Part shown: positions 1 through 64,000 of the stretch, piece after piece
Layout of the letters: each line of letters starts with the position of its first letter
How positions within the stretch are numbered: position 1 is the first letter of the stretch
From: an uncultured Sphaerobacteraceae bacterium
GTDB taxonomy: Bacteria > Chloroflexota > Chloroflexia > Thermomicrobiales > UBA6265
Direction of reading: 5' to 3'
NCBI GenBank assembly: GCA_964461025.1
Contig: CAYWSE010000014.1
Location: forward strand, 1,094-65,093
Length of the DNA stretch: 64,000 nt
The notes under the pieces: model-generated
Database searches by the model: none
What the model saw: the letters and a program-made list of their open reading frames with translations, nothing else
Told to the model about the DNA's origin: nothing
Program-made: the position numbers and the translations under genes

Positions 1-23
1 GCGATTGCTCCCATCGAACTCGG

Positions 24-1187
24 CTACCAGTTGGTGTACGAGCCGTCCCGACGTCGCCAGCGGGGCGGCTCCCAGTTTTCGAATGCGTAGTGCCTTGCTG
101 CGTTCTCGTCGAACGTGACACCGAGCCCGGGTTCGGTCGGAATGGGGAATGAGGCGCCCTCGAGAACAGGCATCGTCGGGAAGAGATCGGTCGGATAGCT
201 TTCCGCCAGCCGGTGCTGGTATTCGAGGTAGGAGAAGTTCGCCGTGGCGATGCCGTAGTGAATCGATGCGGCGGTCGTGACGGGACCAAGCGGATTGTGC
301 GGCATCATGTCGATGTAGTGCGCTTCACACATCGCCGCGACCTTTTTCGCCGCCGTCAATCCACCGACATTGGACAGATCGACCCTCGCGAAGTTGGTCA
401 GTCCTTCCTCGATGAACGGTACAAACGCGAACGGGCTGGCAAATTCCTCACCGATCGCGAACGGAATCGGCGTCATCGCCCGCAATTGCTGATAAGCCTT
501 CGGGCTCTCGCTGCGAATCGGCTCCTCCAGGAAGAAGAGATTGAGATCGGCGATCTGCTGGCAGAAGTAAGCGGCCTCGGCGACGCTCAACCGGTGATGG
601 AAATCGATAGAAAGCTCGATGCCGTTGCCTACCGCTTTGCGCACCTCTCGCAACCAGTGCGTGGCGAGTTCGATCGATTCAAGTGGTTCGTAGACCGACT
701 TGCCGGTAATGCTGTCTGTTTCTGCCTCGTTCATGCCAGTGGTGAAGCGCAGCACCCGCCAGCCCTTCTCGACAAAAGCGAGCGATTGGTCGATGACCTC
801 CGGTCCGTTCAAGCAACCCGGGGTGGCGAAGCAGGGGCAGACTTGCCGGTTTTCACCGCCAAGCAATTGATACACAGGCACACCAAGACTCTGACCGAGA
901 ATGTCCCAGAGGGCGATATCGATGGCGGATAGCGCCGCGGAGAGAATGTTGCCTCCTTCGAAGTAACCGGTACGGTAGCAGGTCTGCCAGATATGCTCGA
1001 TGCGTCGCGGGTCTTCGCCGATCAGCCAGTGCGAGAGGTGCTCGACCATGCCGGCCATCGCCAGCTCACGGCCGGAAATGCCGCCTTCACCGACGCCGCT
1101 CAGCCCCTCGTCGGTTTCGATCTTGACGATGAACTGGTTGCGAAAACCAACCTTGACCGGAAACGATTTCACCGCTGTGATCTTCAC
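24..1187 (-). CDS. Enolase-superfamily acid-sugar dehydratase (D-galactonate/D-mannonate dehydratase-like; mandelate racemase/muconate lactonizing enzyme family)
   Basis: ORF 24..1403(-). KITAVKSFPVKVGFRNQFIVKIETDEGLSGVGEGG, LSAIDIALWDILGQSLGVPVYQLLGG, ELSIDFHHRL and LFFLEEP are typical of this family. Start placed at in-frame GTG 1187 (gives MKITAVK, GGAGAG about 9 nt upstream). ATG 1229 is the alternative and would overlap the upstream stop. Confidence 0.85.
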   Translation of the reverse strand: MKITAVKSFPVKVGFRNQFIVKIETDEGLSGVGEGGISGRELAMAGMVEHLSHWLIGEDPRRIEHIWQTCYRTGYFEGGNILSAALSAIDIALWDILGQSLGVPVYQLLGGENRQVCPCFATPGCLNGPEVIDQSLAFVEKGWRVLRFTTGMNEAETDSITGKSVYEPLESIELATHWLREVRKAVGNGIELSIDFHHRLSVAEAAYFCQQIADLNLFFLEEPIRSESPKAYQQLRAMTPIPFAIGEEFASPFAFVPFIEEGLTNFARVDLSNVGGLTAAKKVAAMCEAHYIDMMPHNPLGPVTTAASIHYGIATANFSYLEYQHRLAESYPTDLFPTMPVLEGASFPIPTEPGLGVTFDENAARHYAFENWEPPRWRRRDGSYTNW

Positions 1188-1209
1188 TGCCGTTCGCTCT
1201 CCATTCTGC

Positions 1210-3351
1210 TCAACCTGCTGGTTCGCCATCGAGCGACCAGACCGACCACTCGCTGAACAACGTATCGACGCCTGCCTGCACATTCTCAGGGAAAGTGCCG
1301 CTGGCGATCCAGATGTCGCCGGGCTGCGGTGACCCAGGCGCCGCAAATGCGGCGACGAACTCGCCATTGATCGCCAGATACCCCGTCCCATCGACGACCG
1401 CAAGCTCGATCACATTGCCGCGGGCCGGTCCGAGCTGAACGCTGCTCGCTTCTCCGGAGACGGTCGGTCGCGCTGTCCCCTGAGCAGCGGACCAGGTGCC
1501 GTCCGACGCGACCACGACTCGGATTTGATCGTCGCCTCCTTCATGCCAGAAGCCGATCAGCACATCCCAGGGGTGATCCGGATCGTCGGGCGAGGCGGGA
1601 TTCGTAAAGCGGACCGACGTGTAGAAGTTCTCGACGGAAACCCCGGCGCTTTCGATGTCGATCGATCCAACGCTCTGACTCACTTCGCCCGAAGCCGGTC
1701 CGAACACGGCCTCTGTTCCCTCTACCTGCGCGCGGATATCGTCGAGCACCGCCTCGCCATCGACCTCAGCCACTGGTGAGACTTCCGGGGTTGCGGTGGG
1801 AATGACGGCCGTGGCAACGTCCGGCAGTAGCTGTGGTGTTGCCGTCGCCGGCTCCGTCTCGGCAGTCGCCTGACTGGCGTTGGCATCGGCTGGGGTCGCG
1901 GTAGCCGTCGATTGCTCCTGTGCCGTTTGCTCGGCGCCGATTTGTGGTTGGGATGTCGTTCCGCCAATCGGCCAGACGGTGAAATCGGTGTAGGGCGTCA
2001 GTGCCCCCTGGGTGGCGTGATCGAAGAAAAAACCACTCCCAGCCCAGATATCGCCAGAGTCCTGCAACGCCGTCAGGTCGAGCATCGCGACATACTCGTC
2101 GTTGATGAGCAAATAGCCTGCCGCTCCGTCGGCGAGGAACTCGATGGTGTTCGACCCTCCTTCGGAGAGATCGAGATTGTTGATGGCGCCCGTGGCACGG
2201 GGGAACTCGGCGGCGATAGCCAGACTCCAGGTGCCATCAGAGCGGACAATGATCCGCCAGTGCTGGCCATCGGCCGTTTGCCGGAATCCGAGACCGACGT
2301 CCCAACGTCCTTCCGCCGTGCCAGTGGGATTGGCGAAGGTGATGACGGTGCGGAAGTTGGAAACCGCTACGCCCGCATACTGGGCGTCCAATGACCCGCC
2401 AACAACCTGCTCGATCGTCCCATCCGCAGGCCCGAAGATCGGCTGGGCGTTGGCAGTGGCGCTGCGCAGCTCGTTGATCGGCGCCAGAATCGCGGAGCGA
2501 TCGATCGTCGGTGTGGGTTCGATCGTTGGTTCCTGCGTCGGTGAAGGAGAGGGAGACGGCGTCGGTGACGGCGATGGCGTATGGGTCGGCGCCGTTGTGG
2601 GTGATGCGGCGACGGTTGGCTGGGGCGTCTGGGTTGGAGCGAGCGCGTTGGGTACGGAAACCGCCAGGTTGTCGAAATCGACAGATACGCGGCCCGAGCT
2701 GATGGTGTAGACGCCGCCACCCAGATCGAGATGCCCTTCCGTGAAATCGGGATCCTCGACCGTCACGACATCGAGACCATTGACCCGACCGGTGATGGTC
2801 GTTCCTTCACACGTGAGCTCGATCCGCGCGGTTCCTTCGAAAAACCCACCGTTGTTGAACGAACCGTTGGCGATTTGCTCGCCTGCGCCTCCGGAAAGCT
2901 TGCGGATGATCACCGATGACGAAAGAGGCCGAAACTCCATCCGGTATCCCCCCACAGCATTTTCGGTTCGGCAAGTGAGAAAGATGTAACGGCCGGGTTG
3001 ATCGGCGATCACGCTGGCAAGCGCGGCGTCGATCGCCACGGTGACGTCGGTGTAAACGTCGCCGAATGGAACCGCCAGGGCTCCCTGAAAGTCAGGGGCC
3101 AGGGCATCGATATCGAAAAAGCCCGCGTCGTATTCGACGCTGATATCGTCGTCATCGGTTTCGAATGGCGGAATCACGCCATTTTCCGGATCGTCGAAAT
3201 CGTCGGTCAGCACCAGCGTTTCGGACGAACGGCTGGTGGAGGGGCGAGGCTGGATGTCATCGAGCTGGGCGGTGGCGATGCCATGCAGGGAAAGCACGCC
3301 GGTCAGCAACGCTGCCAGCAGGAGCGCAAAGCGGGGGATGCGCAAGGTCAT
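1210..3351 (-). CDS. Secreted multi-domain protein of unknown function (signal peptide, jelly-roll/LamG-like N-terminal module, two tandem paralogous ~170-aa modules, Pro/Thr/Ser-rich linkers)
   Basis: ORF 1210..3480(-). Start moved to ATG 3351, giving MTLRIPRFALLLAALLTGVLSLHGIATAQ (signal peptide). Linkers PTQTPQPTVAASPTTAPTHTPSPSPTPSPSPSPTQEPTIEPTPT and QSTATATPADANASQATAETEPATATP separate the modules. Modules 2 and 3 align (FGPADGTIEQVVGGSLDAQYAGVAVSNF vs FGPASGEVSQSVGSIDIESAGVSVENF; IIVRSDGTWS vs VVVASDGTWS). Confidence 0.7.
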   Translation of the reverse strand: MTLRIPRFALLLAALLTGVLSLHGIATAQLDDIQPRPSTSRSSETLVLTDDFDDPENGVIPPFETDDDDISVEYDAGFFDIDALAPDFQGALAVPFGDVYTDVTVAIDAALASVIADQPGRYIFLTCRTENAVGGYRMEFRPLSSSVIIRKLSGGAGEQIANGSFNNGGFFEGTARIELTCEGTTITGRVNGLDVVTVEDPDFTEGHLDLGGGVYTISSGRVSVDFDNLAVSVPNALAPTQTPQPTVAASPTTAPTHTPSPSPTPSPSPSPTQEPTIEPTPTIDRSAILAPINELRSATANAQPIFGPADGTIEQVVGGSLDAQYAGVAVSNFRTVITFANPTGTAEGRWDVGLGFRQTADGQHWRIIVRSDGTWSLAIAAEFPRATGAINNLDLSEGGSNTIEFLADGAAGYLLINDEYVAMLDLTALQDSGDIWAGSGFFFDHATQGALTPYTDFTVWPIGGTTSQPQIGAEQTAQEQSTATATPADANASQATAETEPATATPQLLPDVATAVIPTATPEVSPVAEVDGEAVLDDIRAQVEGTEAVFGPASGEVSQSVGSIDIESAGVSVENFYTSVRFTNPASPDDPDHPWDVLIGFWHEGGDDQIRVVVASDGTWSAAQGTARPTVSGEASSVQLGPARGNVIELAVVDGTGYLAINGEFVAAFAAPGSPQPGDIWIASGTFPENVQAGVDTLFSEWSVWSLDGEPAG

Positions 3352-3480
3352 ATCATTCTCCTCGAAATCGAGTTGGGACGGCTGCGCGGATCGCGTTGCT
3401 GCAACAGCGCGAAACGCTCGTCGCACTGACCATACACAGAAGCGGGAAGCCGGACAAGGCCGATTCTCAGCCAATTCCAA

Positions 3481-4680
3481 GTGGTGATTGCCTTCGTGGT
3501 CGACAATTCAACTGCCTCGAACAAAGGAAACCCGGCGCTGATTCGGATCATCGAGCAGGAAATCGATGCGCAGGGCGGATCGATTTCCTATTCCCGGTTC
3601 ATGGAACTCGCGCTCTATCATCCCAGATATGGCTACTACATGAGTCCCGATCGCCGGCCGGGACGCGGAGGCGATTTCATCACGTCTCCTGAGGCATCGC
3701 CCCTCTTTGGTCATGCGCTCGCCCGGCAGATGGTGGAGTTCTGGGAGCGGCTCGGACGACCCGCCGAATGGACGATTCGCGAGTACGGGGCAGGGATCGG
3801 CGGGCTGGCATACGACATTCTGGCCGGGCTCGATCTCGAATCGCCCGTCGCGTTCGATGCCCTGACGTACCGGCTGGCGGAGCTCAATCCGGCGATGCGC
3901 GAAGAGGCGATGGAGTCGATGCAGGAGGCTGGGCTGGCGAAAAAGGTGTTCGCCGAGGCTCCGGGCGAAGACCTCCCGGCGATCGAGGGCGTCGTGCTGG
4001 CGAACGAGGTTGCCGACGCCTTTCCGGCGATGCGCATCCTCCGTGATGCCGCAGGCTGGCATGAAGCCCATGTTGCCATTGGCGCTGATGGTTTCGAGTG
4101 GGTCGATCGACCTCTGTCGGCTGTTGGTGACGCGGTGCTCAGGGAGCTTGCTGCTGAAGACGTCGACCTGCCCGAGGGCGCGGTCGTTGATGCGATACCT
4201 GCCGCGTCGGACTGGTTCGCGGAGGTCGTTTCGAAGCTGCATCGCGGGTATGCGATGGTCGTCGACTACGGATACCCGGCGCGCGAGCTCTATTGCGATC
4301 ACCGCCTGGGCGGAACGATTCGTGGTTATCAGGGCCACACCGTTACCGACGATCCGCTCATCCGGGTTGGCGAACAGGACCTCACTGCCCACGTCGATTT
4401 CACCGCGTTGCAACGAGCGGGCGAACGACAGGGGATGCATCTGGAGGGTTTCACGACCCAGGGAGCGATGCTGAGCAGTCTCGATCTGGGACGGGCGCTT
4501 ACCGACTTGCAAGCTGATCCGGAAACGACGATGCAGGAGTATCTGGCAACGCAGGCCGTCATCTTGCGACTGATCGATCCGGGCGGACTGGGACGGTTCG
4601 GGGTACTGGTGATGCGCAAAGGGTTTGACGCGGCGCTGACGCCGCTCCGGATGTTTCGGGATGCGCCGCCGAGCTTCTGA
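3481..4680 (+). CDS. Class I SAM-dependent methyltransferase, MidA/NDUFAF7 (DUF185) family
   Basis: GTG start at 3481. FMELALYHPRYGYYM, GDFITSPEASPLFGHALARQ and REYGAGIGGLAYDIL match the family. Exact start uncertain. Confidence 0.8.
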   Translation: MVIAFVVDNSTASNKGNPALIRIIEQEIDAQGGSISYSRFMELALYHPRYGYYMSPDRRPGRGGDFITSPEASPLFGHALARQMVEFWERLGRPAEWTIREYGAGIGGLAYDILAGLDLESPVAFDALTYRLAELNPAMREEAMESMQEAGLAKKVFAEAPGEDLPAIEGVVLANEVADAFPAMRILRDAAGWHEAHVAIGADGFEWVDRPLSAVGDAVLRELAAEDVDLPEGAVVDAIPAASDWFAEVVSKLHRGYAMVVDYGYPARELYCDHRLGGTIRGYQGHTVTDDPLIRVGEQDLTAHVDFTALQRAGERQGMHLEGFTTQGAMLSSLDLGRALTDLQADPETTMQEYLATQAVILRLIDPGGLGRFGVLVMRKGFDAALTPLRMFRDAPPSF

Positions 4681-4685
4681 GCCAC

Positions 4686-4715
4686 CATGCCGCGCGCCGG
4701 CACGAGCGCGGCATG
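4686..4715 (+). terminator. Perfect 10-bp stem hairpin just after the methyltransferase stop (possible terminator, no U-tract)
   Basis: catgccgcgc (4686-4695) / loop gccggcacga / gcgcggcatg (4706-4715), 6 nt after the TGA at 4678-4680. Followed by aaagagg, not a T-run. Confidence 0.4.
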
Positions 4716-4725
4716 AAAGAGGACC

Positions 4726-4852
4726 TGTCATGCTGAGCGGAACGGAGCGCAGTCGAAGCATCTCCCGCCGCAGCGGGAAGCGACCGGCATTGTCGTCTCG
4801 CGCGTACTGCCGAACCTGAACGAGAGATTCTTCACTTCGTTCAGAATGACAG
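4726..4852. repeat. Inverted pair of an interspersed intergenic repeat unit (GTCATKCTGAGCG...GAAGMATCTC family)
   Basis: Left unit tgtcatgctgagcggaacggagcgcagtcgaagcatctcccgccgcagcgggaagcg (4726-4782). Right unit gagagattcttcacttcgttcagaatgaca (4822-4851) is the reverse complement of the same core. Further copies at 8161-8262. Confidence 0.75.
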
Positions 4853-4932
4853 GTTAATGTCGGCGTTGGCACATACGTTTTCTCGGCAGCGGGTATGATC
4901 GTGCTGCATTCCCGGCGAGCAGGAGTAGCGGA

Positions 4933-5382
4933 GTGACGATGAGCGGCGACCGAACACCAACGCGACTCTTTCTGGCGTCAGATCGTATCTGGCCGGGCAC
5001 GATCAACGAGGACTATCCCGGCGCCCGCTTCGTGACGCGCTGCCGGATCGCCTCGGATGACGTCGCGGTCGCGCCGGCATTCGCGAACGTTCCTACTGAT
5101 GCGATCTGGGGCGTGCTGATCGAAACCACAACTGTCCCCGGGTCTGCGCGGGCGGTTACGGTGATCGACGACTTTGGAGTCAGCATCGAAGCGACGATTT
5201 CGGGCGAACCTCTCCTGAGTGGCGACCCGGAATCGCTCTTTATGGCCTCGCGCTACTGGGAGCTGCACCCGGATTTCATCCAGAAGTTGCGGGAAGTCCT
5301 GCGATCGAATGGGCTGGAAACCGCCGACGACGAACCTCGTGATGATGGCGCATTGAGCGCGCAAACCCCGGTTTCTCCATAA
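4933..5382 (+). CDS. Hypothetical protein (weak resemblance to gamma-glutamylcyclotransferase/AIG2-like fold)
   Basis: 149-aa ORF in an otherwise unassigned gap. AIWGVLIE and SRYWELHPDFIQKL are only weakly reminiscent of GGCT-like proteins. Confidence 0.5.
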   Translation: MTMSGDRTPTRLFLASDRIWPGTINEDYPGARFVTRCRIASDDVAVAPAFANVPTDAIWGVLIETTTVPGSARAVTVIDDFGVSIEATISGEPLLSGDPESLFMASRYWELHPDFIQKLREVLRSNGLETADDEPRDDGALSAQTPVSP

Positions 5383-5388
5383 CCCACC

Positions 5389-7692
5389 TTGCCGGCGAGG
5401 GTATTATTGCCTTCATCGCAGCCACAGGGGTTGCCGATTCGAGGTATTTCCGTGCCCATCAGATACTCCCGCCGAATTTTCTCGATACTCCTCGCGCTCA
5501 TGCTTCTCCTGCCCACGGCTTCAGTTTCCGCGGAGGATGGAGAGAGCGAAGTCGAGGCTGCGCAGTCATCGCCGGGTGCGGAGGCTCCGGTTGGCTGGTT
5601 GCGGGTCGTGGCGGTGACCTGCGAAGTGGCCGATGGGTCATCGTCGGTCGCGGTCTATCTTTCGTCTGAGTTCTCTCCCGGCGCATCCTGCTATGACGGC
5701 TATGCGGGTGTCTGGATCGATGGCATCGACTATGGCGCCGCGGCTCCCGTTCTCGAGCTGCAGCTGGAAGCTGCCTCCTATTCGCTGATGGAGCCCGTGA
5801 GCGGCGCCAGCCGGGTTGTCGATGTGTATGCCGACTCGTTGACAGCCGCGTACATCGTCACGACGGTCGTCGTCGCTCAGGAAGAGGAAGCCGCAGCGGC
5901 GCAAGAGGTGGCCTCGACCGACCTTGCCGTGCAGATGCACGTCTGCGATCCGGGAATTCAGGATACCGATGCGCTGCTGGCGCTCGGTGGCCGAACGGCG
6001 CGATTGTCGAAATGCCCGGTTCTGACCCTTCCTGGCTTCTACGCGCCGGATGGATCGGTCACTGCAGGGCAGGCATGGTTCGACGTCGCCGTGTCTGGCG
6101 ATTCGGGATTCTCCGCGGCGCTCTCCAATGGCGCGTTCGTGCCGGATGCTGTTTGCGAGTCATCGCTCGGCGTTCAGCTCTCGACCAATCCGTACGACGA
6201 TGCCTGCTTCAGCACGTCGAGTCTCGTGCTGGAGGCGCCGCAGGAGAACCTGACGATGACCGTCACCGCGTTGCCGGAGCTACACCGATTCGGCTACGCG
6301 GAAACAGGCGACGATCTTACCCCGGTCTGGGTCATCGATCAGGCCAGCGGCATGTTCGGCGCTGACCTGACCTCCTCGGCCGATGGAGGCATCGTCCACG
6401 TCTATCTCTTCGCTCCGCCCCGTTTGACGATCGTGCAGCATCTCTGTGGCCCCGAGATTTCGTCGCTGGCGTCGTTCCAGGCGGTCGACGGATTCCTGCC
6501 TCGCACGACGTCCTGTCCGTCGGTGACACGCGAGAGCTTTGGTTTCGACGCGACGATCGCCGATGGCTGGGGTGTTTCCCATGCCCTTTCCAACGTCGTC
6601 CCGGTCACGCTCGCCAGCTGCGAAGCCGATCTTGGCTTCGACATCAACGGCGTGGGGAACGACAACGCCTGTCTGGAATTCGCCGCCTATCCCATTATCA
6701 AGGTGGAACGGGGAGCGGTGGAGGTATATCCCTCGTTCCCGGCCGGATACGCGCTGGCCGGTGTCGACTTCACTCCAGGTACGAGTGACGCCGCGACCCT
6801 CTTGAGCGTCAATCTCGAACAACCACAAATCGCACTCGACACGACCTATGACGGCAATGTCGTGCTCCACCTCTATGCCTTCCAACCGGCCGCGGCGCCT
6901 CCACAGCCGTCCGCGACCGCGACTGCCACTGCGACAGCGACTATTGCCCCAATCGCCACGGTGACGCCAACTGTGCCATCGACTGGTGGCACGGGCACGC
7001 TGCAAGTCGTCGCGCTCTACTGTCTCGGTTCGCAGAATCAGACGACTCTCACCGCTCTGCCTCCCGGCCAGCAGGCCGGTCAGTCACTGATCGGCGGTCA
7101 GTGCTTCGGAGGCGACGCCCAGGTCCAGATTACGTTTGCCGGTCAAAGCGCCGGACAAACGACACTGCTGGGCAGGGACGGGGTCGCCTGGTTCGAGAAC
7201 GCGCCCGTGGGGAGTTCGCATCGCATCACCGATCTGGTGTCCGGAAAGGCGACCACATTCTCGGTGCAGGCGGGCGCCGTCACTCGCGTCGTGTTGCGCA
7301 TCGATGCCGCGCTTGGCGCCTCGTCCGCCGGTTCGAGTGCGGAGAGCGGTCAGGGGAATGGCACGACCACTGTTAATCCGCTCGATCTGCTCGGCTTGCT
7401 GGTGACCGACGTGCTGGTCACGGACGTTCTGAACATCGCCGATGCCGGCGAAATGTCGGCCGGCAGTTACGACGCGAACGCCTATACCGTCGATCTGCTC
7501 GGTGGGCTGGCGGTCGATCAGCTTGCCAACATTACCGCCGATGGCTTGCCTGCGGTCGGCAATGGCGAGCGAGCGGCGTCATCCGGGAACAATGCAGCCT
7601 GGATAGCGATGCTGGCGGCAGCGGTCGTGCTTGGTTTTGCCGGTTGGCATACGCGGATCATCGGGCGGTTCCGTGGTCTATCGCGCGACTGA
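5389..7692 (+). CDS. Large secreted, C-terminally anchored repeat protein of unknown function
   Basis: Alternative start GTG 5452 lies directly before the signal peptide IRYSRRIFSILLALMLLLPTASVSAED. Four modules open with L-x-V-x4-C (LRVVAVTCEV, LAVQMHVCDPG, LTIVQHLCGPE, LQVVALYCLG). The C-terminus is LPAVGNG, then the hydrophobic helix AWIAMLAAAVVLGFAGW, then the basic tail RIIGRFRGLSRD. Confidence 0.7.
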   Translation: MPARVLLPSSQPQGLPIRGISVPIRYSRRIFSILLALMLLLPTASVSAEDGESEVEAAQSSPGAEAPVGWLRVVAVTCEVADGSSSVAVYLSSEFSPGASCYDGYAGVWIDGIDYGAAAPVLELQLEAASYSLMEPVSGASRVVDVYADSLTAAYIVTTVVVAQEEEAAAAQEVASTDLAVQMHVCDPGIQDTDALLALGGRTARLSKCPVLTLPGFYAPDGSVTAGQAWFDVAVSGDSGFSAALSNGAFVPDAVCESSLGVQLSTNPYDDACFSTSSLVLEAPQENLTMTVTALPELHRFGYAETGDDLTPVWVIDQASGMFGADLTSSADGGIVHVYLFAPPRLTIVQHLCGPEISSLASFQAVDGFLPRTTSCPSVTRESFGFDATIADGWGVSHALSNVVPVTLASCEADLGFDINGVGNDNACLEFAAYPIIKVERGAVEVYPSFPAGYALAGVDFTPGTSDAATLLSVNLEQPQIALDTTYDGNVVLHLYAFQPAAAPPQPSATATATATATIAPIATVTPTVPSTGGTGTLQVVALYCLGSQNQTTLTALPPGQQAGQSLIGGQCFGGDAQVQITFAGQSAGQTTLLGRDGVAWFENAPVGSSHRITDLVSGKATTFSVQAGAVTRVVLRIDAALGASSAGSSAESGQGNGTTTVNPLDLLGLLVTDVLVTDVLNIADAGEMSAGSYDANAYTVDLLGGLAVDQLANITADGLPAVGNGERAASSGNNAAWIAMLAAAVVLGFAGWHTRIIGRFRGLSRD

Positions 7693-7711
7693 GGAAGTTG
7701 TCCGGCGCGTG

Positions 7712-8131
7712 ATGCCGCTGCTCGAGCATCTGGCCGACCGAACGATCGATAAAGCGCGTCTCCTGCAATACCTCTCCGCCCGTACTGGCGTAACCTGGGG
7801 CGTGCTCGAATTCCTGGGCGAAGAACCCGCCGTCGATGAACGTGGCGAGCCGGCCACCGCGCTGACCTTCCGCGACATCGGAACCGGTGTCGAGTCGACG
7901 GTGCTCTATCCGCGCTGTCTCGACCGCTCTCTCGATGAGCTGGTGCAGGCGGAGTATCGACGGCTCGCCGTTGCGAAGCCGCTGACGATCATGGACCCGG
8001 CGCTCTTCGACGCGCTCTTCCAGGAAAGTCATTGCTCCCAGTGTCGCTGGCAGGGTGCTGGCAACGAGCAAATTCACCACGAGTGTCATTACGCCGGGCA
8101 TCCGGTCAATTTCGAACCCTGGCCGCTGTGA
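7712..8131 (+). CDS. Hypothetical protein
   Basis: ORF 7631..8131 trimmed to ATG 7712 (GTG 7709 also possible) to avoid overlap with the upstream gene. Cys/His-rich C-terminus CSQCRWQGAGNEQIHHECHYAGHP. No family recognised. Confidence 0.5.
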   Translation: MPLLEHLADRTIDKARLLQYLSARTGVTWGVLEFLGEEPAVDERGEPATALTFRDIGTGVESTVLYPRCLDRSLDELVQAEYRRLAVAKPLTIMDPALFDALFQESHCSQCRWQGAGNEQIHHECHYAGHPVNFEPWPL

Positions 8132-8160
8132 ATCAATCGATCCCAACGTGACCAATCTCC

Positions 8161-8262
8161 AGTCATTCTGAGCAGAACGCCCAACGTTCATCGCCCTGTT
8201 GACCCCCCGTTAGCATGTCATTCTGAGCGCCAGCGAAGAATCTCCCGCCGCAGCGGAAGGCG
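8161..8262. repeat. Two direct copies (one partial) of the GTCATTCTGAGCG...GCGAAGAATCTC repeat family
   Basis: agtcattctgagcagaacgc (8161-8180) and tgtcattctgagcgccagcgaagaatctcccgccgcagcggaaggcg (8216-8262). The latter matches 4726-4782 apart from an internal indel. Confidence 0.75.
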
Positions 8263-8487
8263 TCCCAGAGAGCCGTTCGGGGAAAAGACGATGCTGCCGG
8301 TGGACGCGATTGTGGCTCAGCTGTACGGCGCTTCACTGCGTTCGCGCCGTTTCGCTTCGCCACCGGTGGGCACAGGGCGCCACCGCTACGCTGAGCCCCG
8401 GACTTCGGACTCACGACCTCCGAACCGGCGCGATGCTACACTGCCGGATCGCTGAGTTGACGTCGTTTTGAGTTTCAGAGGATCACC

Positions 8488-9681
8488 GTGCCCGACGATC
8501 AAACCTGTAAACCGCTGCCTCTATCCGGTATTCGCGTGGTCGATCTGACGCGCGTGATGACTGGTCCTTTCTGCACGATGATGCTTGGCGATATGGGCGC
8601 CGATGTCGTCAAGATCGAGATGCCGGGCAAGGGCGATGATACCCGCGCATGGGGGCCTCCCTTCGTGGCGGAGGAGTCGACGTACTTCCTTTCAGTGAAC
8701 CGCAACAAGCGCTCGGTCGTGCTCGATCTGAAAAGCGAAGCCGGCGCTACGGCGCTCTGGAGATTGATCGAAGGAGCAGACGTGCTCGTCGAGAACTTCT
8801 CGCCGGGAACGATCGGCCGGCTCGGCTTCGGCTATGAGGCCGTGAGGAAGCGCAATCCGAAAATCGTCTACGCATCGATTTCCGGTTTCGGACAGACTGG
8901 TCCCGCCGCCAACCGGGCCGCATACGACCTCATCGTCCAGGGCGTCAGCGGTCTGATGAGCGTGACAGGCGACAGCGATGGCTTGCCGGTGAAGGTTGGG
9001 CCGCCGATCGCCGATATCGCGGCGGGGATGTTCGCCGCGTTTGCTATCGCCTCATCTCTCTATGGCCGCGAGCAGTCGGGCGAAGGTCAGTACATCGATG
9101 TGTCGATGCTGGGTGGTCAGGTGTCGATTCTCTCGTATCTGGTCACGATGTACCTGAACACCGGGAAGACTCCCCTTCGCCAGGGGAATTCTCATGCCGT
9201 TGTCACCCCCTACGGGATGTTTCCGACGGCGGATGGGTTCGTGAACATCGCGGTCGGCAACGAAGGACTCTGGCAACGATTCTGTGAAGCGATCGGCATT
9301 CCCGAACTGTTGGAGGATGAGCGATTCTCCTCGAACGCGTTGCGGCACGAGCATATTGAACTACTGAACGAGGCGATCAGACGCGCATTTGCGGAGTTGT
9401 CGACGGCCGAGGTCGTCGCGCGGCTCGATGCCTGCGCCGTGCCGTGCGGGCCGATCTACACCGTGGCGCAGCTCTTCGAGGATCCGCAGCTCGACGGCAT
9501 CGATCTCGCCCAGCAGATGTCGCACCCGAGAGTCGGCGATCTCAAGCTGCCTGGTCTGCCCTATCACCTGGCCGGTCACGACCTCGATGCCCGACTCGCT
9601 CCGCCACTGCTGGGGGAGCACACGAGAGAGGTGCTTGCCGAGATCGGCATGAGGGAGGAAGAGATCGCCGCGCTGATCTGA
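8488..9681 (+). CDS. Family III CoA-transferase (CaiB/BaiF/Frc-like)
   Basis: LSGIRVVDLTRVMTGPFCTMMLGDMGADVVKIE is the typical N-terminus. GAGGA lies about 5 nt before GTG 8488. Confidence 0.85.
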   Translation: MPDDQTCKPLPLSGIRVVDLTRVMTGPFCTMMLGDMGADVVKIEMPGKGDDTRAWGPPFVAEESTYFLSVNRNKRSVVLDLKSEAGATALWRLIEGADVLVENFSPGTIGRLGFGYEAVRKRNPKIVYASISGFGQTGPAANRAAYDLIVQGVSGLMSVTGDSDGLPVKVGPPIADIAAGMFAAFAIASSLYGREQSGEGQYIDVSMLGGQVSILSYLVTMYLNTGKTPLRQGNSHAVVTPYGMFPTADGFVNIAVGNEGLWQRFCEAIGIPELLEDERFSSNALRHEHIELLNEAIRRAFAELSTAEVVARLDACAVPCGPIYTVAQLFEDPQLDGIDLAQQMSHPRVGDLKLPGLPYHLAGHDLDARLAPPLLGEHTREVLAEIGMREEEIAALI

Positions 9682-9737
9682 GAAAGCGCACAGGAACCCG
9701 CCGGGAAGTAATCCAGTGGTTTTGGCGTTGTGGTGAA

Positions 9738-9766
9738 GCGCCATAAATGGCGAGGCTACGCGTGGT
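9738..9766 (+). repeat. 29-nt interspersed repeat GCGCCATAAATGGCGAGGCTACGCGTGGT (copy 1)
   Basis: Near-identical (28/29) reverse-complement copy at 32788-32816. Both lie in convergent intergenic regions. Contains the small hairpin cgcca-taaa-tggcg and is followed here by cttttt. Confidence 0.8.
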
Positions 9767-9799
9767 CTTTTTGCGCACAGCCTGGCACCGGGAATGTGG

Positions 9800-10933
9800 T
9801 TAGCCGAAGCGTTCGACTGAGAATGGTTCCAGATCGACTTCGGGCGTTTCGCCGGCGATGAGCTGCGCGACCGCGAGGCCTGAATAGGGGCCGAGCGTCA
9901 GACCGGACGGTCCGTGACCGGTGCAAAGATAGAGGTTGTCGAGACCGGAAACTGGGCCAAGAATCGGCAATTGATCGCGCGAGAAGGGCCGCAAACCGAT
10001 CCGCCACTCGACGATCGTGCCATTCGCCAGGCCCGGCGCAACGCGCAATGCCTCTCCGAGCACCTCATGTTGACCTCCGGCGGTCAATCGCAGCTCATAT
10101 CCGGAGTCTTGCTCTCGAGTCGCGCCGCAGACGACCCGGTTCGGTCCGAAGGTCAGGATGTAGTGGGTATGAAAACCCTCGACGATCGGCCATGAAAGCG
10201 TCTCGGCATTTGGCATGGTCAGATGGAGGACCTGACCTCGTTGCGGATAGACGGGAATAGTGACGCCGATCTGCTCGCCCAGCGCGTTCGACCAGGCCCC
10301 GGCAGCGATGACCACCGTTTCGGCGAGGAGCGTGTCTCCATCGATGGTGGCATGCACGGTTGAACCGTGCCTGGACAACTTCACATTGCCATCGACGTAT
10401 TGCACGTCAATCTGGATTGCGGCTTGTACGAGCGCCCTGCGCAGGAGACGACCGTCGAGGCGCGCCGCGCCGGACAGGTGGATGGCGCCCGGAACATCGG
10501 CCAGTGGCGGAAAGAGATCCTTCGCCTCGGCGCCTGTCAGCATCGAGAGATCGCCGACATTGCCCAGCCCTTCGGCTTTGCGGCGTTCGATGACGCGCAG
10601 GACATCGGTTAGCGCTTCCGCCTCGGCATCGTCTGTCGCTACGAAGAGCGCGCCGACGGTGCGGTAGCCAGTCTCTCCGGCTTCCGCTGCTTCGAGGGTC
10701 TGCAGGAGCCGCGGATAGTGACGCATCGCCGCCGAGGCGAGGGGAGCGGTCGCGGGCAGCGAACGCACACTGGCGCCCGGCGCGATGATTCCCGCGCCCG
10801 CCTGGGTGGCAAATCCGACTTCGGGGCGATCGGCGACGACCGCGCTGACGCCGAGCTGCGCCAGCGCAAACGCCGTGCTCCATCCCAGCAGTCCACCGCC
10901 GATAATGAGGACGTCAGCGCTTCGGGTAGCCAT
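9800..10933 (-). CDS. FAD-dependent oxidoreductase, DAO family (glycine/D-amino-acid oxidase-like)
   Basis: Start ATG 10933 gives MATRSADVLIIGGGLLGWSTAFALAQLG (GxGxxG dinucleotide fold). Length and C-terminal region fit the DAO family. Confidence 0.8.
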   Translation of the reverse strand: MATRSADVLIIGGGLLGWSTAFALAQLGVSAVVADRPEVGFATQAGAGIIAPGASVRSLPATAPLASAAMRHYPRLLQTLEAAEAGETGYRTVGALFVATDDAEAEALTDVLRVIERRKAEGLGNVGDLSMLTGAEAKDLFPPLADVPGAIHLSGAARLDGRLLRRALVQAAIQIDVQYVDGNVKLSRHGSTVHATIDGDTLLAETVVIAAGAWSNALGEQIGVTIPVYPQRGQVLHLTMPNAETLSWPIVEGFHTHYILTFGPNRVVCGATREQDSGYELRLTAGGQHEVLGEALRVAPGLANGTIVEWRIGLRPFSRDQLPILGPVSGLDNLYLCTGHGPSGLTLGPYSGLAVAQLIAGETPEVDLEPFSVERFG

Positions 10934-10955
10934 GGACGGACTCCTGATCTGAGAG

Positions 10956-11762
10956 CTATCCGGTGGGACGCTCACCGCGCATGTTCAGCCGCCAGTAATC
11001 GAGCAGGAAAGGTGGATCATCGGCGGACGCCAGATCGGTCAGCTCATCGAGAAAGGCGTCTCTCCCGTTCTCGGATGCAATCTGCTCGATGTGCTCCCGG
11101 AATACGATATTGGCCATGAAGGTTCGGAACTCCGCCGCATCGCCAAGCACGACCGGCGCTTCGACGAGTACGGTTTCGACGTCGATATAGCCCGCGCTGC
11201 GCATTCGCTCACTGGTGCCTTCCAGATCGGCATAGAACTTTGGAACGTCCCAGCCATCGAACCACTGGCTGAACGAGTCACGCGCCATCATTGTTTCGGC
11301 CCTCTCGACATGCCGCCGGAGATTCGGTCCGCCCCCGCATTGGGCGACGAGCCGTCCGCCGGGTCTGGTGATCGCGAATAGATTGCGAAAAAGGGTGTCG
11401 TGGTCGCGAATCCAGTGAAATGTCGCGGTGCTGAACACGACGTCGACCGGTTCGCCGACATCTTCCGGAGACAGTTCGAGCAAATCTCGCTGCAGAAAGG
11501 TGATCTTTCCGGGGAAGCGTGATTCTAGGTGCGCTCTCGCTTCGTCGATCATGTTCTGCGACCGGTCGATGGCGACAACGCTGCCATGCGGCAACAGCTC
11601 GAGCAGCTGCTCGGTCACGCGGCCCGTGCCACAGCCGACATCGGCGACTCGCTCGTCGCCTCGCAGCGCGGCCGCGGCTACGACTCCAGTGCCCCAGGAG
11701 ACATGAGGATTCGAGGCCTTGTGATAGACCTGTGCGTTCCATTCCGGTGTATTCGAAGACAT
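10956..11762 (-). CDS. Class I SAM-dependent methyltransferase (trans-aconitate methyltransferase-like)
   Basis: ADVGCGTGRVTEQLL (motif I) and VVAIDRSQNMIDEA. Tightly packed with flanking minus-strand genes (11-22 nt gaps). Confidence 0.75.
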   Translation of the reverse strand: MSSNTPEWNAQVYHKASNPHVSWGTGVVAAAALRGDERVADVGCGTGRVTEQLLELLPHGSVVAIDRSQNMIDEARAHLESRFPGKITFLQRDLLELSPEDVGEPVDVVFSTATFHWIRDHDTLFRNLFAITRPGGRLVAQCGGGPNLRRHVERAETMMARDSFSQWFDGWDVPKFYADLEGTSERMRSAGYIDVETVLVEAPVVLGDAAEFRTFMANIVFREHIEQIASENGRDAFLDELTDLASADDPPFLLDYWRLNMRGERPTG

Positions 11763-11773
11763 CTTGACCCAGA

Positions 11774-12568
11774 TTATTCCACGGGCGGCAGTGTCGTCGC
11801 CATGCTTTCCGCGCTCGCTGGAAGAGTTGCCGGCGCAACATCCACTTCCGGAGGCAGAGTCGCATCTGTAGCCGCCACGGTCGCATCTGCGGCCGGGGGC
11901 ATTGTACCTGTGCCAGTCAGATCAACAGGCGCTAACTCCGCGGATTCTATTGCGGGAGCAAGCAGCGCTGCGGCTTCCTGATCCTTCTTCAGAAAATACG
12001 AATAGATCAGCAGTGCCGCACCGCCGATCAAGGCAGCGACACCAAGATATTCGACAGCATCATTGGACTCGACCGATTCGGACTTGTTATACACGAGCAC
12101 GGCCCCGATCAGCAGAAAGAGAGCATTCGAGAGCACGGCTGGCCAGGCGAACTGACCACCCAGAGCCGCAGCTACGACGCCGACCAGTCCGACAATCGCA
12201 TATGCAATCATCCCGAAACCGAGCAGGTACCGAGCGTTTTCCTCCGTCATGTACTCGGAACGCGAGGCCACGAAGTAGTTCACGCCAAGAGCGATGCCCG
12301 CGCCGCCGCGCACCAGCTGGTACGGAGCCATGGCCTGGAGATTTTCCGGGAACTTGACGCCGTTGAAACCGGTGCGGATATCGATGACGCTGCTGACGAT
12401 CAAGATGGCAGCGAGCAGAAACCGGATTGTGGAATTGGCCGAATCTGGCGCGAGCAAAAAGTAGAGCCCGACGAGCAGTGCCAGTACTCCCTGGACCGAT
12501 ACGGCCCACCACGAGATCCCTCTTCTCCAGGGCTTGTATTCGTCCGCGAGGGACTTCACGTAATCCAT
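11774..12568 (-). CDS. HdeD/DUF308-like integral membrane protein
   Basis: Start ATG 12568 (MDYVKSLADEYKPWRRGISWWAVSVQGVLALLVGLYFLLAP). Several repeated helix pairs and an Ala/Pro/Thr-rich C-terminal tail. Confidence 0.6.
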   Translation of the reverse strand: MDYVKSLADEYKPWRRGISWWAVSVQGVLALLVGLYFLLAPDSANSTIRFLLAAILIVSSVIDIRTGFNGVKFPENLQAMAPYQLVRGGAGIALGVNYFVASRSEYMTEENARYLLGFGMIAYAIVGLVGVVAAALGGQFAWPAVLSNALFLLIGAVLVYNKSESVESNDAVEYLGVAALIGGAALLIYSYFLKKDQEAAALLAPAIESAELAPVDLTGTGTMPPAADATVAATDATLPPEVDVAPATLPASAESMATTLPPVE

Positions 12569-12703
12569 GGCTCGCCTCCCGCACGTGGCAAACAGACTGC
12601 CCGGTCTACCGGCAGCACGCCGTCGGCCATCACCAACGCCATCGCGGACCACTGCCGCGCAATGATGCCAGTATCCCATGCTTTTTCGGCAGAAGGGAGT
12701 CGC

Positions 12704-14356
12704 CTATTGGTGTAATCCCGGGACCGCAGTGAGAGCGCTCCATTGCGGTCCCGGTTCCTTCGCATTCCATTCGAAGGCGATCTCGATCCACGCCATCGAT
12801 TCAGTGGAATCCTCGAGTGCGACCAGAAGCGACGGATCCGCAGGATTCGCCGGACTCGCCAGAAGCGCATTGCCATTCGGTGACCATGTGAGGAATCCAC
12901 TGAGCGTCCAACGCGACTCGACGACCGCAATCTCGATTCCTTCGAGAGAGCGAAGGACGACAACACCGTCGTTCGCGACGACGCCATACGCGCGTCCATC
13001 GAACGACCAGACAGGTGGTCCAGTTACTTCGGTGCGTTCCGTCAAACGGGTCATCGTACCCATGTCCAGATCGATGAGATTGATGGACGTTTCGAACCCC
13101 TCGAACCAAACGGTTCCGCCCTGCTTCTGCCACGTTAGCAACTGATTTGCCCCTGGAGACCATGACACGGAAGCGACGAACGGCAACGCGCCGACCGTCA
13201 GATTCTCAAGTGTTCCCGTGCGGAGATCGATTCGATAGACATCGGCAACGAGGGTGGCGTCGCCGGCGCCTGATGCGGAGCTGGCGATAAATGCGAGCTG
13301 ATCGGCTTCCGGTGACCAGGACGGACTCGTGATCTGCGTCAAACCGGCCATGTCCGGCGCGATCGCATAGAGCGATTGGAGACTGGCCGACTCCAGATCA
13401 TAGAGAAGAAGCCCGGGAGGAGCGCTGCTGGAGAAGGCAAGCTGGTGCGTCTCAGCATCCCAGACAGGCAATGATCTCGTCGAGGCTGTATCTGAAATGA
13501 GTGTTACCTCGCCTGTCTTCACGTTCAGGAGAAAGAGTGAACCGACCAGCGAACGTCCAGATGCGGCATCGAGAAAGGTGATGAAACGCCGATCCGGACT
13601 CCAGAGCGGACGCGTGGCCGGTGAGTCGTCGTAGAGAAGCTGCTCGTCCTGTCCATTCGGGCCAATCTGATACAGCCTGCCGGCTCGTTCGAAGAGGATT
13701 GGCGCGTGTTGATTGCGAAGCGCCTTGAGCTCCGCGCGGTACTCAGCGTTGGCGGGATCGAGTCTGATCAGGTCTTGCAGGAGATACTCCGCGCTCATCC
13801 AGTCGGCATGAATCAACGCGACATCGACCTGTCGTTCCAGGGAGCGCAATTGACCTGCTCGAGCAGCATCGAGCAGCGTTGCCGCCTGTTCGAAAGTGGG
13901 CATTGTCTGAGCGATCGGCTCGAGGAGGGAGACGGCAAGATCGTAATCCTCGCGGTCGATCGCGGAAAGCGCATCGAGCCATGCGGCTCGAACCGGAGCA
14001 AGTTGCTGCTGGGCCTGAGTCCGTAGTTCGGCGGCATCGCGATAGCCGCCCGCGGCCGTGAAGTAGGTGATCGCTTCGCTGTAGTTACCCGCATCCAGGG
14101 CGATTTTGGCCCGGGAGTACGCTTCCATTTCGCTGCGCCGGTTGTCGACGACATTCCAGCTGAACCATGCCGCGACAATAAGGACGAGGGCAAACGGTGC
14201 GACGAACATGCTCGTTTTAGTTGGTTGACGCGGAGAGGAAGCCTCACTCACCGCTGGTGGCATGCATGGCGCCGGTTCGGTTGCGACGAATTCGCCACAC
14301 TGCGCGCAATGGTCGGTATGGGAAGCAATCAAGGCGGCGCAGTGAGTGCAGAACAT
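12704..14356 (-). CDS. Zinc-ribbon / TM / TPR-like / TolB-type beta-propeller protein
   Basis: Start ATG 14356 gives MFCTHCAALIASHTDHCAQCGEF (CxxC...CxxC). The TM helix is MFVAPFALVLIVAAWFSW, followed by a helical repeat region. WSPD-type blades follow (WSPDRRFITF, WSPEADQLAF, WSPGANQLL, WSPNGNALLA). Confidence 0.75.
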   Translation of the reverse strand: MFCTHCAALIASHTDHCAQCGEFVATEPAPCMPPAVSEASSPRQPTKTSMFVAPFALVLIVAAWFSWNVVDNRRSEMEAYSRAKIALDAGNYSEAITYFTAAGGYRDAAELRTQAQQQLAPVRAAWLDALSAIDREDYDLAVSLLEPIAQTMPTFEQAATLLDAARAGQLRSLERQVDVALIHADWMSAEYLLQDLIRLDPANAEYRAELKALRNQHAPILFERAGRLYQIGPNGQDEQLLYDDSPATRPLWSPDRRFITFLDAASGRSLVGSLFLLNVKTGEVTLISDTASTRSLPVWDAETHQLAFSSSAPPGLLLYDLESASLQSLYAIAPDMAGLTQITSPSWSPEADQLAFIASSASGAGDATLVADVYRIDLRTGTLENLTVGALPFVASVSWSPGANQLLTWQKQGGTVWFEGFETSINLIDLDMGTMTRLTERTEVTGPPVWSFDGRAYGVVANDGVVVLRSLEGIEIAVVESRWTLSGFLTWSPNGNALLASPANPADPSLLVALEDSTESMAWIEIAFEWNAKEPGPQWSALTAVPGLHQ

Positions 14357-14426
14357 GAGCAAGTCTCGCCGGATCGGGTGATTCCGTATCCTACCACGCG
14401 GATGAGGCGTCATTGACGGAGCAACG

Positions 14427-14714
14427 ATGCTGGGACGATACCGGAACGGGATACCGGAGGAAGAGCGACGACGTCTGATCGGCTGTGGGTTCAGCCTGGC
14501 AATATTGGCGGCGCCGTTTCTGGCGCTGCTGGTCAGCGCGACGGTAGGACTGGTTGTTCTGGCACTGGCGCTGGCGACTTCGGCGTGGTTTGCGTTCGAG
14601 GCGGCGAAAGAGGCAGATCCGGCAACAGGCAAGAGGCTCCGCCTGCTGGCCGGAATCAATACGCTCTTACTCGCAGCGACGGCGGCTGCGTTGATCTGGA
14701 TCGCGCTGACCTGA
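14427..14714 (+). CDS. Small hypothetical membrane protein
   Basis: 95-aa ORF divergent from 14356, with two to three hydrophobic helices (FSLAILAAPFLALLVSATVGLVVLALALATSAWF; INTLLLAATAAALIWIAL). Confidence 0.4.
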   Translation: MLGRYRNGIPEEERRRLIGCGFSLAILAAPFLALLVSATVGLVVLALALATSAWFAFEAAKEADPATGKRLRLLAGINTLLLAATAAALIWIALT

Positions 14715-14923
14715 TTGTGGGGGACGGGAACTTCGCGACGACTCGGACGTATATGATTCAGATGAACAAGAGTGCAGCGCCCGCTTGGGCCCTTGTGCGA
14801 ACTGGAGCTGTGTTCCGGTTTGCACGCCGAAGGTAATGTGCGAAGCCTGCAACGGGACAGGTCGCAAAGTCGGCAAAGGGGAGCGCACTATGTTCGTCGA
14901 AGTCGAATCCTTGCCCCACCGTC

Positions 14924-15325
14924 TCACTGCCAGCGGCCGCGAGCCGTTCTGCTTTCAGGCGCTTCGATGGACCATGGATCACCAGCACGGCGAGAGCCCC
15001 TCACCTGTCGAAGCCCGCACCCAGCGGGTCGTTGCGCCAGGAGCTGCCGGTATTCGTAGGGCAAGACAGCACGCTCAATCTTCCCCTGGGATGAACAACT
15101 GGGATGGGTTCTCGCGAATTCCTTGACGGCCGATTCGAACAGGCTCTTCCTGTCGTGGTTCCAGGACATGCTTTCAACTGGCGCAACAATTCTGAGGCAT
15201 GTCCTTCCGCCTACCTTCACTTCTGCGACGAGCGGATCCCCAGGCATGCCGCCGAACGCCATCAGCGCCACTGATCCGATTCCAGCTATGTTCGAGATCG
15301 TTCGACAGTCGGTGTTGGGCATCAA
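14924..15325 (-). pseudogene. Possible decayed DDE (rve-type, Mu/Tn552-like) transposase catalytic-domain remnant
   Basis: WNHDRKSLFESAVKEFARTHPSCSSQGKIERAVLPYEYRQLLAQRPAG resembles the TDNGKEF...P..PQ.KGKIERFF.T....L..LPG segment of rve integrases, but catalytic residues are not conserved. No intact N-terminus. Confidence 0.3.
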
Positions 15326-15643
15326 CTCTCCGTGTGCTTATCATGCCGCTGCTCGTGATTTATGTTTATCGAGTATAGTGAGAGTGGCTTTCACGCCAAA
15401 TGGTTGCTTTCACGGCGACGCCCGTTGCCTCCTGTGGACGACCTCTTCGAGTCAGGACACCTAAATGAGTATTGATTGGTGGCAGACCCGCGACGCCAGC
15501 TCCGGCGAATATCGCGACGTCACGGATATGGATATCGCACACCTGCGGAATCGCGCCAGAGAGCGAGCGAGTACAGCGACCCGGCTGCGGATGTCGATTG
15601 CACCGGGCCTCGATCGTCAGCATGTGTTTGCCGAAGCGTTTAG

Positions 15644-15953
15644 GAGCGCCATGGCCGTAGAGATCGCGTTGCTGAAGGCGTAGTAGCCGAGTGTCATCAG
15701 GCCGAGGGCGGCAGTGAGTTCATGGCCGAGTTCGAGCACGCCTGTGCCGCCAACGACATTCCGGTCTTTGTCCTGCCCCCCTTGCTCTCCCAAACTGAAT
15801 GGCCGGGTGGAGCGCTTCAACCGCACCAGCCGCGAAGAGTTCTGGCAGTGCTACGACGGCGACTTTGACCTCGCCGAACTGACGTCAGCCTTGCGGACCC
15901 CACGCGAATACCTCGCCGAACTCACACGCGGCTCCCTGTCTCACATGTTGTGA
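15644..15953 (+). pseudogene. Truncated, frameshifted IS481-like (rve) transposase C-terminal fragment
   Basis: Frame A reads GGSEFMAEFEHACAANDIPVFVLPP. After the C-run at 15776-15781 the homology continues in the +1 frame as PPCSPKLNGRVERFNRTSREEFW, the classic LPPRSPKLNG.VER.NRT..EEF motif. N-terminal two-thirds absent and the C-terminal end shortened. Confidence 0.65.
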
Positions 15954-16207
15954 TTCCATACAGGGTATTGCATCTCCGGGGAATTCGTAATATATTGATA
16001 GAGAACTGGACTTTAGAGCCAGTCCGGTCCGGCCTCCTCCGGATCGTCCAACTTCGACAACGAAGTTGAAGGATCGGGTAGCGCCCTCTCCCCGGTCACT
16101 GCAGGACGCCGCGCAAGCGGCGTTCTGCTTTTCCCGCACCTTTCGTCGCGATAACTCGAGACACCGTAGACTCCAGCATCGGAATCACCGAACCGGAGCA
16201 CGTTCCC

Positions 16208-16939
16208 GTGAAACTCATTCCAGACAACACCTTCCCTGCGCTGACCGCAAAGCAGATGGCCGCGGTCGACCGCGCGATGTTCCATGTCTGCGCACTCGAC
16301 GTTTTGCAGGTGATGGAAGTTGCTGGAAGAGCTGTCGCAAGCTGGATTCGCGGCGATCTGTTTGGCGGCGATGTTGCCAGCCGGCAGATCGTGGTGCTGT
16401 GTGGATCCGGAGGCAATGGAGGCGACGGGTATGTCGCTGCCCGATATCTGGTGAACTGGGGCGCTCATGTGACGCTCGTCGCCTCATCTCTTCCTGCGCC
16501 GGATAGCGCGACGGAGCATCAGTGGCGTGTGCTCCAGAATCTGGGCATGTCGCTTGCCACTTCACCGAGCCTGGAAAACACGAACACCGACGTCATCGTC
16601 GACGCCATGCTCGGTTTCAGCAGCGTGGGTGCGCCACGTGGAGAGGCGGCGTCGCTGATCGAATGGGCCAACCGACACCCGGCTTCAGTCGTGGCGATCG
16701 ATCTGCCCTCAGGACTCGATGCCACAACAGGAGAGATCCACGCGCCATGTATTGCCGCGTACGCCACGGTCACGCTGGGGTTGCCGAAAACTGGATTGAC
16801 ACAACCGCCGGCACGCACGAAAACTGGTCGGCTCATCGTCGCCGACATCGGTATTCCCGACCGGGCATTCCAGGCTGCCGGCGTCGATCCCCCCGCATTT
16901 CACTGGACAGCGGATTTCGCCGAGCTGAATGGCGTTTAG
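16208..16939 (+). CDS. nnrE: NAD(P)H-hydrate epimerase (YjeF N-terminal domain only)
   Basis: VVLCGSGGNGGDGYVAARYL and AIDLPSGLDATTGE motifs. No C-terminal dehydratase domain. Its stop overlaps the stop of the convergent gene (TTAG at 16936-16939). Confidence 0.8.
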   Translation: MKLIPDNTFPALTAKQMAAVDRAMFHVCALDVLQVMEVAGRAVASWIRGDLFGGDVASRQIVVLCGSGGNGGDGYVAARYLVNWGAHVTLVASSLPAPDSATEHQWRVLQNLGMSLATSPSLENTNTDVIVDAMLGFSSVGAPRGEAASLIEWANRHPASVVAIDLPSGLDATTGEIHAPCIAAYATVTLGLPKTGLTQPPARTKTGRLIVADIGIPDRAFQAAGVDPPAFHWTADFAELNGV

Positions 16940-17544
16940 CGGAGCGGCGCCCGGTAACCCGCCGCGGCGGCATCCTCGGCCGACGCGAAGCAGACATCCG
17001 GAATCGTCGTGTCGTAGTTGCGGCTTTCATGCGTGTGGTAGATCAGTGAGCTCGCTTTGGCCTTGACCGGGAAACCGGGCGGGCAGCGTTCGGTGCCGTC
17101 GCCGCGAACCCAGTTGGCGGAGCCGGGCGACTCGATTTCGAGTTCGATTGTGGCGACGCCATCGCTGTCGATCGAGATCGTTTCGGCAACGACGACGTCT
17201 TCGGGGTCGAGCTCGAGGGCGATCACTTCGTCGGCGAGAGCTTCGGCTTCAGCCATTTCGGCGACGATCTCGTCAAGGAATTCCTCGACCACGGCATCCT
17301 CTTCGGCTGACGCGAACGCGCGGGCTGATTCGTCGGGCGTGCTGGCAACGGGGGGCGCCCAACCCGACCGGGCAGGGGGCACCGACGGTGCTTTCAGCGG
17401 TTGAACCGGTGGCTTGAGGGTGCGATAGACGGTGTAACCAATACCGGACCAGATGCCGAGCCGCAGCAACCAGCGGGTCGTAAAGCCGAAAGGCAGCCAA
17501 CGCAGGAAGAGAAGCCCGGGAACGAACTTCAGTAGTCGCATCAT
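16936..17544 (-). CDS. Membrane-anchored protein with acidic linker and conserved C-terminal YH...CF...AGYR module
   Basis: N-terminal TM helices (LKFVPGLLFLRWLPFGF, LGIWSGIGYTVY). Asp/Glu-rich linker. C-terminus VKAKASSLIYHTHESRNYDTTIPDVCFASAEDAAAAGYRAP resembles a widespread small C-terminal domain of unknown function. Confidence 0.55.
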   Translation of the reverse strand: MMRLLKFVPGLLFLRWLPFGFTTRWLLRLGIWSGIGYTVYRTLKPPVQPLKAPSVPPARSGWAPPVASTPDESARAFASAEEDAVVEEFLDEIVAEMAEAEALADEVIALELDPEDVVVAETISIDSDGVATIELEIESPGSANWVRGDGTERCPPGFPVKAKASSLIYHTHESRNYDTTIPDVCFASAEDAAAAGYRAPLR

Positions 17545-17634
17545 GTCTCACCTCCCAGCGGCTGTTGGGCGCAACAATGCATCCGTCCTGATGCTAGCAC
17601 ACAGAACGAGTAGCACCGACTGAGTCCGGGCAGA

Positions 17635-19863
17635 CTACATCACTGTTGGCGCTTCGATGCCGAGCAGGGCCAGCGCGTTTGCGAGCGTCACCCGTGTTGC
17701 ATCGACAAGCGCCAGGCGCGCGGTGCGCACCGGTTCCGGTGATTGCAGCACCGGACAGGCGTGATAGAAGTCGTTGAACCGCCGCGCCAGCTCGAACGCG
17801 TAATTGGCGATCAGCAATGGCCGGTACTGCTCAGCGGCGCGCTGCACTTCCTCCGGAAACTGGCCGAGTTGCTGCAGCAAACTGAGCTCGGATGGTTCGA
17901 TCGATCCGAAATCGAGGTGCAAGTCGCCTGTTTCGTCACTGGCGGAGCTGGCATCCCAACCGGCGTGTTCGAGAATGCGGCACGCTCTCGCGTGCGCGTA
18001 TTGGATGTAAGGCGCGGCGTGACCGTCGAAGGAGAGCGCTTCGTCGATATCGAAAACGACGATCTTGTTGTTGTCCCGGGCGAGCATGGCGTACTTCAGC
18101 GAACCGATGCCGACTTGCAAGGCGATCTTCTCTCGCTCTGATTCACTCAATGACGGGTTCTTCTCCGCGATGATCTGACGCGCTCGCTCGATGACCTGGG
18201 TGCGAATGTCGTCGTAGACGGGAGCGCGGCCCTTGCGGGAGGAAATCACACCTTCCGGCAAAACGACGATCTCGTAGGGAAGGTGATAGGCGTCTTTCGC
18301 CTGCGAGAATCCCCAGAGCTCGAGAATCTTGAAGATTTGCCGGAAGTAGAGCGACTGGCGAACATCAACGACCCAGATGGCGCGATCGATGTGATAGTCC
18401 TCGAACTTGCGTTTGGTGAGCGCCAGATCTTTGGTCGAGTAGAGGGAGGTGCCGTCCGATCGCAGAATCGGCAGGGTGCGGTAGACCTCTTCGCTCAGAC
18501 CAAGTTTGTCATCGATTCTGACCACAGCGGCGCCGTCGCTCATTTCGGCGATCCCGGCTTCGAGCAGTTCGGCGACGATGACTTTCCCTTCTTCTTCAAC
18601 CTGACTCTCGAAAAACCAGACGTCGAACGACGCCCCGAGCTCAGCGAAGATGCGGCGAAAATCCTCCAGACTCCATTCGCGCGTGGTGTCCCAGAGAGAG
18701 ACGAGCGCCGGATCATGCGCTTCCCATGCCTGGAAGGTTGCCTTGATCTCCTCTTTCCAGCCGGGATTCTGCGCCCACCAGTCGCGGTGAGCATCGAGCG
18801 CTTCCCACTGCTCCAGTCGTTCCTCCGGAGTCGACGTCGGCTCGATGTGTCCATTGGCGCCTTCTTCGGGAGGCGCGACAGGCTCGATCTCGGTTTCAGC
18901 TCGCAGGTAAGTTCCGAGCAAGGGCCAGAACTTCCCGATCGTGGCATCCTCGATGAGCTCGGATTCTTTCAGCTCTCCAGCTGTCGAGAACCTGCCCATG
19001 AGGTAGGCGATGTCCTCCGTGTGCGCGCCCTCGCGCCAGAGCAGCTTCAGGATCCGGTCGATCGATGTAGCGATATGCGGGTCGTCTTTGCTGACCTGGT
19101 TGAGCAGGTCCATGACGTCGTTGCGGTACTCGAGGCGGGCATCGGATTCGGCGTAGATCTGTCCAAGCCAGCGACCTCGCTCAGCGGGATCGGCCGGTTC
19201 CTCACCCTGATGAAAACGCTGATAACACCAGAGTGCTTTGATGACATGCATGCCGATGTCGCCGGGGTAGGTCGCCTCGGTGACCGGATAACCCGCTTTC
19301 GCCAGGATCTTGCCGATCGAGACGCCGAGCGCCGTGTTGCGCAGGTGGCCGATGTGAAAAACCTTGTGTGTGTTTGGCTGAGAGTGCTCGACCATGACCC
19401 GTTCCGGGCGGGCAGGGCCCTGACCGTAGTCCGGTCCTGAATCGAGAATCGTGCCAATCAGATTGGAAGCGACGTGGTTGGCGTCGAAGGTGATGTTGAC
19501 GTACCCGTTGACCGCCTCGACATTCGCGAAACGTCCGTCGGTGCGCAACGTTGCCGCAATCGCTTCGGAAATCTCCAGCGCTTTTGCGCGGGCACGTTCG
19601 CTGGTCAGCTTCTTGACTTCCTTTTTGGACTTGTCCTTCAGCTCTCCACTCGCCGCCAGTTGTTGCTGGACCTGCTCTCCGGCGAGCGCATGACTGACCG
19701 ACGTGGCGACGCCCCACGTTCCTTCAAAAGGAAGAGGGCGCAAATCGATCGAGATCCCGGAGCCAAGTCCGAGCGTCGCAATCGCAGACTCGAGCGACGC
19801 CCGGACCACGCTATCTCCGCCGGTAGCGTTTTTTGCCGGCTCTGCGACTGATTGTTCGTTCAT
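17635..19863 (-). CDS. argS: Arginine--tRNA ligase (long form, 742 aa)
   Basis: HIGH motif FHIGHLRNTALG, KMSKS-equivalent ISSRKGRA, and anticodon-binding tail APYIQYAHARACRIL. Start at ATG 19863 (MNEQSVAEP). Confidence 0.9.
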   Translation of the reverse strand: MNEQSVAEPAKNATGGDSVVRASLESAIATLGLGSGISIDLRPLPFEGTWGVATSVSHALAGEQVQQQLAASGELKDKSKKEVKKLTSERARAKALEISEAIAATLRTDGRFANVEAVNGYVNITFDANHVASNLIGTILDSGPDYGQGPARPERVMVEHSQPNTHKVFHIGHLRNTALGVSIGKILAKAGYPVTEATYPGDIGMHVIKALWCYQRFHQGEEPADPAERGRWLGQIYAESDARLEYRNDVMDLLNQVSKDDPHIATSIDRILKLLWREGAHTEDIAYLMGRFSTAGELKESELIEDATIGKFWPLLGTYLRAETEIEPVAPPEEGANGHIEPTSTPEERLEQWEALDAHRDWWAQNPGWKEEIKATFQAWEAHDPALVSLWDTTREWSLEDFRRIFAELGASFDVWFFESQVEEEGKVIVAELLEAGIAEMSDGAAVVRIDDKLGLSEEVYRTLPILRSDGTSLYSTKDLALTKRKFEDYHIDRAIWVVDVRQSLYFRQIFKILELWGFSQAKDAYHLPYEIVVLPEGVISSRKGRAPVYDDIRTQVIERARQIIAEKNPSLSESEREKIALQVGIGSLKYAMLARDNNKIVVFDIDEALSFDGHAAPYIQYAHARACRILEHAGWDASSASDETGDLHLDFGSIEPSELSLLQQLGQFPEEVQRAAEQYRPLLIANYAFELARRFNDFYHACPVLQSPEPVRTARLALVDATRVTLANALALLGIEAPTVM

Positions 19864-19981
19864 AAGCTCCAGTCCGTTGCGCGTACGTTGTTCGCGATCA
19901 GTCACGTTCGCCTCTGCTTCAGGGCGAGTCAGCATGAAGAGGATTCCGCGTTCTTGAGATGATTCGCCAGACCGATGGCAA

Positions 19982-20212
19982 TCAGTCGTTCCCTGAGGTG
20001 TTTCCTGGCCTGAGCAGCATAGCGACGCCCGCGAAGGCAATCACCATACCGGCGATGGCGCCAATCAGCTGTTTCCATCCGATACCTTCGCCACCACCGC
20101 TCACGCCGATCTCGTCGGCCAGAAGTGAGGTGACCGCGAGGAGAATACCCAGGATGATTGCTGCCACCGAGAGGAACCGGGAGGTAGAGGTGGCGTCCCG
20201 ATCTGTTGCCAC
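19982..20212 (-). CDS. Small two-TM hypothetical membrane protein
   Basis: 76-aa ORF with helices FLSVAAIILGILLAVTSLL and LIGAIAGMVIAFAGVAMLL, located upstream of argS. Confidence 0.4.
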   Translation of the reverse strand: MATDRDATSTSRFLSVAAIILGILLAVTSLLADEIGVSGGGEGIGWKQLIGAIAGMVIAFAGVAMLLRPGNTSGND

Positions 20213-20655
20213 ACGGAACTCCAGGCGGGAATCCGAATCGACTCGCTAGATGTGCGAAAAACCCGGCAACGCAAGGTGTTTCCAGCATCGCACCGTACGA
20301 CGTATTCGCCAGCAAGTGTATCATGCGCCCAACATTCGCCGGCATCTGGCGGCGAGGAGGAGAGGGCGGAATCGTACGACTGGCGGAGAGGGCAACGGCC
20401 AGGTCATGGAAGTTGCCCGCATGGGCACGTTGCGTAACGACAGACTTGCGGTCGCGGCGTGCAAAACCGGTTGGTCGTATAATGCGGGCGATTCCTCCCG
20501 TTCTCTTAAAAGGGGTTTGGGGTTCAGTAGTTCTGGGATGTTCCACCAACGGCGACAACGCTCACGAGTGAGCGGACGTGATGACTGGAAAGACAACGGG
20601 TTGTGCGGCCTGGCGAGTTGGTGTGTCTGGTCGAGATGGGAGCATGGGAGGCGTG

Positions 20656-21858
20656 ATGCTGCGGGGTAGTCAACGATCGGCGCGGCGAACCACGGCACGG
20701 CTGATTTTTCTTGCGATGGCCATGCTGGCCGTCGGCGGAGCGATCCTTCCATCGATCGTCAGCGCTCAGAGTCAGAGTCCTTATTCCACAGTCTCGCCCG
20801 TCACCGATCAGGCGAACGACATTCAGGACATCTACAAGCTGACATTCTGGTTGGCCCTGATCGTGTTCGTCGGTGTTCAGATCGGCATCGTTTACACGGT
20901 GCTCAGATACCGGCGGCGACCCGGTGACGAAAGCCGGCCCGAACAAATTCACGGCCACAAGACCCTCGAGATCATTTGGACAATCATCCCGGCCATCATT
21001 CTGCTGGTGATTTTCATTCCGACGGTGCGCACGATCTATGCCCACGACGAACAGACTGAGAACCCTGATCTGGTCGTCGAGGTCTACGGCAAGCAGTGGT
21101 GGTGGGAAGTGCACTACCCGGCCGAAGATGGGCAGGTCGAGGTGGTCACCGCGAACGAGATTCGCGTGCCGCAAGGAAAGCGAGTCGTTTTCCATCTCTT
21201 CACGAACAACGTCATCCACTCATTCTGGGTGCCTCAGCTAAGCGGCAAGATGGACCTGATGCCGGGTCACACGAACAAGCTGGCGATCGACACCGATACG
21301 CCCGGCTATTACTTCGGGCAATGTGCGGAGTTTTGCGGTGATTCCCACGCGCTGATGCGATTCAAGGTGATCGTCGAGCCGGAAGAACAGTTCCTCGCCT
21401 GGCAGGAGGCCTGGAGAGCCGGGCCGACCCAGGCGTCGGGCGATCTCGCGGGTGGCGACCTTACCGCTGTTCCGCAATCGCTGGCACTCTGCATGACCTG
21501 CCACGAAATCAACGGCGCTGAAACGGTCGCCGGGGGCAATGCGGTGCCAGATCTGCCGGAAGCGCTCGATGCGGCTCGCACGTTCGGGCCGAATCTGACG
21601 CTCCTCGGCTGCCGGACGACGATTGCGTCAGGAACGCTTACCAATACGGATGAGAACCTCACCGCCTGGCTGCACGACCCGGATGGCATCAAACCGGGCA
21701 ACTATATGGGCACGGTGATTACGCCAGGTTCGCTGACGGACGAACAAATCCAGGAGATCGTTGCGTATCTCGGTTCACTCACACCGGAAGGCGGTTGTCC
21801 GGAGATCCCGGTTCAACCCGGAGTCAGCGAGCAGGTACAGGTCACTGATCCGGACTAG
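20656..21858 (+). CDS. ctaC: Cytochrome c oxidase subunit II with fused C-terminal cytochrome c domain (caa3-type)
   Basis: CuA site CAEFCGDSHALM, two N-terminal TM helices, and C-terminal CMTCHEING (CxxCH). Start ATG 20656 preceded by GGGAGG. The ORF extends to 20578. Confidence 0.9.
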   Translation: MLRGSQRSARRTTARLIFLAMAMLAVGGAILPSIVSAQSQSPYSTVSPVTDQANDIQDIYKLTFWLALIVFVGVQIGIVYTVLRYRRRPGDESRPEQIHGHKTLEIIWTIIPAIILLVIFIPTVRTIYAHDEQTENPDLVVEVYGKQWWWEVHYPAEDGQVEVVTANEIRVPQGKRVVFHLFTNNVIHSFWVPQLSGKMDLMPGHTNKLAIDTDTPGYYFGQCAEFCGDSHALMRFKVIVEPEEQFLAWQEAWRAGPTQASGDLAGGDLTAVPQSLALCMTCHEINGAETVAGGNAVPDLPEALDAARTFGPNLTLLGCRTTIASGTLTNTDENLTAWLHDPDGIKPGNYMGTVITPGSLTDEQIQEIVAYLGSLTPEGGCPEIPVQPGVSEQVQVTDPD

Positions 21859-21937
21859 GCTGGCCGGATCGGCGAGAAACGACATTTACGGGAGAGCAGA
21901 CGTCGCGCACGCGGGGTTGCACAGGTAGGAGCGGAAC

Positions 21938-23836
21938 ATGGCATCGATTGCCCAGCCACAGGTGATGGCACAACCCGTCACCAAGCCGAATACCGGCATC
22001 TGGAGCTGGTTGACCACGATCGATCACAAGCGGATCGGTTTGCTCTATGGCGTGTCCGCCTTCCTTTTCCTGCTCCTCGGCGGCGTCGAGGCGCTGATCA
22101 TCCGAATGCAGCTTTCGCGGCCTGATCTCGACGTTGTCAGCGCGCAGCGCTACAACGAGCTCTTCACAATGCACGGCACCACGATGATCTTCCTCGCCGT
22201 CATGCCGATGAGCTCCGCCTTCTTCAACTACATCGTGCCGCTTCAAATCGGAGCTCGTGACGTCGCGTTCCCAAGGCTGAATGCGTTCAGCTATTGGGTC
22301 TTTCTCGCGGGCGCAGTCATTCTGAACATGTCGTGGTTCTTTAGCGCGGCGCCGAACGCGGGCTGGTATGGCTATTCGCCGCTCACTTCGACGGCCTGGA
22401 ACCCGGGCCGGAATGTCGATTTCTGGTTGATTGGCCTGCAAGTGCTTGGTGTCGCATCGATGGCGGCGGCATTCAACTTCGCCGTAACAATCATCAATAT
22501 GCGCGCGCCAGGCATGTCGATGCTGCGCATGCCGATCTTCACCTGGACGACTCTGATCGTTTCGATCCTCATCGTGATGGCGTTTCCCGCGATCACCGCG
22601 GCGCTGATTCTGCTCGGATTCGACCGCTTCGCCGGGACCGGTTTCTACGAGTATGCGGCCGGGGGCGATCCGCTGCTCTGGCAACACCTCTTCTGGGTCT
22701 TCGGGCACCCCGAGGTGTACATCTTGATTCTCCCGGCCTTCGGCATCGTGTCCGAAATCATCCCGGTTTTCTCGCGCAAGCCGCTGTTCGGTTATTCGGT
22801 GATGGTCTATGCCACGGCGGCGATCGCCTTTCTTGGCTTCGGCGTGTGGGCGCACCACATGTTCACCGTGGGCATGGGACCGACCGCGAACGCCGTCTTC
22901 GCCGGCAGTACGATGCTCATCGCCATTCCCACCGGTGTGAAGATCTTCAACTGGATGGGAACGATGTATAAGGGGTCGCTGCGGTTCACGACAGCGATGC
23001 TCTTCGCGGTCGGACTCGTTTCACAGTTCGTGATCGGAGGACTCTCCGGCGTCATGCACGCATCGCCGCCAGTCGACTCCCAACACAACGACTCTTACTT
23101 CGTCGTTGCGCACTTCCATTACGTTCTCTTCGGCGGCGCGATTTTCGGTTTGCTGGCCGGCATCTACTACTGGTTCCCGAAATTCTCCGGCAAGCTGCTC
23201 GACGAGGGGCTTGGCAAGTGGCATTTCTGGTTGACCTTCCTCGGATTCAACCTGACGTTTTTCCCGATGCACTTTGTCGGACTGGCCGGGATGCCGCGTC
23301 GCTACTTCACGTATGCGGAAGACAGCGGATGGGGTCAGTGGAATCTGGTCATCACCATCGGCGCATTCATTCTGGCTTTCTCGTTCGTGGTCTTCATCAT
23401 CAACGTCATGAAGTCGCTGCGATCGGGCGAAGTCGCCGGCAACGATCCATGGGATGCGGCAACCGCCGAGTGGATGATTCCGTCGCCGCCACCCGTGTAC
23501 AACTTCGCGACGATTCCCACGTTCACGCACCGCGATCAACTCTGGTGGGACAAATATGGCTCGCACGATCCGTCGGACCATCAGCCGACAGCGCAGGTTC
23601 ACAGCGCTCAGGCCCATGCTGACAGCGGCGATGAACACGCTGAGCACATTCACTTGCCGAACCCATCCTACTTCCCGCTTCTGGCCGCCGTCGGTTTCTT
23701 CATCATGGGATTGGGACTGCTGCTCGATAATCCGACCCTGACCATCGGTCTGTTGCATCTCCCTGTTTTGGTGGCTTTGGGCGGTTTGATCATGATCGTG
23801 TCGATTTACGCCTGGGCCTTCGAGCCAGCGGGTTAA
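21938..23836 (+). CDS. ctaD: Cytochrome c oxidase subunit I
   Basis: WLTTIDHKRIGLLY, GHPEVYILILPAFG and WAHHMFTVGM are canonical heme-copper oxidase subunit I motifs. Confidence 0.95.
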   Translation: MASIAQPQVMAQPVTKPNTGIWSWLTTIDHKRIGLLYGVSAFLFLLLGGVEALIIRMQLSRPDLDVVSAQRYNELFTMHGTTMIFLAVMPMSSAFFNYIVPLQIGARDVAFPRLNAFSYWVFLAGAVILNMSWFFSAAPNAGWYGYSPLTSTAWNPGRNVDFWLIGLQVLGVASMAAAFNFAVTIINMRAPGMSMLRMPIFTWTTLIVSILIVMAFPAITAALILLGFDRFAGTGFYEYAAGGDPLLWQHLFWVFGHPEVYILILPAFGIVSEIIPVFSRKPLFGYSVMVYATAAIAFLGFGVWAHHMFTVGMGPTANAVFAGSTMLIAIPTGVKIFNWMGTMYKGSLRFTTAMLFAVGLVSQFVIGGLSGVMHASPPVDSQHNDSYFVVAHFHYVLFGGAIFGLLAGIYYWFPKFSGKLLDEGLGKWHFWLTFLGFNLTFFPMHFVGLAGMPRRYFTYAEDSGWGQWNLVITIGAFILAFSFVVFIINVMKSLRSGEVAGNDPWDAATAEWMIPSPPPVYNFATIPTFTHRDQLWWDKYGSHDPSDHQPTAQVHSAQAHADSGDEHAEHIHLPNPSYFPLLAAVGFFIMGLGLLLDNPTLTIGLLHLPVLVALGGLIMIVSIYAWAFEPAG

Positions 23837-23871
23837 GAAACGCGGCGAGGGCGTTCAGAGGAGGGATCGCA

Positions 23872-24609
23872 TTGGCTCAGGCAGTTGCCACACTCGAAAC
23901 CGCACACGGGGCTGGAGAGTCCCATGCCGGCGGTCACGATCATTCCGGTCATCCACCGACCAGCACCGGGCTCGACAGCCGGAAGCTGGCAATGTGGGCT
24001 TTCCTGGCATCGGACTGCATGTTCTTCGGCTCGCTGATTGCGATGTACATGATCTATCGTGGCGAAGCCGAGCGGCTTTTCCTGGCGGGGCAGGGCGTTG
24101 GCCCGCTGCCGCATGAGATTCTCGACATCCCCTACACGTCGATCAGTGCGTTCGTGCTGCTGATGAGTTCGCTGACGATGGTTCTGGCTTTGGCGTCGAT
24201 TCAGAAAGGGAACGTGCGCGGACTTCGCATTTGGCTGGCGGCGACGGCTCTGCTTGGTGCGGTCTTCCTCGGTGGGCAGTTCTTCGAGTTCACCGCGTTC
24301 AAGCATGAAGGGCTCGGACTGACCACCAATATCTTCGGAAGCTCGTTCTTCACGCTCACCGGTTTCCACGGCGCGCACGTGACGATCGGCGTGATCTGGC
24401 TGGTTTCCCTGCTGATCGTTTCACTGCGAGGCGGCATTCGCAAGGACCAGGCGCTGAACGTCGAAATCGCCGGGCTTTACTGGCACTTCGTCGACATCGT
24501 CTGGATCGTCATCTTCACACTCGTCTATCTGGTCCCGTACGACGATATTCAATCCATTTCGCATGAGGCCGAGGAGGCGCTTCGCCTCATTGGCATCGGA
24601 CTCGGTTAG
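23872..24609 (+). CDS. ctaE: Cytochrome c oxidase subunit III
   Basis: TTG start at 23872 with GAGGAGGG upstream. FFTLTGFHGAHVTIGVIWL and YWHFVDIVWIVIF motifs. Confidence 0.9.
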   Translation: MAQAVATLETAHGAGESHAGGHDHSGHPPTSTGLDSRKLAMWAFLASDCMFFGSLIAMYMIYRGEAERLFLAGQGVGPLPHEILDIPYTSISAFVLLMSSLTMVLALASIQKGNVRGLRIWLAATALLGAVFLGGQFFEFTAFKHEGLGLTTNIFGSSFFTLTGFHGAHVTIGVIWLVSLLIVSLRGGIRKDQALNVEIAGLYWHFVDIVWIVIFTLVYLVPYDDIQSISHEAEEALRLIGIGLG

Positions 24610-24630
24610 GCCAGGAAGGGGAGAACGGCA

Positions 24631-24978
24631 ATGACGCATGGAGCACTGGCTGCGACCGATCACGGCGAGCACGAACATCCCAGCGAGAAGAAGTACATTC
24701 AGGTCGCGATCTTTCTGACGATCGTCACGATCATCGAGGTCGCGATCTACTATGTCGACTGGATGCATGATTCGGGTGTGCTCGTCCCGTTGCTTTTCGT
24801 ATTGTCGATCTTCAAGTTCGTCACAGTTGTCGGCTATTTCATGCACCTGAAGTTCGATGCACCTCTTTTCAAATACATCTTCATTGCAGCCTTGGTTGGA
24901 TCGCTGGCAGTGATCGGCGCGCTGATTGCTCTGCTCTCAGTGCATCGGACCGACTACGGAGTCTCCGGGCTGTTCTAG
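24631..24978 (+). CDS. ctaF: Cytochrome c oxidase subunit IV (prokaryotic CtaF/CoxIV family)
   Basis: 115-aa three-TM protein directly after ctaE. KKYIQVAIFLTIVTIIEVAIYY and VVGYFMHLKFD are typical. Confidence 0.75.
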   Translation: MTHGALAATDHGEHEHPSEKKYIQVAIFLTIVTIIEVAIYYVDWMHDSGVLVPLLFVLSIFKFVTVVGYFMHLKFDAPLFKYIFIAALVGSLAVIGALIALLSVHRTDYGVSGLF

Positions 24979-25040
24979 CTCCGGTGCGAGGCGTTCCGGG
25001 CCGGCCGCGATTCTGAGCCGCTCAACCGGCGGCGAGAGAA

Positions 25041-25940
25041 GTGATTCCATTCGTTATGATCTGGCCCATTCTTCATGGCGGCGAAGGTTTTCCCACCGGA
25101 TGGCTGCATAGTGACTGGCGGATCGATCCAATAGTCGCCGTTGTGGCGTTCGTCATCGCTGCCGGATACATCCTCTATACCGGAACCTTCAACAGGAAAC
25201 GCCCTGATGCCCGCGAGCGAGTTGTTAGCGGGAGCCAGCAAACAGCATTCCTGCTCGGATGTCTGGCATTTCTGATCGCGCTGGGGCCGCCAATCGATGA
25301 CTGGGCAGACAAGTATCTGCTCAGCGCGCACATGCTCCAGCACATGATCCTGATGTATGTGGTGGCGCCGCTCTGGCTGTATGGCACTCCGGCATGGTTG
25401 CTGGAGCCGTTGACGAAGCATCCTTGGCTGAACCGCGCCGGATATGCGTTGACGCGGCCCGTGCCGGCGCTGCTGATTTCGAATGCCATCATCATCTTCT
25501 GGCACATTCCAGGCGTCTACGACCGGGCCTTGCAGTCGGAACCGGTGCATGTGCTGCAACATGGCTCGTTTCTGCTGGCGGCGTTGCTCGCCTGGTGGTC
25601 GGTGCTGAGTCCTCTCCCAGCCTGGCCGAAATTGCCTGAACCGCTCCAGTGCGTCTACCTCTTTCTGATAAGTCTCCCCGGCGGCCTGGTGGGTGCCTTC
25701 ATCACCTTCGCTGCTGTACCCTTCTATCACTTTTATGCGAATTCGCCGCGTATTTTTGGCATCGATCTGGAGGTCGATCAGCAACTTGCCGGACTGATGA
25801 TGTGGGTTGGCGGCAGTACGATCTATTTCCTGTGGATCTCCAGCATCTTTCTGCGATGGGGGCGCCGCGCCGACGAACAGGAACATGGCACGCTCTCGAT
25901 TCCGCCGACGTCCGATCCCGCGCACGTCAGGAGCCAGTAG
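25041..25940 (+). CDS. ctaG: Cytochrome c oxidase assembly factor CtaG (Bacillus/caa3 type)
   Basis: Multi-TM protein with HMLQHMILMYVVAPLWLYG and IIFWHIPGVYD. GTG start at 25041. Operon position after ctaF. Confidence 0.75.
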   Translation: MIPFVMIWPILHGGEGFPTGWLHSDWRIDPIVAVVAFVIAAGYILYTGTFNRKRPDARERVVSGSQQTAFLLGCLAFLIALGPPIDDWADKYLLSAHMLQHMILMYVVAPLWLYGTPAWLLEPLTKHPWLNRAGYALTRPVPALLISNAIIIFWHIPGVYDRALQSEPVHVLQHGSFLLAALLAWWSVLSPLPAWPKLPEPLQCVYLFLISLPGGLVGAFITFAAVPFYHFYANSPRIFGIDLEVDQQLAGLMMWVGGSTIYFLWISSIFLRWGRRADEQEHGTLSIPPTSDPAHVRSQ

Positions 25941-25960
25941 GCCGATGGAGTGTTGTGACG

Positions 25961-26329
25961 ATGTCATCCGAACGCAAACCCGGTCCGGATCGGCCGGATC
26001 AGACCGACGACGACAGAGCCACCGTTTGGGGATTCATCTGGGTGCTCTTCGCATTCAAGTTCCTGACCGTGGCCGCGACAATCTGGGCGGCGGGGTTGAC
26101 GTCGGAAGCGACCTACATCCTCTCCATTACCACATGGCCATGGCTTATTATTCCGGCAATTGCGTTTTCTGGAACGTTGCTGTATCAGTTCCGGGTTCGG
26201 CGCGTAAGGCGGCGACGGGCGAGCTTGCAGCTATCGGAGTGGATGATCGGGGCGGACCCGCAATCGGGACGATCTGTTCCGGCGGTGGTGATCGGGAGCA
26301 CAGGAGAGAAGCACGAGCATGGCGATTGA
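25961..26329 (+). CDS. Small hypothetical membrane protein (cox-operon associated)
   Basis: ATG 25961 (MSSERKPGPDRPDQTDDD), two TM helices (VWGFIWVLFAFKFLTVAATIWAAGL; ITTWPWLIIPAIAFSGTLLY) and a basic stretch RVRRVRRRR. Confidence 0.55.
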   Translation: MSSERKPGPDRPDQTDDDRATVWGFIWVLFAFKFLTVAATIWAAGLTSEATYILSITTWPWLIIPAIAFSGTLLYQFRVRRVRRRRASLQLSEWMIGADPQSGRSVPAVVIGSTGEKHEHGD

Positions 26330-26954
26330 GTATGTAGGCATCCGGTTTATTCGGCCCCTCGTTGTCTTTCTTGTGGCCGCGGTGCTGGTCGGTGGGGCGA
26401 TCGTGCTGATCGGCGAAACGCTTTTGAATGTGCACGACGCGCATTTCACCAGTGAGCTGAAACGCAAAGAGTTGTGGTTGGGTGTCGGTCTCACCGTCGG
26501 CATTCTCGCGATTGCGTCCTTTCTGGCGACCCGTCCCAAAGACTCGCTTGGTCCGCTGGATGACGACGTCGCGATCGGTTCCAAGCCGATGCGCGGCGAG
26601 ATTTCGGCAAGTGTGGCCAATCCCTACCTGACGCAGGGAGCACCTGGAGTGGTCGCCGATATTGCCCCCGGATACACGCTCAACGCGCGGAATGGCGAAT
26701 TTGCTCAGGTTGTCGATGTGCTCCAGAGCGTCGAGGATGTCGGTTCGAGGCAGCGGACGCTGATCTTCGCCCGGGGATTACATGGCGTGTCGGACGAGCT
26801 CTGGATCCCCATCGAGGCGGTCACCGCGGTCTTTCCAGACACGCAGACGGCCTACCTGGCCGTTTCGGGCGACGAATCGGAATCGCTCGGCTGGAATCTG
26901 CCGCCGGCCAGCTTCAGTCGCATCGAGCGACCGAAGGAAACCCCGCTTTACTAG
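26319..26954 (+). CDS. Hypothetical membrane protein with soluble C-terminal domain (cox-operon associated)
   Basis: Overlaps the previous gene by 11 nt. Two TM helices (IRPLVVFLVAAVLVGGAIVLIG; LWLGVGLTVGILAIASFLA), then a ~130-aa soluble domain. Confidence 0.6.
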   Translation: MAIEYVGIRFIRPLVVFLVAAVLVGGAIVLIGETLLNVHDAHFTSELKRKELWLGVGLTVGILAIASFLATRPKDSLGPLDDDVAIGSKPMRGEISASVANPYLTQGAPGVVADIAPGYTLNARNGEFAQVVDVLQSVEDVGSRQRTLIFARGLHGVSDELWIPIEAVTAVFPDTQTAYLAVSGDESESLGWNLPPASFSRIERPKETPLY

Positions 26955-27068
26955 TCGCAGGGCGTAGCATCCGGCTCCGTGCCGGTGAATCGCCGCACAG
27001 GTTAAAACCTGTGGCTAAGGTTGAGAAGTCCTTTCGGGACTAGCTGCCCGCATTCCGCAATTGTCCAA

Positions 27069-27172
27069 GATGCGCCGGGCGCACCGCTGTGCGCGGCTAC
27101 AGTGATCGGCTTGGCGTGTCGGGATTTGAACGCCGTCTGGGATGCGCCTGGCGCACCGCTGTGCGCGGCTAC
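27069..27172 (+). repeat. Two direct copies of a 32-nt palindrome-containing repeat, 72 nt apart
   Basis: gatgcgccgggcgcaccgctgtgcgcggctac (27069-27100) and gatgcgcctggcgcaccgctgtgcgcggctac (27141-27172), 31/32 identical. Each holds the palindromes gcgcc.ggcgc and gcgcac-cgct-gtgcgc. Confidence 0.85.
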
Positions 27173-27255
27173 GGAGTCCGGCCATCGGCCTACGACCTTC
27201 GGTCTGCATTCCTCGGACTTCGGACCGCGATTTGGGAACCTGCGATAATCCGCGC

Positions 27256-28968
27256 ATGGGGAGACGATTCGACGTTGTCATTGTGGGAGGCGGAACGGCG
27301 GGCTGTGTGCTGGCCAGCCGCCTCTCCGAGGACTCCGCGCGCACGGTCGCGCTGATCGAGGCAGGTCCGGATACGCCGCCCGACCATACGGACGCGGTGC
27401 TGTGGGATAGCTATCCGATCGTGGCCTATTTCGATCCGCGTCATCACTGGCGCGATCTCCGCGTCTACCATCAGCCACCTCCGGACGATGGTCCTGACGA
27501 TCGCCCGCGCCGTCGCTACGAGCAGGCCAAGGTCATGGGCGGCGGGTCGTCGATCAACGGCATGATGGCCAACCGCGGTTCCCCTGACGACTACGATCTC
27601 TGGGCCAGCATGGGCGCTGAGGGGTGGACGTGGGATGAGGTGCTCCCGTTCTTTCGAAAGCTCGAAACCGACCTCGATTGTCATGGCGAACTGCACGGAG
27701 ACGACGGTCCGATGCCACTGCGGCGAGTCGGACTCAGTCAGTGGCCGGCGTTTTCTCGCGCCGCAGGCGAGGCGCTCACCGCGCAGGGATTGACCTACAT
27801 CTTCGATCAGCACGAGCATTTCGATCCAGGATGGTTCCCGATCGTCATCAACAACGACGGTCAACGCCGCGCCTCGACTGCAATCTCGTATCTGACCGAC
27901 TCAGTTCGCGCGCGCGAAAACCTGGCGATCTATCCCGATACCCAGGTGCTGCGCATGACTTTCGAAGGTCGCCGCGCCGCCGGCGTCGATGTCCAGATCG
28001 CGGACGGGATCACGGAGCATCTCGATGCCGGCGAGATCGTGCTCGCGGCAGGTGCGTTGCATACACCGGCGCTGCTTCAGCGGTCGGGCATCGGCGATGG
28101 CGCAACGCTGTCGAGACTGGGGATCGACGTTGTTGCTGATCGCCCTGCTGTTGGCCGCAATTTGCAGGAGCATCCGCAGATCGCCGTGTCGTCGCTGTTA
28201 AGTCCGGACGCGAGGCAGCCATGGAGCACGCGAAGACACATTTTCGGTGGATTTCGCTATTCCTCCGGCGTCGAGGGGTGTGACGATGTCGATATGTATG
28301 GCGTCATCGTCAACCGCGGCGCCTGGCATCCGCTCGGACAGAAGATGGGCGGATTCCTCATCTGGGTCAATCGCGCCTACTCGGAAGGGTGGGTGACGAT
28401 CGAGAATGCCGATCCACTGACCGAACCACGTGTCGAGCTGAATCTGCTAGGCGACGACCGGGATCGTCTCCGCCTCCACGATGGATTGCAACGGCTTGCC
28501 GCGCTCTATCGTCATCCTTCCATGCGCGCGGTCGCGAAATACCCCTTTCCCACGAGTTACACCGAAAAATCTCGCGACCTGGCAGTTGTGACGCGACGCA
28601 ACCGTCTGAGCACCGAGCCCTGGGCGCGCGCAGTCGATGGACCGGGCGTGTTGCGGCGGCGGGTGATGCGGCATCGCGTTTCCGGCGGGCTCTCGCTTTT
28701 TGACATCGTGCGGGATCACGACACGCTCGATGCGTTCCTCCGGGAACGCTCGCACGGCACCTGGCATTGCTGCGGAACGGCGCGCATGGGACGCGAGGAG
28801 GACCCGCGCGCAGCGACCTCTCCGGTAGGCCAGGTGTACGGCGTCGAAGGCGTGCGCGTTGCCGATGTATCGCTCATGCCGACTGTTCCACGCGCCAACA
28901 CGAATCTGCCGGCGATCATGATCGCCGAGAAGATCGCCGCATCGATGCGATCCGGAGATAGCGGCTGA
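27256..28968 (+). CDS. GMC-family FAD oxidoreductase (choline dehydrogenase-like)
   Basis: Start ATG 27256 gives MGRRFDVVIVGGGTAGCVLASRLSED. Also GGSSINGM, HGTWHCCGTARMG and ADVSLMPTVPRANTNLPAIMIAEK. Confidence 0.85.
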   Translation: MGRRFDVVIVGGGTAGCVLASRLSEDSARTVALIEAGPDTPPDHTDAVLWDSYPIVAYFDPRHHWRDLRVYHQPPPDDGPDDRPRRRYEQAKVMGGGSSINGMMANRGSPDDYDLWASMGAEGWTWDEVLPFFRKLETDLDCHGELHGDDGPMPLRRVGLSQWPAFSRAAGEALTAQGLTYIFDQHEHFDPGWFPIVINNDGQRRASTAISYLTDSVRARENLAIYPDTQVLRMTFEGRRAAGVDVQIADGITEHLDAGEIVLAAGALHTPALLQRSGIGDGATLSRLGIDVVADRPAVGRNLQEHPQIAVSSLLSPDARQPWSTRRHIFGGFRYSSGVEGCDDVDMYGVIVNRGAWHPLGQKMGGFLIWVNRAYSEGWVTIENADPLTEPRVELNLLGDDRDRLRLHDGLQRLAALYRHPSMRAVAKYPFPTSYTEKSRDLAVVTRRNRLSTEPWARAVDGPGVLRRRVMRHRVSGGLSLFDIVRDHDTLDAFLRERSHGTWHCCGTARMGREEDPRAATSPVGQVYGVEGVRVADVSLMPTVPRANTNLPAIMIAEKIAASMRSGDSG

Positions 28969-30035
28969 TGCGACTCGGACGAATGATCACTGCCGTCGAT
29001 GCCCACGCCGGGGGCGAGCCCGGCCGGGTCATCACGGGCGGCGTGCTCGACGTGCCGGGTGAGACGATGTTCGCCAAGATGCAGCATCTGCAGCGATATC
29101 AGGACGGTTTGCGCAAGTTGATGCTGCGAGAACCACGCGGCTATCCGGCGCTTTGCTGCAACCTCGTTCTACCGCCCACCCATCCCGACGCTGATGCGGG
29201 CTTCATCATCATGGAGCAGATCGAGTATCCCCCGATGTCGGGCTCGAACACGATCTGCACGACGACCGTGCTGCTCGAAACCGGCATGGTTCCGATGCAG
29301 GAACCGGTGACGGACCTCACGCTGGAAACGCCGGCCGGCCTGGTGCACGTTGAGGCTCGCTGTGAAGGCGGCAAGGTGACCGGCGTGACGTTCCAGAATG
29401 TGCCGGCGTTCGCCATGCACTTGAACTCGATGATCCAGGTCCCGGAAATCGGCGCCTTGCGGGTCGATGTGGCCTTTGGCGGTATGTGGTACGTCATCTG
29501 CGAGGCCGCCGATCTTGGATTGCGCATCGTTCCAGAGGAGGGCGCCGAGATCGTCCGGTTGGGTGAGATGGTGAAAGCCGCGGCACGCGAGCAGCTCCCG
29601 GCGGTCCATCCCGAGAATCCGGACATCACCGGCGTCAGCATCATCGTGCTTACCGCGCCACCCACGCTCCCGGGCGCCACCGCGAAAAACACGGTGGTCG
29701 TGTCGACAGGTCAATTCGATTGGAACAACCGTTCCACCTGGACCGGCGTGCTCGATCGCTCAGCCTGTGGAACGGGCACGTGCGCGACGATGGCAGTGCT
29801 TCACGCGAAGGGTCAGCTGGGGCTGAACACCGACTTCGTTCACGAAAGCATCATGGGCACGACCTTCACCGGTCGGCTGGTCGGGGAGACGACGGTCGGT
29901 CCCTACAAAGCGGTGATTCCCACCATCACCGGACAAGCCTGGATCACCGGAATTGCCCAGTACGTCGTCGATCCCTCCGACCCGTTTCAGGAAGGCTTCA
30001 TCGTCGGCGACTTGTGGGGCGGCATTAGTCTGTAA
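28968..30035 (+). CDS. Proline racemase-family enzyme (hydroxyproline epimerase/dehydratase-like; Ser/Cys catalytic pair)
   Basis: AVDAHAGGEPGRVITGG at the N-terminus. PMSGSNTIC sits where family members have MCGH, and LDRSACGTGTCA is the second catalytic motif. TGATG overlap with the upstream stop. Confidence 0.8.
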   Translation: MRLGRMITAVDAHAGGEPGRVITGGVLDVPGETMFAKMQHLQRYQDGLRKLMLREPRGYPALCCNLVLPPTHPDADAGFIIMEQIEYPPMSGSNTICTTTVLLETGMVPMQEPVTDLTLETPAGLVHVEARCEGGKVTGVTFQNVPAFAMHLNSMIQVPEIGALRVDVAFGGMWYVICEAADLGLRIVPEEGAEIVRLGEMVKAAAREQLPAVHPENPDITGVSIIVLTAPPTLPGATAKNTVVVSTGQFDWNNRSTWTGVLDRSACGTGTCATMAVLHAKGQLGLNTDFVHESIMGTTFTGRLVGETTVGPYKAVIPTITGQAWITGIAQYVVDPSDPFQEGFIVGDLWGGISL

Positions 30036-30543
30036 GCGCAGCGGCGTTGCGTTCGGCAAGCAGGACCGCGGCAATCTCCTCCGCCCAGGCGTCGATCGCG
30101 TCGAAATCGCGAAAGTCACCTTCCGGTGCGTTCACCAGGCGAGTTGCCAGGCGTTCGGTCCGGCTCAGTTCGGAGCGGTCGAGTTTGCCGGAGAAGAGGC
30201 GATGACTTCGCGCGCCGCACGAGGCGATCAGATCGTTCATGGCGCGAGCATCGACAGCCGATTCCGGTGACTGCTCGCCGATCGGTCCGCTGCTGAAGAG
30301 CCAGACCGGCATGGTGCGCAGCCGATCGGCGTTCTCCTCGACGAAGTCGCGAGCTTCCTTCATCCATTTGCCCATATAGACCGCGCTGCCGACGATGACG
30401 CCGGATCGCCCTTCCAGGTTCACGACATCAGTGGCGTCATAGATCGTTGAACCGATACCGTCGTGCCTGAGCGTACGAGCGACCTCTTCGCCAATTTCCC
30501 GGGTGCTGCCATGTTTGCTGGCGATCACGATAGCCATGGACAT
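30025..30543 (-). CDS. Flavodoxin-domain protein (HemG/flavodoxin-like)
   Basis: Start at ATG 30543/30537 gives M(SM)AIVIASKHGSTREIGEEVA. Length about 170 aa. Its 3' end overlaps the convergent gene by 11 nt. Confidence 0.7.
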   Translation of the reverse strand: MSMAIVIASKHGSTREIGEEVARTLRHDGIGSTIYDATDVVNLEGRSGVIVGSAVYMGKWMKEARDFVEENADRLRTMPVWLFSSGPIGEQSPESAVDARAMNDLIASCGARSHRLFSGKLDRSELSRTERLATRLVNAPEGDFRDFDAIDAWAEEIAAVLLAERNAAALTD

Positions 30544-30663
30544 TGCACACCTCCTCATCTTCTTCGCTGCCAATCCAGATTGGCACAATTGTCTTCGGTC
30601 GGATGTCGTCTCGATGTGGCGAAGCGCAGCGGGAGTGTGACAATTGTATGCCGGACGACACAG

Positions 30664-31923
30664 TCAGGAATGGCGTTCGAGCAAAACTGTCGCCTCACGA
30701 GGCGTGGGCGACATCCAGGCGAGAGCAATCGCGCCCAGTGCAACCAGAGGTATGAGCTGCAGAGCGAGATCGAACGAGCCCGTCAGATCCTGAATCGCAC
30801 CACCGATGATCGGACCTAAACCGGAAGCGACATACCCCACAGCCAGGACCATCCCAGCAGTCTGCCCGATTTTGCCTGGCCTCGCCGTATCGGTGGGCAT
30901 CAGCATTCCCATTCCGAACAGACCGGCCAGTCCGAAACCGGCGCCGACTGGCCAGATCCACTTCACGCCGCTGGTGACTGGCGCCAGGGCAAGACCAGTC
31001 GAGGCAACCAGAAAGATGGTCGCCGCAGCCAGCGTCGGCAACCGGCGAGAGTTGATGCGGTCGGAGAGTATCGGCAGAAAAACCATCGCGGGAAAGGTCG
31101 CCATATTGAAGAGCGCGAAGAGAATGGCGATCTGCGAATCGTTCAGCCCGTGATCTTCGTAGATCGACGGCAACCAGGCGACCAGCGCGTAGTAGGCAAG
31201 CCCCTGTGCCGCAAAAATCCCGGCGACGATCCACGTTTTGCGGTCGCGCCATGGTGACCAATCGTTTTCGGAGACTGTTGACGATGCATGCCTGATTGTT
31301 TGCTGCGTCTGGGCGGGAATCGACCAGCGTGTCAGGGAAATCATCCAGGCAATCAGCGTGACACCTGCAATCGCACCCCAGATGGCGAGCGGGAGACGCC
31401 AGTCGTCGACCCGGTCGGAGGAGAGAAAGAGCGGCCCGGTGATCGACGCGGCGACAACCGAACCGGTGAAAAAGCCGCCTGTGAACACGCCGGTGGCGAT
31501 GCCCATGCGCAGCGGCATCAGACTGCGACCCAGCCGAGGCATCGCCGGTTGGGAGATGCCGATTCCGGCGCCGAAAAGAATCGTCAATCCGATGAGCACG
31601 GCAAAACCCGGCGCGATGGCGCGCATTCCGCCGGCGATCGCCACGATCGCCAGACCGATCGTCATCGTCAGCCGGGCGCCACGCCGGTCGGCAAATCGCC
31701 CGCCCGGCACCGCGAACGCCCCCATCAGGAGGGGAGGCAACGCCACCAGCAGCGACGCATTGGTGTTGCTCAGTGAGAGATCTTCGCGGATGTCGGGAAT
31801 CAGCGGTCCAACGCCGATCAATCCGGTGCGCAGGCTGACCGCGACGAAGTACGCCATGATCATCGCGGTTGTCAGACCGGCCGGAGCTCGCGCCCCCAAA
31901 GAGTCGCGCTGCTCGGTGTTCAA
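30664..31923 (-). CDS. MFS transporter (CynX/NimT-like)
   Basis: 12 predicted TM helices. LRTGLIGVGPLIPDIREDLSLS and GGRFADRRGAR (loop 2-3 motif). Start uncertain: TTG 31923 (GAGGA upstream) or ATG 31863. Confidence 0.8.
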   Translation of the reverse strand: MNTEQRDSLGARAPAGLTTAMIMAYFVAVSLRTGLIGVGPLIPDIREDLSLSNTNASLLVALPPLLMGAFAVPGGRFADRRGARLTMTIGLAIVAIAGGMRAIAPGFAVLIGLTILFGAGIGISQPAMPRLGRSLMPLRMGIATGVFTGGFFTGSVVAASITGPLFLSSDRVDDWRLPLAIWGAIAGVTLIAWMISLTRWSIPAQTQQTIRHASSTVSENDWSPWRDRKTWIVAGIFAAQGLAYYALVAWLPSIYEDHGLNDSQIAILFALFNMATFPAMVFLPILSDRINSRRLPTLAAATIFLVASTGLALAPVTSGVKWIWPVGAGFGLAGLFGMGMLMPTDTARPGKIGQTAGMVLAVGYVASGLGPIIGGAIQDLTGSFDLALQLIPLVALGAIALAWMSPTPREATVLLERHS

Positions 31924-32150
31924 TCCGTCCTCGTGATCGACTGGTAAAGGCGCCCTCTGGTTCTGAATGGTACTCGCGATTCCGTATGGCTGGGAGCATC
32001 TTCGGATGTGCCACAATTGGGCTCAGGCCGGGCGCGTCGGGGCACAGTCGGGGCACAGGTCCCCGAACTACATCCGCTTCGTCCACGTTGCGTAGTTCGG
32101 CCACCCGTGGGCCGATGTGAAGCGACGCGGCGCAGGTCCCCGAACGACGT

Positions 32151-32741
32151 ATGAACGCTCGCCACAGCATGTCAAGATCTCACGATCGCATCACCATCAT
32201 CGATTGGGCGGCCGGCATCGTCGCCGACCCGTCAGTCGTGTTTCTCGATACGGAAACGACTGGTGTTGGTCCGCGCGCCGAGATCGTCGATATCGCCGTC
32301 ATTGCGTGCGGCGGCGACGTGCTTCTCGACACGCTCGTGCGTCCCCGATCGCATATTCCACCTGATGCCAGCCGCATCCATGGCATCGTTGACGACGATG
32401 TCGCTGGAGCTCCGCATTGGGAAGATGTGCTTCCCGGCGTGGCCGACGCGATCGCCGGTCGCCGTGTGGTGGTCTACAACGCCGATTTCGATCGTGGAAT
32501 GATCGAGAGCTGTTGCCGCGCTTGCTCGCTGAAGATGCCGTCCGCACGTTGGGACTGCGCCATGGAGGCGTATGCCGCGTTCATCGGTGAGCGTTCGACC
32601 CAATGGCGTGGCGGCTACCGTCGCTTCAGACTCGAGCAGGCGGTGCGCACCTTCGACATCATGCCCGGCGGTCATCGCGCTCTCGCCGACGCCGAAGCGT
32701 GCCGGTTGCTGGTCCTCGCCATAGCCGAGCAGGAGTATTGA
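32151..32741 (+). CDS. DEDDh 3'-5' exonuclease (DnaQ/epsilon-like domain protein)
   Basis: VVFLDTETTG (ExoI), VVVYNADFDRGMI (ExoII), GGHRALADAEA (ExoIII with His). Confidence 0.8.
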   Translation: MNARHSMSRSHDRITIIDWAAGIVADPSVVFLDTETTGVGPRAEIVDIAVIACGGDVLLDTLVRPRSHIPPDASRIHGIVDDDVAGAPHWEDVLPGVADAIAGRRVVVYNADFDRGMIESCCRACSLKMPSARWDCAMEAYAAFIGERSTQWRGGYRRFRLEQAVRTFDIMPGGHRALADAEACRLLVLAIAEQEY

Positions 32742-32787
32742 CCACGGCAGCCGACCTGCCAGGCGCCGGCTCCGGCGCGGCATGAGA

Positions 32788-32816
32788 ACCATGCGTAGCC
32801 TCGCCATTTATGGCGC
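32788..32816 (-). repeat. 29-nt interspersed repeat (copy 2, inverted orientation)
   Basis: accatgcgtagcctcgccatttatggcgc is the reverse complement of gcgccataaatggcgaggctacgcAtggt. One mismatch to 9738-9766. Confidence 0.8.
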
Positions 32817-32909
32817 TCGCCGCATATTGCTTCCGTACTCATTGATTCACCGATCCCGCGAGACGAGCAACGAAGGCGTTGCCGCTACACCGGGGTGCTG
32901 ATAGGGCAA

Positions 32910-33914
32910 TCAGTCGCCGCTGGGAACGGCGCGCAGTGATGGCGCCGGTGAAGCAGGTGCGGGTCGCCGCGTTTTCATGACCTGCCGGCAGGTGTCGGTG
33001 ATGAAGACGAAAAGCCAGGCCATCAGTGCGGCGTGGGCGAGGGTGGCCCAGATATCGAGCTCGGAGAGTACGACCGCGCCTCCCGCCAGGGCCTGTAGCG
33101 TGATGGTGACGCTTGCCAGTCCAAGTACGACGAAAATCGACCGGTAGTGCGGCTGCATTCGCCAGATTGCGAACGTCAGCCCGTACACGAGCAGCATCAA
33201 TAGCACCGCCACGAATCGATGCGTGAAGGCGATGCCGGCTGGACTGGTCAGATCGGCGGGAACGATCTGACCATTGCAGCTCGGCCACTCGTAGCAGGCC
33301 ATTTCGTTGCCCGAATGCCGCATGTAGGCTCCCACATACGCCACGATGATCGAGCCAACGAGCATGCCCCACGCGCCCCGGTGGAACCATACCGGCAGCG
33401 GGTGTGATTGTCCTTCGACGACCAGTGGATCGGGTTTGCCCGGATCCTCATAGAGCAACCGCGTCAGCAGGAAAACCGCCGCGAAGCAGGTCATCGATAT
33501 GCCAAAGTGGGCGGCCATGATCTGCGGACTCTGCGGCCACATCACCGCCGCGGCGCCCAGTCCTGACTGAAGGAGGAGCGTGCCCACCATGACGGCGACG
33601 TAGATGCGGACTTCGCGATTGCCGCGCCGGATCAAAACAGCGCCGATCGCCGTCGCCGCGATCAAAATGCCCTCGATCGCCGTCACAATGCGATGGCTGA
33701 ACTCGATTGCCGTCTCCACAGCGTAGGACGGGATGAATTTGCCCTGGCAGAGGGGCCACGAACGGCCACACCCTTCGCCCGAACCGGTGCTGGTGACGGT
33801 CGAGCCCATCATCAGCACGATGAACATGCCGATCGTGGCGGCGACGGCGAGCCGTTTCACCCAACGCTCGCGTCGTTCACGTTTTGCAGATTCGTCGTGT
33901 TGTGGAGTGCTCAT
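32910..33914 (-). CDS. ctaA: Heme A synthase (CtaA/COX15 family)
   Basis: Cys pairs CGRSWPLCQG and CYEWPSCNG, His motifs FSHRIV and FTHRFV, and 8 TM helices. Confidence 0.85.
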   Translation of the reverse strand: MSTPQHDESAKRERRERWVKRLAVAATIGMFIVLMMGSTVTSTGSGEGCGRSWPLCQGKFIPSYAVETAIEFSHRIVTAIEGILIAATAIGAVLIRRGNREVRIYVAVMVGTLLLQSGLGAAAVMWPQSPQIMAAHFGISMTCFAAVFLLTRLLYEDPGKPDPLVVEGQSHPLPVWFHRGAWGMLVGSIIVAYVGAYMRHSGNEMACYEWPSCNGQIVPADLTSPAGIAFTHRFVAVLLMLLVYGLTFAIWRMQPHYRSIFVVLGLASVTITLQALAGGAVVLSELDIWATLAHAALMAWLFVFITDTCRQVMKTRRPAPASPAPSLRAVPSGD

Positions 33915-34058
33915 GGCGTTGTTGCGAGAGTCCGGCGACCAGTTCCGTTGTCATGCGCAAGCGTACTACCGTCCGCGACTCCCGTGCAGGTTCGGCAGAC
34001 GCTCGTTTGGCAGTGGAAGAGCCGGTTAAGATAGAAGGAAGATATTGAAATCGGGAGG

Positions 34059-35537
34059 GTGTGTGTGAATCGTCTGAGAAGCGTGTTGAGCATAGCAATG
34101 ACATTCGTCATTGTCTGCGGCGGCGTGATGTCTGTGCGTGATACGGTCGCCCAGGAAGCATCCCCTGTACTCAGTCAGCAATCGGTATGGCTCGACAATT
34201 TGATGCCGCTGGGGCTCTCGCCAGACGGTAGTCTCCTCGCCGCCGCGAACCGCGCCGAACTGTGCACCTATCAGGTACCGTCAATGGCGCAGCAGGCTTG
34301 CGTCGATCTGGAGCCTCTGGAGGCGGGATTGCGCGTCGGCGACGTGTCCTGGTCGCCTGACAGCACACGTCTGGTTCTGACCGAAGACTCATTTCGCATC
34401 CTGCGAGATGGCGATCTCTGGGTCGTCGACGCAATGACCGGCGAACTGACGAATCTGACCGATGATGGATTCAATGAAAATCTCGCCATCGGCTCTCCGG
34501 AGAAGATGGCTGGCGAGACATTCTATTTCGATGTAGCGCCCGCCTGGAGCCCGGATAGCGAGTCCATCACCTTCTCGCGAACGACATTTGTCGATGGTGA
34601 ACGAGCAGGCAACGACATCGTCACCATTCCAGCCGCTGGTGGGGAACCACAAGTGTTGCTGAACGTATCTCCGGAGGAGATCGGCGTCGCTTTCTTCCCG
34701 ATGCGATGGTCGCCGGACGGAAGCGCTCTCTACTACGTGCTGACGCCGGTCCAGCGCAGCGATCCCTCCACCGGCATCTATCGGTTCGACGCCGCTACGG
34801 GCACGTCCGAGCAACTTCTTGGATTTTCGCGCGATGTTGGGGCACCGGCGATCACCGAGATCAGCCCCGCTGGGGACAAAATACTTGTCTTCTATCCAAC
34901 TGCAGCCGTAACGCTGGGCGCGTTCGAACCGATCTTCTGGTTACTCGATCTTGAAACGCTGGAAATCGAACCGCTCCAACCACCGGGCGAAACTGAAAAT
35001 GATCCTGGTTTTGTGGCGGCGGCGGCGTTCTCACCGGAGGGTGCATCGCTCCTGATTGGAACCAGGCGATCGACTCCCGACTTCCAATTGTGGGAGATGA
35101 CCATCGACTCGGGCGAAGCGACCCAGCTCGTCGAGGGTCTCTCCGGTGTGATCTCCGTCGAGCCGACCATTGGGCCCAGCTGGACCGCCTCCGGCCTCAT
35201 CTTCGTTGCGTCCGACATCCATTCCGGAACGCTGCTGGAAGTACCGCCGCGAGAGTCGCCGCTCGTTGCCGAACGTCCAGATGCACCCGCCAGCCCGCCG
35301 GCAGTTGCCAGCGAGGACTTCGAGGCTGGCGACCGGGCGATCGTCGCATCGAACGGCGTACCGCTTCACGCGGCGCCGACGGGATTGTCGCCAGCGGTCG
35401 CGCTCCTCGAAGTGGGAGCTTTGCTGACCGTGCTCGGTCCTGCCGAAGAGGAGGAAGGCGTCTTCTGGTTGCCGGTTCAGGATATAGAAACCCGGACGAT
35501 TGGATTCGTCCGGGTCGAGCTTGTGATCAAGGGCTAG
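34059..35537 (+). CDS. Secreted TolB-like beta-propeller protein with C-terminal SH3-like domain
   Basis: Signal/anchor helix LSIAMTFVIVCGGVM. Blades WSPDSTRLVL, WSPDSESITFSR and WSPDGSALYY. C-terminal GDRAIVASNGVPLHAAP...GFVRVELV resembles bacterial SH3. Confidence 0.7.
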   Translation: MCVNRLRSVLSIAMTFVIVCGGVMSVRDTVAQEASPVLSQQSVWLDNLMPLGLSPDGSLLAAANRAELCTYQVPSMAQQACVDLEPLEAGLRVGDVSWSPDSTRLVLTEDSFRILRDGDLWVVDAMTGELTNLTDDGFNENLAIGSPEKMAGETFYFDVAPAWSPDSESITFSRTTFVDGERAGNDIVTIPAAGGEPQVLLNVSPEEIGVAFFPMRWSPDGSALYYVLTPVQRSDPSTGIYRFDAATGTSEQLLGFSRDVGAPAITEISPAGDKILVFYPTAAVTLGAFEPIFWLLDLETLEIEPLQPPGETENDPGFVAAAAFSPEGASLLIGTRRSTPDFQLWEMTIDSGEATQLVEGLSGVISVEPTIGPSWTASGLIFVASDIHSGTLLEVPPRESPLVAERPDAPASPPAVASEDFEAGDRAIVASNGVPLHAAPTGLSPAVALLEVGALLTVLGPAEEEEGVFWLPVQDIETRTIGFVRVELVIKG

Positions 35538-35557
35538 CGAGGTCTGCCTCGCGTGGC

Positions 35558-36436
35558 CTAGGTGTAGTTGAGCAGCTCGCCTGGTTGCGTCAGCCACTCT
35601 TCGACAATTGCCTGATGCGTGCCGTCGTCCTTCAACGAAGCGAGCGCTTCGTTGAAGAAGGGAACGAGCTCGCTTCCTTTTTCGAAGACCGCGCCCATGC
35701 CTTCGCCGGGGTTGTTCGGAAGCACGCCGGCGATGACGAGTCCTTCGAACTGAATTCCGGTGATGAACTGGGCCGATTCGAGATCGGCGACGGTCGCATC
35801 GACGGTCTCGTTCACCAGCTGCTGCAGTGCGTCAGCGGTCGTGTCCATGACGAGCGGATCGTTTTCCGGCTGGATGTCGTCGATGACGACCTGATAGTAC
35901 GTCGTGCCGACCTGGGTGGCGAAGGTGAACTGGCTCAGGTCTGCAAGGGTCTTCGCTTCGAGAACCGGCGATCCTTCACGGGTGATGACCGTCAGCGGTG
36001 ATTTGTAGTAGGCATCAGAGAAGTCGACCGCTTCCTTGCGCTCCTCGGTGATGCTGACTTCTGTCATATAGAAGTCGAATGGCTTCTCACCCGGTGCATA
36101 CGAGGCGTTGAACGACGTGTAACCCCAGTCAACCTGATCGGGAGCGAAACCGAGCCGCGCCGCCAGCGCCGCGGCGAGAGCGCCTTCGAATCCCTGCCCA
36201 TTGGTCGGGTCGTTGTCGATGAACCACGGTGGATAGAGTGGTTGATCGGCGTGGATCGTCAGTCTGCCCTCATTCCTCAACGGCAGAGTGGCGATGTCGA
36301 AGAGCCCCGCGACCGGAGAGGCCGCCGGAGAAGCATCGGGAGTCGCCTCCTGCGCCAGGCCCACAAGCCTCGGCGACGCTGCCAGCGCCGCGGCAATCGC
36401 CGCAGACCGGCCCACGAATTGACGTCGGTTGATCAT
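35558..36436 (-). CDS. Amino-acid ABC transporter substrate-binding protein (family 3), Tat signal
   Basis: Start ATG 36436 gives MINRRQFVGRSAAIAAALAASP (twin-arginine). Divergent from the cognate permease/ATPase genes. Confidence 0.8.
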   Translation of the reverse strand: MINRRQFVGRSAAIAAALAASPRLVGLAQEATPDASPAASPVAGLFDIATLPLRNEGRLTIHADQPLYPPWFIDNDPTNGQGFEGALAAALAARLGFAPDQVDWGYTSFNASYAPGEKPFDFYMTEVSITEERKEAVDFSDAYYKSPLTVITREGSPVLEAKTLADLSQFTFATQVGTTYYQVVIDDIQPENDPLVMDTTADALQQLVNETVDATVADLESAQFITGIQFEGLVIAGVLPNNPGEGMGAVFEKGSELVPFFNEALASLKDDGTHQAIVEEWLTQPGELLNYT

Positions 36437-36715
36437 GAACAACTCCTTCTCTGGTCTGATCACGAAAACACCCATCGACGATTCTGACAGGTCGTCTCGC
36501 TGGCTGCAATTGGCCCGAAAGCCGCTTGCACTGCGAGTATACTGCAGTTTGTTATCAAGTTATGAACTTAAGTTGCCCGGCGGACACGCGGTGTCATGGT
36601 TGGGCGTCAAATGCGCAGGCGGAACGCAACCGATTCGACGGGTACCATTTCGCAGGCGAAGACCTGCTTCGCGTGGTGTCCATCACACGCAGTCATGTGT
36701 TGAGAGGCGAGCTGA

Positions 36716-37597
36716 ATGTCGGCAATTCCATCCCCTGCAGCGGCGCTGAGCGATGCCGAAATCGCTGCTATGTTGACACCGCAGGCCGCGTGGCGCGATC
36801 GGGACGTATTGCGGTCGGCGTTCATTGCCCTGATCAGCAGCATCGTGATTTTCGGTGGACTCGCCTGGCTGATCAGCGGCACCGAAGGCTGGGATGCTGT
36901 CCAGAGATCATTCTTCAGCTGGAAACACTTCAAGGCGTCATTCCCCAGTATCTGGGACGGCTTCAAGCTCAATATCAAGATTTTCATGATTGCCGAGCCG
37001 ATCATTCTGGCGATCGGTCTGTTGCTGGCGGTGATCCGCAGCACGCGCGGCGCGGCGCTCTTTCCGTTGCGGGCGTTTGCCGTCGCCTACACCGATCTCT
37101 TTCGGGGCGCCCCGGCGCTGCTGGTCATTCTGACACTCGGATTCGGTGTCCCGGCGTTGCGCATCTCCGCCGTGCCGAACACCCCCGTCTTCTGGGGGAC
37201 AGTTGCCATCATTCTCAGCTCTTCGGCGTATCAGGCCGAAACATTCCGGGCCGGCATCGGCACAGTCCATGGCAGTCAGCGGGCCGCTGCTCGGGCACTT
37301 GGGCTTTCCAGCACGCAGGCCATGCGCTTTGTCGTGCTGCCACAGGCAATCCGGCGGGTGATTCCACCGACGCTGAGCGGGTTTGTCGGATTACAGAAGG
37401 AAACGGCGCTTATATCTGTGCTTGGACCGTTAGAGGCCACCCGCCAGGCACAGATTTACGGCAGTCTGCATTTCAATTACACGAGTTACGTCGTGGCCGG
37501 GCTCCTGTTCATCTCGATCACCATTCCGCTCGCCCGGTTCACCGACTATCTCCTCCGGCGGAGCGAGGTTCGTCGCTCGATGGGAGGCGCCGTATGA
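36716..37597 (+). CDS. Amino-acid ABC transporter permease (His/Glu/Gln/Arg/opine family)
   Basis: TDLFRGAPALLVILTLGFG and the EAA-like loop SSAYQAETFRAGIGTVHGSQRAAARALGLS. Confidence 0.85.
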   Translation: MSAIPSPAAALSDAEIAAMLTPQAAWRDRDVLRSAFIALISSIVIFGGLAWLISGTEGWDAVQRSFFSWKHFKASFPSIWDGFKLNIKIFMIAEPIILAIGLLLAVIRSTRGAALFPLRAFAVAYTDLFRGAPALLVILTLGFGVPALRISAVPNTPVFWGTVAIILSSSAYQAETFRAGIGTVHGSQRAAARALGLSSTQAMRFVVLPQAIRRVIPPTLSGFVGLQKETALISVLGPLEATRQAQIYGSLHFNYTSYVVAGLLFISITIPLARFTDYLLRRSEVRRSMGGAV

Positions 37598-38376
37598 GCG
37601 AGCCGATTCTGAGCATCCGCGGGCTGTACAAGGCGTACGACCAGAATCTGGTGCTGAAAAACATCAATCTCGATGTCGCCGAGCACGAAGTGATCTGCCT
37701 GATCGGCGCGTCGGGGTGCGGCAAGTCGACTCTGCTGCGTTGTATCAACCTGCTCGAGGAAATCAACGCGGGGGTTGTCGTGCTGGCCGGCGAAGAGATC
37801 TCGCACGAGTCGCCGAACCTGAACCGGATCAGGCAGCGCGTTGGCATGGTGTTTCAGTCGTACAATCTCTTTCCGCACATGTCGGTGATCGAGAATGTGA
37901 TGCTGGCGCCGCGCAAGGTGCTGGGCGTCGGCAAGCGCCAGGCGGAGGCTGATGGGCTGGCGCTGCTGGAGCGATTCGGGCTCTCCGATAAAGCGCGAGA
38001 GTATCCCGACCGGCTCTCCGGGGGGCAACAGCAGCGGGTGGCGATCATTCGCGCGTTGGCCCTGCGACCGGAGGTGCTGTTGCTCGACGAGGTTACCTCG
38101 GCGCTCGACCCGGAAATGGTCGGCGAGGTGCTGGAGATCATCGCCGAGCTAAAAACGCTCGGCATGACGATGATGCTCGCCACGCATCAGATGGCCTTCG
38201 CCCGCCAGATCGCCGATCGCGTGGCCTTTCTCGACGCCGGTGTGATTCTGGAAATCGGACCTCCCGAGGAGATCTTCAATCACCCGCGCGAAGAGCGGAC
38301 CCGCCAGTTCCTGCAGCGGATAATCGGCGCGGAGCCTGGCGGGGGGGTGGTCGCGGCGCCGGAGAGTACACCCTGA
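37594..38376 (+). CDS. Amino-acid ABC transporter ATP-binding protein
   Basis: Walker A GASGCGKST, signature LSGGQQQRV, Walker B LLLDEVTSALD. ATGA overlap with the permease stop. The 616-aa ORF 36526..38376 is only real from here. Confidence 0.9.
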   Translation: MSEPILSIRGLYKAYDQNLVLKNINLDVAEHEVICLIGASGCGKSTLLRCINLLEEINAGVVVLAGEEISHESPNLNRIRQRVGMVFQSYNLFPHMSVIENVMLAPRKVLGVGKRQAEADGLALLERFGLSDKAREYPDRLSGGQQQRVAIIRALALRPEVLLLDEVTSALDPEMVGEVLEIIAELKTLGMTMMLATHQMAFARQIADRVAFLDAGVILEIGPPEEIFNHPREERTRQFLQRIIGAEPGGGVVAAPESTP

Positions 38377-38530
38377 TGGCGCCAGTCGTGAGTGGAGCCA
38401 ACGATTCCGGACTCGTCCTTCGTTGTGATAGCATCCCGTTCCAGTGAACGTAATCGAATGTGCTTCCGTCGCGACGGGTGAGGCGCCTGACGGTCGGAGA
38501 CGCGTGTGCTGACTGTATCAGGGGGAATCA

Positions 38531-39556
38531 ATGAGCGCCGTCACTCCTCAGTTCGAGATAGTCAAGGTTTTCGCATTCGACGCTACCGGCATCGCCGAGG
38601 GCTCGGTGTCGGGTCTTGCCGACGATGGCACGTTTGCGGGATTCGACCACGTGAATGGCAGCGCTGCGCCCGCAATCTGGGATTCGAGTGGCAACCGAAC
38701 GCTGCTCGACACGAGTGGGATCAGCTTTACGTCCGTCAACCGGAGCGTTCTGGTTCAAAGCTCCCAGCTCGTTGCAGCAAACCTCTGGAATGACGAGCCG
38801 AATGCATGGCCACGTTACTTCGGGGTTCGATGGCAAGGGGCAACCACGGAAGTGCTCGGCGGCACGGCGGTTACTGTGAACGATATGAATAGTGACGGGA
38901 AAGTTTCAGGCATCCGTGACTCGAATGTCGCGCATTGGGATTCAATGGGCTCGTCCGGCTGGATGGGCGTGAACAGCGACGCCGCAATGATCAATGCCTT
39001 TGGCGACGTCGCCTACTTCACTCCGCCGGTCGTGGACCGTGAAACGAATGTCAGGACACGACGGGAGCTGTCCGTCTGGAAAATGAACGGACCCGACGAG
39101 ATCCTGCGTTATCCGCCTGATCTCGACGCGCAGATCGATGCCCAAACGTGGAGCAACGAGAGTCTGCTCCGCTATTACGACGATGGCAGCGCGCTGGCGC
39201 ATATTCAGATCCCGTACGCAGAAGGGCGATATCGACGAACCGTCCGTTGCCGGACGACCGGAGGAGACTATATCGAGGGGTTAACGGGCCGAGGTGTCCA
39301 GATCCTGATCGCAAACAGGACCGGCATGATGCACGGCTACTCCTATGACGACAGCCAGCCGTTCCATCTCCGGAATCGCGCGATACATACAGTCTGGATC
39401 GACGGTGTCCCCATTCGATTTCTGCATCAGGTCACCAACGCGGCGGATTACTCGGACTATCAGGTGACAACCCTGAGTGATTCCGGTCGAATCGCCGGCG
39501 TTGCCCGGGACAAATCCACCGGCGCCTGGCACGGAGTCTTGTTCAACCGCAAGTAG
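38531..39556 (+). CDS. Hypothetical protein (possible HAF-type repeats)
   Basis: 341-aa ORF with repeated segments of type VNDMNSDGKVSG / LSDSGRIAGVARDKSTGAWHGVLF. No obvious signal peptide. Confidence 0.55.
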   Translation: MSAVTPQFEIVKVFAFDATGIAEGSVSGLADDGTFAGFDHVNGSAAPAIWDSSGNRTLLDTSGISFTSVNRSVLVQSSQLVAANLWNDEPNAWPRYFGVRWQGATTEVLGGTAVTVNDMNSDGKVSGIRDSNVAHWDSMGSSGWMGVNSDAAMINAFGDVAYFTPPVVDRETNVRTRRELSVWKMNGPDEILRYPPDLDAQIDAQTWSNESLLRYYDDGSALAHIQIPYAEGRYRRTVRCRTTGGDYIEGLTGRGVQILIANRTGMMHGYSYDDSQPFHLRNRAIHTVWIDGVPIRFLHQVTNAADYSDYQVTTLSDSGRIAGVARDKSTGAWHGVLFNRK

Positions 39557-39573
39557 TGGATGTCTGTTTCGTG

Positions 39574-39626
39574 CTGAATCGTCGACCGCTGAGGGCGATC
39601 GTCAGCGGGTGACGACAGCGATTCAG
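39574..39626 (+). terminator. Long imperfect nested hairpin after the orphan gene
   Basis: Outer stem ctgaatcg (39574-81) / cgattcag (39619-26), inner stem ccgctga / tcagcgg around loop gggcgatcg. No clear U-tract. Confidence 0.35.
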
Positions 39627-39980
39627 ACGACGAGCCAATCCGAGTCAGTCGGCTGCGTTTGTCGGAGGGCTCGCGTCGTACTTCGGCGCACCTCGGCGCC
39701 GGATCGGCGTCTCTGACCGGTGCAACAATGTCCGGACGCGACCGATGGAGTATCCGCTGTCGTCGGACAATTAGTGGATCGAATGATCGTTTGAAGGGTG
39801 GCAAGACACCTGTCAGTAGTTCGTTGAATTCACATCCGGCCAAGTAGCAAAGTATAATAGAACGCATGTACTTGCGTGACTGATCAGACCGCGTATCGAG
39901 AGCGATCTGATTCGAATCGTCTCAGACGAGCGTCAGGCTTCTCACCAAGTCTGGAAGGCAATCGATTGGAAACCGAGCAC

Positions 39981-40358
39981 ATGGAACACCCGGTCACAAT
40001 GAGTGGTTGGCTCGAACTTGCACTCGCTCACATAGCTGCCTATCTGAATGACGACGAGTACGCTGACCTGGATGACGTAGCCCGAGCCTCGACTGCGATC
40101 GATCGTGCGCGCGCTTTGCTCCCACCTGAACCGCCTGACTACCCCAATGTCTCGATTGATGGCGATGGACTGCCGGTTTGCGAGTGCGGAAGTCGGGAAG
40201 ACTGGAAGGAATTTGGGAAGACCGTCTATTCGCAGCGGTTCGATGGTGCTTCCTGGTTGGACTATGAGACGTTCGTCGAGGGAGATGTTCCCGAGTTCGT
40301 ACAATGCGCAGTTTGCGAACGTGAGTACAACTCATCTACGTTTCCACGACCGAACTAG
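39981..40358 (+). CDS. Hypothetical protein with putative zinc-ribbon (CxC...CxxC)
   Basis: The ORF extends to GTG 39876. ATG 39981 gives MEHPVTMSGWLE. Cys pairs VCECGS and QCAVCE. Acidic protein in a visibly AT-richer stretch. Confidence 0.45.
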   Translation: MEHPVTMSGWLELALAHIAAYLNDDEYADLDDVARASTAIDRARALLPPEPPDYPNVSIDGDGLPVCECGSREDWKEFGKTVYSQRFDGASWLDYETFVEGDVPEFVQCAVCEREYNSSTFPRPN

Positions 40359-40415
40359 CTGGTATGGAAAGCGCACACGGGGGCGCGCAACTACTGCGGT
40401 TTGAATTCGCTGGGG

Positions 40416-41360
40416 CTAACCCCGATTCCGCAGCCGCGGGTCGAGGGCGTCGCGGAGTCCGTCGCCGAGGAGCTGGAAGCCGAGGACGGTGAGGGCGATG
40501 GCGATGCCGGGAAAGAGCGCCGCCCAGGGAGCGTACTGCAGAAAGCCGTACGAGCCAGCGACCATCGTGCCCCATGAGGGGTCGGGTGCTTTGTTGCCCA
40601 ATCCCAGAAAAGAAAGCCCGGCTTCGGAGAGAATGGCGAACCCGAAACTGATCGACGCCTGCACGATCAGCGGCGCCGTGATGTTCGGAAAGACATGACG
40701 AGCCATCAGACGGCTGGTGCTGGCCCCGGCCGACTGAGCGGCCTCCACATACGCGGTGTTCCGCACAGTCAACGTGGCGCCGCGCACAATGCGGACAAAG
40801 GGCGGGATGTAGACGACCGAAATCGCCAGAATGGCGTTGGTCAGGTTGTTGCCGAGCACGGTGATGATGGCGATGGCCAGCAGCACAGCCGGAAACGCGA
40901 AGATGACGTCGGAGAGAAGTACGATCAAGTTGTCGATCCATCCCCCTTTGTACCCGGCCAGCATGCCCAGGAGCACCCCGACCGTGCCCGCGATGCCGAC
41001 GACGATTGTCCCAACCTGGAACGAAATGCGCGCTCCGTACAGCACTCGGGTGTAAATGTCTCGCCCGAACTCATCGGTACCGAAGGGATAGTCCCAGCTT
41101 GGACTCTGTAACCGGTCGGCGGAAAACTGTTCAGTTGGTCCGTGGGGCGCGATGGCCGGACCGATCAGGGCGATCAGGGCAAAAAACGCGACGATGATCA
41201 ATCCAGTAAGCGCCAGCCGCTGCTGCCGGATTGCAGCAAAGATGCCGGTGCGCCTGGATACGCGCTGAGTGGCCGGAGCTGCCGCCGAAAGCGTGGCAGT
41301 GTTGTCAGCGGATTCAGCGCTGCTGGTGGGCGGAACTGCGGTGTCGTTGAGTTGACTCAT
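40416..41360 (-). CDS. Peptide/nickel ABC transporter permease (DppC/OppC-like)
   Basis: ALIGPAIAPHGP near the N-terminus and the EAA loop YVEAAQSAGASTSRLMARHVFPN. Confidence 0.85.
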   Translation of the reverse strand: MSQLNDTAVPPTSSAESADNTATLSAAAPATQRVSRRTGIFAAIRQQRLALTGLIIVAFFALIALIGPAIAPHGPTEQFSADRLQSPSWDYPFGTDEFGRDIYTRVLYGARISFQVGTIVVGIAGTVGVLLGMLAGYKGGWIDNLIVLLSDVIFAFPAVLLAIAIITVLGNNLTNAILAISVVYIPPFVRIVRGATLTVRNTAYVEAAQSAGASTSRLMARHVFPNITAPLIVQASISFGFAILSEAGLSFLGLGNKAPDPSWGTMVAGSYGFLQYAPWAALFPGIAIALTVLGFQLLGDGLRDALDPRLRNRG

Positions 41361-41369
41361 GGCACTGCG

Positions 41370-42320
41370 CTATCGATGCCGCAAGCGCGGATCCATAAAC
41401 GCATACGAGATATCCACGATCAAACTGATGAGCACGAAGATCGTAGCCATCACCAGTGTGACGCCCTGAACGACGGGGTAGTCGCGCGTGGAGATGGATT
41501 CGTAGATATAGCGCCCGATACCGGGCAAGCCGAAAATCGATTCGATGATCACCGTGCCACCGAGGAGTGTTGCGAACTGGATGCCGATGACTGTGATGAT
41601 TGGAATCGAGGCATTGCGCAGGACGTGGCGGGACATGACCGTGCGGTTCGCCAGCCCTTTCGCCCTGGCGACGCGCACGTGATCGTGGGCCAGCGCTTCG
41701 AGCACCGCGGAACGGGTGTAGCGCATCAACACGGCGGCCAGCGGCAGCGCGAGGCTGATCGAAGGCATCAGCATGACCTTCATGTTGGCAACGGGGTCAT
41801 CCCGGAAAGGAACATAGCCAATAGGGGGTAGCCACTTCAGCTTGAACGAAAAGATCAACACCAGAATCGTGGCCAGCAGGAAGTTCGGCATCGATATGCC
41901 GATGAGTGTGCCGATCGTGGCGGCGTAGTCGATTCGCGAATTGCGCTTGACGGCCGCAAGCACGCCCACCGGAATGGCCACGGCCATCGCCATGGCCGCC
42001 GCCATCAGGGCGAGCTGGGTTGTCACGGGAAGGCGAAGACTGAGCTCCTCAGTAATCTCCCGGCGCGTCCGAAACGACGTTCCCAGATCGCCCTGCAGTA
42101 CATGACCGAGCCACCTGCCGTATTGCACGGGCAGTGGCTGGTCGAGGCCATATGACTTGCGAACCAGTTCGCGCTGCTCTTCGGTAATTCGCGTATCGGT
42201 GCCGATGACGAAGTTCGAGATGTCACCCGGAATCGCGTGAATCAGCGCAAAAACCAGAATTGAGACACCGAACAGCACGGGAATCAGCAACAGGAGTCTT
42301 CGGAGGAGATACCGTCCCAT
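41370..42320 (-). CDS. Peptide/nickel ABC transporter permease (DppB/OppB-like)
   Basis: MGRYLLRRLLLLIPVLFGVSILVFALIHAIPGD is the canonical N-terminus. Also HVRVARAKGLANRTVMSRHVLRNA. Confidence 0.9.
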   Translation of the reverse strand: MGRYLLRRLLLLIPVLFGVSILVFALIHAIPGDISNFVIGTDTRITEEQRELVRKSYGLDQPLPVQYGRWLGHVLQGDLGTSFRTRREITEELSLRLPVTTQLALMAAAMAMAVAIPVGVLAAVKRNSRIDYAATIGTLIGISMPNFLLATILVLIFSFKLKWLPPIGYVPFRDDPVANMKVMLMPSISLALPLAAVLMRYTRSAVLEALAHDHVRVARAKGLANRTVMSRHVLRNASIPIITVIGIQFATLLGGTVIIESIFGLPGIGRYIYESISTRDYPVVQGVTLVMATIFVLISLIVDISYAFMDPRLRHR

Positions 42321-42421
42321 GCTCGCCTCGCCAGGTACCGGGAAAGGAAATTGAAGGGCTGGACCAACGAGCAGTCATGCCGAATGCCCGCTGGTCCAAC
42401 CTTTCCGAGAGATGCGATCGA

Positions 42422-44071
42422 CTACTGATCGAGCCAGGTGACCCGAACCATCTTGTTCGATCCGGTTGGGATGTGCTCAAAGCCCATCACAAAGGTCTTC
42501 ATCGCTTCGTACTGCTGGCCGATCCAGAGATTGACCCACGGAAGATCGACCAACAGAATCTCCTGAACCTGCTGATAGATCCCGGCGCGTACGTCCTGAT
42601 CGGTCGAAGCTGCGCCCTGCGCCAGCAAATCGTCGACTTCAGGATTGCTGTAGGTGACGAAGTTGCCGCCTTCACCGGTCTTGAAGTTTTCGGTAAGCAC
42701 AGAGCCTGGATCGACGAATCCGCTGGTCCCCGTTACTGTCATATCGAAGTCTCTGTCGACATAGACGGTCTGACCCATGGTCCCGGTGTCCAGCAGGTTC
42801 ATCTCGGCGTTGATGCCGATCTGCCGAAGCTGCTCCTGAATCACCAGTCCGCCGTTTGAGATGTTGGTGTATTCGGCCCAGCTGGTGATGGTGGTGTCGA
42901 ACCCGTCCGGGAATCCAGCCTCGGCGAGCAGCGCTTTGGCTCCTTCGATATCCGGCGCCGGAATCTCCGGTCGATCTAGGGCCGCCCAGAATCCCTGTGG
43001 GAAGATGATGTCGGTGGCCGTCCCGAACCCGTTCTCCGCCGAATCGATCACAGGGCCGCGATCGACCGCCATGCTGATCGCCTGCCGAACGCGCGGATCG
43101 GTGAATGGCTCGCGCGTAAGGTTGAAGCCGAGGAATCGAATCTGGGCGATGGCATTCCCGACCAGCTTGATGCTTTCATCAGCTTCAAGCAGCTCGACGT
43201 CCAGAGAGGGAACGTACTCGATGAAATCAACGGCTCCCTGCACCAGCGCCGCTGTGCGCGCGGTGGGATTGGAGGCGATGATCATTTCCACTGCATCCAG
43301 GTAGGGGAGAGGCTGAATGAAGTAGTCGGCGTTGCGCTCTAGCTTGACATGCGTATTCGGGACGTACTCGATGAACCGGAATGGGCCCGAGCCGATTGCC
43401 ACCTGCGACAGATCGCCGTACTCCTCGATCACTTCCGGCGGGAAGATGATGCAGCTCGAGTTCGCCAGGTTGGAGAGATGCGCGGCATCCGGAGCGGAAA
43501 GCGTCATGACGACGGTATATGGATCAGCCGCTTCGATTGTGTCAACGGCGGCGAGGTCCGAAGCGCTGGGCGACGCTGTTGCTGGATCCATCAGCCGCTC
43601 AAGACTGAATTTGACATCCTCGGCCGTGACCTCGCGACCATTGTGGAAGAGCACACCCTGATGGAGATGGAATGTGTAGACCAGTCCGTCTTCCGAAATC
43701 TCCCACGACTCGGCGAGGTCGGGCGCGACCGACATGTCTGGCTGAATCCAGGTCAGACCGCTGTAAATGTGCTCAACAACGTGCCAGGCGGCGGTCAGCG
43801 ATTGCAGCTGAGTGTCCAGGACGCCAGGATCAGACTGCATCCCCATGCGCAGCGTGCCGCCTGCGACTGGCTCAGCATCCTGGGCCATGGTGCGCAGCGC
43901 CGGATGGAGCATTGGGGCGGCGCCCAGTGCACCAGCGGCAACAGCGCCACCGACTGCCGTGCGCTTGACGGCATCGCGGCGAGTAATCTTGCCGGCCAGA
44001 ATCTGCCGGAAGTAATACTCGAAGGCATCCTCCCCGGGTGCAGGTTGGTTCTTCGTTTCACGTGAACTCAT
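42422..44071 (-). CDS. Peptide/nickel ABC transporter substrate-binding protein (family 5), Tat signal
   Basis: TRRDAVKRTAVGGAVAAGALGAAP, then GGTLRMGMQSDPGVLD. Size 549 aa. Confidence 0.85.
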   Translation of the reverse strand: MSSRETKNQPAPGEDAFEYYFRQILAGKITRRDAVKRTAVGGAVAAGALGAAPMLHPALRTMAQDAEPVAGGTLRMGMQSDPGVLDTQLQSLTAAWHVVEHIYSGLTWIQPDMSVAPDLAESWEISEDGLVYTFHLHQGVLFHNGREVTAEDVKFSLERLMDPATASPSASDLAAVDTIEAADPYTVVMTLSAPDAAHLSNLANSSCIIFPPEVIEEYGDLSQVAIGSGPFRFIEYVPNTHVKLERNADYFIQPLPYLDAVEMIIASNPTARTAALVQGAVDFIEYVPSLDVELLEADESIKLVGNAIAQIRFLGFNLTREPFTDPRVRQAISMAVDRGPVIDSAENGFGTATDIIFPQGFWAALDRPEIPAPDIEGAKALLAEAGFPDGFDTTITSWAEYTNISNGGLVIQEQLRQIGINAEMNLLDTGTMGQTVYVDRDFDMTVTGTSGFVDPGSVLTENFKTGEGGNFVTYSNPEVDDLLAQGAASTDQDVRAGIYQQVQEILLVDLPWVNLWIGQQYEAMKTFVMGFEHIPTGSNKMVRVTWLDQ

Positions 44072-44345
44072 TGCATCACTCCTGAGCGACTAGCAGACCG
44101 GTCGGACACAGGGAAGCCTTCCCTCTACGTCGCGCGGGTCCTATCGATCACCGTGGGCAGCATGCCCGTAGTCCTGGCGGTGTTCGCCGAGATACGGCGA
44201 GTATAGGCGAGCAGCTAGCAAGTCTCAATTCTGATTCGTTGTAAAGAAAGGCGATTGTGGCAGGGCGCTGGTGGGTGATCGTGGATACTTGGCTCCCACG
44301 GAGATGACCGGACATGTTCGCGTCATTGCCGATACGATAGGAATC

Positions 44346-45152
44346 ATGATGACGATGACGCAAACGGGTCCTGACATTCGTACTGTGCAGGCCACGCGGT
44401 ATGTGACGCCGTTGCGCGAAGGCGGCTCGTTGCCGGCGATCATGGAGGCGGATGACGACGGGCTGTATGTCGTCAAATTTCGCGGCGCGGGGCAAGGACC
44501 AAAGTCGCTGGTGGCGGAATTGATCACGGGAGAGATTGGCCGCGCGCTCGGATTGCGTGTGCCTGACATGGTGATCATCGACGTCGATGAAGCGCTCAGC
44601 AATGCAGAACCCGATCCGGAGATCCAGGAATTGCTGCGAAAGAGCGCCGGAATCAACGTCGGCGTCGATTTTCTGCCCGGTTCGCTGGCCTTTACGCCGA
44701 GCGCAAAATCACCAATCGACCCGGAATTCGCGACGGCGGTCGTCTGGTTCGATGCGCTGTCGATGAACGTCGATCGCACGCCGCGCAACCCAAATATGCT
44801 CGTCTGGCATGGTCAGCCCTGGTTGATCGACCATGGGGCTTCGATTTACGTGCAGCACGTCACGCCTGACTTTGCCGATCGGGCAGGTTCTCCTTTCGCC
44901 CAGATCAGTGACCATGTGCTCCTGCCGTGGGTCGGTGACATTGCGGCTGCCGGCAACCAGCTCTCCGCTGTGCTGACGCCAGATCGCCTCGATGCGATCG
45001 TGGATATCGTCCCGGCCGAGTTGATTGGCGATGGAAGCGAGGCGGAGGTCGAGCAATTCAGGCAAACCTATTCGCAGTTCTTCCGGGATCGCGTGCGGCA
45101 ACGATCCGCATTCGAAGAGGAGGTGGCCCGTGCCCGGGCGAGCTCCCTTTGA
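44346..45152 (+). CDS. Atypical kinase, PI3/4-kinase/HipA-like fold (paralog 1)
   Basis: YVVKFRGAGQGPKSLVAELITGEIGRALGL (ATP-lysine strand plus helix), VVWFDALSMNVDRTPRNPNMLVW (catalytic DR..RN.N loop), WLIDHGASIY (metal-binding Asp). Start ATG 44346 (AGGA upstream). The ORF extends to GTG 44271. Confidence 0.65.
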   Translation: MMTMTQTGPDIRTVQATRYVTPLREGGSLPAIMEADDDGLYVVKFRGAGQGPKSLVAELITGEIGRALGLRVPDMVIIDVDEALSNAEPDPEIQELLRKSAGINVGVDFLPGSLAFTPSAKSPIDPEFATAVVWFDALSMNVDRTPRNPNMLVWHGQPWLIDHGASIYVQHVTPDFADRAGSPFAQISDHVLLPWVGDIAAAGNQLSAVLTPDRLDAIVDIVPAELIGDGSEAEVEQFRQTYSQFFRDRVRQRSAFEEEVARARASSL

Positions 45153-45561
45153 ATATGTCGTGCTTCGCATCATGCCGAGGGTCGATCGAGGCGAGTTCAT
45201 CAACGCCGGGGTGATGCTCATTTGCCGGCCGCACGCATTTCTTGGCGCCCGGACGCTTTTCGAGCCGGATCGGGTCCAGTCGCTCGATCCGTCGCTGACA
45301 CCGATCGAGCTCGACGCGATCGGGGAGCAACTTGCCCAGCTCTGCGCCATCGCGCATGGCGATGCGGCGGCCAATCCGCTTGCCGGACTTTCGATGAACG
45401 AACGATGGCACTTGCTGAGCGCTCCCGCCAGCACGGTACTGCAACCATCTCCTGTGCATACTGGTCTCTGCCTCGACCCTGCCGCAGAGCTCGATGATCT
45501 CTTCGTTGCCCTCGTTGCCAGGACCGATCCGGAAACGGCGGATCGGTTGCTGGAGAAGTAA
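45130..45561 (+). CDS. DUF3037-like protein
   Basis: GTG 45130 is preceded by GAGGAGG and overlaps the upstream gene by 23 nt. The N-terminus FEYVVLRIMPRVDRGEFINAGVMLICR matches my recollection of the DUF3037 signature. Confidence 0.6.
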   Translation: MPGRAPFEYVVLRIMPRVDRGEFINAGVMLICRPHAFLGARTLFEPDRVQSLDPSLTPIELDAIGEQLAQLCAIAHGDAAANPLAGLSMNERWHLLSAPASTVLQPSPVHTGLCLDPAAELDDLFVALVARTDPETADRLLEK

Positions 45562-45568
45562 GGGGGGT

Positions 45569-46462
45569 GTGTTGGCTCAACCGGTATCCGGAATCCGTGG
45601 ACGATTCAGGTCTGACGCCTCAGGCAGACGCGCCGACGACATTCCCCGACTGAAGGGCATGCAGGTGCATTCGGCGATCGGCAGAGGGCGATCGCGCCCG
45701 ATCGTGATCGAAGCGAGCGACGGTCAGCAGTATGTGGTGAAGCTGCGGGCGTCGGAAAAGACGGCTCGCCGGTTGATCGCGGAAGTCATTTGCTGGTCGA
45801 TGGCGTCTGTCGCCGGTATTCCACAACCGCCGATCGCGTTGATCGAGGTCGACGATACGATCGGCGGACTCGAATCAATCGGCACTGACAAAGCGACGGA
45901 ACTGGTTGAATCGCGGGGGTTGGTTTTCGGATCGCTTCAGATGCCGGGAACGGCGACGCTGCGACGCGGCGCCGATCCGCCCATGACCGCCGAAGAAGCG
46001 GCGGCGATCGTCTGGTTCGACGCATTGGTGCTGAATGCCGACCGAAAATGGCGCAACCCGAACATCCTCACGAAGGAAGGTCGATACTGGGTCATCGACA
46101 ACGATTCCGCGTTCAACCTGCATCACCGCTGGGCCGAACCAGCAAAGCGATCTCCCTATCTGATATCGCCGGTGAGCGGGCTCACCTGGTGGCAGAAAAA
46201 CGACAATGTTCTTTTACCGTGGGCGTCCTCAGTGGCGGACGCTGGCGATGAGATGGTGCGCCGGATCGATGATCGGGTCATCGACGATGCCGTCAGTGCG
46301 GTGCCCGATACATGGTTTGCCGATGGATTCCCGCAGGGGAGCATCATGGAACCGGCGGATGCCTACCGGGAGTTTCTCTGGAACCGTTTGCGACTGCGCC
46401 GGGATTTCGAAGCGAATGCCGATGACGCCCGGCGTCATGGGGCATGTCTGGAACGTGCCTGA
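45569..46462 (+). CDS. Atypical kinase, PI3/4-kinase/HipA-like fold (paralog 2, divergent)
   Basis: YVVKLRASEKTARRLIAEVICWSMASVAGI, IVWFDALVLNADRKWRNPNILTK and WVIDNDSAFN align with paralog 1. GTG 45569 is 7 nt after the upstream stop. ATG 45659 is an alternative start. Confidence 0.6.
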   Translation: MLAQPVSGIRGRFRSDASGRRADDIPRLKGMQVHSAIGRGRSRPIVIEASDGQQYVVKLRASEKTARRLIAEVICWSMASVAGIPQPPIALIEVDDTIGGLESIGTDKATELVESRGLVFGSLQMPGTATLRRGADPPMTAEEAAAIVWFDALVLNADRKWRNPNILTKEGRYWVIDNDSAFNLHHRWAEPAKRSPYLISPVSGLTWWQKNDNVLLPWASSVADAGDEMVRRIDDRVIDDAVSAVPDTWFADGFPQGSIMEPADAYREFLWNRLRLRRDFEANADDARRHGACLERA

Positions 46463-46482
46463 CTCATGATACCCAACCGTAC

Positions 46483-46508
46483 GCATCGACCTCCGTGTCG
46501 ATGCTTTG
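46483..46508 (+). terminator. Intrinsic terminator-like hairpin after the kinase cassette
   Basis: gcatcgac (46483-90) / loop ctccgt / gtcgatgc (46497-504), followed by ttt. 20 nt after the stop at 46462. Confidence 0.55.
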
Positions 46509-46685
46509 GCCCGCAGGGCCATGAAACTGTCCCATGGTCGGCAGGCTTCGAGAGAAAGCGGTCGAAACCGCGCGCAGTTGTGGTCTCACGCCGCTGCGCT
46601 CCTCCGCTCCGTTCGACCACAGGCAAACATGAAGGTTCTTCCCTACGAGCAAGGCCGTCGCTGCGCACCGTTTTCCTATGACAGT

Positions 46686-47660
46686 TCAGGAGACTTCGAA
46701 GGTCTCGATCATGCCGAGAGAAGCGTGCGATGCGCCATCATGTTCGGGATCGGGCATCCAGCAGACCATGCCGTAGGCGCCTGGTTCGAAGCTGGTGATG
46801 ATCCATTGCCGTGAACCGTCTGACTGGATTGCCGAGTAAAAAGGCGTGACGCCGTAGTCGAATCCTTCCGGCAACCCAAGAGCCGGGTCGGGTTCGGCGT
46901 CCGCGGGTGCGGTCATGAACGCTTCGAGCTGTTCGGGTGTAACCAGATCGGTGATCTTCACGAACTCGATGTACATCGGTTGTGAGCTCTGGTTGGTGAT
47001 CTCGATAATCTGGCGCTCAGTGGAGAACTCACCCTCGATGTCGAAACGAAACTCATCGTTCTCGCTGACCCCGGTTATGCTCATAGTGGCCTGGGGGATT
47101 GACTGTATAGACGGGGGACTGCCGGTCACGGTGAGCGGAATGGCGGCCGGATCGTACGAATCTGCCCAGATCACCCAGTTGCCGGCGGCAAGATCGACGA
47201 TACCCTGCTCGGTTGTGCCCGGCGTCGGCGAAACGCCGCCGGCCAGAGTCATGTCGTAGAGCCAGCTGAGATCGGGTCCGCCGCCGGGAAACTCGGTCTC
47301 CGGCGTGGCAACCGGTTCGACCCGGCCCGCAGTCTCAGCGAGCTTCCGGTTGAAGTCGTCGACCGTCCAGTCACCGGGCAGCAGGGCGAACGCAGTCGTA
47401 CCGAATTCGCGCTCGCCTTCGTAGGAAACCGTCACAAGATACCGCCCGGCGCTGAGTTCGGCGGGAGCATCCCAGCCTTCGTCGGTGGCGGCGATGACAA
47501 TCTCCGGCAAGCCGAGGTCCTCTCCGGTCAGCAGTTCGTCATCGTCCTGCAACGCGGCAACGGGTCCGAGGTGGGACGACATGAGCAACGACGCGGCAAT
47601 CAGCAGCGCAGTGATCATCATGGTCGTGGTGCGTCGTTGTCGCGACATGGCGTTGTTCAT
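46686..47660 (-). CDS. Secreted hypothetical protein with cupredoxin-like C-terminal motif
   Basis: Signal peptide MMITALLIAASLLMSSHLGPVAA. C-terminus GAYGMVCWMPDPEHDGASHASLGMIETFEV has a Cys...His...Met pattern. Starts 8 nt after the sucB stop. Confidence 0.6.
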   Translation of the reverse strand: MNNAMSRQRRTTTMMITALLIAASLLMSSHLGPVAALQDDDELLTGEDLGLPEIVIAATDEGWDAPAELSAGRYLVTVSYEGEREFGTTAFALLPGDWTVDDFNRKLAETAGRVEPVATPETEFPGGGPDLSWLYDMTLAGGVSPTPGTTEQGIVDLAAGNWVIWADSYDPAAIPLTVTGSPPSIQSIPQATMSITGVSENDEFRFDIEGEFSTERQIIEITNQSSQPMYIEFVKITDLVTPEQLEAFMTAPADAEPDPALGLPEGFDYGVTPFYSAIQSDGSRQWIITSFEPGAYGMVCWMPDPEHDGASHASLGMIETFEVS

Positions 47661-47668
47661 CCTCGGCC

Positions 47669-48943
47669 TCAGCCCTCGAGCAGCAGCGCAGTCGGATCCT
47701 CGAGTAGTTCCTTGATGCGAACCAGGAAGCGGACGGCGTCGCTGCCATCGACGATGCGGTGATCGTATGAGAGCGCCACGTACATCATTGGCCGGATGAC
47801 GATTTCATCGTTGACCACGACGGGTCGTTTCTGAATCGCATGCATGCCGAGGATGCCAACCTGTGGCGTATTCAGAATCGGGGTCGACATCAGCGATCCA
47901 TAGATACCGCCGTTGGTGATCGTAAATGTGCCCCCGGTCAGCTCTGGCAAGGTCAGACTTCCTTCCCGGGCTCTGGTTGCCAAATCGACGATTTCCTTCT
48001 CGATTTCCGCGAAGTTCTTCTTGTCGGCGTCGCGAATGATCGGAACGACGAGACCTTCTTCGACGCCGACGGCGATGCCGACGTCGTAGTACTTCTTGAG
48101 CACGATCTCGTTGCCGTCGATTTCCCCGTTGACATACGGGAACGCTTTCAAGGCGCCGACAACTGCCTTCGTGAAGAAGGACATGAACCCGAGATTGACG
48201 CCGTGGCGCTCTTTGAATGCTTCCTTGCGGGCCGACCGCACGTCCATGACGGCGGTCATGTCGATTTCGTTGAACGTGGTCAGCATCGCCGCGGTGTGCT
48301 GCGCTTCGACCAGCCGGTTGGCAATGGTCTGGCGGCGGCGCGACATGCGGATGCGTTCTTCCGGCCGGTCGGAAGCCGGGGCAGCAGCTGGCGGCGCCGG
48401 TGGAGCCGAAGCGGCGGCTGGAGTGGCTGGAGCTGGCGGTGCTGCCGGCGCAATCGGCGCTGGCGTGGCAGCCGGCTGAACAGCGGCCATGACGTCTTCG
48501 CGAGTAACGCGGCCGCCTGGTCCCGATCCGGACAGGGCCGCCAGGTTGACATTGTGTTCTTCCGCCAGACGTCGAACCGCTGGAGCCGCCCGGCCGGCAG
48601 CATCTGTTACCGTTTCTGCCGCCGGTGCTGTAGCAACGACAGCGGCTGGGGCAGTCTCGGGCGCTGGTGCTGACTGAGCGGGCGTGCCGTTACTCGAGCC
48701 GCCGCTGCCTTCGCCGATGGTGCCGAGCACCTCGCCGACGACCACCACATCGCCCTCGTTCTTGAGAATCGCGCCCAGAATGCCATCTTCAGTGGCGGCG
48801 ACATCGAGATTGACTTTGTCTGTTTCGAGTTCGAGCAGCGTATCACCGCGGCTGACGGCATCGCCTTCTGACTTCAGCCACTGGCCGACAACGGCGTCGA
48901 CAAGCGATTCCCCCAGCGGAGGAACCCGGATCTCTACCGGCAT
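47669..48943 (-). CDS. sucB: 2-oxoglutarate dehydrogenase E2 (dihydrolipoyllysine-residue succinyltransferase)
   Basis: Lipoyl domain [12 protein letters not shown], Ala/Pro linkers, E3-binding segment [13 protein letters not shown], catalytic SYDHRIVDG. Confidence 0.9.
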
Positions 48944-48948
48944 TGCAT

Positions 48949-51858
48949 CTAACTCCTGCTCCTGGTCGTGCTACTGCGATCCGGGCTCTTTGATTTGCCA
49001 TTCGATTCCTGTGTCGCCGTCGCTGCCCCGCCGTTCGGCGATTTCGCCGACTTTCTGACGGTCGCGGCAGGGACATCAGCGAACGCTTCGGCCACGATGC
49101 GGGATTGTTCGCGCGCGTGCAGATCGGCAGCGCCCTCGGCTGGACTGGCGCGTTCCGGGCGGCCAATGTACCGCACTGGCAGATCGCCCGCGAGCTCGCG
49201 CAATCGAGCATCCATGAAGGTCCAGGCGCCCATATTGCGTGGTTCTTCCTGCAGCCAGACGATTTCCCGCAGGTTCGGATAGTGACCGATCACCGTGCTG
49301 ATTGCCGTGCGCTGGAATGGCGCCAGCTGTTCGACTCGGGCGATTGCCACACTGGTCGCTTCGGCCCGAGCGTCACTGGAATCGAGATCGATCGCGACTT
49401 TGCCGGAGCAGAGAACGAGCCGGGTCACGGCGTCGCGGCGACTCTCCGCCTGCGCATCATCGAGCACCGGCTGGAAGCTACCGTTCACAAAGTCGGAAAG
49501 TGGACTGGCTGCCGCCGGATTGCGCAACAGGCTCTTCGGCGACATCAGAACCAGCGGACGAGGATCGGAATCGAGCCGAGCCGCCTGCCGTCGCAACAAA
49601 TGGAAGTACTGAGCGGACGACGTGCAATTGGCGACGCGGATGTTGTCCTGTGCAGCAAGCTGCAGGAACCGTTCGAGGCGTCCGCTCGAGTGCTCCGGAC
49701 CCTGACCCTCATAGCCGTGCGGCAGGAGCATCACGAGGGAGGGGTGCGCTTGCCATTTCGATCGAGCAGCGCTGATGAACTGATCGATCATCACCTGGGC
49801 GCCGTTGGCGAAGTCGCCGAATTGCCCTTCCCAGATAACCAGCCGGCCCGGAGCCTGAACGCTGTAGCCATATTCGAATCCAACGGCAGCTTCCTCTGAA
49901 AGAGGACTGTTGTAGACCGCGAACGAGGCTTTGGCTTCAGGTACCGACGCCACCGGAACGATGACATCGCCGGTCTTCGTGTCGTGGAGCACGAGATGTC
50001 GCTGGCTGAAGGTGCCGCGCTCTGCATCCTGACCTGTCAGGCGAATCGGAATGCCGTCCGAAATGATGCCGGCGAAGGCGAACGTCTCGCCGTGCGCCCA
50101 GTCGATCATCGGCTCCGGCTGATCGAGCACTTTCGCCCGGCGCTCCCACTGCCTGGCCAGCTTCGAGCTCATCGTGAAGCCGTCCGGCAGCTCGTGAATC
50201 GACGTGTGGAACGAGCGCAATGTTGCTTCGGGGATGCCGGTTTCAACTTCGGACCGTGGGCCAGGTTGAGGCGCTGGTTCTTCGTGGTGTACTCCACCGT
50301 CGGTCACTGACCGTCGCACGCCGGCAAGGTGATCGAGCGCCGCCTGCAGCATCGCTTCCGGTTCGTCTTCCGACACGGTCCCGTCCGCGATCAGCGCTCT
50401 GGCGTGAAGCTCGCGCACGGTCGGGTGCACGTCGACGATCTCGTACATCAACGGCTGGGTAAATGATGGTTCGTCGCCTTCGTTGTGTCCCCACCGCCGG
50501 TAACCAATCAGGTCGATCAGGAAGTCCTTACCGAACTCTTCGCGGTAGGCGATCGCCATCCGCACGGCGCTGAGGCAGGCTTCCACTTCATCGGCATTGA
50601 CATGCACAACCGGAATCTCGAATCCCTTGGCCAGGTCGCCGGCGTAGAGCGTCGATCGCGAGTCTCCCGGCAGGGTCGTGAAGCCGATCTGGTTGTTGAC
50701 GATGATGTGAATCGTGCCGCCGGTCGAGTAACCGGGCAGCGAGGAGAGGTTCAATGTTTCCGCGACGACTCCCTGACCGGGGAATGCCGCGTCTCCATGG
50801 ATCAGAATCGCCATGCTCGCTTTGTTGTCGCGAACCGGCATGCCTGGCTCGTCGCAGATGTCCTGCGAGGCCCGCACCATCCCCTCGACCACCGGATTCA
50901 CGGCTTCGAGGTGACTCGGGTTCGGCGCCAGCGCCATTGGCACCTCGACCATCATGCCGTTCTGGCCGCGCAGGAGCCGGGCGCCGAGGTGGTATTTGAC
51001 GTCTCCCGAGAAGTCCTGAGCCGGGTCGGCGTCTGACTGCACGTCGGCCTTGCGCCAGCGGTTCCCCTCGAAGGCCGCGACGATTTCCTCGTATGGCTTA
51101 CCGAGGACATGAGTCATCACATTCAGCCGGCCGCGGTGCGCCATGCCGGTGATGATCTCGCGGACACCGTGCGACGCCGCCGTGTGCACGATTTCGTCGA
51201 GCATCGGCACCAGCATGTCGGTTCCCTCCAGGGAGAACCGCTTCTGGCCGAGATAGGTCTGATGAAGGAATTTCTCGAACGCTTCCACATCGGTGAGTCT
51301 GCGCAACAGCGCTCGCCGTTCCAGCCGTTCGAGCGCGGTCGAAAAGCGTTGCGTTTCGACGGCATCGGTCAACCAGCGCCGTTCGTCGATCTGATGAACG
51401 TGATCGAAGTCGAACCCGATCGATCCGCAATAAATCTCGCGCAGGTGCTCGATCGCTTCTCCGGCGTTGGAGGCTCCTTCGGCCAAAGGTCCACTGACCA
51501 CGGCCGGCGAGAGCGAGGCGAGATCCGCGGTGGTCAGATCGTAGCTGGCGGGATCGAGATCGGGAGAACCGGGCGGTTCCGAGCCGAGCGGGTCGAGATT
51601 TGCGGCGAGATGCCCGTAATCGCGGATGGCGCCAACAAGCTCGGAAGCGCCGACGATCTTCTCGACATCGATCGCCGGCGCCGTTGCCACCGGCGCCCTG
51701 GCAACGGCGGCCCCGTTCGTCGATGGCGCGGTGGGTTTGAACTCCTGGAAATAGCGCTGCCAATCACTGCCGACCGAGTCTGCATTCTCCAGATACCGGT
51801 CATACAACTCGAGAACATAACCGGCATTCGGACCATGAAAAACGTCGATATCTGTCAT
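48949..51858 (-). CDS. sucA: 2-oxoglutarate dehydrogenase E1 component
   Basis: Start ATG 51858 gives [29 protein letters not shown]. ThDP region [15 protein letters not shown]. 969 aa. 5-nt gap to sucB. Confidence 0.92.
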
Positions 51859-52507
51859 AGGTTTCGATCCTGACCGATCGCTCTGACGCATTCGCCAGGC
51901 GCCGGCGCGCTCCTTCCACGCATCGCCGGAGACACCTCTAGCGCCGCACCGACAATCGCTCGCAAAGGCGGGTGCGTAGTCGGGGCGCCGCGTGTCCCGG
52001 AATAGTACAACCTCAGTCTGGACGCCGCTTGTGAAACCCGGTGGGCGTCGTCCAAATCGTCAAAGTGACACGATTCTGTGACGCCGGCAGGCTGGATGAT
52101 GCACGGACGAGGCGGTTTTGCCGCCATGATTGCGGTGTCGCGCTGGAATATCGCGACACCGGTCGCAACGTGGCGGCAGCGGCGGAGATGAGGGCAATGT
52201 GCGGCGAACGACGTTCGAGCCGGATTTCAAGGCACCCTGGCACTTGTGCCAGGCGTGCGGGTGACGGAGACGAACGGCACCGAAGCCGGGACGCCGCTCT
52301 CCATGTTCGCACCCCCTGACGAACATGCCTCCGCTGCTGCTTCCACGTTGACGACCAGCCTCTCTGCACGTCAGTCAGGTACACGCTTGGTCCTGCCAAG
52401 GGCAGTTTTCCAGTATCGCCAGTTCGATCGGCGCTGCGACGCCCGGTGATCACACGGCCGAACTCGACAATACCAACCGGCGAGATGAGCACAACACGGC
52501 GGCGAAG

Positions 52508-52525
52508 TTGTCACACGTTTGTCAC
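52508..52525 (+). promoter_or_regulatory. Phased direct repeat TTGTCAC-N4-TTGTCAC (candidate operator/promoter element)
   Basis: ttgtcac at 52508-52514 and 52519-52525 (11-bp phasing). The same arrangement occurs at 53118-53135. Confidence 0.45.
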
Positions 52526-53029
52526 ATCGGAAGAGGGGACTGTACGCGTCTGCGATCAGGGGAGTCCGACAATCGGGACTGGAAGAATCTGACGCTAGAC
52601 AAGACGGCGCATGTGATTGGCATTCTCTCTCCGAGCGAAATCGAAGCAGTGCTCAGCCAGAACCGGGTCGGCCGGCTGGCGATGTGTGCGGGTGCGTTTC
52701 CGTACGTCGTGCCAGTCTCCTATGTCTACGACGGCCGGGTGGTCTACGGGTATAGCGGGCCTGGCCAGAAGATCGAGATGATGCGGAGCCAGCCGAAGGT
52801 TGCGTTGCTGGTCGACGACATTCAATCCCATGGCCAGTGGGAATCAGTGCTCGTCGAGGGCACGTTCGAGGAGGTGACCGATCCCGTCGAGCGGATGTAT
52901 GCCTCGGCGGTGCTGAACGGGTTGTCGGATCAGATGATCACGCGTGGCATCGCCGCCGAGCCAGGGTTGGTGCTCTACCGCGTTGTGCCCACGCGAAAAT
53001 CCGGCCGGTTCGAAATCGGCTCGCATTGA
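52508..53029 (+). CDS. Pyridoxamine 5'-phosphate oxidase-family (FMN-binding split barrel) protein
   Basis: LSPSEIEAVLSQNRVGRLAMCAGAFPYVVPVSYVYDGRVVYGYSGPGQKIEMM and WESVLVEGTFEEV are typical. The TTG at 52508 lies inside the repeat element, so the real start is probably internal (e.g. GTG 52613, giving 138 aa). Confidence 0.75.
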   Translation: MSHVCHIGRGDCTRLRSGESDNRDWKNLTLDKTAHVIGILSPSEIEAVLSQNRVGRLAMCAGAFPYVVPVSYVYDGRVVYGYSGPGQKIEMMRSQPKVALLVDDIQSHGQWESVLVEGTFEEVTDPVERMYASAVLNGLSDQMITRGIAAEPGLVLYRVVPTRKSGRFEIGSH

Positions 53030-53117
53030 CGTCGATACGGCCTGGCCGGCACAAATCTCAATAATTCTGAGTGAATTAGTCGGATTATCGCGGACGTTGT
53101 GATGGTCGGACTGCGAT

Positions 53118-53149
53118 TTGTCACGATTTTGTCACACAGGCGTTGTCAA
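53118..53149 (+). promoter_or_regulatory. Phased direct repeat TTGTCAC-N4-TTGTCAC plus a third TTGTCAA (candidate operator/promoter element)
   Basis: ttgtcac at 53118-53124 and 53129-53135 (11-bp phasing), ttgtcaa at 53143-53149. 60-90 nt upstream of ATG 53210. Confidence 0.45.
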
Positions 53150-53209
53150 ACTTCCAGTCAGTAAGTCGCGCCGGGAGATGGCGACATCTCCGTATGTGAG
53201 GGAGCCATC

Positions 53210-53431
53210 ATGGAAAACGCATTTCAGGACGTCCGCGCAACGCTCGTGAGGGATTTGGTCGAACACTATCCGGCGGTGATGTCCCTGCTGACGCCATATG
53301 GCATCGATCTTTGTTGCGGTGGCGGGCGTGAGGTCGGTGAAGCACTCGAACTGCACGGCGCGCCCGTTGACGACGTCGTGGGCGCGATCGTCGCCATCGT
53401 TCAGTCGGAGCAGGAGGCGCTGGCTTCATGA
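53210..53431 (+). CDS. Stand-alone ScdA_N/DUF542 domain protein
   Basis: YPAVMSLLTPYGIDLCCGGGREVGEALELHG matches the D.CCGG...L..A signature of the N-terminal domain of YtfE/ScdA (RIC) proteins. GAGGGAG RBS upstream. Confidence 0.7.
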   Translation: MENAFQDVRATLVRDLVEHYPAVMSLLTPYGIDLCCGGGREVGEALELHGAPVDDVVGAIVAIVQSEQEALAS

Positions 53432-54699
53432 ATCCGGCCAGAGTAGCGCCGGTTGGGTTCGTTGGGGGATTGTTCTGCCTGGCGACAGCAGCGCTGGTCG
53501 CCGGATTGACGAATCGGGATGGCCGCTGGTGGGAAGCGGCCATCCACCTGGCGGTGCTGGGCGGTGTGTTGCCGGTGAGCTACGCGGTCAATCACCGGAT
53601 CGTTCCCGTCTTCTCCCGCCGGAAATGGCAGAGGGAGCAACTCTGGTTCGTTTTGGTCGCATCGAGTCTGGCTGGCGGAGTGCTCTCCGCAGCCGGATTC
53701 CGGTTCGATCACGACATGCTCCTTCAGGTGGGGGCGGTGCTCGGGCTGGTCGGTGGCATGTTGTTCACCGTCCAGATTGGCATGCTGTTCAGGCAGGAAC
53801 CGGCCGGTCCCCTGCCGCCCCTTCCATTTGAAACTCAAACAGCCGTCGATCGCATCGCTACCCGCTTTTCACGCTTGTCCGGTATCTACCTCCTGATTGG
53901 ACTGCTCGCAGGCGTCGCAACCTCCTTTTCAGTGCCGGACCGGGGGCGCTGGGACCTCGTCTGGGCGCATGTGCTGTTGCTCGGTTGTGTGGTCTCGATG
54001 GCGGCGAGTGTGACCTATCACGTCCTGCCGCGATGGTCTGATGGGCGATGGCGAACGCCGCGGCTCATCCCGGTCCATTTTGCGCTCTCGCTGATCGCCA
54101 CACCGGCAATGATCGTGGCGCTGGCAACCGATCAGAGCTGGCTCTTTCGAATTGGCGGTCCGTTGCAGGCCGTGGCGCTCCTCCTTTGGGGCATCAACTG
54201 CGCGCCGTTGATGCTGCGGCTGCCGCAGCCGACCCGCCTGGCCTGGTTCATAGCGTTTGGATTTCTGGCGATGGGCGTGTCGCTCGGCGCGGCGTTTGCG
54301 ATTCGTGAGAAGTTCGGGCCGATCTACCGGCAGGTGCATGCCGAGTTCAATCTCTTCGGCTGGGCCGGAATGCTGATTCTTGGCGCGGCGTATTATCTGG
54401 TGCCCCGATTTGCCGGCAGCGCCATGGTCTGGCCGAGACTGGTCAATCTTCAGATTCCAGCGCTTGCCGCGGCGATCTTTGCCGGCGGGATCGTTCGACG
54501 ACTGCAGAATGGCGGTCGCGGCGACTTTCAGACGGCGATCGAGCTCTCTCATGTTGGCATCGCGCTGGTGCTGGCGTCGTTCGCGGTGCAGATTGCATTC
54601 ACTTTCCGGGCGAAGCCGTCTGCCCCCGTTCTTCTCATCCCGGTCCGGCAGACGAAGAAAACTCCGGAGGGCTCGTTGCCGCTCCGGAGCTCTGGCTGA
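53428..54699 (+). CDS. 12-TM membrane protein, NnrS-like / distant heme-copper-oxidase-like
   Basis: ATGA overlap with the upstream stop. Three helix pairs carry a conserved His then an aromatic-x-(V/L)P motif: AIHLAVLGG...NHRIVPVF, WAHVLLLGC...YHVLPRW, HAEFNLFGW...YYLVPRF. The CDS is solid; the family call is tentative. Confidence 0.55.
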   Translation: MNPARVAPVGFVGGLFCLATAALVAGLTNRDGRWWEAAIHLAVLGGVLPVSYAVNHRIVPVFSRRKWQREQLWFVLVASSLAGGVLSAAGFRFDHDMLLQVGAVLGLVGGMLFTVQIGMLFRQEPAGPLPPLPFETQTAVDRIATRFSRLSGIYLLIGLLAGVATSFSVPDRGRWDLVWAHVLLLGCVVSMAASVTYHVLPRWSDGRWRTPRLIPVHFALSLIATPAMIVALATDQSWLFRIGGPLQAVALLLWGINCAPLMLRLPQPTRLAWFIAFGFLAMGVSLGAAFAIREKFGPIYRQVHAEFNLFGWAGMLILGAAYYLVPRFAGSAMVWPRLVNLQIPALAAAIFAGGIVRRLQNGGRGDFQTAIELSHVGIALVLASFAVQIAFTFRAKPSAPVLLIPVRQTKKTPEGSLPLRSSG

Positions 54700-54797
54700 G
54701 CGCACCTGACTGCAAGGAACTGCAGTAACGCAAGGAGGAAGTTCGTGCCGACTGGTGCGCTGGACACCCTTCTGTAGCGCCAGGAAGGACCGGCGCG

Positions 54798-55613
54798 CTA
54801 GCTGACTACCACGGTGCCCGTCATGTTGGCGTGAAACTCGCAGAAGTACTCAAACGTGCCCGGGGCATCGAACGTCTGGGTGAACGTTCCACCCGAAGCG
54901 ATCGGTCCGGACTGGAATCCTGAACCTGAAGGCGACTGTGTGACCGTATGCGGCGATCCGTCGTTGTTCGTCCATGTGACAGAGTCGCCAACGCCTATTT
55001 CAATGGTGGCTGGATTGAACGCGAAGCCCTCGATGGTCACGGCGGTTTCGCCAGCCATCGCGCTACCGTCCATCCCCATGCCCATGTCCATCGAGGCGCC
55101 GGTCAGGAAGATCGTCACCATGGTTGTGCCGTCGCCGTTGTCGTGAAGCCACGCCACGCCGCCGAATCCGGAGTTGTTGAGCGCCGCCAAACCGAAAGCG
55201 AGATCAGATTGACCCATCAGCGTACCGCCGACGTCACCACAGGCGATGTAGTTCTGGATATTCGCGTCGCTCTCATGGACGACAAGGGTATGACCGCCGG
55301 CGGCAATGTCGGCGAGCGCTGCCTGCACGGTCGTCTGGCTGCTCTCGACCGGAATCGCCGTTGATACGCCCACCGTGCCGCCGGCCATCATCATGCCGTC
55401 AACCGAGTAATCGAAACCAACGTTAGTCAGTGGATAGACGACGTCGCCGGGAGCCGCACATGTGCCGGTGTGCAGATGGGCAGGATGTGTTGCAGGCATC
55501 CCCTGTGCGACAGCCGAACGTGTGGCCGCACCCGTCGCCAGCGCGCTGGCAAGGGTCAACGCGAACGCCAGCGCAACGATCGGCCGGATTGGTATTCGCA
55601 GTCTCGACATCAT
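54798..55613 (-). CDS. Secreted two-domain copper protein (SOD-like/CHRD-like N-terminal domain plus C-terminal cupredoxin)
   Basis: Signal peptide IVALAFALTLASALATGAA. N-terminal HPAHLHTGTCAAPGDVVYPL and GGHTLVVHESDANIQNYIACGDVGG. C-terminal type-1 Cu ligands in GSPHTV and FEYFCEFHANMTG. Confidence 0.7.
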   Translation of the reverse strand: MMSRLRIPIRPIVALAFALTLASALATGAATRSAVAQGMPATHPAHLHTGTCAAPGDVVYPLTNVGFDYSVDGMMMAGGTVGVSTAIPVESSQTTVQAALADIAAGGHTLVVHESDANIQNYIACGDVGGTLMGQSDLAFGLAALNNSGFGGVAWLHDNGDGTTMVTIFLTGASMDMGMGMDGSAMAGETAVTIEGFAFNPATIEIGVGDSVTWTNNDGSPHTVTQSPSGSGFQSGPIASGGTFTQTFDAPGTFEYFCEFHANMTGTVVVS

Positions 55614-55791
55614 TCGATATGCCCCCTAACGTTTCGGAAACGATCAGAATGACCGCTCCCATCGGTGTGTCGTTCGCGCCGGCGCGATTACCATTCACAA
55701 CGCACAGATCGGTTGCGTGGATCACTCAACGCCGCGCCTTCGGTCAGGGTAGCGGTCCTTTTCGTCCAAATCCATCCGTCAGGTGACAGAC

Positions 55792-57057
55792 ATGGCCAAA
55801 GCAAAGAAGAAGTCGATCGTCGCGCAGGTATCCGACAGCCGAACCCCGACACTCTCGTGGACAATCGGCGGGGCGGAGTACGACGACCGGATCGTGCGCG
55901 TGCGGGAGGAGCTGGAAAAGCGCAATCTCGACGGGCTGGTGCTCTTCCACCCGGTGCGCATGGCCTACGTGAGCGGTTTTTTTCATCTCTCGACCGAGCG
56001 GCCGATGGCGATCGTCATTTCCCGCGAGGGAGGCATCGGCGGGCTGATTCCACACCTGGAGGTAGGTCACTTCGCCAAGGCCCGTAGCATCACCAATGTC
56101 GAGGTTTATCCAGAGTATCCAACCGGCGGCGGCAAGCACCCGATGTTTCATCTTGCCGACCTGCTCAAAACGATGAAGCTGAACAAGCGGGGAGTCCGGC
56201 TTGGGTATGACAACAACGGCTATCTCGACATCAACGGCTACGACGGACCAGCGCTCTCAGAGATCGTTGCCGGATGGGTGGAGTGCGTTCCAGCCCGTGA
56301 TCTCGTCGACCGGCTTCGGGCGGTCAAGAGTCAGGAAGAGCTTCGCCTGATCGCCGAGAGCTGTGTCTGGGGGAATCTGGCGCACCGGTTGATGCATGAT
56401 GCAATCGAACCCGGTCGCGGGGCCATGGAGATCTGGCTGGACGCCTCGAATGTGGCGTCGCAAATGATGTCGGCGTCGCTCGGTCCCGGTTATCAGCCGA
56501 TGACATCAGCATTCGGCTTTCCGGCCCTGGCCAATTTCACTGCCGGGTCGAGCACCTCTGATCCTCACGCGCTGAACAGCGCAACAGGTTTGCGCGTCGG
56601 TGATGTGCTCGTGACCTATGGCGGCGCCGATGTCGGTGGATACGTGTCTGAGCTGGAGCGGACGATGTTTCTCGGCGCTCCGTCGAAGGACGCCGCGAAG
56701 GCGTTCGGGCAGATGTTGATACTGCAGCAAGTGGCGTTCGATGCGATCCGACCAGGGCGTACGTTCGCCGCAGTTGAGGCGGATGTGCGGGAAGCGTTTG
56801 CCGAGCTGGGATTGTTGCCAAACCAGCGACATCACACCGGCCATGGGATCGGGCTGGAGGGCCACGAGTGGCCGTTCATCGATCTTGGCTCGGAGGATGT
56901 CATCGAGGAAAACATGGTGCTTTCCGTCGAGCCCGGGTTCTATCTACCGGGTCTGGCGGGATTCCGCCATTCGGACACGATCGTCGTCCGCGCCAGCGGC
57001 TCCGAGCGGATGACCTGGTATCCGCGCGACCTGGAGAGTCTGACCATCGACGTGTGA
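55792..57057 (+). CDS. M24-family metallopeptidase (Xaa-Pro aminopeptidase/creatinase-like)
   Basis: HHTGHGIGLEGHEWPFI and VLSVEPGFYLPGLAGFRHSDTIVV. AGGTGA lies 5 nt before ATG 55792 (GTG 55783 also in frame). Confidence 0.85.
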   Translation: MAKAKKKSIVAQVSDSRTPTLSWTIGGAEYDDRIVRVREELEKRNLDGLVLFHPVRMAYVSGFFHLSTERPMAIVISREGGIGGLIPHLEVGHFAKARSITNVEVYPEYPTGGGKHPMFHLADLLKTMKLNKRGVRLGYDNNGYLDINGYDGPALSEIVAGWVECVPARDLVDRLRAVKSQEELRLIAESCVWGNLAHRLMHDAIEPGRGAMEIWLDASNVASQMMSASLGPGYQPMTSAFGFPALANFTAGSSTSDPHALNSATGLRVGDVLVTYGGADVGGYVSELERTMFLGAPSKDAAKAFGQMLILQQVAFDAIRPGRTFAAVEADVREAFAELGLLPNQRHHTGHGIGLEGHEWPFIDLGSEDVIEENMVLSVEPGFYLPGLAGFRHSDTIVVRASGSERMTWYPRDLESLTIDV

Positions 57058-57267
57058 GCCCCTGGCGTTCCGATTGTGGCACTCTTGCCATATGCCGGGG
57101 CCATGTCGTGACGAGCGTGTGACTGGCTGCAGTTCATACTCGGACAATGAAGAACGACGTGGCAGACAACCCACTGCACGCGGTGGCGAGGGCGGACCTC
57201 GCCGGGACACTTCGTTTCCGGAACGCCTGCTGCGCATTCCGGGCGAAGGGCGAAAGGAGTTGGAGCA

Positions 57268-57720
57268 ATGGCGCTCAACACTGAGTACCGGATGCGCGGC
57301 CTCACGCTGAGCCGGCTCGAAGAGGAGCGGATCGAGCGACAGGTAAAGTCGCTGGAGAAACGCATCGAGCAGTTCCCCGATCCACGACTGGAAATTGCGT
57401 TTGACGAGCAGGCGACGCCGCATCTCGTGAAAGTCGATATGCGGCTGGCGCTGGGGCCGCTTGGCGGGCACCTGGTCAGTCATCAGGAAGGACCATCGGC
57501 CGATACGGCGACCAAAGCGGCGTTCTCCGACCTGAAGCGGCAGCTGGAGCGACGTCTTGCGAATCAGCGCGGCGAAGCAACATTTGGCGTGCCGAGTCGC
57601 CGGTTGCCGGCCGATCTACGCCCGGCCGGTCAGGAAGCAAATGACGAAGAGTTCGACGAAGACGATCTCGAATCCGACGAGTTCGAATACGACGACGAAG
57701 CGACGGGCGTTGCCATCTAG
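57268..57720 (+). CDS. hpf: Ribosome hibernation-promoting factor / RaiA-family protein with acidic C-terminal tail
   Basis: AAGGAG RBS upstream. Layout LSRLEEERIERQVKSLEKRIEQF...VKVDMRL...DTATKAAFSDLKRQLERRL fits the HPF/sigma-54 modulation protein family. Tail EEFDEDDLESDEFEYDDE. Confidence 0.6.
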   Translation: MALNTEYRMRGLTLSRLEEERIERQVKSLEKRIEQFPDPRLEIAFDEQATPHLVKVDMRLALGPLGGHLVSHQEGPSADTATKAAFSDLKRQLERRLANQRGEATFGVPSRRLPADLRPAGQEANDEEFDEDDLESDEFEYDDEATGVAI

Positions 57721-57748
57721 CCGGATTGCGGGAACCGGGGAACAACGC

Positions 57749-57778
57749 ATCGGCCAGCAGCACAGACTGCTGGCCGAT
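57749..57778. terminator. Perfect 12-bp hairpin between convergent genes (bidirectional terminator candidate)
   Basis: atcggccagcag (57749-60) / loop cacaga / ctgctggccgat (57767-78), between hpf (+) and usp (-). Confidence 0.55.
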
Positions 57779-57806
57779 TGCATTCGATTTGACGTTGAGG
57801 TTTTCG

Positions 57807-58751
57807 TCAGTCGGGGGCGATTGACTCCAGATATTCCCGCGTGACCACGACCACGGGGGCCGAACCATTCTGGATCAGTTTCATCGCCGTGCTGCCGAGC
57901 ACCCAGCGCGGCACGCCGCGACGTCCGTGACTGGAGAGGACGAGCATATCCCCCTCCTGCAGCCAGTCGTGTAGCGCATCGGCGGGACGTCCGCTGTACA
58001 AATCGCCAACCGCCCTGGCTCCAAGCATTCTCAACCGGTTGACAGCCTGATCGAGCAACTCTTTGCCTGCCGCTTCGCGTGCGGCGAGGACATCTTCGGA
58101 GTAGCTCGGGGGGATTGGCTGTAAACCGCTCAGTGGAATGATGAGATCGTCGACTGCCGGAGCCAGCACATGTACGGCATGGACCTCGACATCGTGGAGA
58201 ACGCCGATGGCTGCGGCGACTGGAAGCGCTCCCGTGGAGAGCGCCGAATTGTCGATAGGAGCGATGACCCGGTTGATGGCCACTCGCTGATCGAGCTCAC
58301 CTTCCGGGCCGATCACGCAGACCGGCAAGGGGGCATGACGAACAACTCTGTCGGCGACAGAACCGCTGGCGAATCGGCCCACAGCGCCCCTGCCGCGACT
58401 CGACATGATGATCAGGTCGGCGCTGTGCTGATGCGCCGCGGCGAGGATCTGTTCGGTCGGATCACCCTCAGCGACGACGAGGGTCACGTTCTCGCGATCG
58501 GGAAAGTAGCGCGATTGCACCGTGTTCAGCTGTTCAGTGGCCAGCTCCCGGTAGGCGGAGGCCATCTCCTCACCGCTGGAGACAATTTTGCCCGTGAAAT
58601 TGCGAACCCCGGACTGGTGGGCGACGACCTCGAGCAGGACGAGCTCTACACCTTCTCCTGCAAGCGCGGCAGCCCATGGCAGGGCGCGTTCGCCATAGTC
58701 AGACCCATCGAGTGGCACCAGAATTCTGCGGATTGAGTACTGGTCGGTCAC
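57807..58751 (-). CDS. Universal stress protein, tandem UspA domains
   Basis: Two Usp repeats (IRRILVPLDGSDYGERAL...HSADLIIMSSRGRG...GSVADRVVRHAPLPVCVI and VIAPIDNS...GDMLVLSSHGRRG...GSTAMKLIQNGSAPVVVV). Start GTG 58751 with GAGAGGAAG upstream. The ORF extends to 58811. Confidence 0.85.
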   Translation of the reverse strand: MTDQYSIRRILVPLDGSDYGERALPWAAALAGEGVELVLLEVVAHQSGVRNFTGKIVSSGEEMASAYRELATEQLNTVQSRYFPDRENVTLVVAEGDPTEQILAAAHQHSADLIIMSSRGRGAVGRFASGSVADRVVRHAPLPVCVIGPEGELDQRVAINRVIAPIDNSALSTGALPVAAAIGVLHDVEVHAVHVLAPAVDDLIIPLSGLQPIPPSYSEDVLAAREAAGKELLDQAVNRLRMLGARAVGDLYSGRPADALHDWLQEGDMLVLSSHGRRGVPRWVLGSTAMKLIQNGSAPVVVVTREYLESIAPD

Positions 58752-59029
58752 AGTTGCTTCCTCTCTGTTGCGCCGGTGCCGAAGGGCGCCTGCAAACATG
58801 CCTTCCCACATGGCGATGGCGACCCTGACAAGCAGCCGTGACTATCGTACCTAAAAAGGCGCTCTCACGACGCTCCCCAGCGGTGCGCTCGTTGCTGAAA
58901 AGGGCCGACAACCGCATCTTTCTGTGCGAATGCACACGTGAAGAAGAACGATATGGTGCGCCGTTTCCAATGTCGAAACAAACGCGCCTTTCCATGCTTT
59001 CATGGGGCATACGGCGAACTGTGTCTTTC

Positions 59030-59058
59030 TTGACAGGAATTTGAGACATCCATACAAT
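59030..59058 (+). promoter_or_regulatory. Near-consensus sigma-70-type promoter (TTGACA-17 nt-TACAAT)
   Basis: ttgaca 59030-59035, 17-nt spacer, tacaat 59053-59058. About 80 nt upstream of the sugar-binding protein ATG 59138. Confidence 0.6.
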
Positions 59059-59137
59059 GCCGAGCGCCCATATCAAGGCGTCGCGCGCGTGGTGCGCGAC
59101 AAGCATCAGACGTCACTCACCCTGGAGGAACGTGACA

Positions 59138-60529
59138 ATGTCGGAAAAGAACACGCAGATCAAACAGCTGTGGCAGGATGCCCTCACTGGCAAGATCAGC
59201 CGCCGCGACGTGCTCGTACGCGGTAGCGCCCTTGGCCTCAGCGGCATGGCGCTCGCTGCGCTCTCGCAGGAGACCATTCGCGGCGCCATGGCGCAGGACC
59301 GCGATCCGATCCTGAACAGCTACGACTGGCAGCTGCGCCTGCACCCCATGTTTGGCACGCTTGGCGACGAGATGGGGATCATTGTTGAAGAGGCCCCATC
59401 GGTCGACTTCAGCTTCGACCGGTTCATCACCGAAAAGAACCAGGGCATGAGCACCTGGGATGCCTACACTGGCGTCACTCCGTTCCTCGAGATGAAGCCT
59501 CTGGCCGATACAGAGACCATTGAGCCCTGGGACCCGTACCTGCCAGAGGGCGTCAAGGAAGACATCTTCCCGGCCGCCGTCGAAGAAGGCACGTACAACG
59601 GCAGCTTCTATGTGTGGCCGCTCCTGCTCGACATCATCGTTCAGGGATGGCATGCGGGATTCGTCGAGGCTGCTGGTCTCGATCCGGAAGTTGCCCCGGT
59701 CACCTGGGATGAGTACATCTCGAATGTGAAGACCGTTCACGAGGCAGGCGTAACTACGTTCGGCGTGATCTTCGACAATCGCGACTGGCGTTCGCTGATT
59801 CCGATCACGCACTCGTTCGATACGGATGTCTACAGCCCGGATGGACTCTTCATCTACAACAGTGATGCCGCAGTGAATGCGCTCGAAGTGATGAAGGAGC
59901 TCATGCAGTACACCGCTCCTGACGTCCTCGCCGCCTCCAGCGTCGATGCCGCTGTGCTGGTCGACCAGGCTGTCTGGTCATCCGAACAGGCTGGCTACTA
60001 CTTCAAGTATCAGAATGCGCCACTGACCTATTCCGCCACGTGGCAGGATCCCTCTCAGCTGCGCATGGCCAAACTGCCATCGCAGCCAGACACCGCCGGA
60101 GGCACAGTGTTCTGGGACACCGGCGCCGTACTTCTCACCCACGGCCAGAACAAGGAGAAAATGGCGGAGTACATGCTCTCCTTCTCCAAGGACGAGCGCG
60201 TCTGGGAGAACTCGGTGGTTGGCAATCCGGATGAGGGAACGACGCCGGTTGGTCAGCTGCCGATCCTGCAGTCGGTCTGGGAAGAGTGGGACGCGAACCC
60301 GCCGGCGTTCCTCGAGGGCGCTGACTGGGCGTTCGCCGTTCGCGACTCACTTGCCGCGGCTCGCGCAATTCAGCCAACCGCTCTGGCGATCAGCCAGTTC
60401 GATGTGGCCCGGCCTGAGTGGCACAAGTACTTGTCAGGTGAAGAGGCGGATGCCCGCACTGCGCTGACCAAGGCGTACGATGCGGTTCGCGCTGAGTTCG
60501 AGCGCCAGACTGGTTCTCCCGCTCAGTAG
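59138..60529 (+). CDS. Sugar ABC transporter substrate-binding protein (family 1), Tat signal
   Basis: ATG 59138 with GGAGGAA RBS. ISRRDVLVRGSALGLSGMALAALSQE. Followed by two CUT1-type permeases. Confidence 0.8.
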   Translation: MSEKNTQIKQLWQDALTGKISRRDVLVRGSALGLSGMALAALSQETIRGAMAQDRDPILNSYDWQLRLHPMFGTLGDEMGIIVEEAPSVDFSFDRFITEKNQGMSTWDAYTGVTPFLEMKPLADTETIEPWDPYLPEGVKEDIFPAAVEEGTYNGSFYVWPLLLDIIVQGWHAGFVEAAGLDPEVAPVTWDEYISNVKTVHEAGVTTFGVIFDNRDWRSLIPITHSFDTDVYSPDGLFIYNSDAAVNALEVMKELMQYTAPDVLAASSVDAAVLVDQAVWSSEQAGYYFKYQNAPLTYSATWQDPSQLRMAKLPSQPDTAGGTVFWDTGAVLLTHGQNKEKMAEYMLSFSKDERVWENSVVGNPDEGTTPVGQLPILQSVWEEWDANPPAFLEGADWAFAVRDSLAAARAIQPTALAISQFDVARPEWHKYLSGEEADARTALTKAYDAVRAEFERQTGSPAQ

Positions 60530-60703
60530 TCGTTCGCACATCACGTGATTTCCGGCGCGCCGCCACCACCAGCAATGGCATGGGGCGGCGCGCGCTTCAG
60601 GAAATGACCTCTCGACGTACCAGATCACCGTTGTTCGACCGGGTAGTTGCGCGACGCTGCCATCGATCTACCGGCGCGGGATACATTCAGGAGTGAATCG
60701 ACC

Positions 60704-61678
60704 ATGGCGGGCGCCGCACTATCACCAGAAGCCGCCGGTGCAGCGGGTTCGAACGGGGTGAAACCAGTCAAGCCGAGCTGGTACCGAACAGCCAAGGATT
60801 TCGTCACCAGTTATCCCTACCTCATTCCAGTGATGTTCTTCTTTATCGGCTGGCAAGTCTGGCCGATTCTGGCGTCGCTTTATCTCAGCTTCACGGATGA
60901 GCGATTCCTCGACAATCAGCCGGCGAACTGGATCGGCCTGGACAACTACCGCACGGCGATTCAACAGGGACTGTTCTGGCAGGGCATCAAGCGGGCGCTC
61001 ATCTTCACCGCTATTTTCATCCCGGGCATGATCTTCATCCCCATGCTTGCGGCGATTCTGGTCGATCGCGTTCTGAACAATAAGGTCGCCACGGTTTACC
61101 GGATTATTCTGCTTATCCCTTCGATGATCCCCGCCCCGCTGATCTTCGTGCTCTGGGTGTGGATGTACGACAACTACATCGGCCCGATCAACTATTTCCT
61201 CGTCGATCGCTGGGGCTTTTTTGATCTGGCGAATGCGCCGCTCTGGCTTGACAATAATGTGCTGATCTACTTTTCCATCGCGTTCATGGAATGGTGGTGG
61301 GGTCTTGGGTACCACACCATGTTCTTCCTGGCCGGCCTGGCATCAATTCCAAAGGATCTTCCCGATGCCGCCAGAGTGGACGGCGCCGGCGAGTGGCGTA
61401 TGTTCTGGGGCGTCACGATTTGGCGTCTTCTGCCAATCATTCTCGTGCTGACCGTCGTCCGGTTTGGCAGCGCGATGGCTGTGATCACCGAATACATCAT
61501 CATGCAGGGTTTCGAACGCACATCGAGCACGTACACGTGGACGATGTACATGTATGACGAGGCGTTCAGAACTGGTCAGCAGTTCCGTGGATATGCCGCG
61601 GCAATTGGCTGGCTGGGCGCCATTTTCATGCTTTTCGTCGTCGCAGGACTCTTCTACATCTTCCGGTCGCGAGACTGA
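60704..61678 (+). CDS. Sugar ABC transporter permease (MalF/UgpA-like)
   Basis: YLIPVMFFFIGWQVWPILASLYLSFTD and the EAA-like PDAARVDGAGEWRMFWGVTIWRLLP. Confidence 0.85.
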   Translation: MAGAALSPEAAGAAGSNGVKPVKPSWYRTAKDFVTSYPYLIPVMFFFIGWQVWPILASLYLSFTDERFLDNQPANWIGLDNYRTAIQQGLFWQGIKRALIFTAIFIPGMIFIPMLAAILVDRVLNNKVATVYRIILLIPSMIPAPLIFVLWVWMYDNYIGPINYFLVDRWGFFDLANAPLWLDNNVLIYFSIAFMEWWWGLGYHTMFFLAGLASIPKDLPDAARVDGAGEWRMFWGVTIWRLLPIILVLTVVRFGSAMAVITEYIIMQGFERTSSTYTWTMYMYDEAFRTGQQFRGYAAAIGWLGAIFMLFVVAGLFYIFRSRD

Positions 61679-61727
61679 GAGTGGGAACGACGAAGACTCC
61701 TGTTCTCAACACGGAAAGGATTGAGCC

Positions 61728-62639
61728 ATGAGCGCACCAGCAACCACCAATCAGTCGATCCCACCCGCGGTGACACCGCACAAGCGTCGTTTCCGGATCA
61801 AATGGGGTGCGATTGCCCGGCACGCTGTGCTGATCACGCTCTGTCTGTGGGTGCTTCTGCCACTTGCCTGGGTTGTGCTGTTGTCCTTCAAGTCGAAATA
61901 TGACGGCGCCCGGCGGTATATCTGGCCGGAAAACTTCATCGATCCGCTCTTCGCCAATTACCAGTTCATTCTCTCCCAGCCTCGTGCGGTGGGACCGGTC
62001 GGCGCGAGCGCTATGAACAGTGTGACCGTGACCCTGCTCACCGTCTTTTTCGGCACGATCGCCGCGGTGCTCGGCGGATATGCGCTGGTGCACTTGCGCA
62101 CGCCGTTCAAGGCGTTTGTCACGACCATACTTGTGGCGTCGCTCTTCTTCCCGACGCAGGTGACCGCCCTGACCGGTATCTTTCGAATTCAGCAGGAGCT
62201 CGGTTTCATCAACAAGACCTGGACGTTGATGTTTCCCTATGTGGCGCTGCAGATCGCCATCTGCGTATTCATCATGCGCGGGGTGTTCCAGACGGTACCC
62301 AACGAATTGGTCGATTCCGCGAAGGTCGATGGCGCGAGCTCGCTTCGTACGCTTGTGGGGATCATCTTCCCGCTCATCAAGAATGGCGTGGTGGTGGTGA
62401 TCATCGTGCTCTTTGTCTTTGCCTGGGGAGAATACCTGCTGGCTCTGACGCTGATGAACGACGCCGACCAGCGGACGCTGGCGGTCTTCATCTCCAACTC
62501 CTCGGGAGGCGTCGGCGCACTGGATTGGCCCCGCACCGCGGCCCTCTACATTCTGGCCATTATCCCGGCTTTGATCACCTTTGCTCTCGCCCAACGGTGG
62601 TACATGAAGGGTCTGCAGGAAGGGGCGCTGAAGGGGTAG
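61728..62639 (+). CDS. Sugar ABC transporter permease (MalG/UgpE-like), copy 1
   Basis: VPNELVDSAKVDGASSLRTLVGIIFPLIKNG (EAA loop). Six TM helices. Confidence 0.85.
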   Translation: MSAPATTNQSIPPAVTPHKRRFRIKWGAIARHAVLITLCLWVLLPLAWVVLLSFKSKYDGARRYIWPENFIDPLFANYQFILSQPRAVGPVGASAMNSVTVTLLTVFFGTIAAVLGGYALVHLRTPFKAFVTTILVASLFFPTQVTALTGIFRIQQELGFINKTWTLMFPYVALQIAICVFIMRGVFQTVPNELVDSAKVDGASSLRTLVGIIFPLIKNGVVVVIIVLFVFAWGEYLLALTLMNDADQRTLAVFISNSSGGVGALDWPRTAALYILAIIPALITFALAQRWYMKGLQEGALKG

Positions 62640-62654
62640 CCGGCGTGCGGGCAC

Positions 62655-62705
62655 GAGGCGAAGAGGCGAAGAGGCGGAGAGGCGGAGAGGAACGAGGGGA
62701 GCGTT
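62655..62705 (+). repeat. Purine-rich (GAGGCG/AAGAGG)n tract, left arm of an inverted repeat
   Basis: gaggcgaagaggcgaagaggcggagaggcggagaggaacgaggggag. The reverse complement of 63236-63277 (gcaggcggaaaggcgaagaggcggaaaggcggaacggggagg) aligns with few mismatches. Confidence 0.75.
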
Positions 62706-62794
62706 GTACCCGGCGACGTACCGACCGCTTCGGGGGGCGAGGTGATACGTCGGTTGACGCGTAGCAATGGGTGACCCGGAGGTTAGGGCGGCTG

Positions 62795-63163
62795 ATGGCA
62801 GATGGGGGCTACCGGGATCTCATTGTCTGGCAAAAGGCGAGAGTGCTGGTGCGCGAAGTGTATGGCGTTTCCGATCGCTGGCCAAGCCTTGAGCAGTTTG
62901 GACTCACTGCTCAGGTGCGTAGATGCGCCGTGTCTGTTCCCAGCAACATCGCCGAAGGCAAGGGACGATCGGGAGCCAAGCCGTACGCATACCACTTATC
63001 CGTTGCTCACGGCTCTCTTTGGGAACTCGAGACTCAGCTATTCCTGGCGCATGACCTCGGTTTCCTGGACGAACAGAGTCTCGAGAAGTTGATCAGCCTG
63101 TGTTCTGAAATTGGCCGAATGCTAAGAAGCATGATCCAGACGTTGGAGTCCAGGAGACGGTGA
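62795..63163 (+). CDS. Four-helix-bundle protein (23S rRNA intervening-sequence protein / Avd-like family)
   Basis: YRDLIVWQKARVLVREVYGVSDRWP, FGLTAQVRRCAVSVPSNIAEGKGR and HGSLWELETQLFLAHDLGFL are characteristic. Confidence 0.85.
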   Translation: MADGGYRDLIVWQKARVLVREVYGVSDRWPSLEQFGLTAQVRRCAVSVPSNIAEGKGRSGAKPYAYHLSVAHGSLWELETQLFLAHDLGFLDEQSLEKLISLCSEIGRMLRSMIQTLESRRR

Positions 63164-63230
63164 GTCTCAAGATCAGTTTGGATGCTTCAGCTGGTCGTCA
63201 ACTATTCAGGCAGAAGGACCCCGCAATATC

Positions 63231-64000
63231 GTGCACCTCCCCGTTCCGCCTTTCCGCCTCTTCGCCTTTCCGCCTGCGAGGTCGATACTAAAACACGCCG
63301 CCCTGCTGCTTCTCTGCTTCTGGGTGCTGGCGCCGCTGGTGTGGGTGGTGCTGCACTCGATGAAGGCGGGGGCGTTCAAGTTCTATGAACATGTCTGGCC
63401 GGTGCAGTTCGAAGACCCGCTCTGGGCGAACTATCAATGGCTCTGGCAGGACGCGAACCTGGAGAACCCCTTCTACCGCAGTCTGATGCACAGCACCGTC
63501 ATCACCTTGCTCACCGTGACCGCCACCACCGTGGCGGCAGTGCTCGGTGGCTATGCTCTCTCCCATCTCAGCACTCCGGGCAAGCGTGCAATTCTGGGAT
63601 TGCTGGTCGCGTCGCTGTTTTTTCCGACTCAGGTGACGGCGCTCACCGGGACCTTTTTGATTCAGTACCGGCTGGGGTTTCTCGACCGGCCCTGGACGCT
63701 CTTTTTCCCATACACATCGATGATGGTGGCGATCAGCGTGTTCGTGATGAGGAGTGTCTTTCAGGCGGTTCCGCGCGAGATCATCGATGCTGCCAGAATC
63801 GACGGCGCCAGCTCCATGCGCGCGCTCGGCGGTGTCCTGCTGCCAATGGTGCGCAACGGCATTGTGGTGGTGATGATTCTGGCGTTCAATCTCGCCTGGG
63901 GGGAGTATCTGCTGGCGGCGACGCTCGTCAACAGGCGAGACAATTGGACTCTTGCTGTCCTGCTCGGTCAGGGTGTTGGGGTTGGGCCTGGATCCGCGGC
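63231..64000 (+). CDS. Sugar ABC transporter permease (MalG/UgpE-like), copy 2, 3'-partial at window end
   Basis: My own translation of the open frame, which is not in the ORF track because it runs off the window: ...HAALLLLCFWVLAPLVWVVLHSMKAG...VASLFFPTQVTALTG...AVPREIIDAARIDGASSMRALGGVLLPMVRNG...AWGEYLLAATL. It parallels copy 1 throughout. The only in-frame start upstream of TM1 is GTG 63231. Confidence 0.7.
   Translation, partial: MHLPVPPFRLFAFPPARSILKHAALLLLCFWVLAPLVWVVLHSMKAGAFKFYEHVWPVQFEDPLWANYQWLWQDANLENPFYRSLMHSTVITLLTVTATTVAAVLGGYALSHLSTPGKRAILGLLVASLFFPTQVTALTGTFLIQYRLGFLDRPWTLFFPYTSMMVAISVFVMRSVFQAVPREIIDAARIDGASSMRALGGVLLPMVRNGIVVVMILAFNLAWGEYLLAATLVNRRDNWTLAVLLGQGVGVGPGSA
63236..63277 (-). 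repeat. Pyrimidine-rich tract, right arm of the inverted repeat
   Basis: cctccccgttccgcctttccgcctcttcgcctttccgcctgc. Lies inside the predicted 5' end of the next permease ORF. Confidence 0.75.

Follow-up and report, generated by a model that had tools for sequence, protein, structure and literature searches.

Organization of the three-gene operon

The window, a 64,000-nt stretch of a Thermomicrobiales chromosome, carried three tightly coupled plus-strand genes, A, B, and C (Table 1). A preliminary description of this DNA had noted the coupled ORFs, the 23-nt overlap of genes A and B, the 7-nt gap between B and C, the GAGGAGG ribosome-binding site, and some 270 nt of noncoding DNA before A, and all of these were confirmed in the sequence. 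Gene A extended from ATG 44346 to TGA 45150–45152 within an ORF that itself opened at GTG 44271. Gene B ran from GTG 45130 to TAA 45559–45561, and its start was supported by its homologs, which begin with MP(x)R(A/S)PFEY. Gene C had two start options, GTG 45569 and TTG 45572, while public annotation placed its start at ATG 45659 (267 aa, P0121); an upstream start was better, because homology with A, as well as with other C-type proteins, reached upstream of ATG 45659. In homologs, genes B and C overlapped by up to 4 nt or lay as much as 41 nt apart.

Table 1. Features at the A–B–C locus (positions in the window)
Feature	Position	Strand	Description	Evidence
Intergenic region	44072–44345		274 nt, between divergent peptide-ABC (SBP_bac_5) operon and gene A	
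Gene A	44346–45152	+	268-aa HipA_2-family kinase, core 'A-type'	Pfam, PADLOC, and PHROG 3162 matches
Shine-Dalgarno GAGGAGG for gene B	45117–45123	+	In the 3'-terminal part of gene A, 6 nt ahead of GTG 45130	Read from sequence
Gene B	45130–45561	+	143-aa DUF3037-only protein	Pfam PF11236 full-length match
Gene C	45569–46462	+	297-aa divergent HipA_2 kinase, 'C-type'	Pfam and PADLOC matches
Two tandem hairpins after gene C	46483–46521	+	8-bp stem 46483–46504, then UUU; 6-bp stem 46507–46521	RNA fold
Conserved 324-aa gene	46686–47660	-	Between C and sucB; absent from preliminary description	

The conserved elements of the intergenic region belonged to the minus-strand ABC operon, namely, a -35 box TTGAGA (44228–44223) and a -10 box TATACT (44205–44200), identified by promoter scan and alignment of six syntenic loci, plus a hairpin GGGCAGCATGCCC at 44155–44167; this conserved block constitutes the divergent ABC-transporter operon's promoter and leader. 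The roughly 115 nt adjoining gene A were unconserved in the six-locus alignment, and a promoter scan, this alignment, and a repeat scan identified no promoter or operator for the A–B–C operon. When the leader and the operon were scanned against Rfam and for repeats, neither an RNA element nor a convincing operator emerged, only short inverted repeats.

Of the hairpin plus TTT terminator proposed earlier downstream of C, the hairpin stood: its 8-bp stem was perfect, and the 68-nt stretch containing it folded at -23.1 kcal/mol (z -2.8). The label of terminator was weak, because only three U followed this stem, a second hairpin came next, and a terminator scan made no call at 46483–46504; the tandem hairpins are possibly a weak terminator.

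Kinases A and C

A and C were paralogs, as previously proposed, with 31% identity over 266 aa (BLASTP, E 7e-39), far beyond chance. The motifs quoted in the preliminary description were all present: YVVKFR, LVAELI, VVWFDALSMNVDRTPRNPNML, and WLIDHG in A, their counterparts YVVKLR, LIAEVI, IVWFDALVLNADRKWRNPNIL, and WVIDND in C, and FEYVVLRIMPRVDRGEFINAGVMLICR in B. Both kinases matched Pfam PF20613 HipA_2 (cut-off 27 bits), A with 63 bits (E 3e-17) and C with 75.6 bits (E 4.5e-21), as well as the PADLOC model PDC-M66A (E 1e-22 and 2e-23, respectively). The HipA_2 profile alignment covered only positions ~4–155 of 240 in both, which indicated a divergent C-terminal lobe. HipA_C (PF07804) gave a sub-threshold match in C only (E 0.016, 15.3 bits versus a cut-off of 30.5), and NCBIfam contained no model for A or B.

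Both kinases kept the glycine-loop G/S/P, the beta3 lysine, the alphaC glutamate, the N-x-DR-xx-RN-x-N catalytic loop, and the Mg-binding ID motif. The invariant residues of the aligned A- and C-type sequences were K58, E72, N156, D158, R159, N163, N165, and I176-D177 (C numbering); in a 59-sequence alignment, K58 to N165 were invariant and I176-D177 nearly so. The AlphaFold model of C had a pLDDT of 88.4 with a disordered N-terminus of ~25 aa, and its best PDB match was CtkA (E 6.5e-5, TM 0.53, prob 1.0), followed by Fam20 and the VPS34 and ATM kinase domains, the latter two with fold-level likeness only (E ~1e-3, TM ~0.4). PDB sequence-profile searches with the kinase and DUF3037 alignments returned nothing. 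A and C are thus paralogous HipA_2-family protein-kinase-like enzymes, in line with the HipA-like kinases named earlier; their assignment to the PI3/PI4-kinase family proper was not upheld, since neither matched PF00454 PI3_PI4_kinase at E <= 1 and the resemblance was confined to the fold.

It is very improbable that A and C phosphorylate small molecules or lipids in a metabolic pathway, in the manner of PI3/PI4-kinase-like or aminoglycoside-phosphotransferase-like enzymes, with B as an accessory subunit. Such an assignment could draw on the VPS34 and ATM matches, on a sub-threshold PI3_PI4_kinase match in a Bacteroides homolog (E 0.0055), and on the weak similarity of C to TIGR03843, the SCO1664 family (E 0.026, 13.9 bits versus a cut-off of 172, below membership), but all of these lay below family threshold, whereas HipA_2 and the protein kinase CtkA were the significant matches; moreover, validated relatives act as toxins, and no conserved metabolic neighbor was present (see below). 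By homology to these relatives, A is presumed to be the toxin of the A–B pair.

The DUF3037 protein B

The DUF3037 likeness of B noted earlier proved to be a full-length match to Pfam PF11236 (114.4 bits versus a cut-off of 22.6, E 5e-33, positions 1–118 of 118). B also matched the PADLOC model PDC-M66B (E 3e-9), only at positions 4–136 of this 281-position model, and shared 24% identity with HipD (E 4e-7), confined to the N-terminal 129 aa of HipD. Given this homology to the HipD N-terminal domain, B is the presumed antitoxin or partner of the kinase. The AlphaFold model of B was confident (pLDDT 92.9), and a Foldseek search with it against PDB, HipS and the HipA N-domain included, yielded nothing significant (best E 0.5, TM 0.27); among viral models, it matched only four uncharacterized proteins of 125–287 aa.

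The recovered close DUF3037 relatives were almost all short, DUF3037-only proteins of 126–199 aa (mostly 126–147 aa), and this short family displayed many invariant polar residues, i.e., R20, E22, N25, R92, S101, T102, Q105, and H110, a conservation pattern that could point to ligand binding or catalysis and not to a simple inhibitor. Trio-specific substitutions in B were considered as marks of adaptation to C and rejected: there were only five lineage-marker positions, of which at least two were probably shared with the C-less loci L087 and L088.

Distribution and conservation

A scan of species-representative genomes gave at least 597 matching stretches. In 79 of 80 species loci, the gene immediately preceding DUF3037 was a same-strand A-type kinase gene (frameshifted in one, L011). 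Among the closest 80 DUF3037 loci, 79 had A–B without C. Neighbor clustering at the 80 A–B loci yielded no conserved third partner, and an apparent 30-locus cluster consisted of shadow ORFs opposite the kinase strand. Phages accounted for two matches, both of the long form, and plasmids for 11 records, mostly very large replicons.

C-type kinases made up only 3 of 1.84 billion (1.84e9) 50%-identity representatives. All nine contigs carrying a C-type gene contained the A–B–C trio, which confirmed its conservation as neighbors; C was always downstream of A–B and never alone, and the topologies of the A and C trees mirrored each other. L087 and L088 had only A–B in the sucAB-side slot (see below). 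A–B was hence shown to be the widespread ancestral unit, and C to be an accessory paralog limited to one Thermomicrobiales subclade and located directly downstream of A–B.

The limited distribution of C (absent from most lineages, lost or absent in L087 and L088) and its mere 31% identity to A would suit a decaying duplicate or functionless pseudokinase. This was effectively refuted by the conservation pattern: the 13 C-type proteins, 44–74% identical, had 61 invariant columns that included all catalytic residues, which indicated purifying selection; in addition, the C ORF was intact in most of the nine contigs, the only truncations being in two long-read ones, and its model was a confident kinase fold.

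Compared to A-types, C-types displayed three specific conserved features: (i) a Ser/Thr-rich beta3-alphaC loop [AS][ST]xKTARR in place of GAGQGPK; (ii) an 8-aa insert with invariant WW; and (iii) a C-terminal tail RxxGxCxER. These features, the constant position of C behind A–B, and the invariant Ser101/Thr102 in B would be expected if C were not a second toxin but a regulator of A–B, acting in a kinase cascade or phospho-switch (C phosphorylating A or B, or A phosphorylating C) that parallels the division of labor in HipBST. We regard such a role as distinctly unlikely, because C kept every catalytic residue, as a normal effector kinase does, A–B functions without C in almost all lineages, and B had no fold similarity to HipS or the HipA N-domain.

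Genomic context

The trio occupied the same slot beside sucAB wherever the flanks were readable, and the A–B(–C) slot was kept in genomes whose SucA/SucB were only 67–83% identical to those of the window. GC and GC3 of the module equaled those of the host. PADLOC applied to 10 flanking window ORFs found no defense genes within ~10 kb (only one ordinary ABC-transporter ATPase matched), and PADLOC applied to the 146 nearest neighbors of the 80 A–B loci likewise found none; its matches among the 25 families listed for these neighbors all came from four generic Ser/Thr kinases. The neighbor genes encoded transporters, CoA ligases, aminotransferases, and regulators. An enrichment in defense islands was thus not found among the 146 neighbors or the 10 window ORFs, and the picture of a cassette wedged in like an accessory module gave way to that of one fixed chromosomal slot, which is unusual for rapidly turning-over defense or toxin-antitoxin loci. 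In other phyla, the A–B pair was found in unrelated genomic contexts.

A domesticated or housekeeping signaling module, rather than a toxin-antitoxin or defense system, is therefore a possibility to be weighed, though a doubtful one: A would be a stable chromosomal regulatory kinase with B as its obligate partner (activator, adaptor, or substrate), and C, as a second kinase, would feed the same partner. It would account for (i) the synteny beside sucAB fixed across diverged Thermomicrobiales; (ii) the host-like GC and GC3 and the neighborhood free of defense genes; (iii) the rarity of the short form on phages and plasmids; (iv) the lack in B of the C-terminal domain of the validated antitoxins HipD and DS-6B (see below); and (v) the many invariant polar residues in short DUF3037 proteins. 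It is at odds with the homology of both genes and their order to systems in which a toxic kinase is neutralized by DUF3037, with the occurrence of the pair in unrelated contexts in other phyla, as is typical of mobile modules, and with the gain or loss of C while A–B stays; furthermore, DefensePredictor reports defense systems outside islands (PMC13092281).

Comparison with known systems

The pairing of a kinase with DUF3037 is already known from the PADLOC candidate PDC-M66 and the validated HipAD/DS-6, and what is new here, as judged from sequence, is the layout: a short DUF3037-only B plus a further kinase that retains every catalytic residue. The earlier label of a novel system consequently holds for the layout and fails for the pairing, and the earlier remark that DUF3037 had no assigned function is superseded by the Retron-Sda1 and HipAD/DS-6 studies, which now give it a role.

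HipAD, a HipA_2 kinase toxin plus HipD antitoxin from E. coli prophages, is credited to Brenes & Laub 2025 as cited in PMC13092281, and GenBank PV340545 (phage PhiR5_1) has an annotated HipA toxin and HipD antitoxin. In DS-6/HipAD, defense is lost in a catalytic mutant, and AF3 predicts A–B interaction; DS-6B has a C-terminal DUF1829 domain and is predicted by AlphaFold3 to bind DNA (PMC13092281). HipAD, DS-6, and PDC-M66 shared with A–B the PF20613 plus PF11236 composition, the kinase-first order, the same-strand overlapping genes, and the catalytic motifs, but they displayed four differences: (i) identity to A, B, and C was only 24–30% (A 30% to PhiR5_1 HipA, C 28%, and B 24%); (ii) HipD had 275 aa with a C-terminal domain (281 positions in the M66B model), while B had 143 aa and the DUF3037 domain alone; (iii) HipAD and PDC-M66 were two-gene systems, while the present operon had a third coupled kinase gene kept in nine contigs; and (iv) HipAD was located on prophage, while the present operon was chromosomal and syntenic.

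In the Retron-Sda1 operon, deletion of the HipA-like kinase abolishes defense, deletion of DUF3037 is toxic, and the kinase plus DUF3037 pair works on its own (PMC12548924). This two-gene unit resembled A–B, but its DUF3037 protein had a C-terminal region similar to a retron type III DNA-binding protein, and an RT and an ncRNA adjoined the pair; the operon described here had no RT, no ncRNA, no such C-terminal domain, and one extra kinase.

HipBST (E. coli O127, Legionella) contains one kinase HipT, HipS resembling the HipA N-terminal subdomain, and the HTH protein HipB (PMC9325769). A–B–C was likewise a three-gene kinase module, and in HipBST a small partner neutralizes a HipA-family kinase; the present operon differed in having two kinases and no HTH protein and in B lacking fold likeness to HipS. 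Canonical HipBA shared with A and C the protein-kinase-like toxin fold of the HipA/CtkA branch, but A and C had no HipA_N or HipA_C match above threshold and were ~270–300 aa long versus 440 aa for HipA, no HipB was present, and the gene order was reversed (toxin first). CtkA (Helicobacter pylori JHP0940; PDB 3akk), the best structural match of C, is likewise a compact HipA-like Ser/Thr kinase, but it was only 12% identical to C, is secreted and pro-inflammatory, and has no DUF3037 partner. The SCO1664 family, a PI3/PI4-kinase-like actinobacterial protein family, displayed weak catalytic-loop similarity only, and C was not a member.

Proposed function and significance

The leading explanation, to which we assign about an even chance, is a HipAD-type kinase/DUF3037 toxin-antitoxin module with C as an accessory second kinase. 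A–B–C would be a translationally coupled three-gene operon whose core is a HipAD-type (PDC-M66, DS-6) kinase/DUF3037 pair. By homology to the validated systems, A would be a growth-arresting Ser/Thr kinase kept inactive through direct binding of B; once B is lost or displaced during phage infection or other stress, the kinase would phosphorylate an essential target and growth would stop. HipA-family toxins suggest a translation factor, e.g., an aminoacyl-tRNA synthetase, as a possible target. C would add another active kinase effector that depends on the same B partner, resulting in a toxin-antitoxin-toxin layout that may broaden the target or trigger range. Because B has no counterpart of the C-terminal domain of HipD and DS-6B, DNA binding may be absent and control may be post-translational only. 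The toxin-antitoxin or abortive-infection idea of the preliminary description agrees with the published experiments on these distant homologs (PMC12548924, PMC13092281).

Less probably, and on balance unlikely, B might be a hub holding two different HipA_2 kinases in one complex (toxin-antitoxin-toxin), or it might act as a switch, regulated by phosphorylation, in a circuit of two kinases, with C sensing or resetting the system. In either case, the three-part architecture would be one that has not been described for HipAD/PDC-M66, and vertical descent would have kept it at a housekeeping locus next to sucAB and not in a mobile defense island, a hint of a physiological role (stress or dormancy) in Thermomicrobiales.

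HipA_2 plus DUF3037 has been shown only recently to act as a kinase toxin-antitoxin defense, in its long-HipD form only (E. coli prophages and a retron locus). In the literature examined on HipA_2 plus DUF3037 systems, no description of the kinase target or of the mode of neutralization by DUF3037 was found, and no published experimental test of the short DUF3037-only form was found. Since the confident DUF3037 model has no PDB relative, a structure of an A–B or B–C complex would be informative. The stable inheritance of the module outside defense islands is relevant to the question of whether modules of this kind always serve immunity, and the operon provides a natural experiment in which one DUF3037 protein is combined with two divergent kinases, both apparently catalytically intact, giving a handle on partner specificity.

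Gene organization and boundaries

ORF listing and direct reading confirmed the three plus-strand ORFs A, B, and C of the preliminary description, including the 23-nt overlap of A with B and the 7-nt gap from the B stop to the C start, and all motifs quoted therein were present in the three proteins. The start of B was fixed by its homologs, which began with MP.R.PFEY. The public protein record of C (P0121) started at ATG 45659 and had 267 aa, but alignment of C with A and with all C-type homologs (kinases resembling C) reached upstream of this codon, where DIPRLKG of C aligned with DIRTVQA of A and with the other C-types; thus, the true start was probably one of the two upstream codons, and P0121 looked N-terminally truncated (window 45569–45659). 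As for the proposed terminator after C, an 8-bp hairpin (46483–46504) was indeed found, but it was followed by UUU only and then a second hairpin, and the terminator scan made no call there.

Features of the kinase–DUF3037–kinase locus
Feature	Position	Strand	Remarks
Gene A	44346–45152	+	ATG start, TGA end; 268 aa; ORF listing and direct reading
Gene B	45130–45561	+	GTG start, TAA end; 143 aa; ORF listing and direct reading
Gene C	45569–46462	+	GTG 45569 or TTG 45572 start; 297 aa; ORF listing and direct reading
Shine-Dalgarno-like GAGGAGG ahead of B	45117–45123	+	direct reading
Conserved hairpin GGGCAGCATGCCC	44155–44167		alignment of six syntenic loci
Sigma-70-like promoter	-35 TTGAGA 44228–44223; -10 TATACT 44205–44200	minus	promoter scan and alignment
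324-aa protein gene	46686–47660	minus	N-terminal signal/TM-like segment

The 274-nt leader upstream of A had no match in Rfam. Its block 44155–44228 (hairpin plus minus-strand promoter), whose conservation extended to four to five of the six aligned loci, was part of the divergent peptide ABC-transporter operon rather than of the trio A–B–C; the leader part adjoining A was not conserved.

Families, folds, and known relatives

Judged from 31% identity over 266 aa (E 7e-39), A and C were clear paralogs. Both scored above the threshold for Pfam HipA_2 (PF20613), and B was a full-length match to DUF3037 (PF11236), as had been proposed; NCBIfam had no model for A or B, and the trio proteins matched PHROGs families 3162 and 5137 (function not assigned). 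The AlphaFold model of C (pLDDT 88.4; 59-sequence alignment) matched first the HipA-like kinase CtkA (E 6.5e-5, TM 0.53) and then the kinase domains of Fam20, VPS34, and ATM; the modeled kinase fold and its PI3K resemblance were thus real, and the claimed PI3/PI4-kinase relationship held at the fold level, with family membership being HipA_2. Action of the kinases on small molecules was considered unlikely. The B model (pLDDT 92.9; 87 sequences) had no significant relative in PDB and matched uncharacterised viral proteins only.

The kinase–DUF3037 pair was not novel. A strong association of DUF3037 with HipA-like kinases is known from the literature, the PADLOC name of the pair being PDC-M66; in the Retron-Sda1 operon, deletion of the kinase abolished phage defence and deletion of DUF3037 was toxic (PMC12548924), and the validated two-gene defence system DS-6, now called HipAD, requires the kinase catalytic residue (PMC13092281, citing Brenes & Laub 2025). 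In PADLOC, A and C matched PDC-M66A and B matched PDC-M66B, B aligning with no more than the N-terminal half of the M66B model (281 positions). A tblastn search of phage genomes with A hit Escherichia phage PhiR5_1, whose annotated 'HipA toxin' and 'HipD antitoxin' were sited between cI and kil. PhiR5_1 HipA shared 30% and 28% identity with A and C, respectively, and matched the whole HipA_2 profile (E 1e-77), while the window kinases matched its first ~155 positions only; B shared 24% identity (E 4e-7) with the N-terminal 129 aa of the 275-aa HipD, which had a C-terminal domain, while B contained the DUF3037 domain only. These low identities and the partial HipA_2 coverage place the window pair in a distant, short-partner branch of the known family. 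Compared to the two-gene HipAD, the window operon had the additional kinase gene C.

Conservation of the C-type kinase

The aligned A- and C-type kinases shared the G-x-S-x-P loop, YV.K lysine, AE glutamate, N-x-DR-xx-RN-x-N catalytic loop, and ID motif; these positions were mostly invariant in the 59-sequence alignment too, the G-x-S-x-P loop, R162, and ID motif being nearly so (90% or more). Thirteen C-type proteins (44–74% identical) had 61 invariant columns, and four signatures marked the clade: (i) [AS][ST]xKTARR versus GAGQGPK (window C residues ~59–68, Ser/Thr-rich loop then ARR); (ii) IDNDSA versus IDHGA (residues ~178–181); (iii) an 8-residue insert with invariant WW (residues ~199–208); and (iv) a C-terminal tail R..G.C.ER with invariant Cys (residues ~288–296). 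C as a decaying duplicate was excluded by these 61 columns, which included the clade-specific signatures, and a pseudogene was unlikely; because the catalytic residues were conserved as well, C looked like a functional kinase, and a pseudokinase was not suggested. A regulatory, phospho-switch role of C was regarded as rather improbable.

Distribution and synteny

Scanning one genome per GTDB species with the DUF3037 profile gave at least 597 matching stretches, of which the 80 closest were fetched. Most of these 80 belonged to Chloroflexota or Actinomycetota, a few being from Acidobacteriota and other groups; 79 had an A-type kinase directly upstream on the same strand, and only one (L001, a Thermomicrobiales MAG) had a second kinase downstream. 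With C as the query, 17 C-type clusters (≥45% identity) were separated by a gap from A-types (≤38%), and an exhaustive HMMER search of 1.84 billion representatives with the C-type profile gave just three C-type representatives (473, 309, and 287 bits), the next score being 176 bits. Every C-type-bearing contig (window, L001, L081–L084, L089, L090, and L091) contained the trio. The kinase–DUF3037–kinase layout with a DUF3037-only partner was real, conserved, and very rare, and it is experimentally tractable. In a neighbor-joining tree rooted with PhiR5_1 HipA, C-types were monophyletic and sister to all short-form A-types (those with a DUF3037-only partner), and the A and C subtrees of trio genomes mirrored one another, which indicates co-inheritance.

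The window, L001, L082, L083, L084, L089, and L091 had an identical layout: a divergent peptide ABC operon (SBP_bac_5), A–B–C, a convergent gene for a 310–324-aa secreted protein, and then sucB and sucA; the upstream gene differed in L081. Across syntenic loci, identity to the window proteins was 70–88% for flanking housekeeping genes (frameshifted long-read L081 excluded), 58–69% for A, 49–65% for B, and 46–58% for C. The 324-aa gene, whose product had no match in Pfam, PADLOC, or PHROG, was conserved (40–61% identity): wherever the downstream flank of a syntenic locus was readable, this gene separated C (or B) from sucB, the sole exception being L088, which lacked it. Being convergent, the gene was probably not part of the trio operon. 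In two relatives, A–B alone occupied the slot of the trio: the L087 contig, which came from long reads and contained several split genes, had the 324-aa gene there and no C, and in L088, sucB directly adjoined A–B. A–B was thus old at the sucAB locus, with C a gained or lost accessory. Further Thermomicrobiales had A–B at other sites.

Possible function

In the best-supported reading, given about even chances, the module is a HipAD-type kinase/DUF3037 toxin–antitoxin, in which A would be the toxin, B its protein inhibitor, and C an accessory second kinase dependent on B; lack of the HipD C-terminal domain from B suggests that control would be purely post-translational. The main rival, a domesticated or housekeeping kinase–partner module, was possible with lower confidence: synteny beside sucAB was stable, the short DUF3037 had many invariant polar residues, composition was host-like (GC and GC3 equal to the host's), and the context was not defence-like, with no defence genes within about 10 kb of the trio or among the 146 nearest neighbors of the 80 A–B loci (transporters, CoA ligases, aminotransferases, regulators, and a few PknB-type kinases). 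This composition and neighborhood left the accessory-island argument of the preliminary description unsupported, as did the fixed slot, yet the pair also occurred in unrelated contexts across phyla. The interpretation in that description was thus supported in part: its folds, families, and toxin–antitoxin logic were right.

Additional observations in related loci

A, B, the 324-aa gene, or sucB was split into two ORFs in some relatives (L087 4216–5023 and 5407–6418; L084 1531–1950; L090 2809–3590), likely through indel errors, with real pseudogenisation as the alternative; at least two (L087 and L090) looked like long-read assemblies. In trio-bearing contig L089, the gene beyond the ABC operon (1–136) had been labeled as Pfam KwaA (Kiwa defence) in precomputed annotation; the window showed no counterpart, its ORFs 38531–39553 and 39876–40355 having no Pfam or PADLOC matches. 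A PknB-type Ser/Thr kinase (Pfam Pkinase) was encoded up to about 2 kb away from the HipA_2/DUF3037 pair in five actinobacterial loci and one Ktedonobacterales locus (L029, L036, L038, L040, L041, and L065), which could reflect lineage synteny or a functional link. A gene for a putative transcriptional regulator of ~330 aa, with an HTH-like sequence at the N-terminus, was located no more than a few kb from A–B in six Chloroflexota loci (L004, L020, L027, L028, L033, and L055), immediately upstream in two of them.
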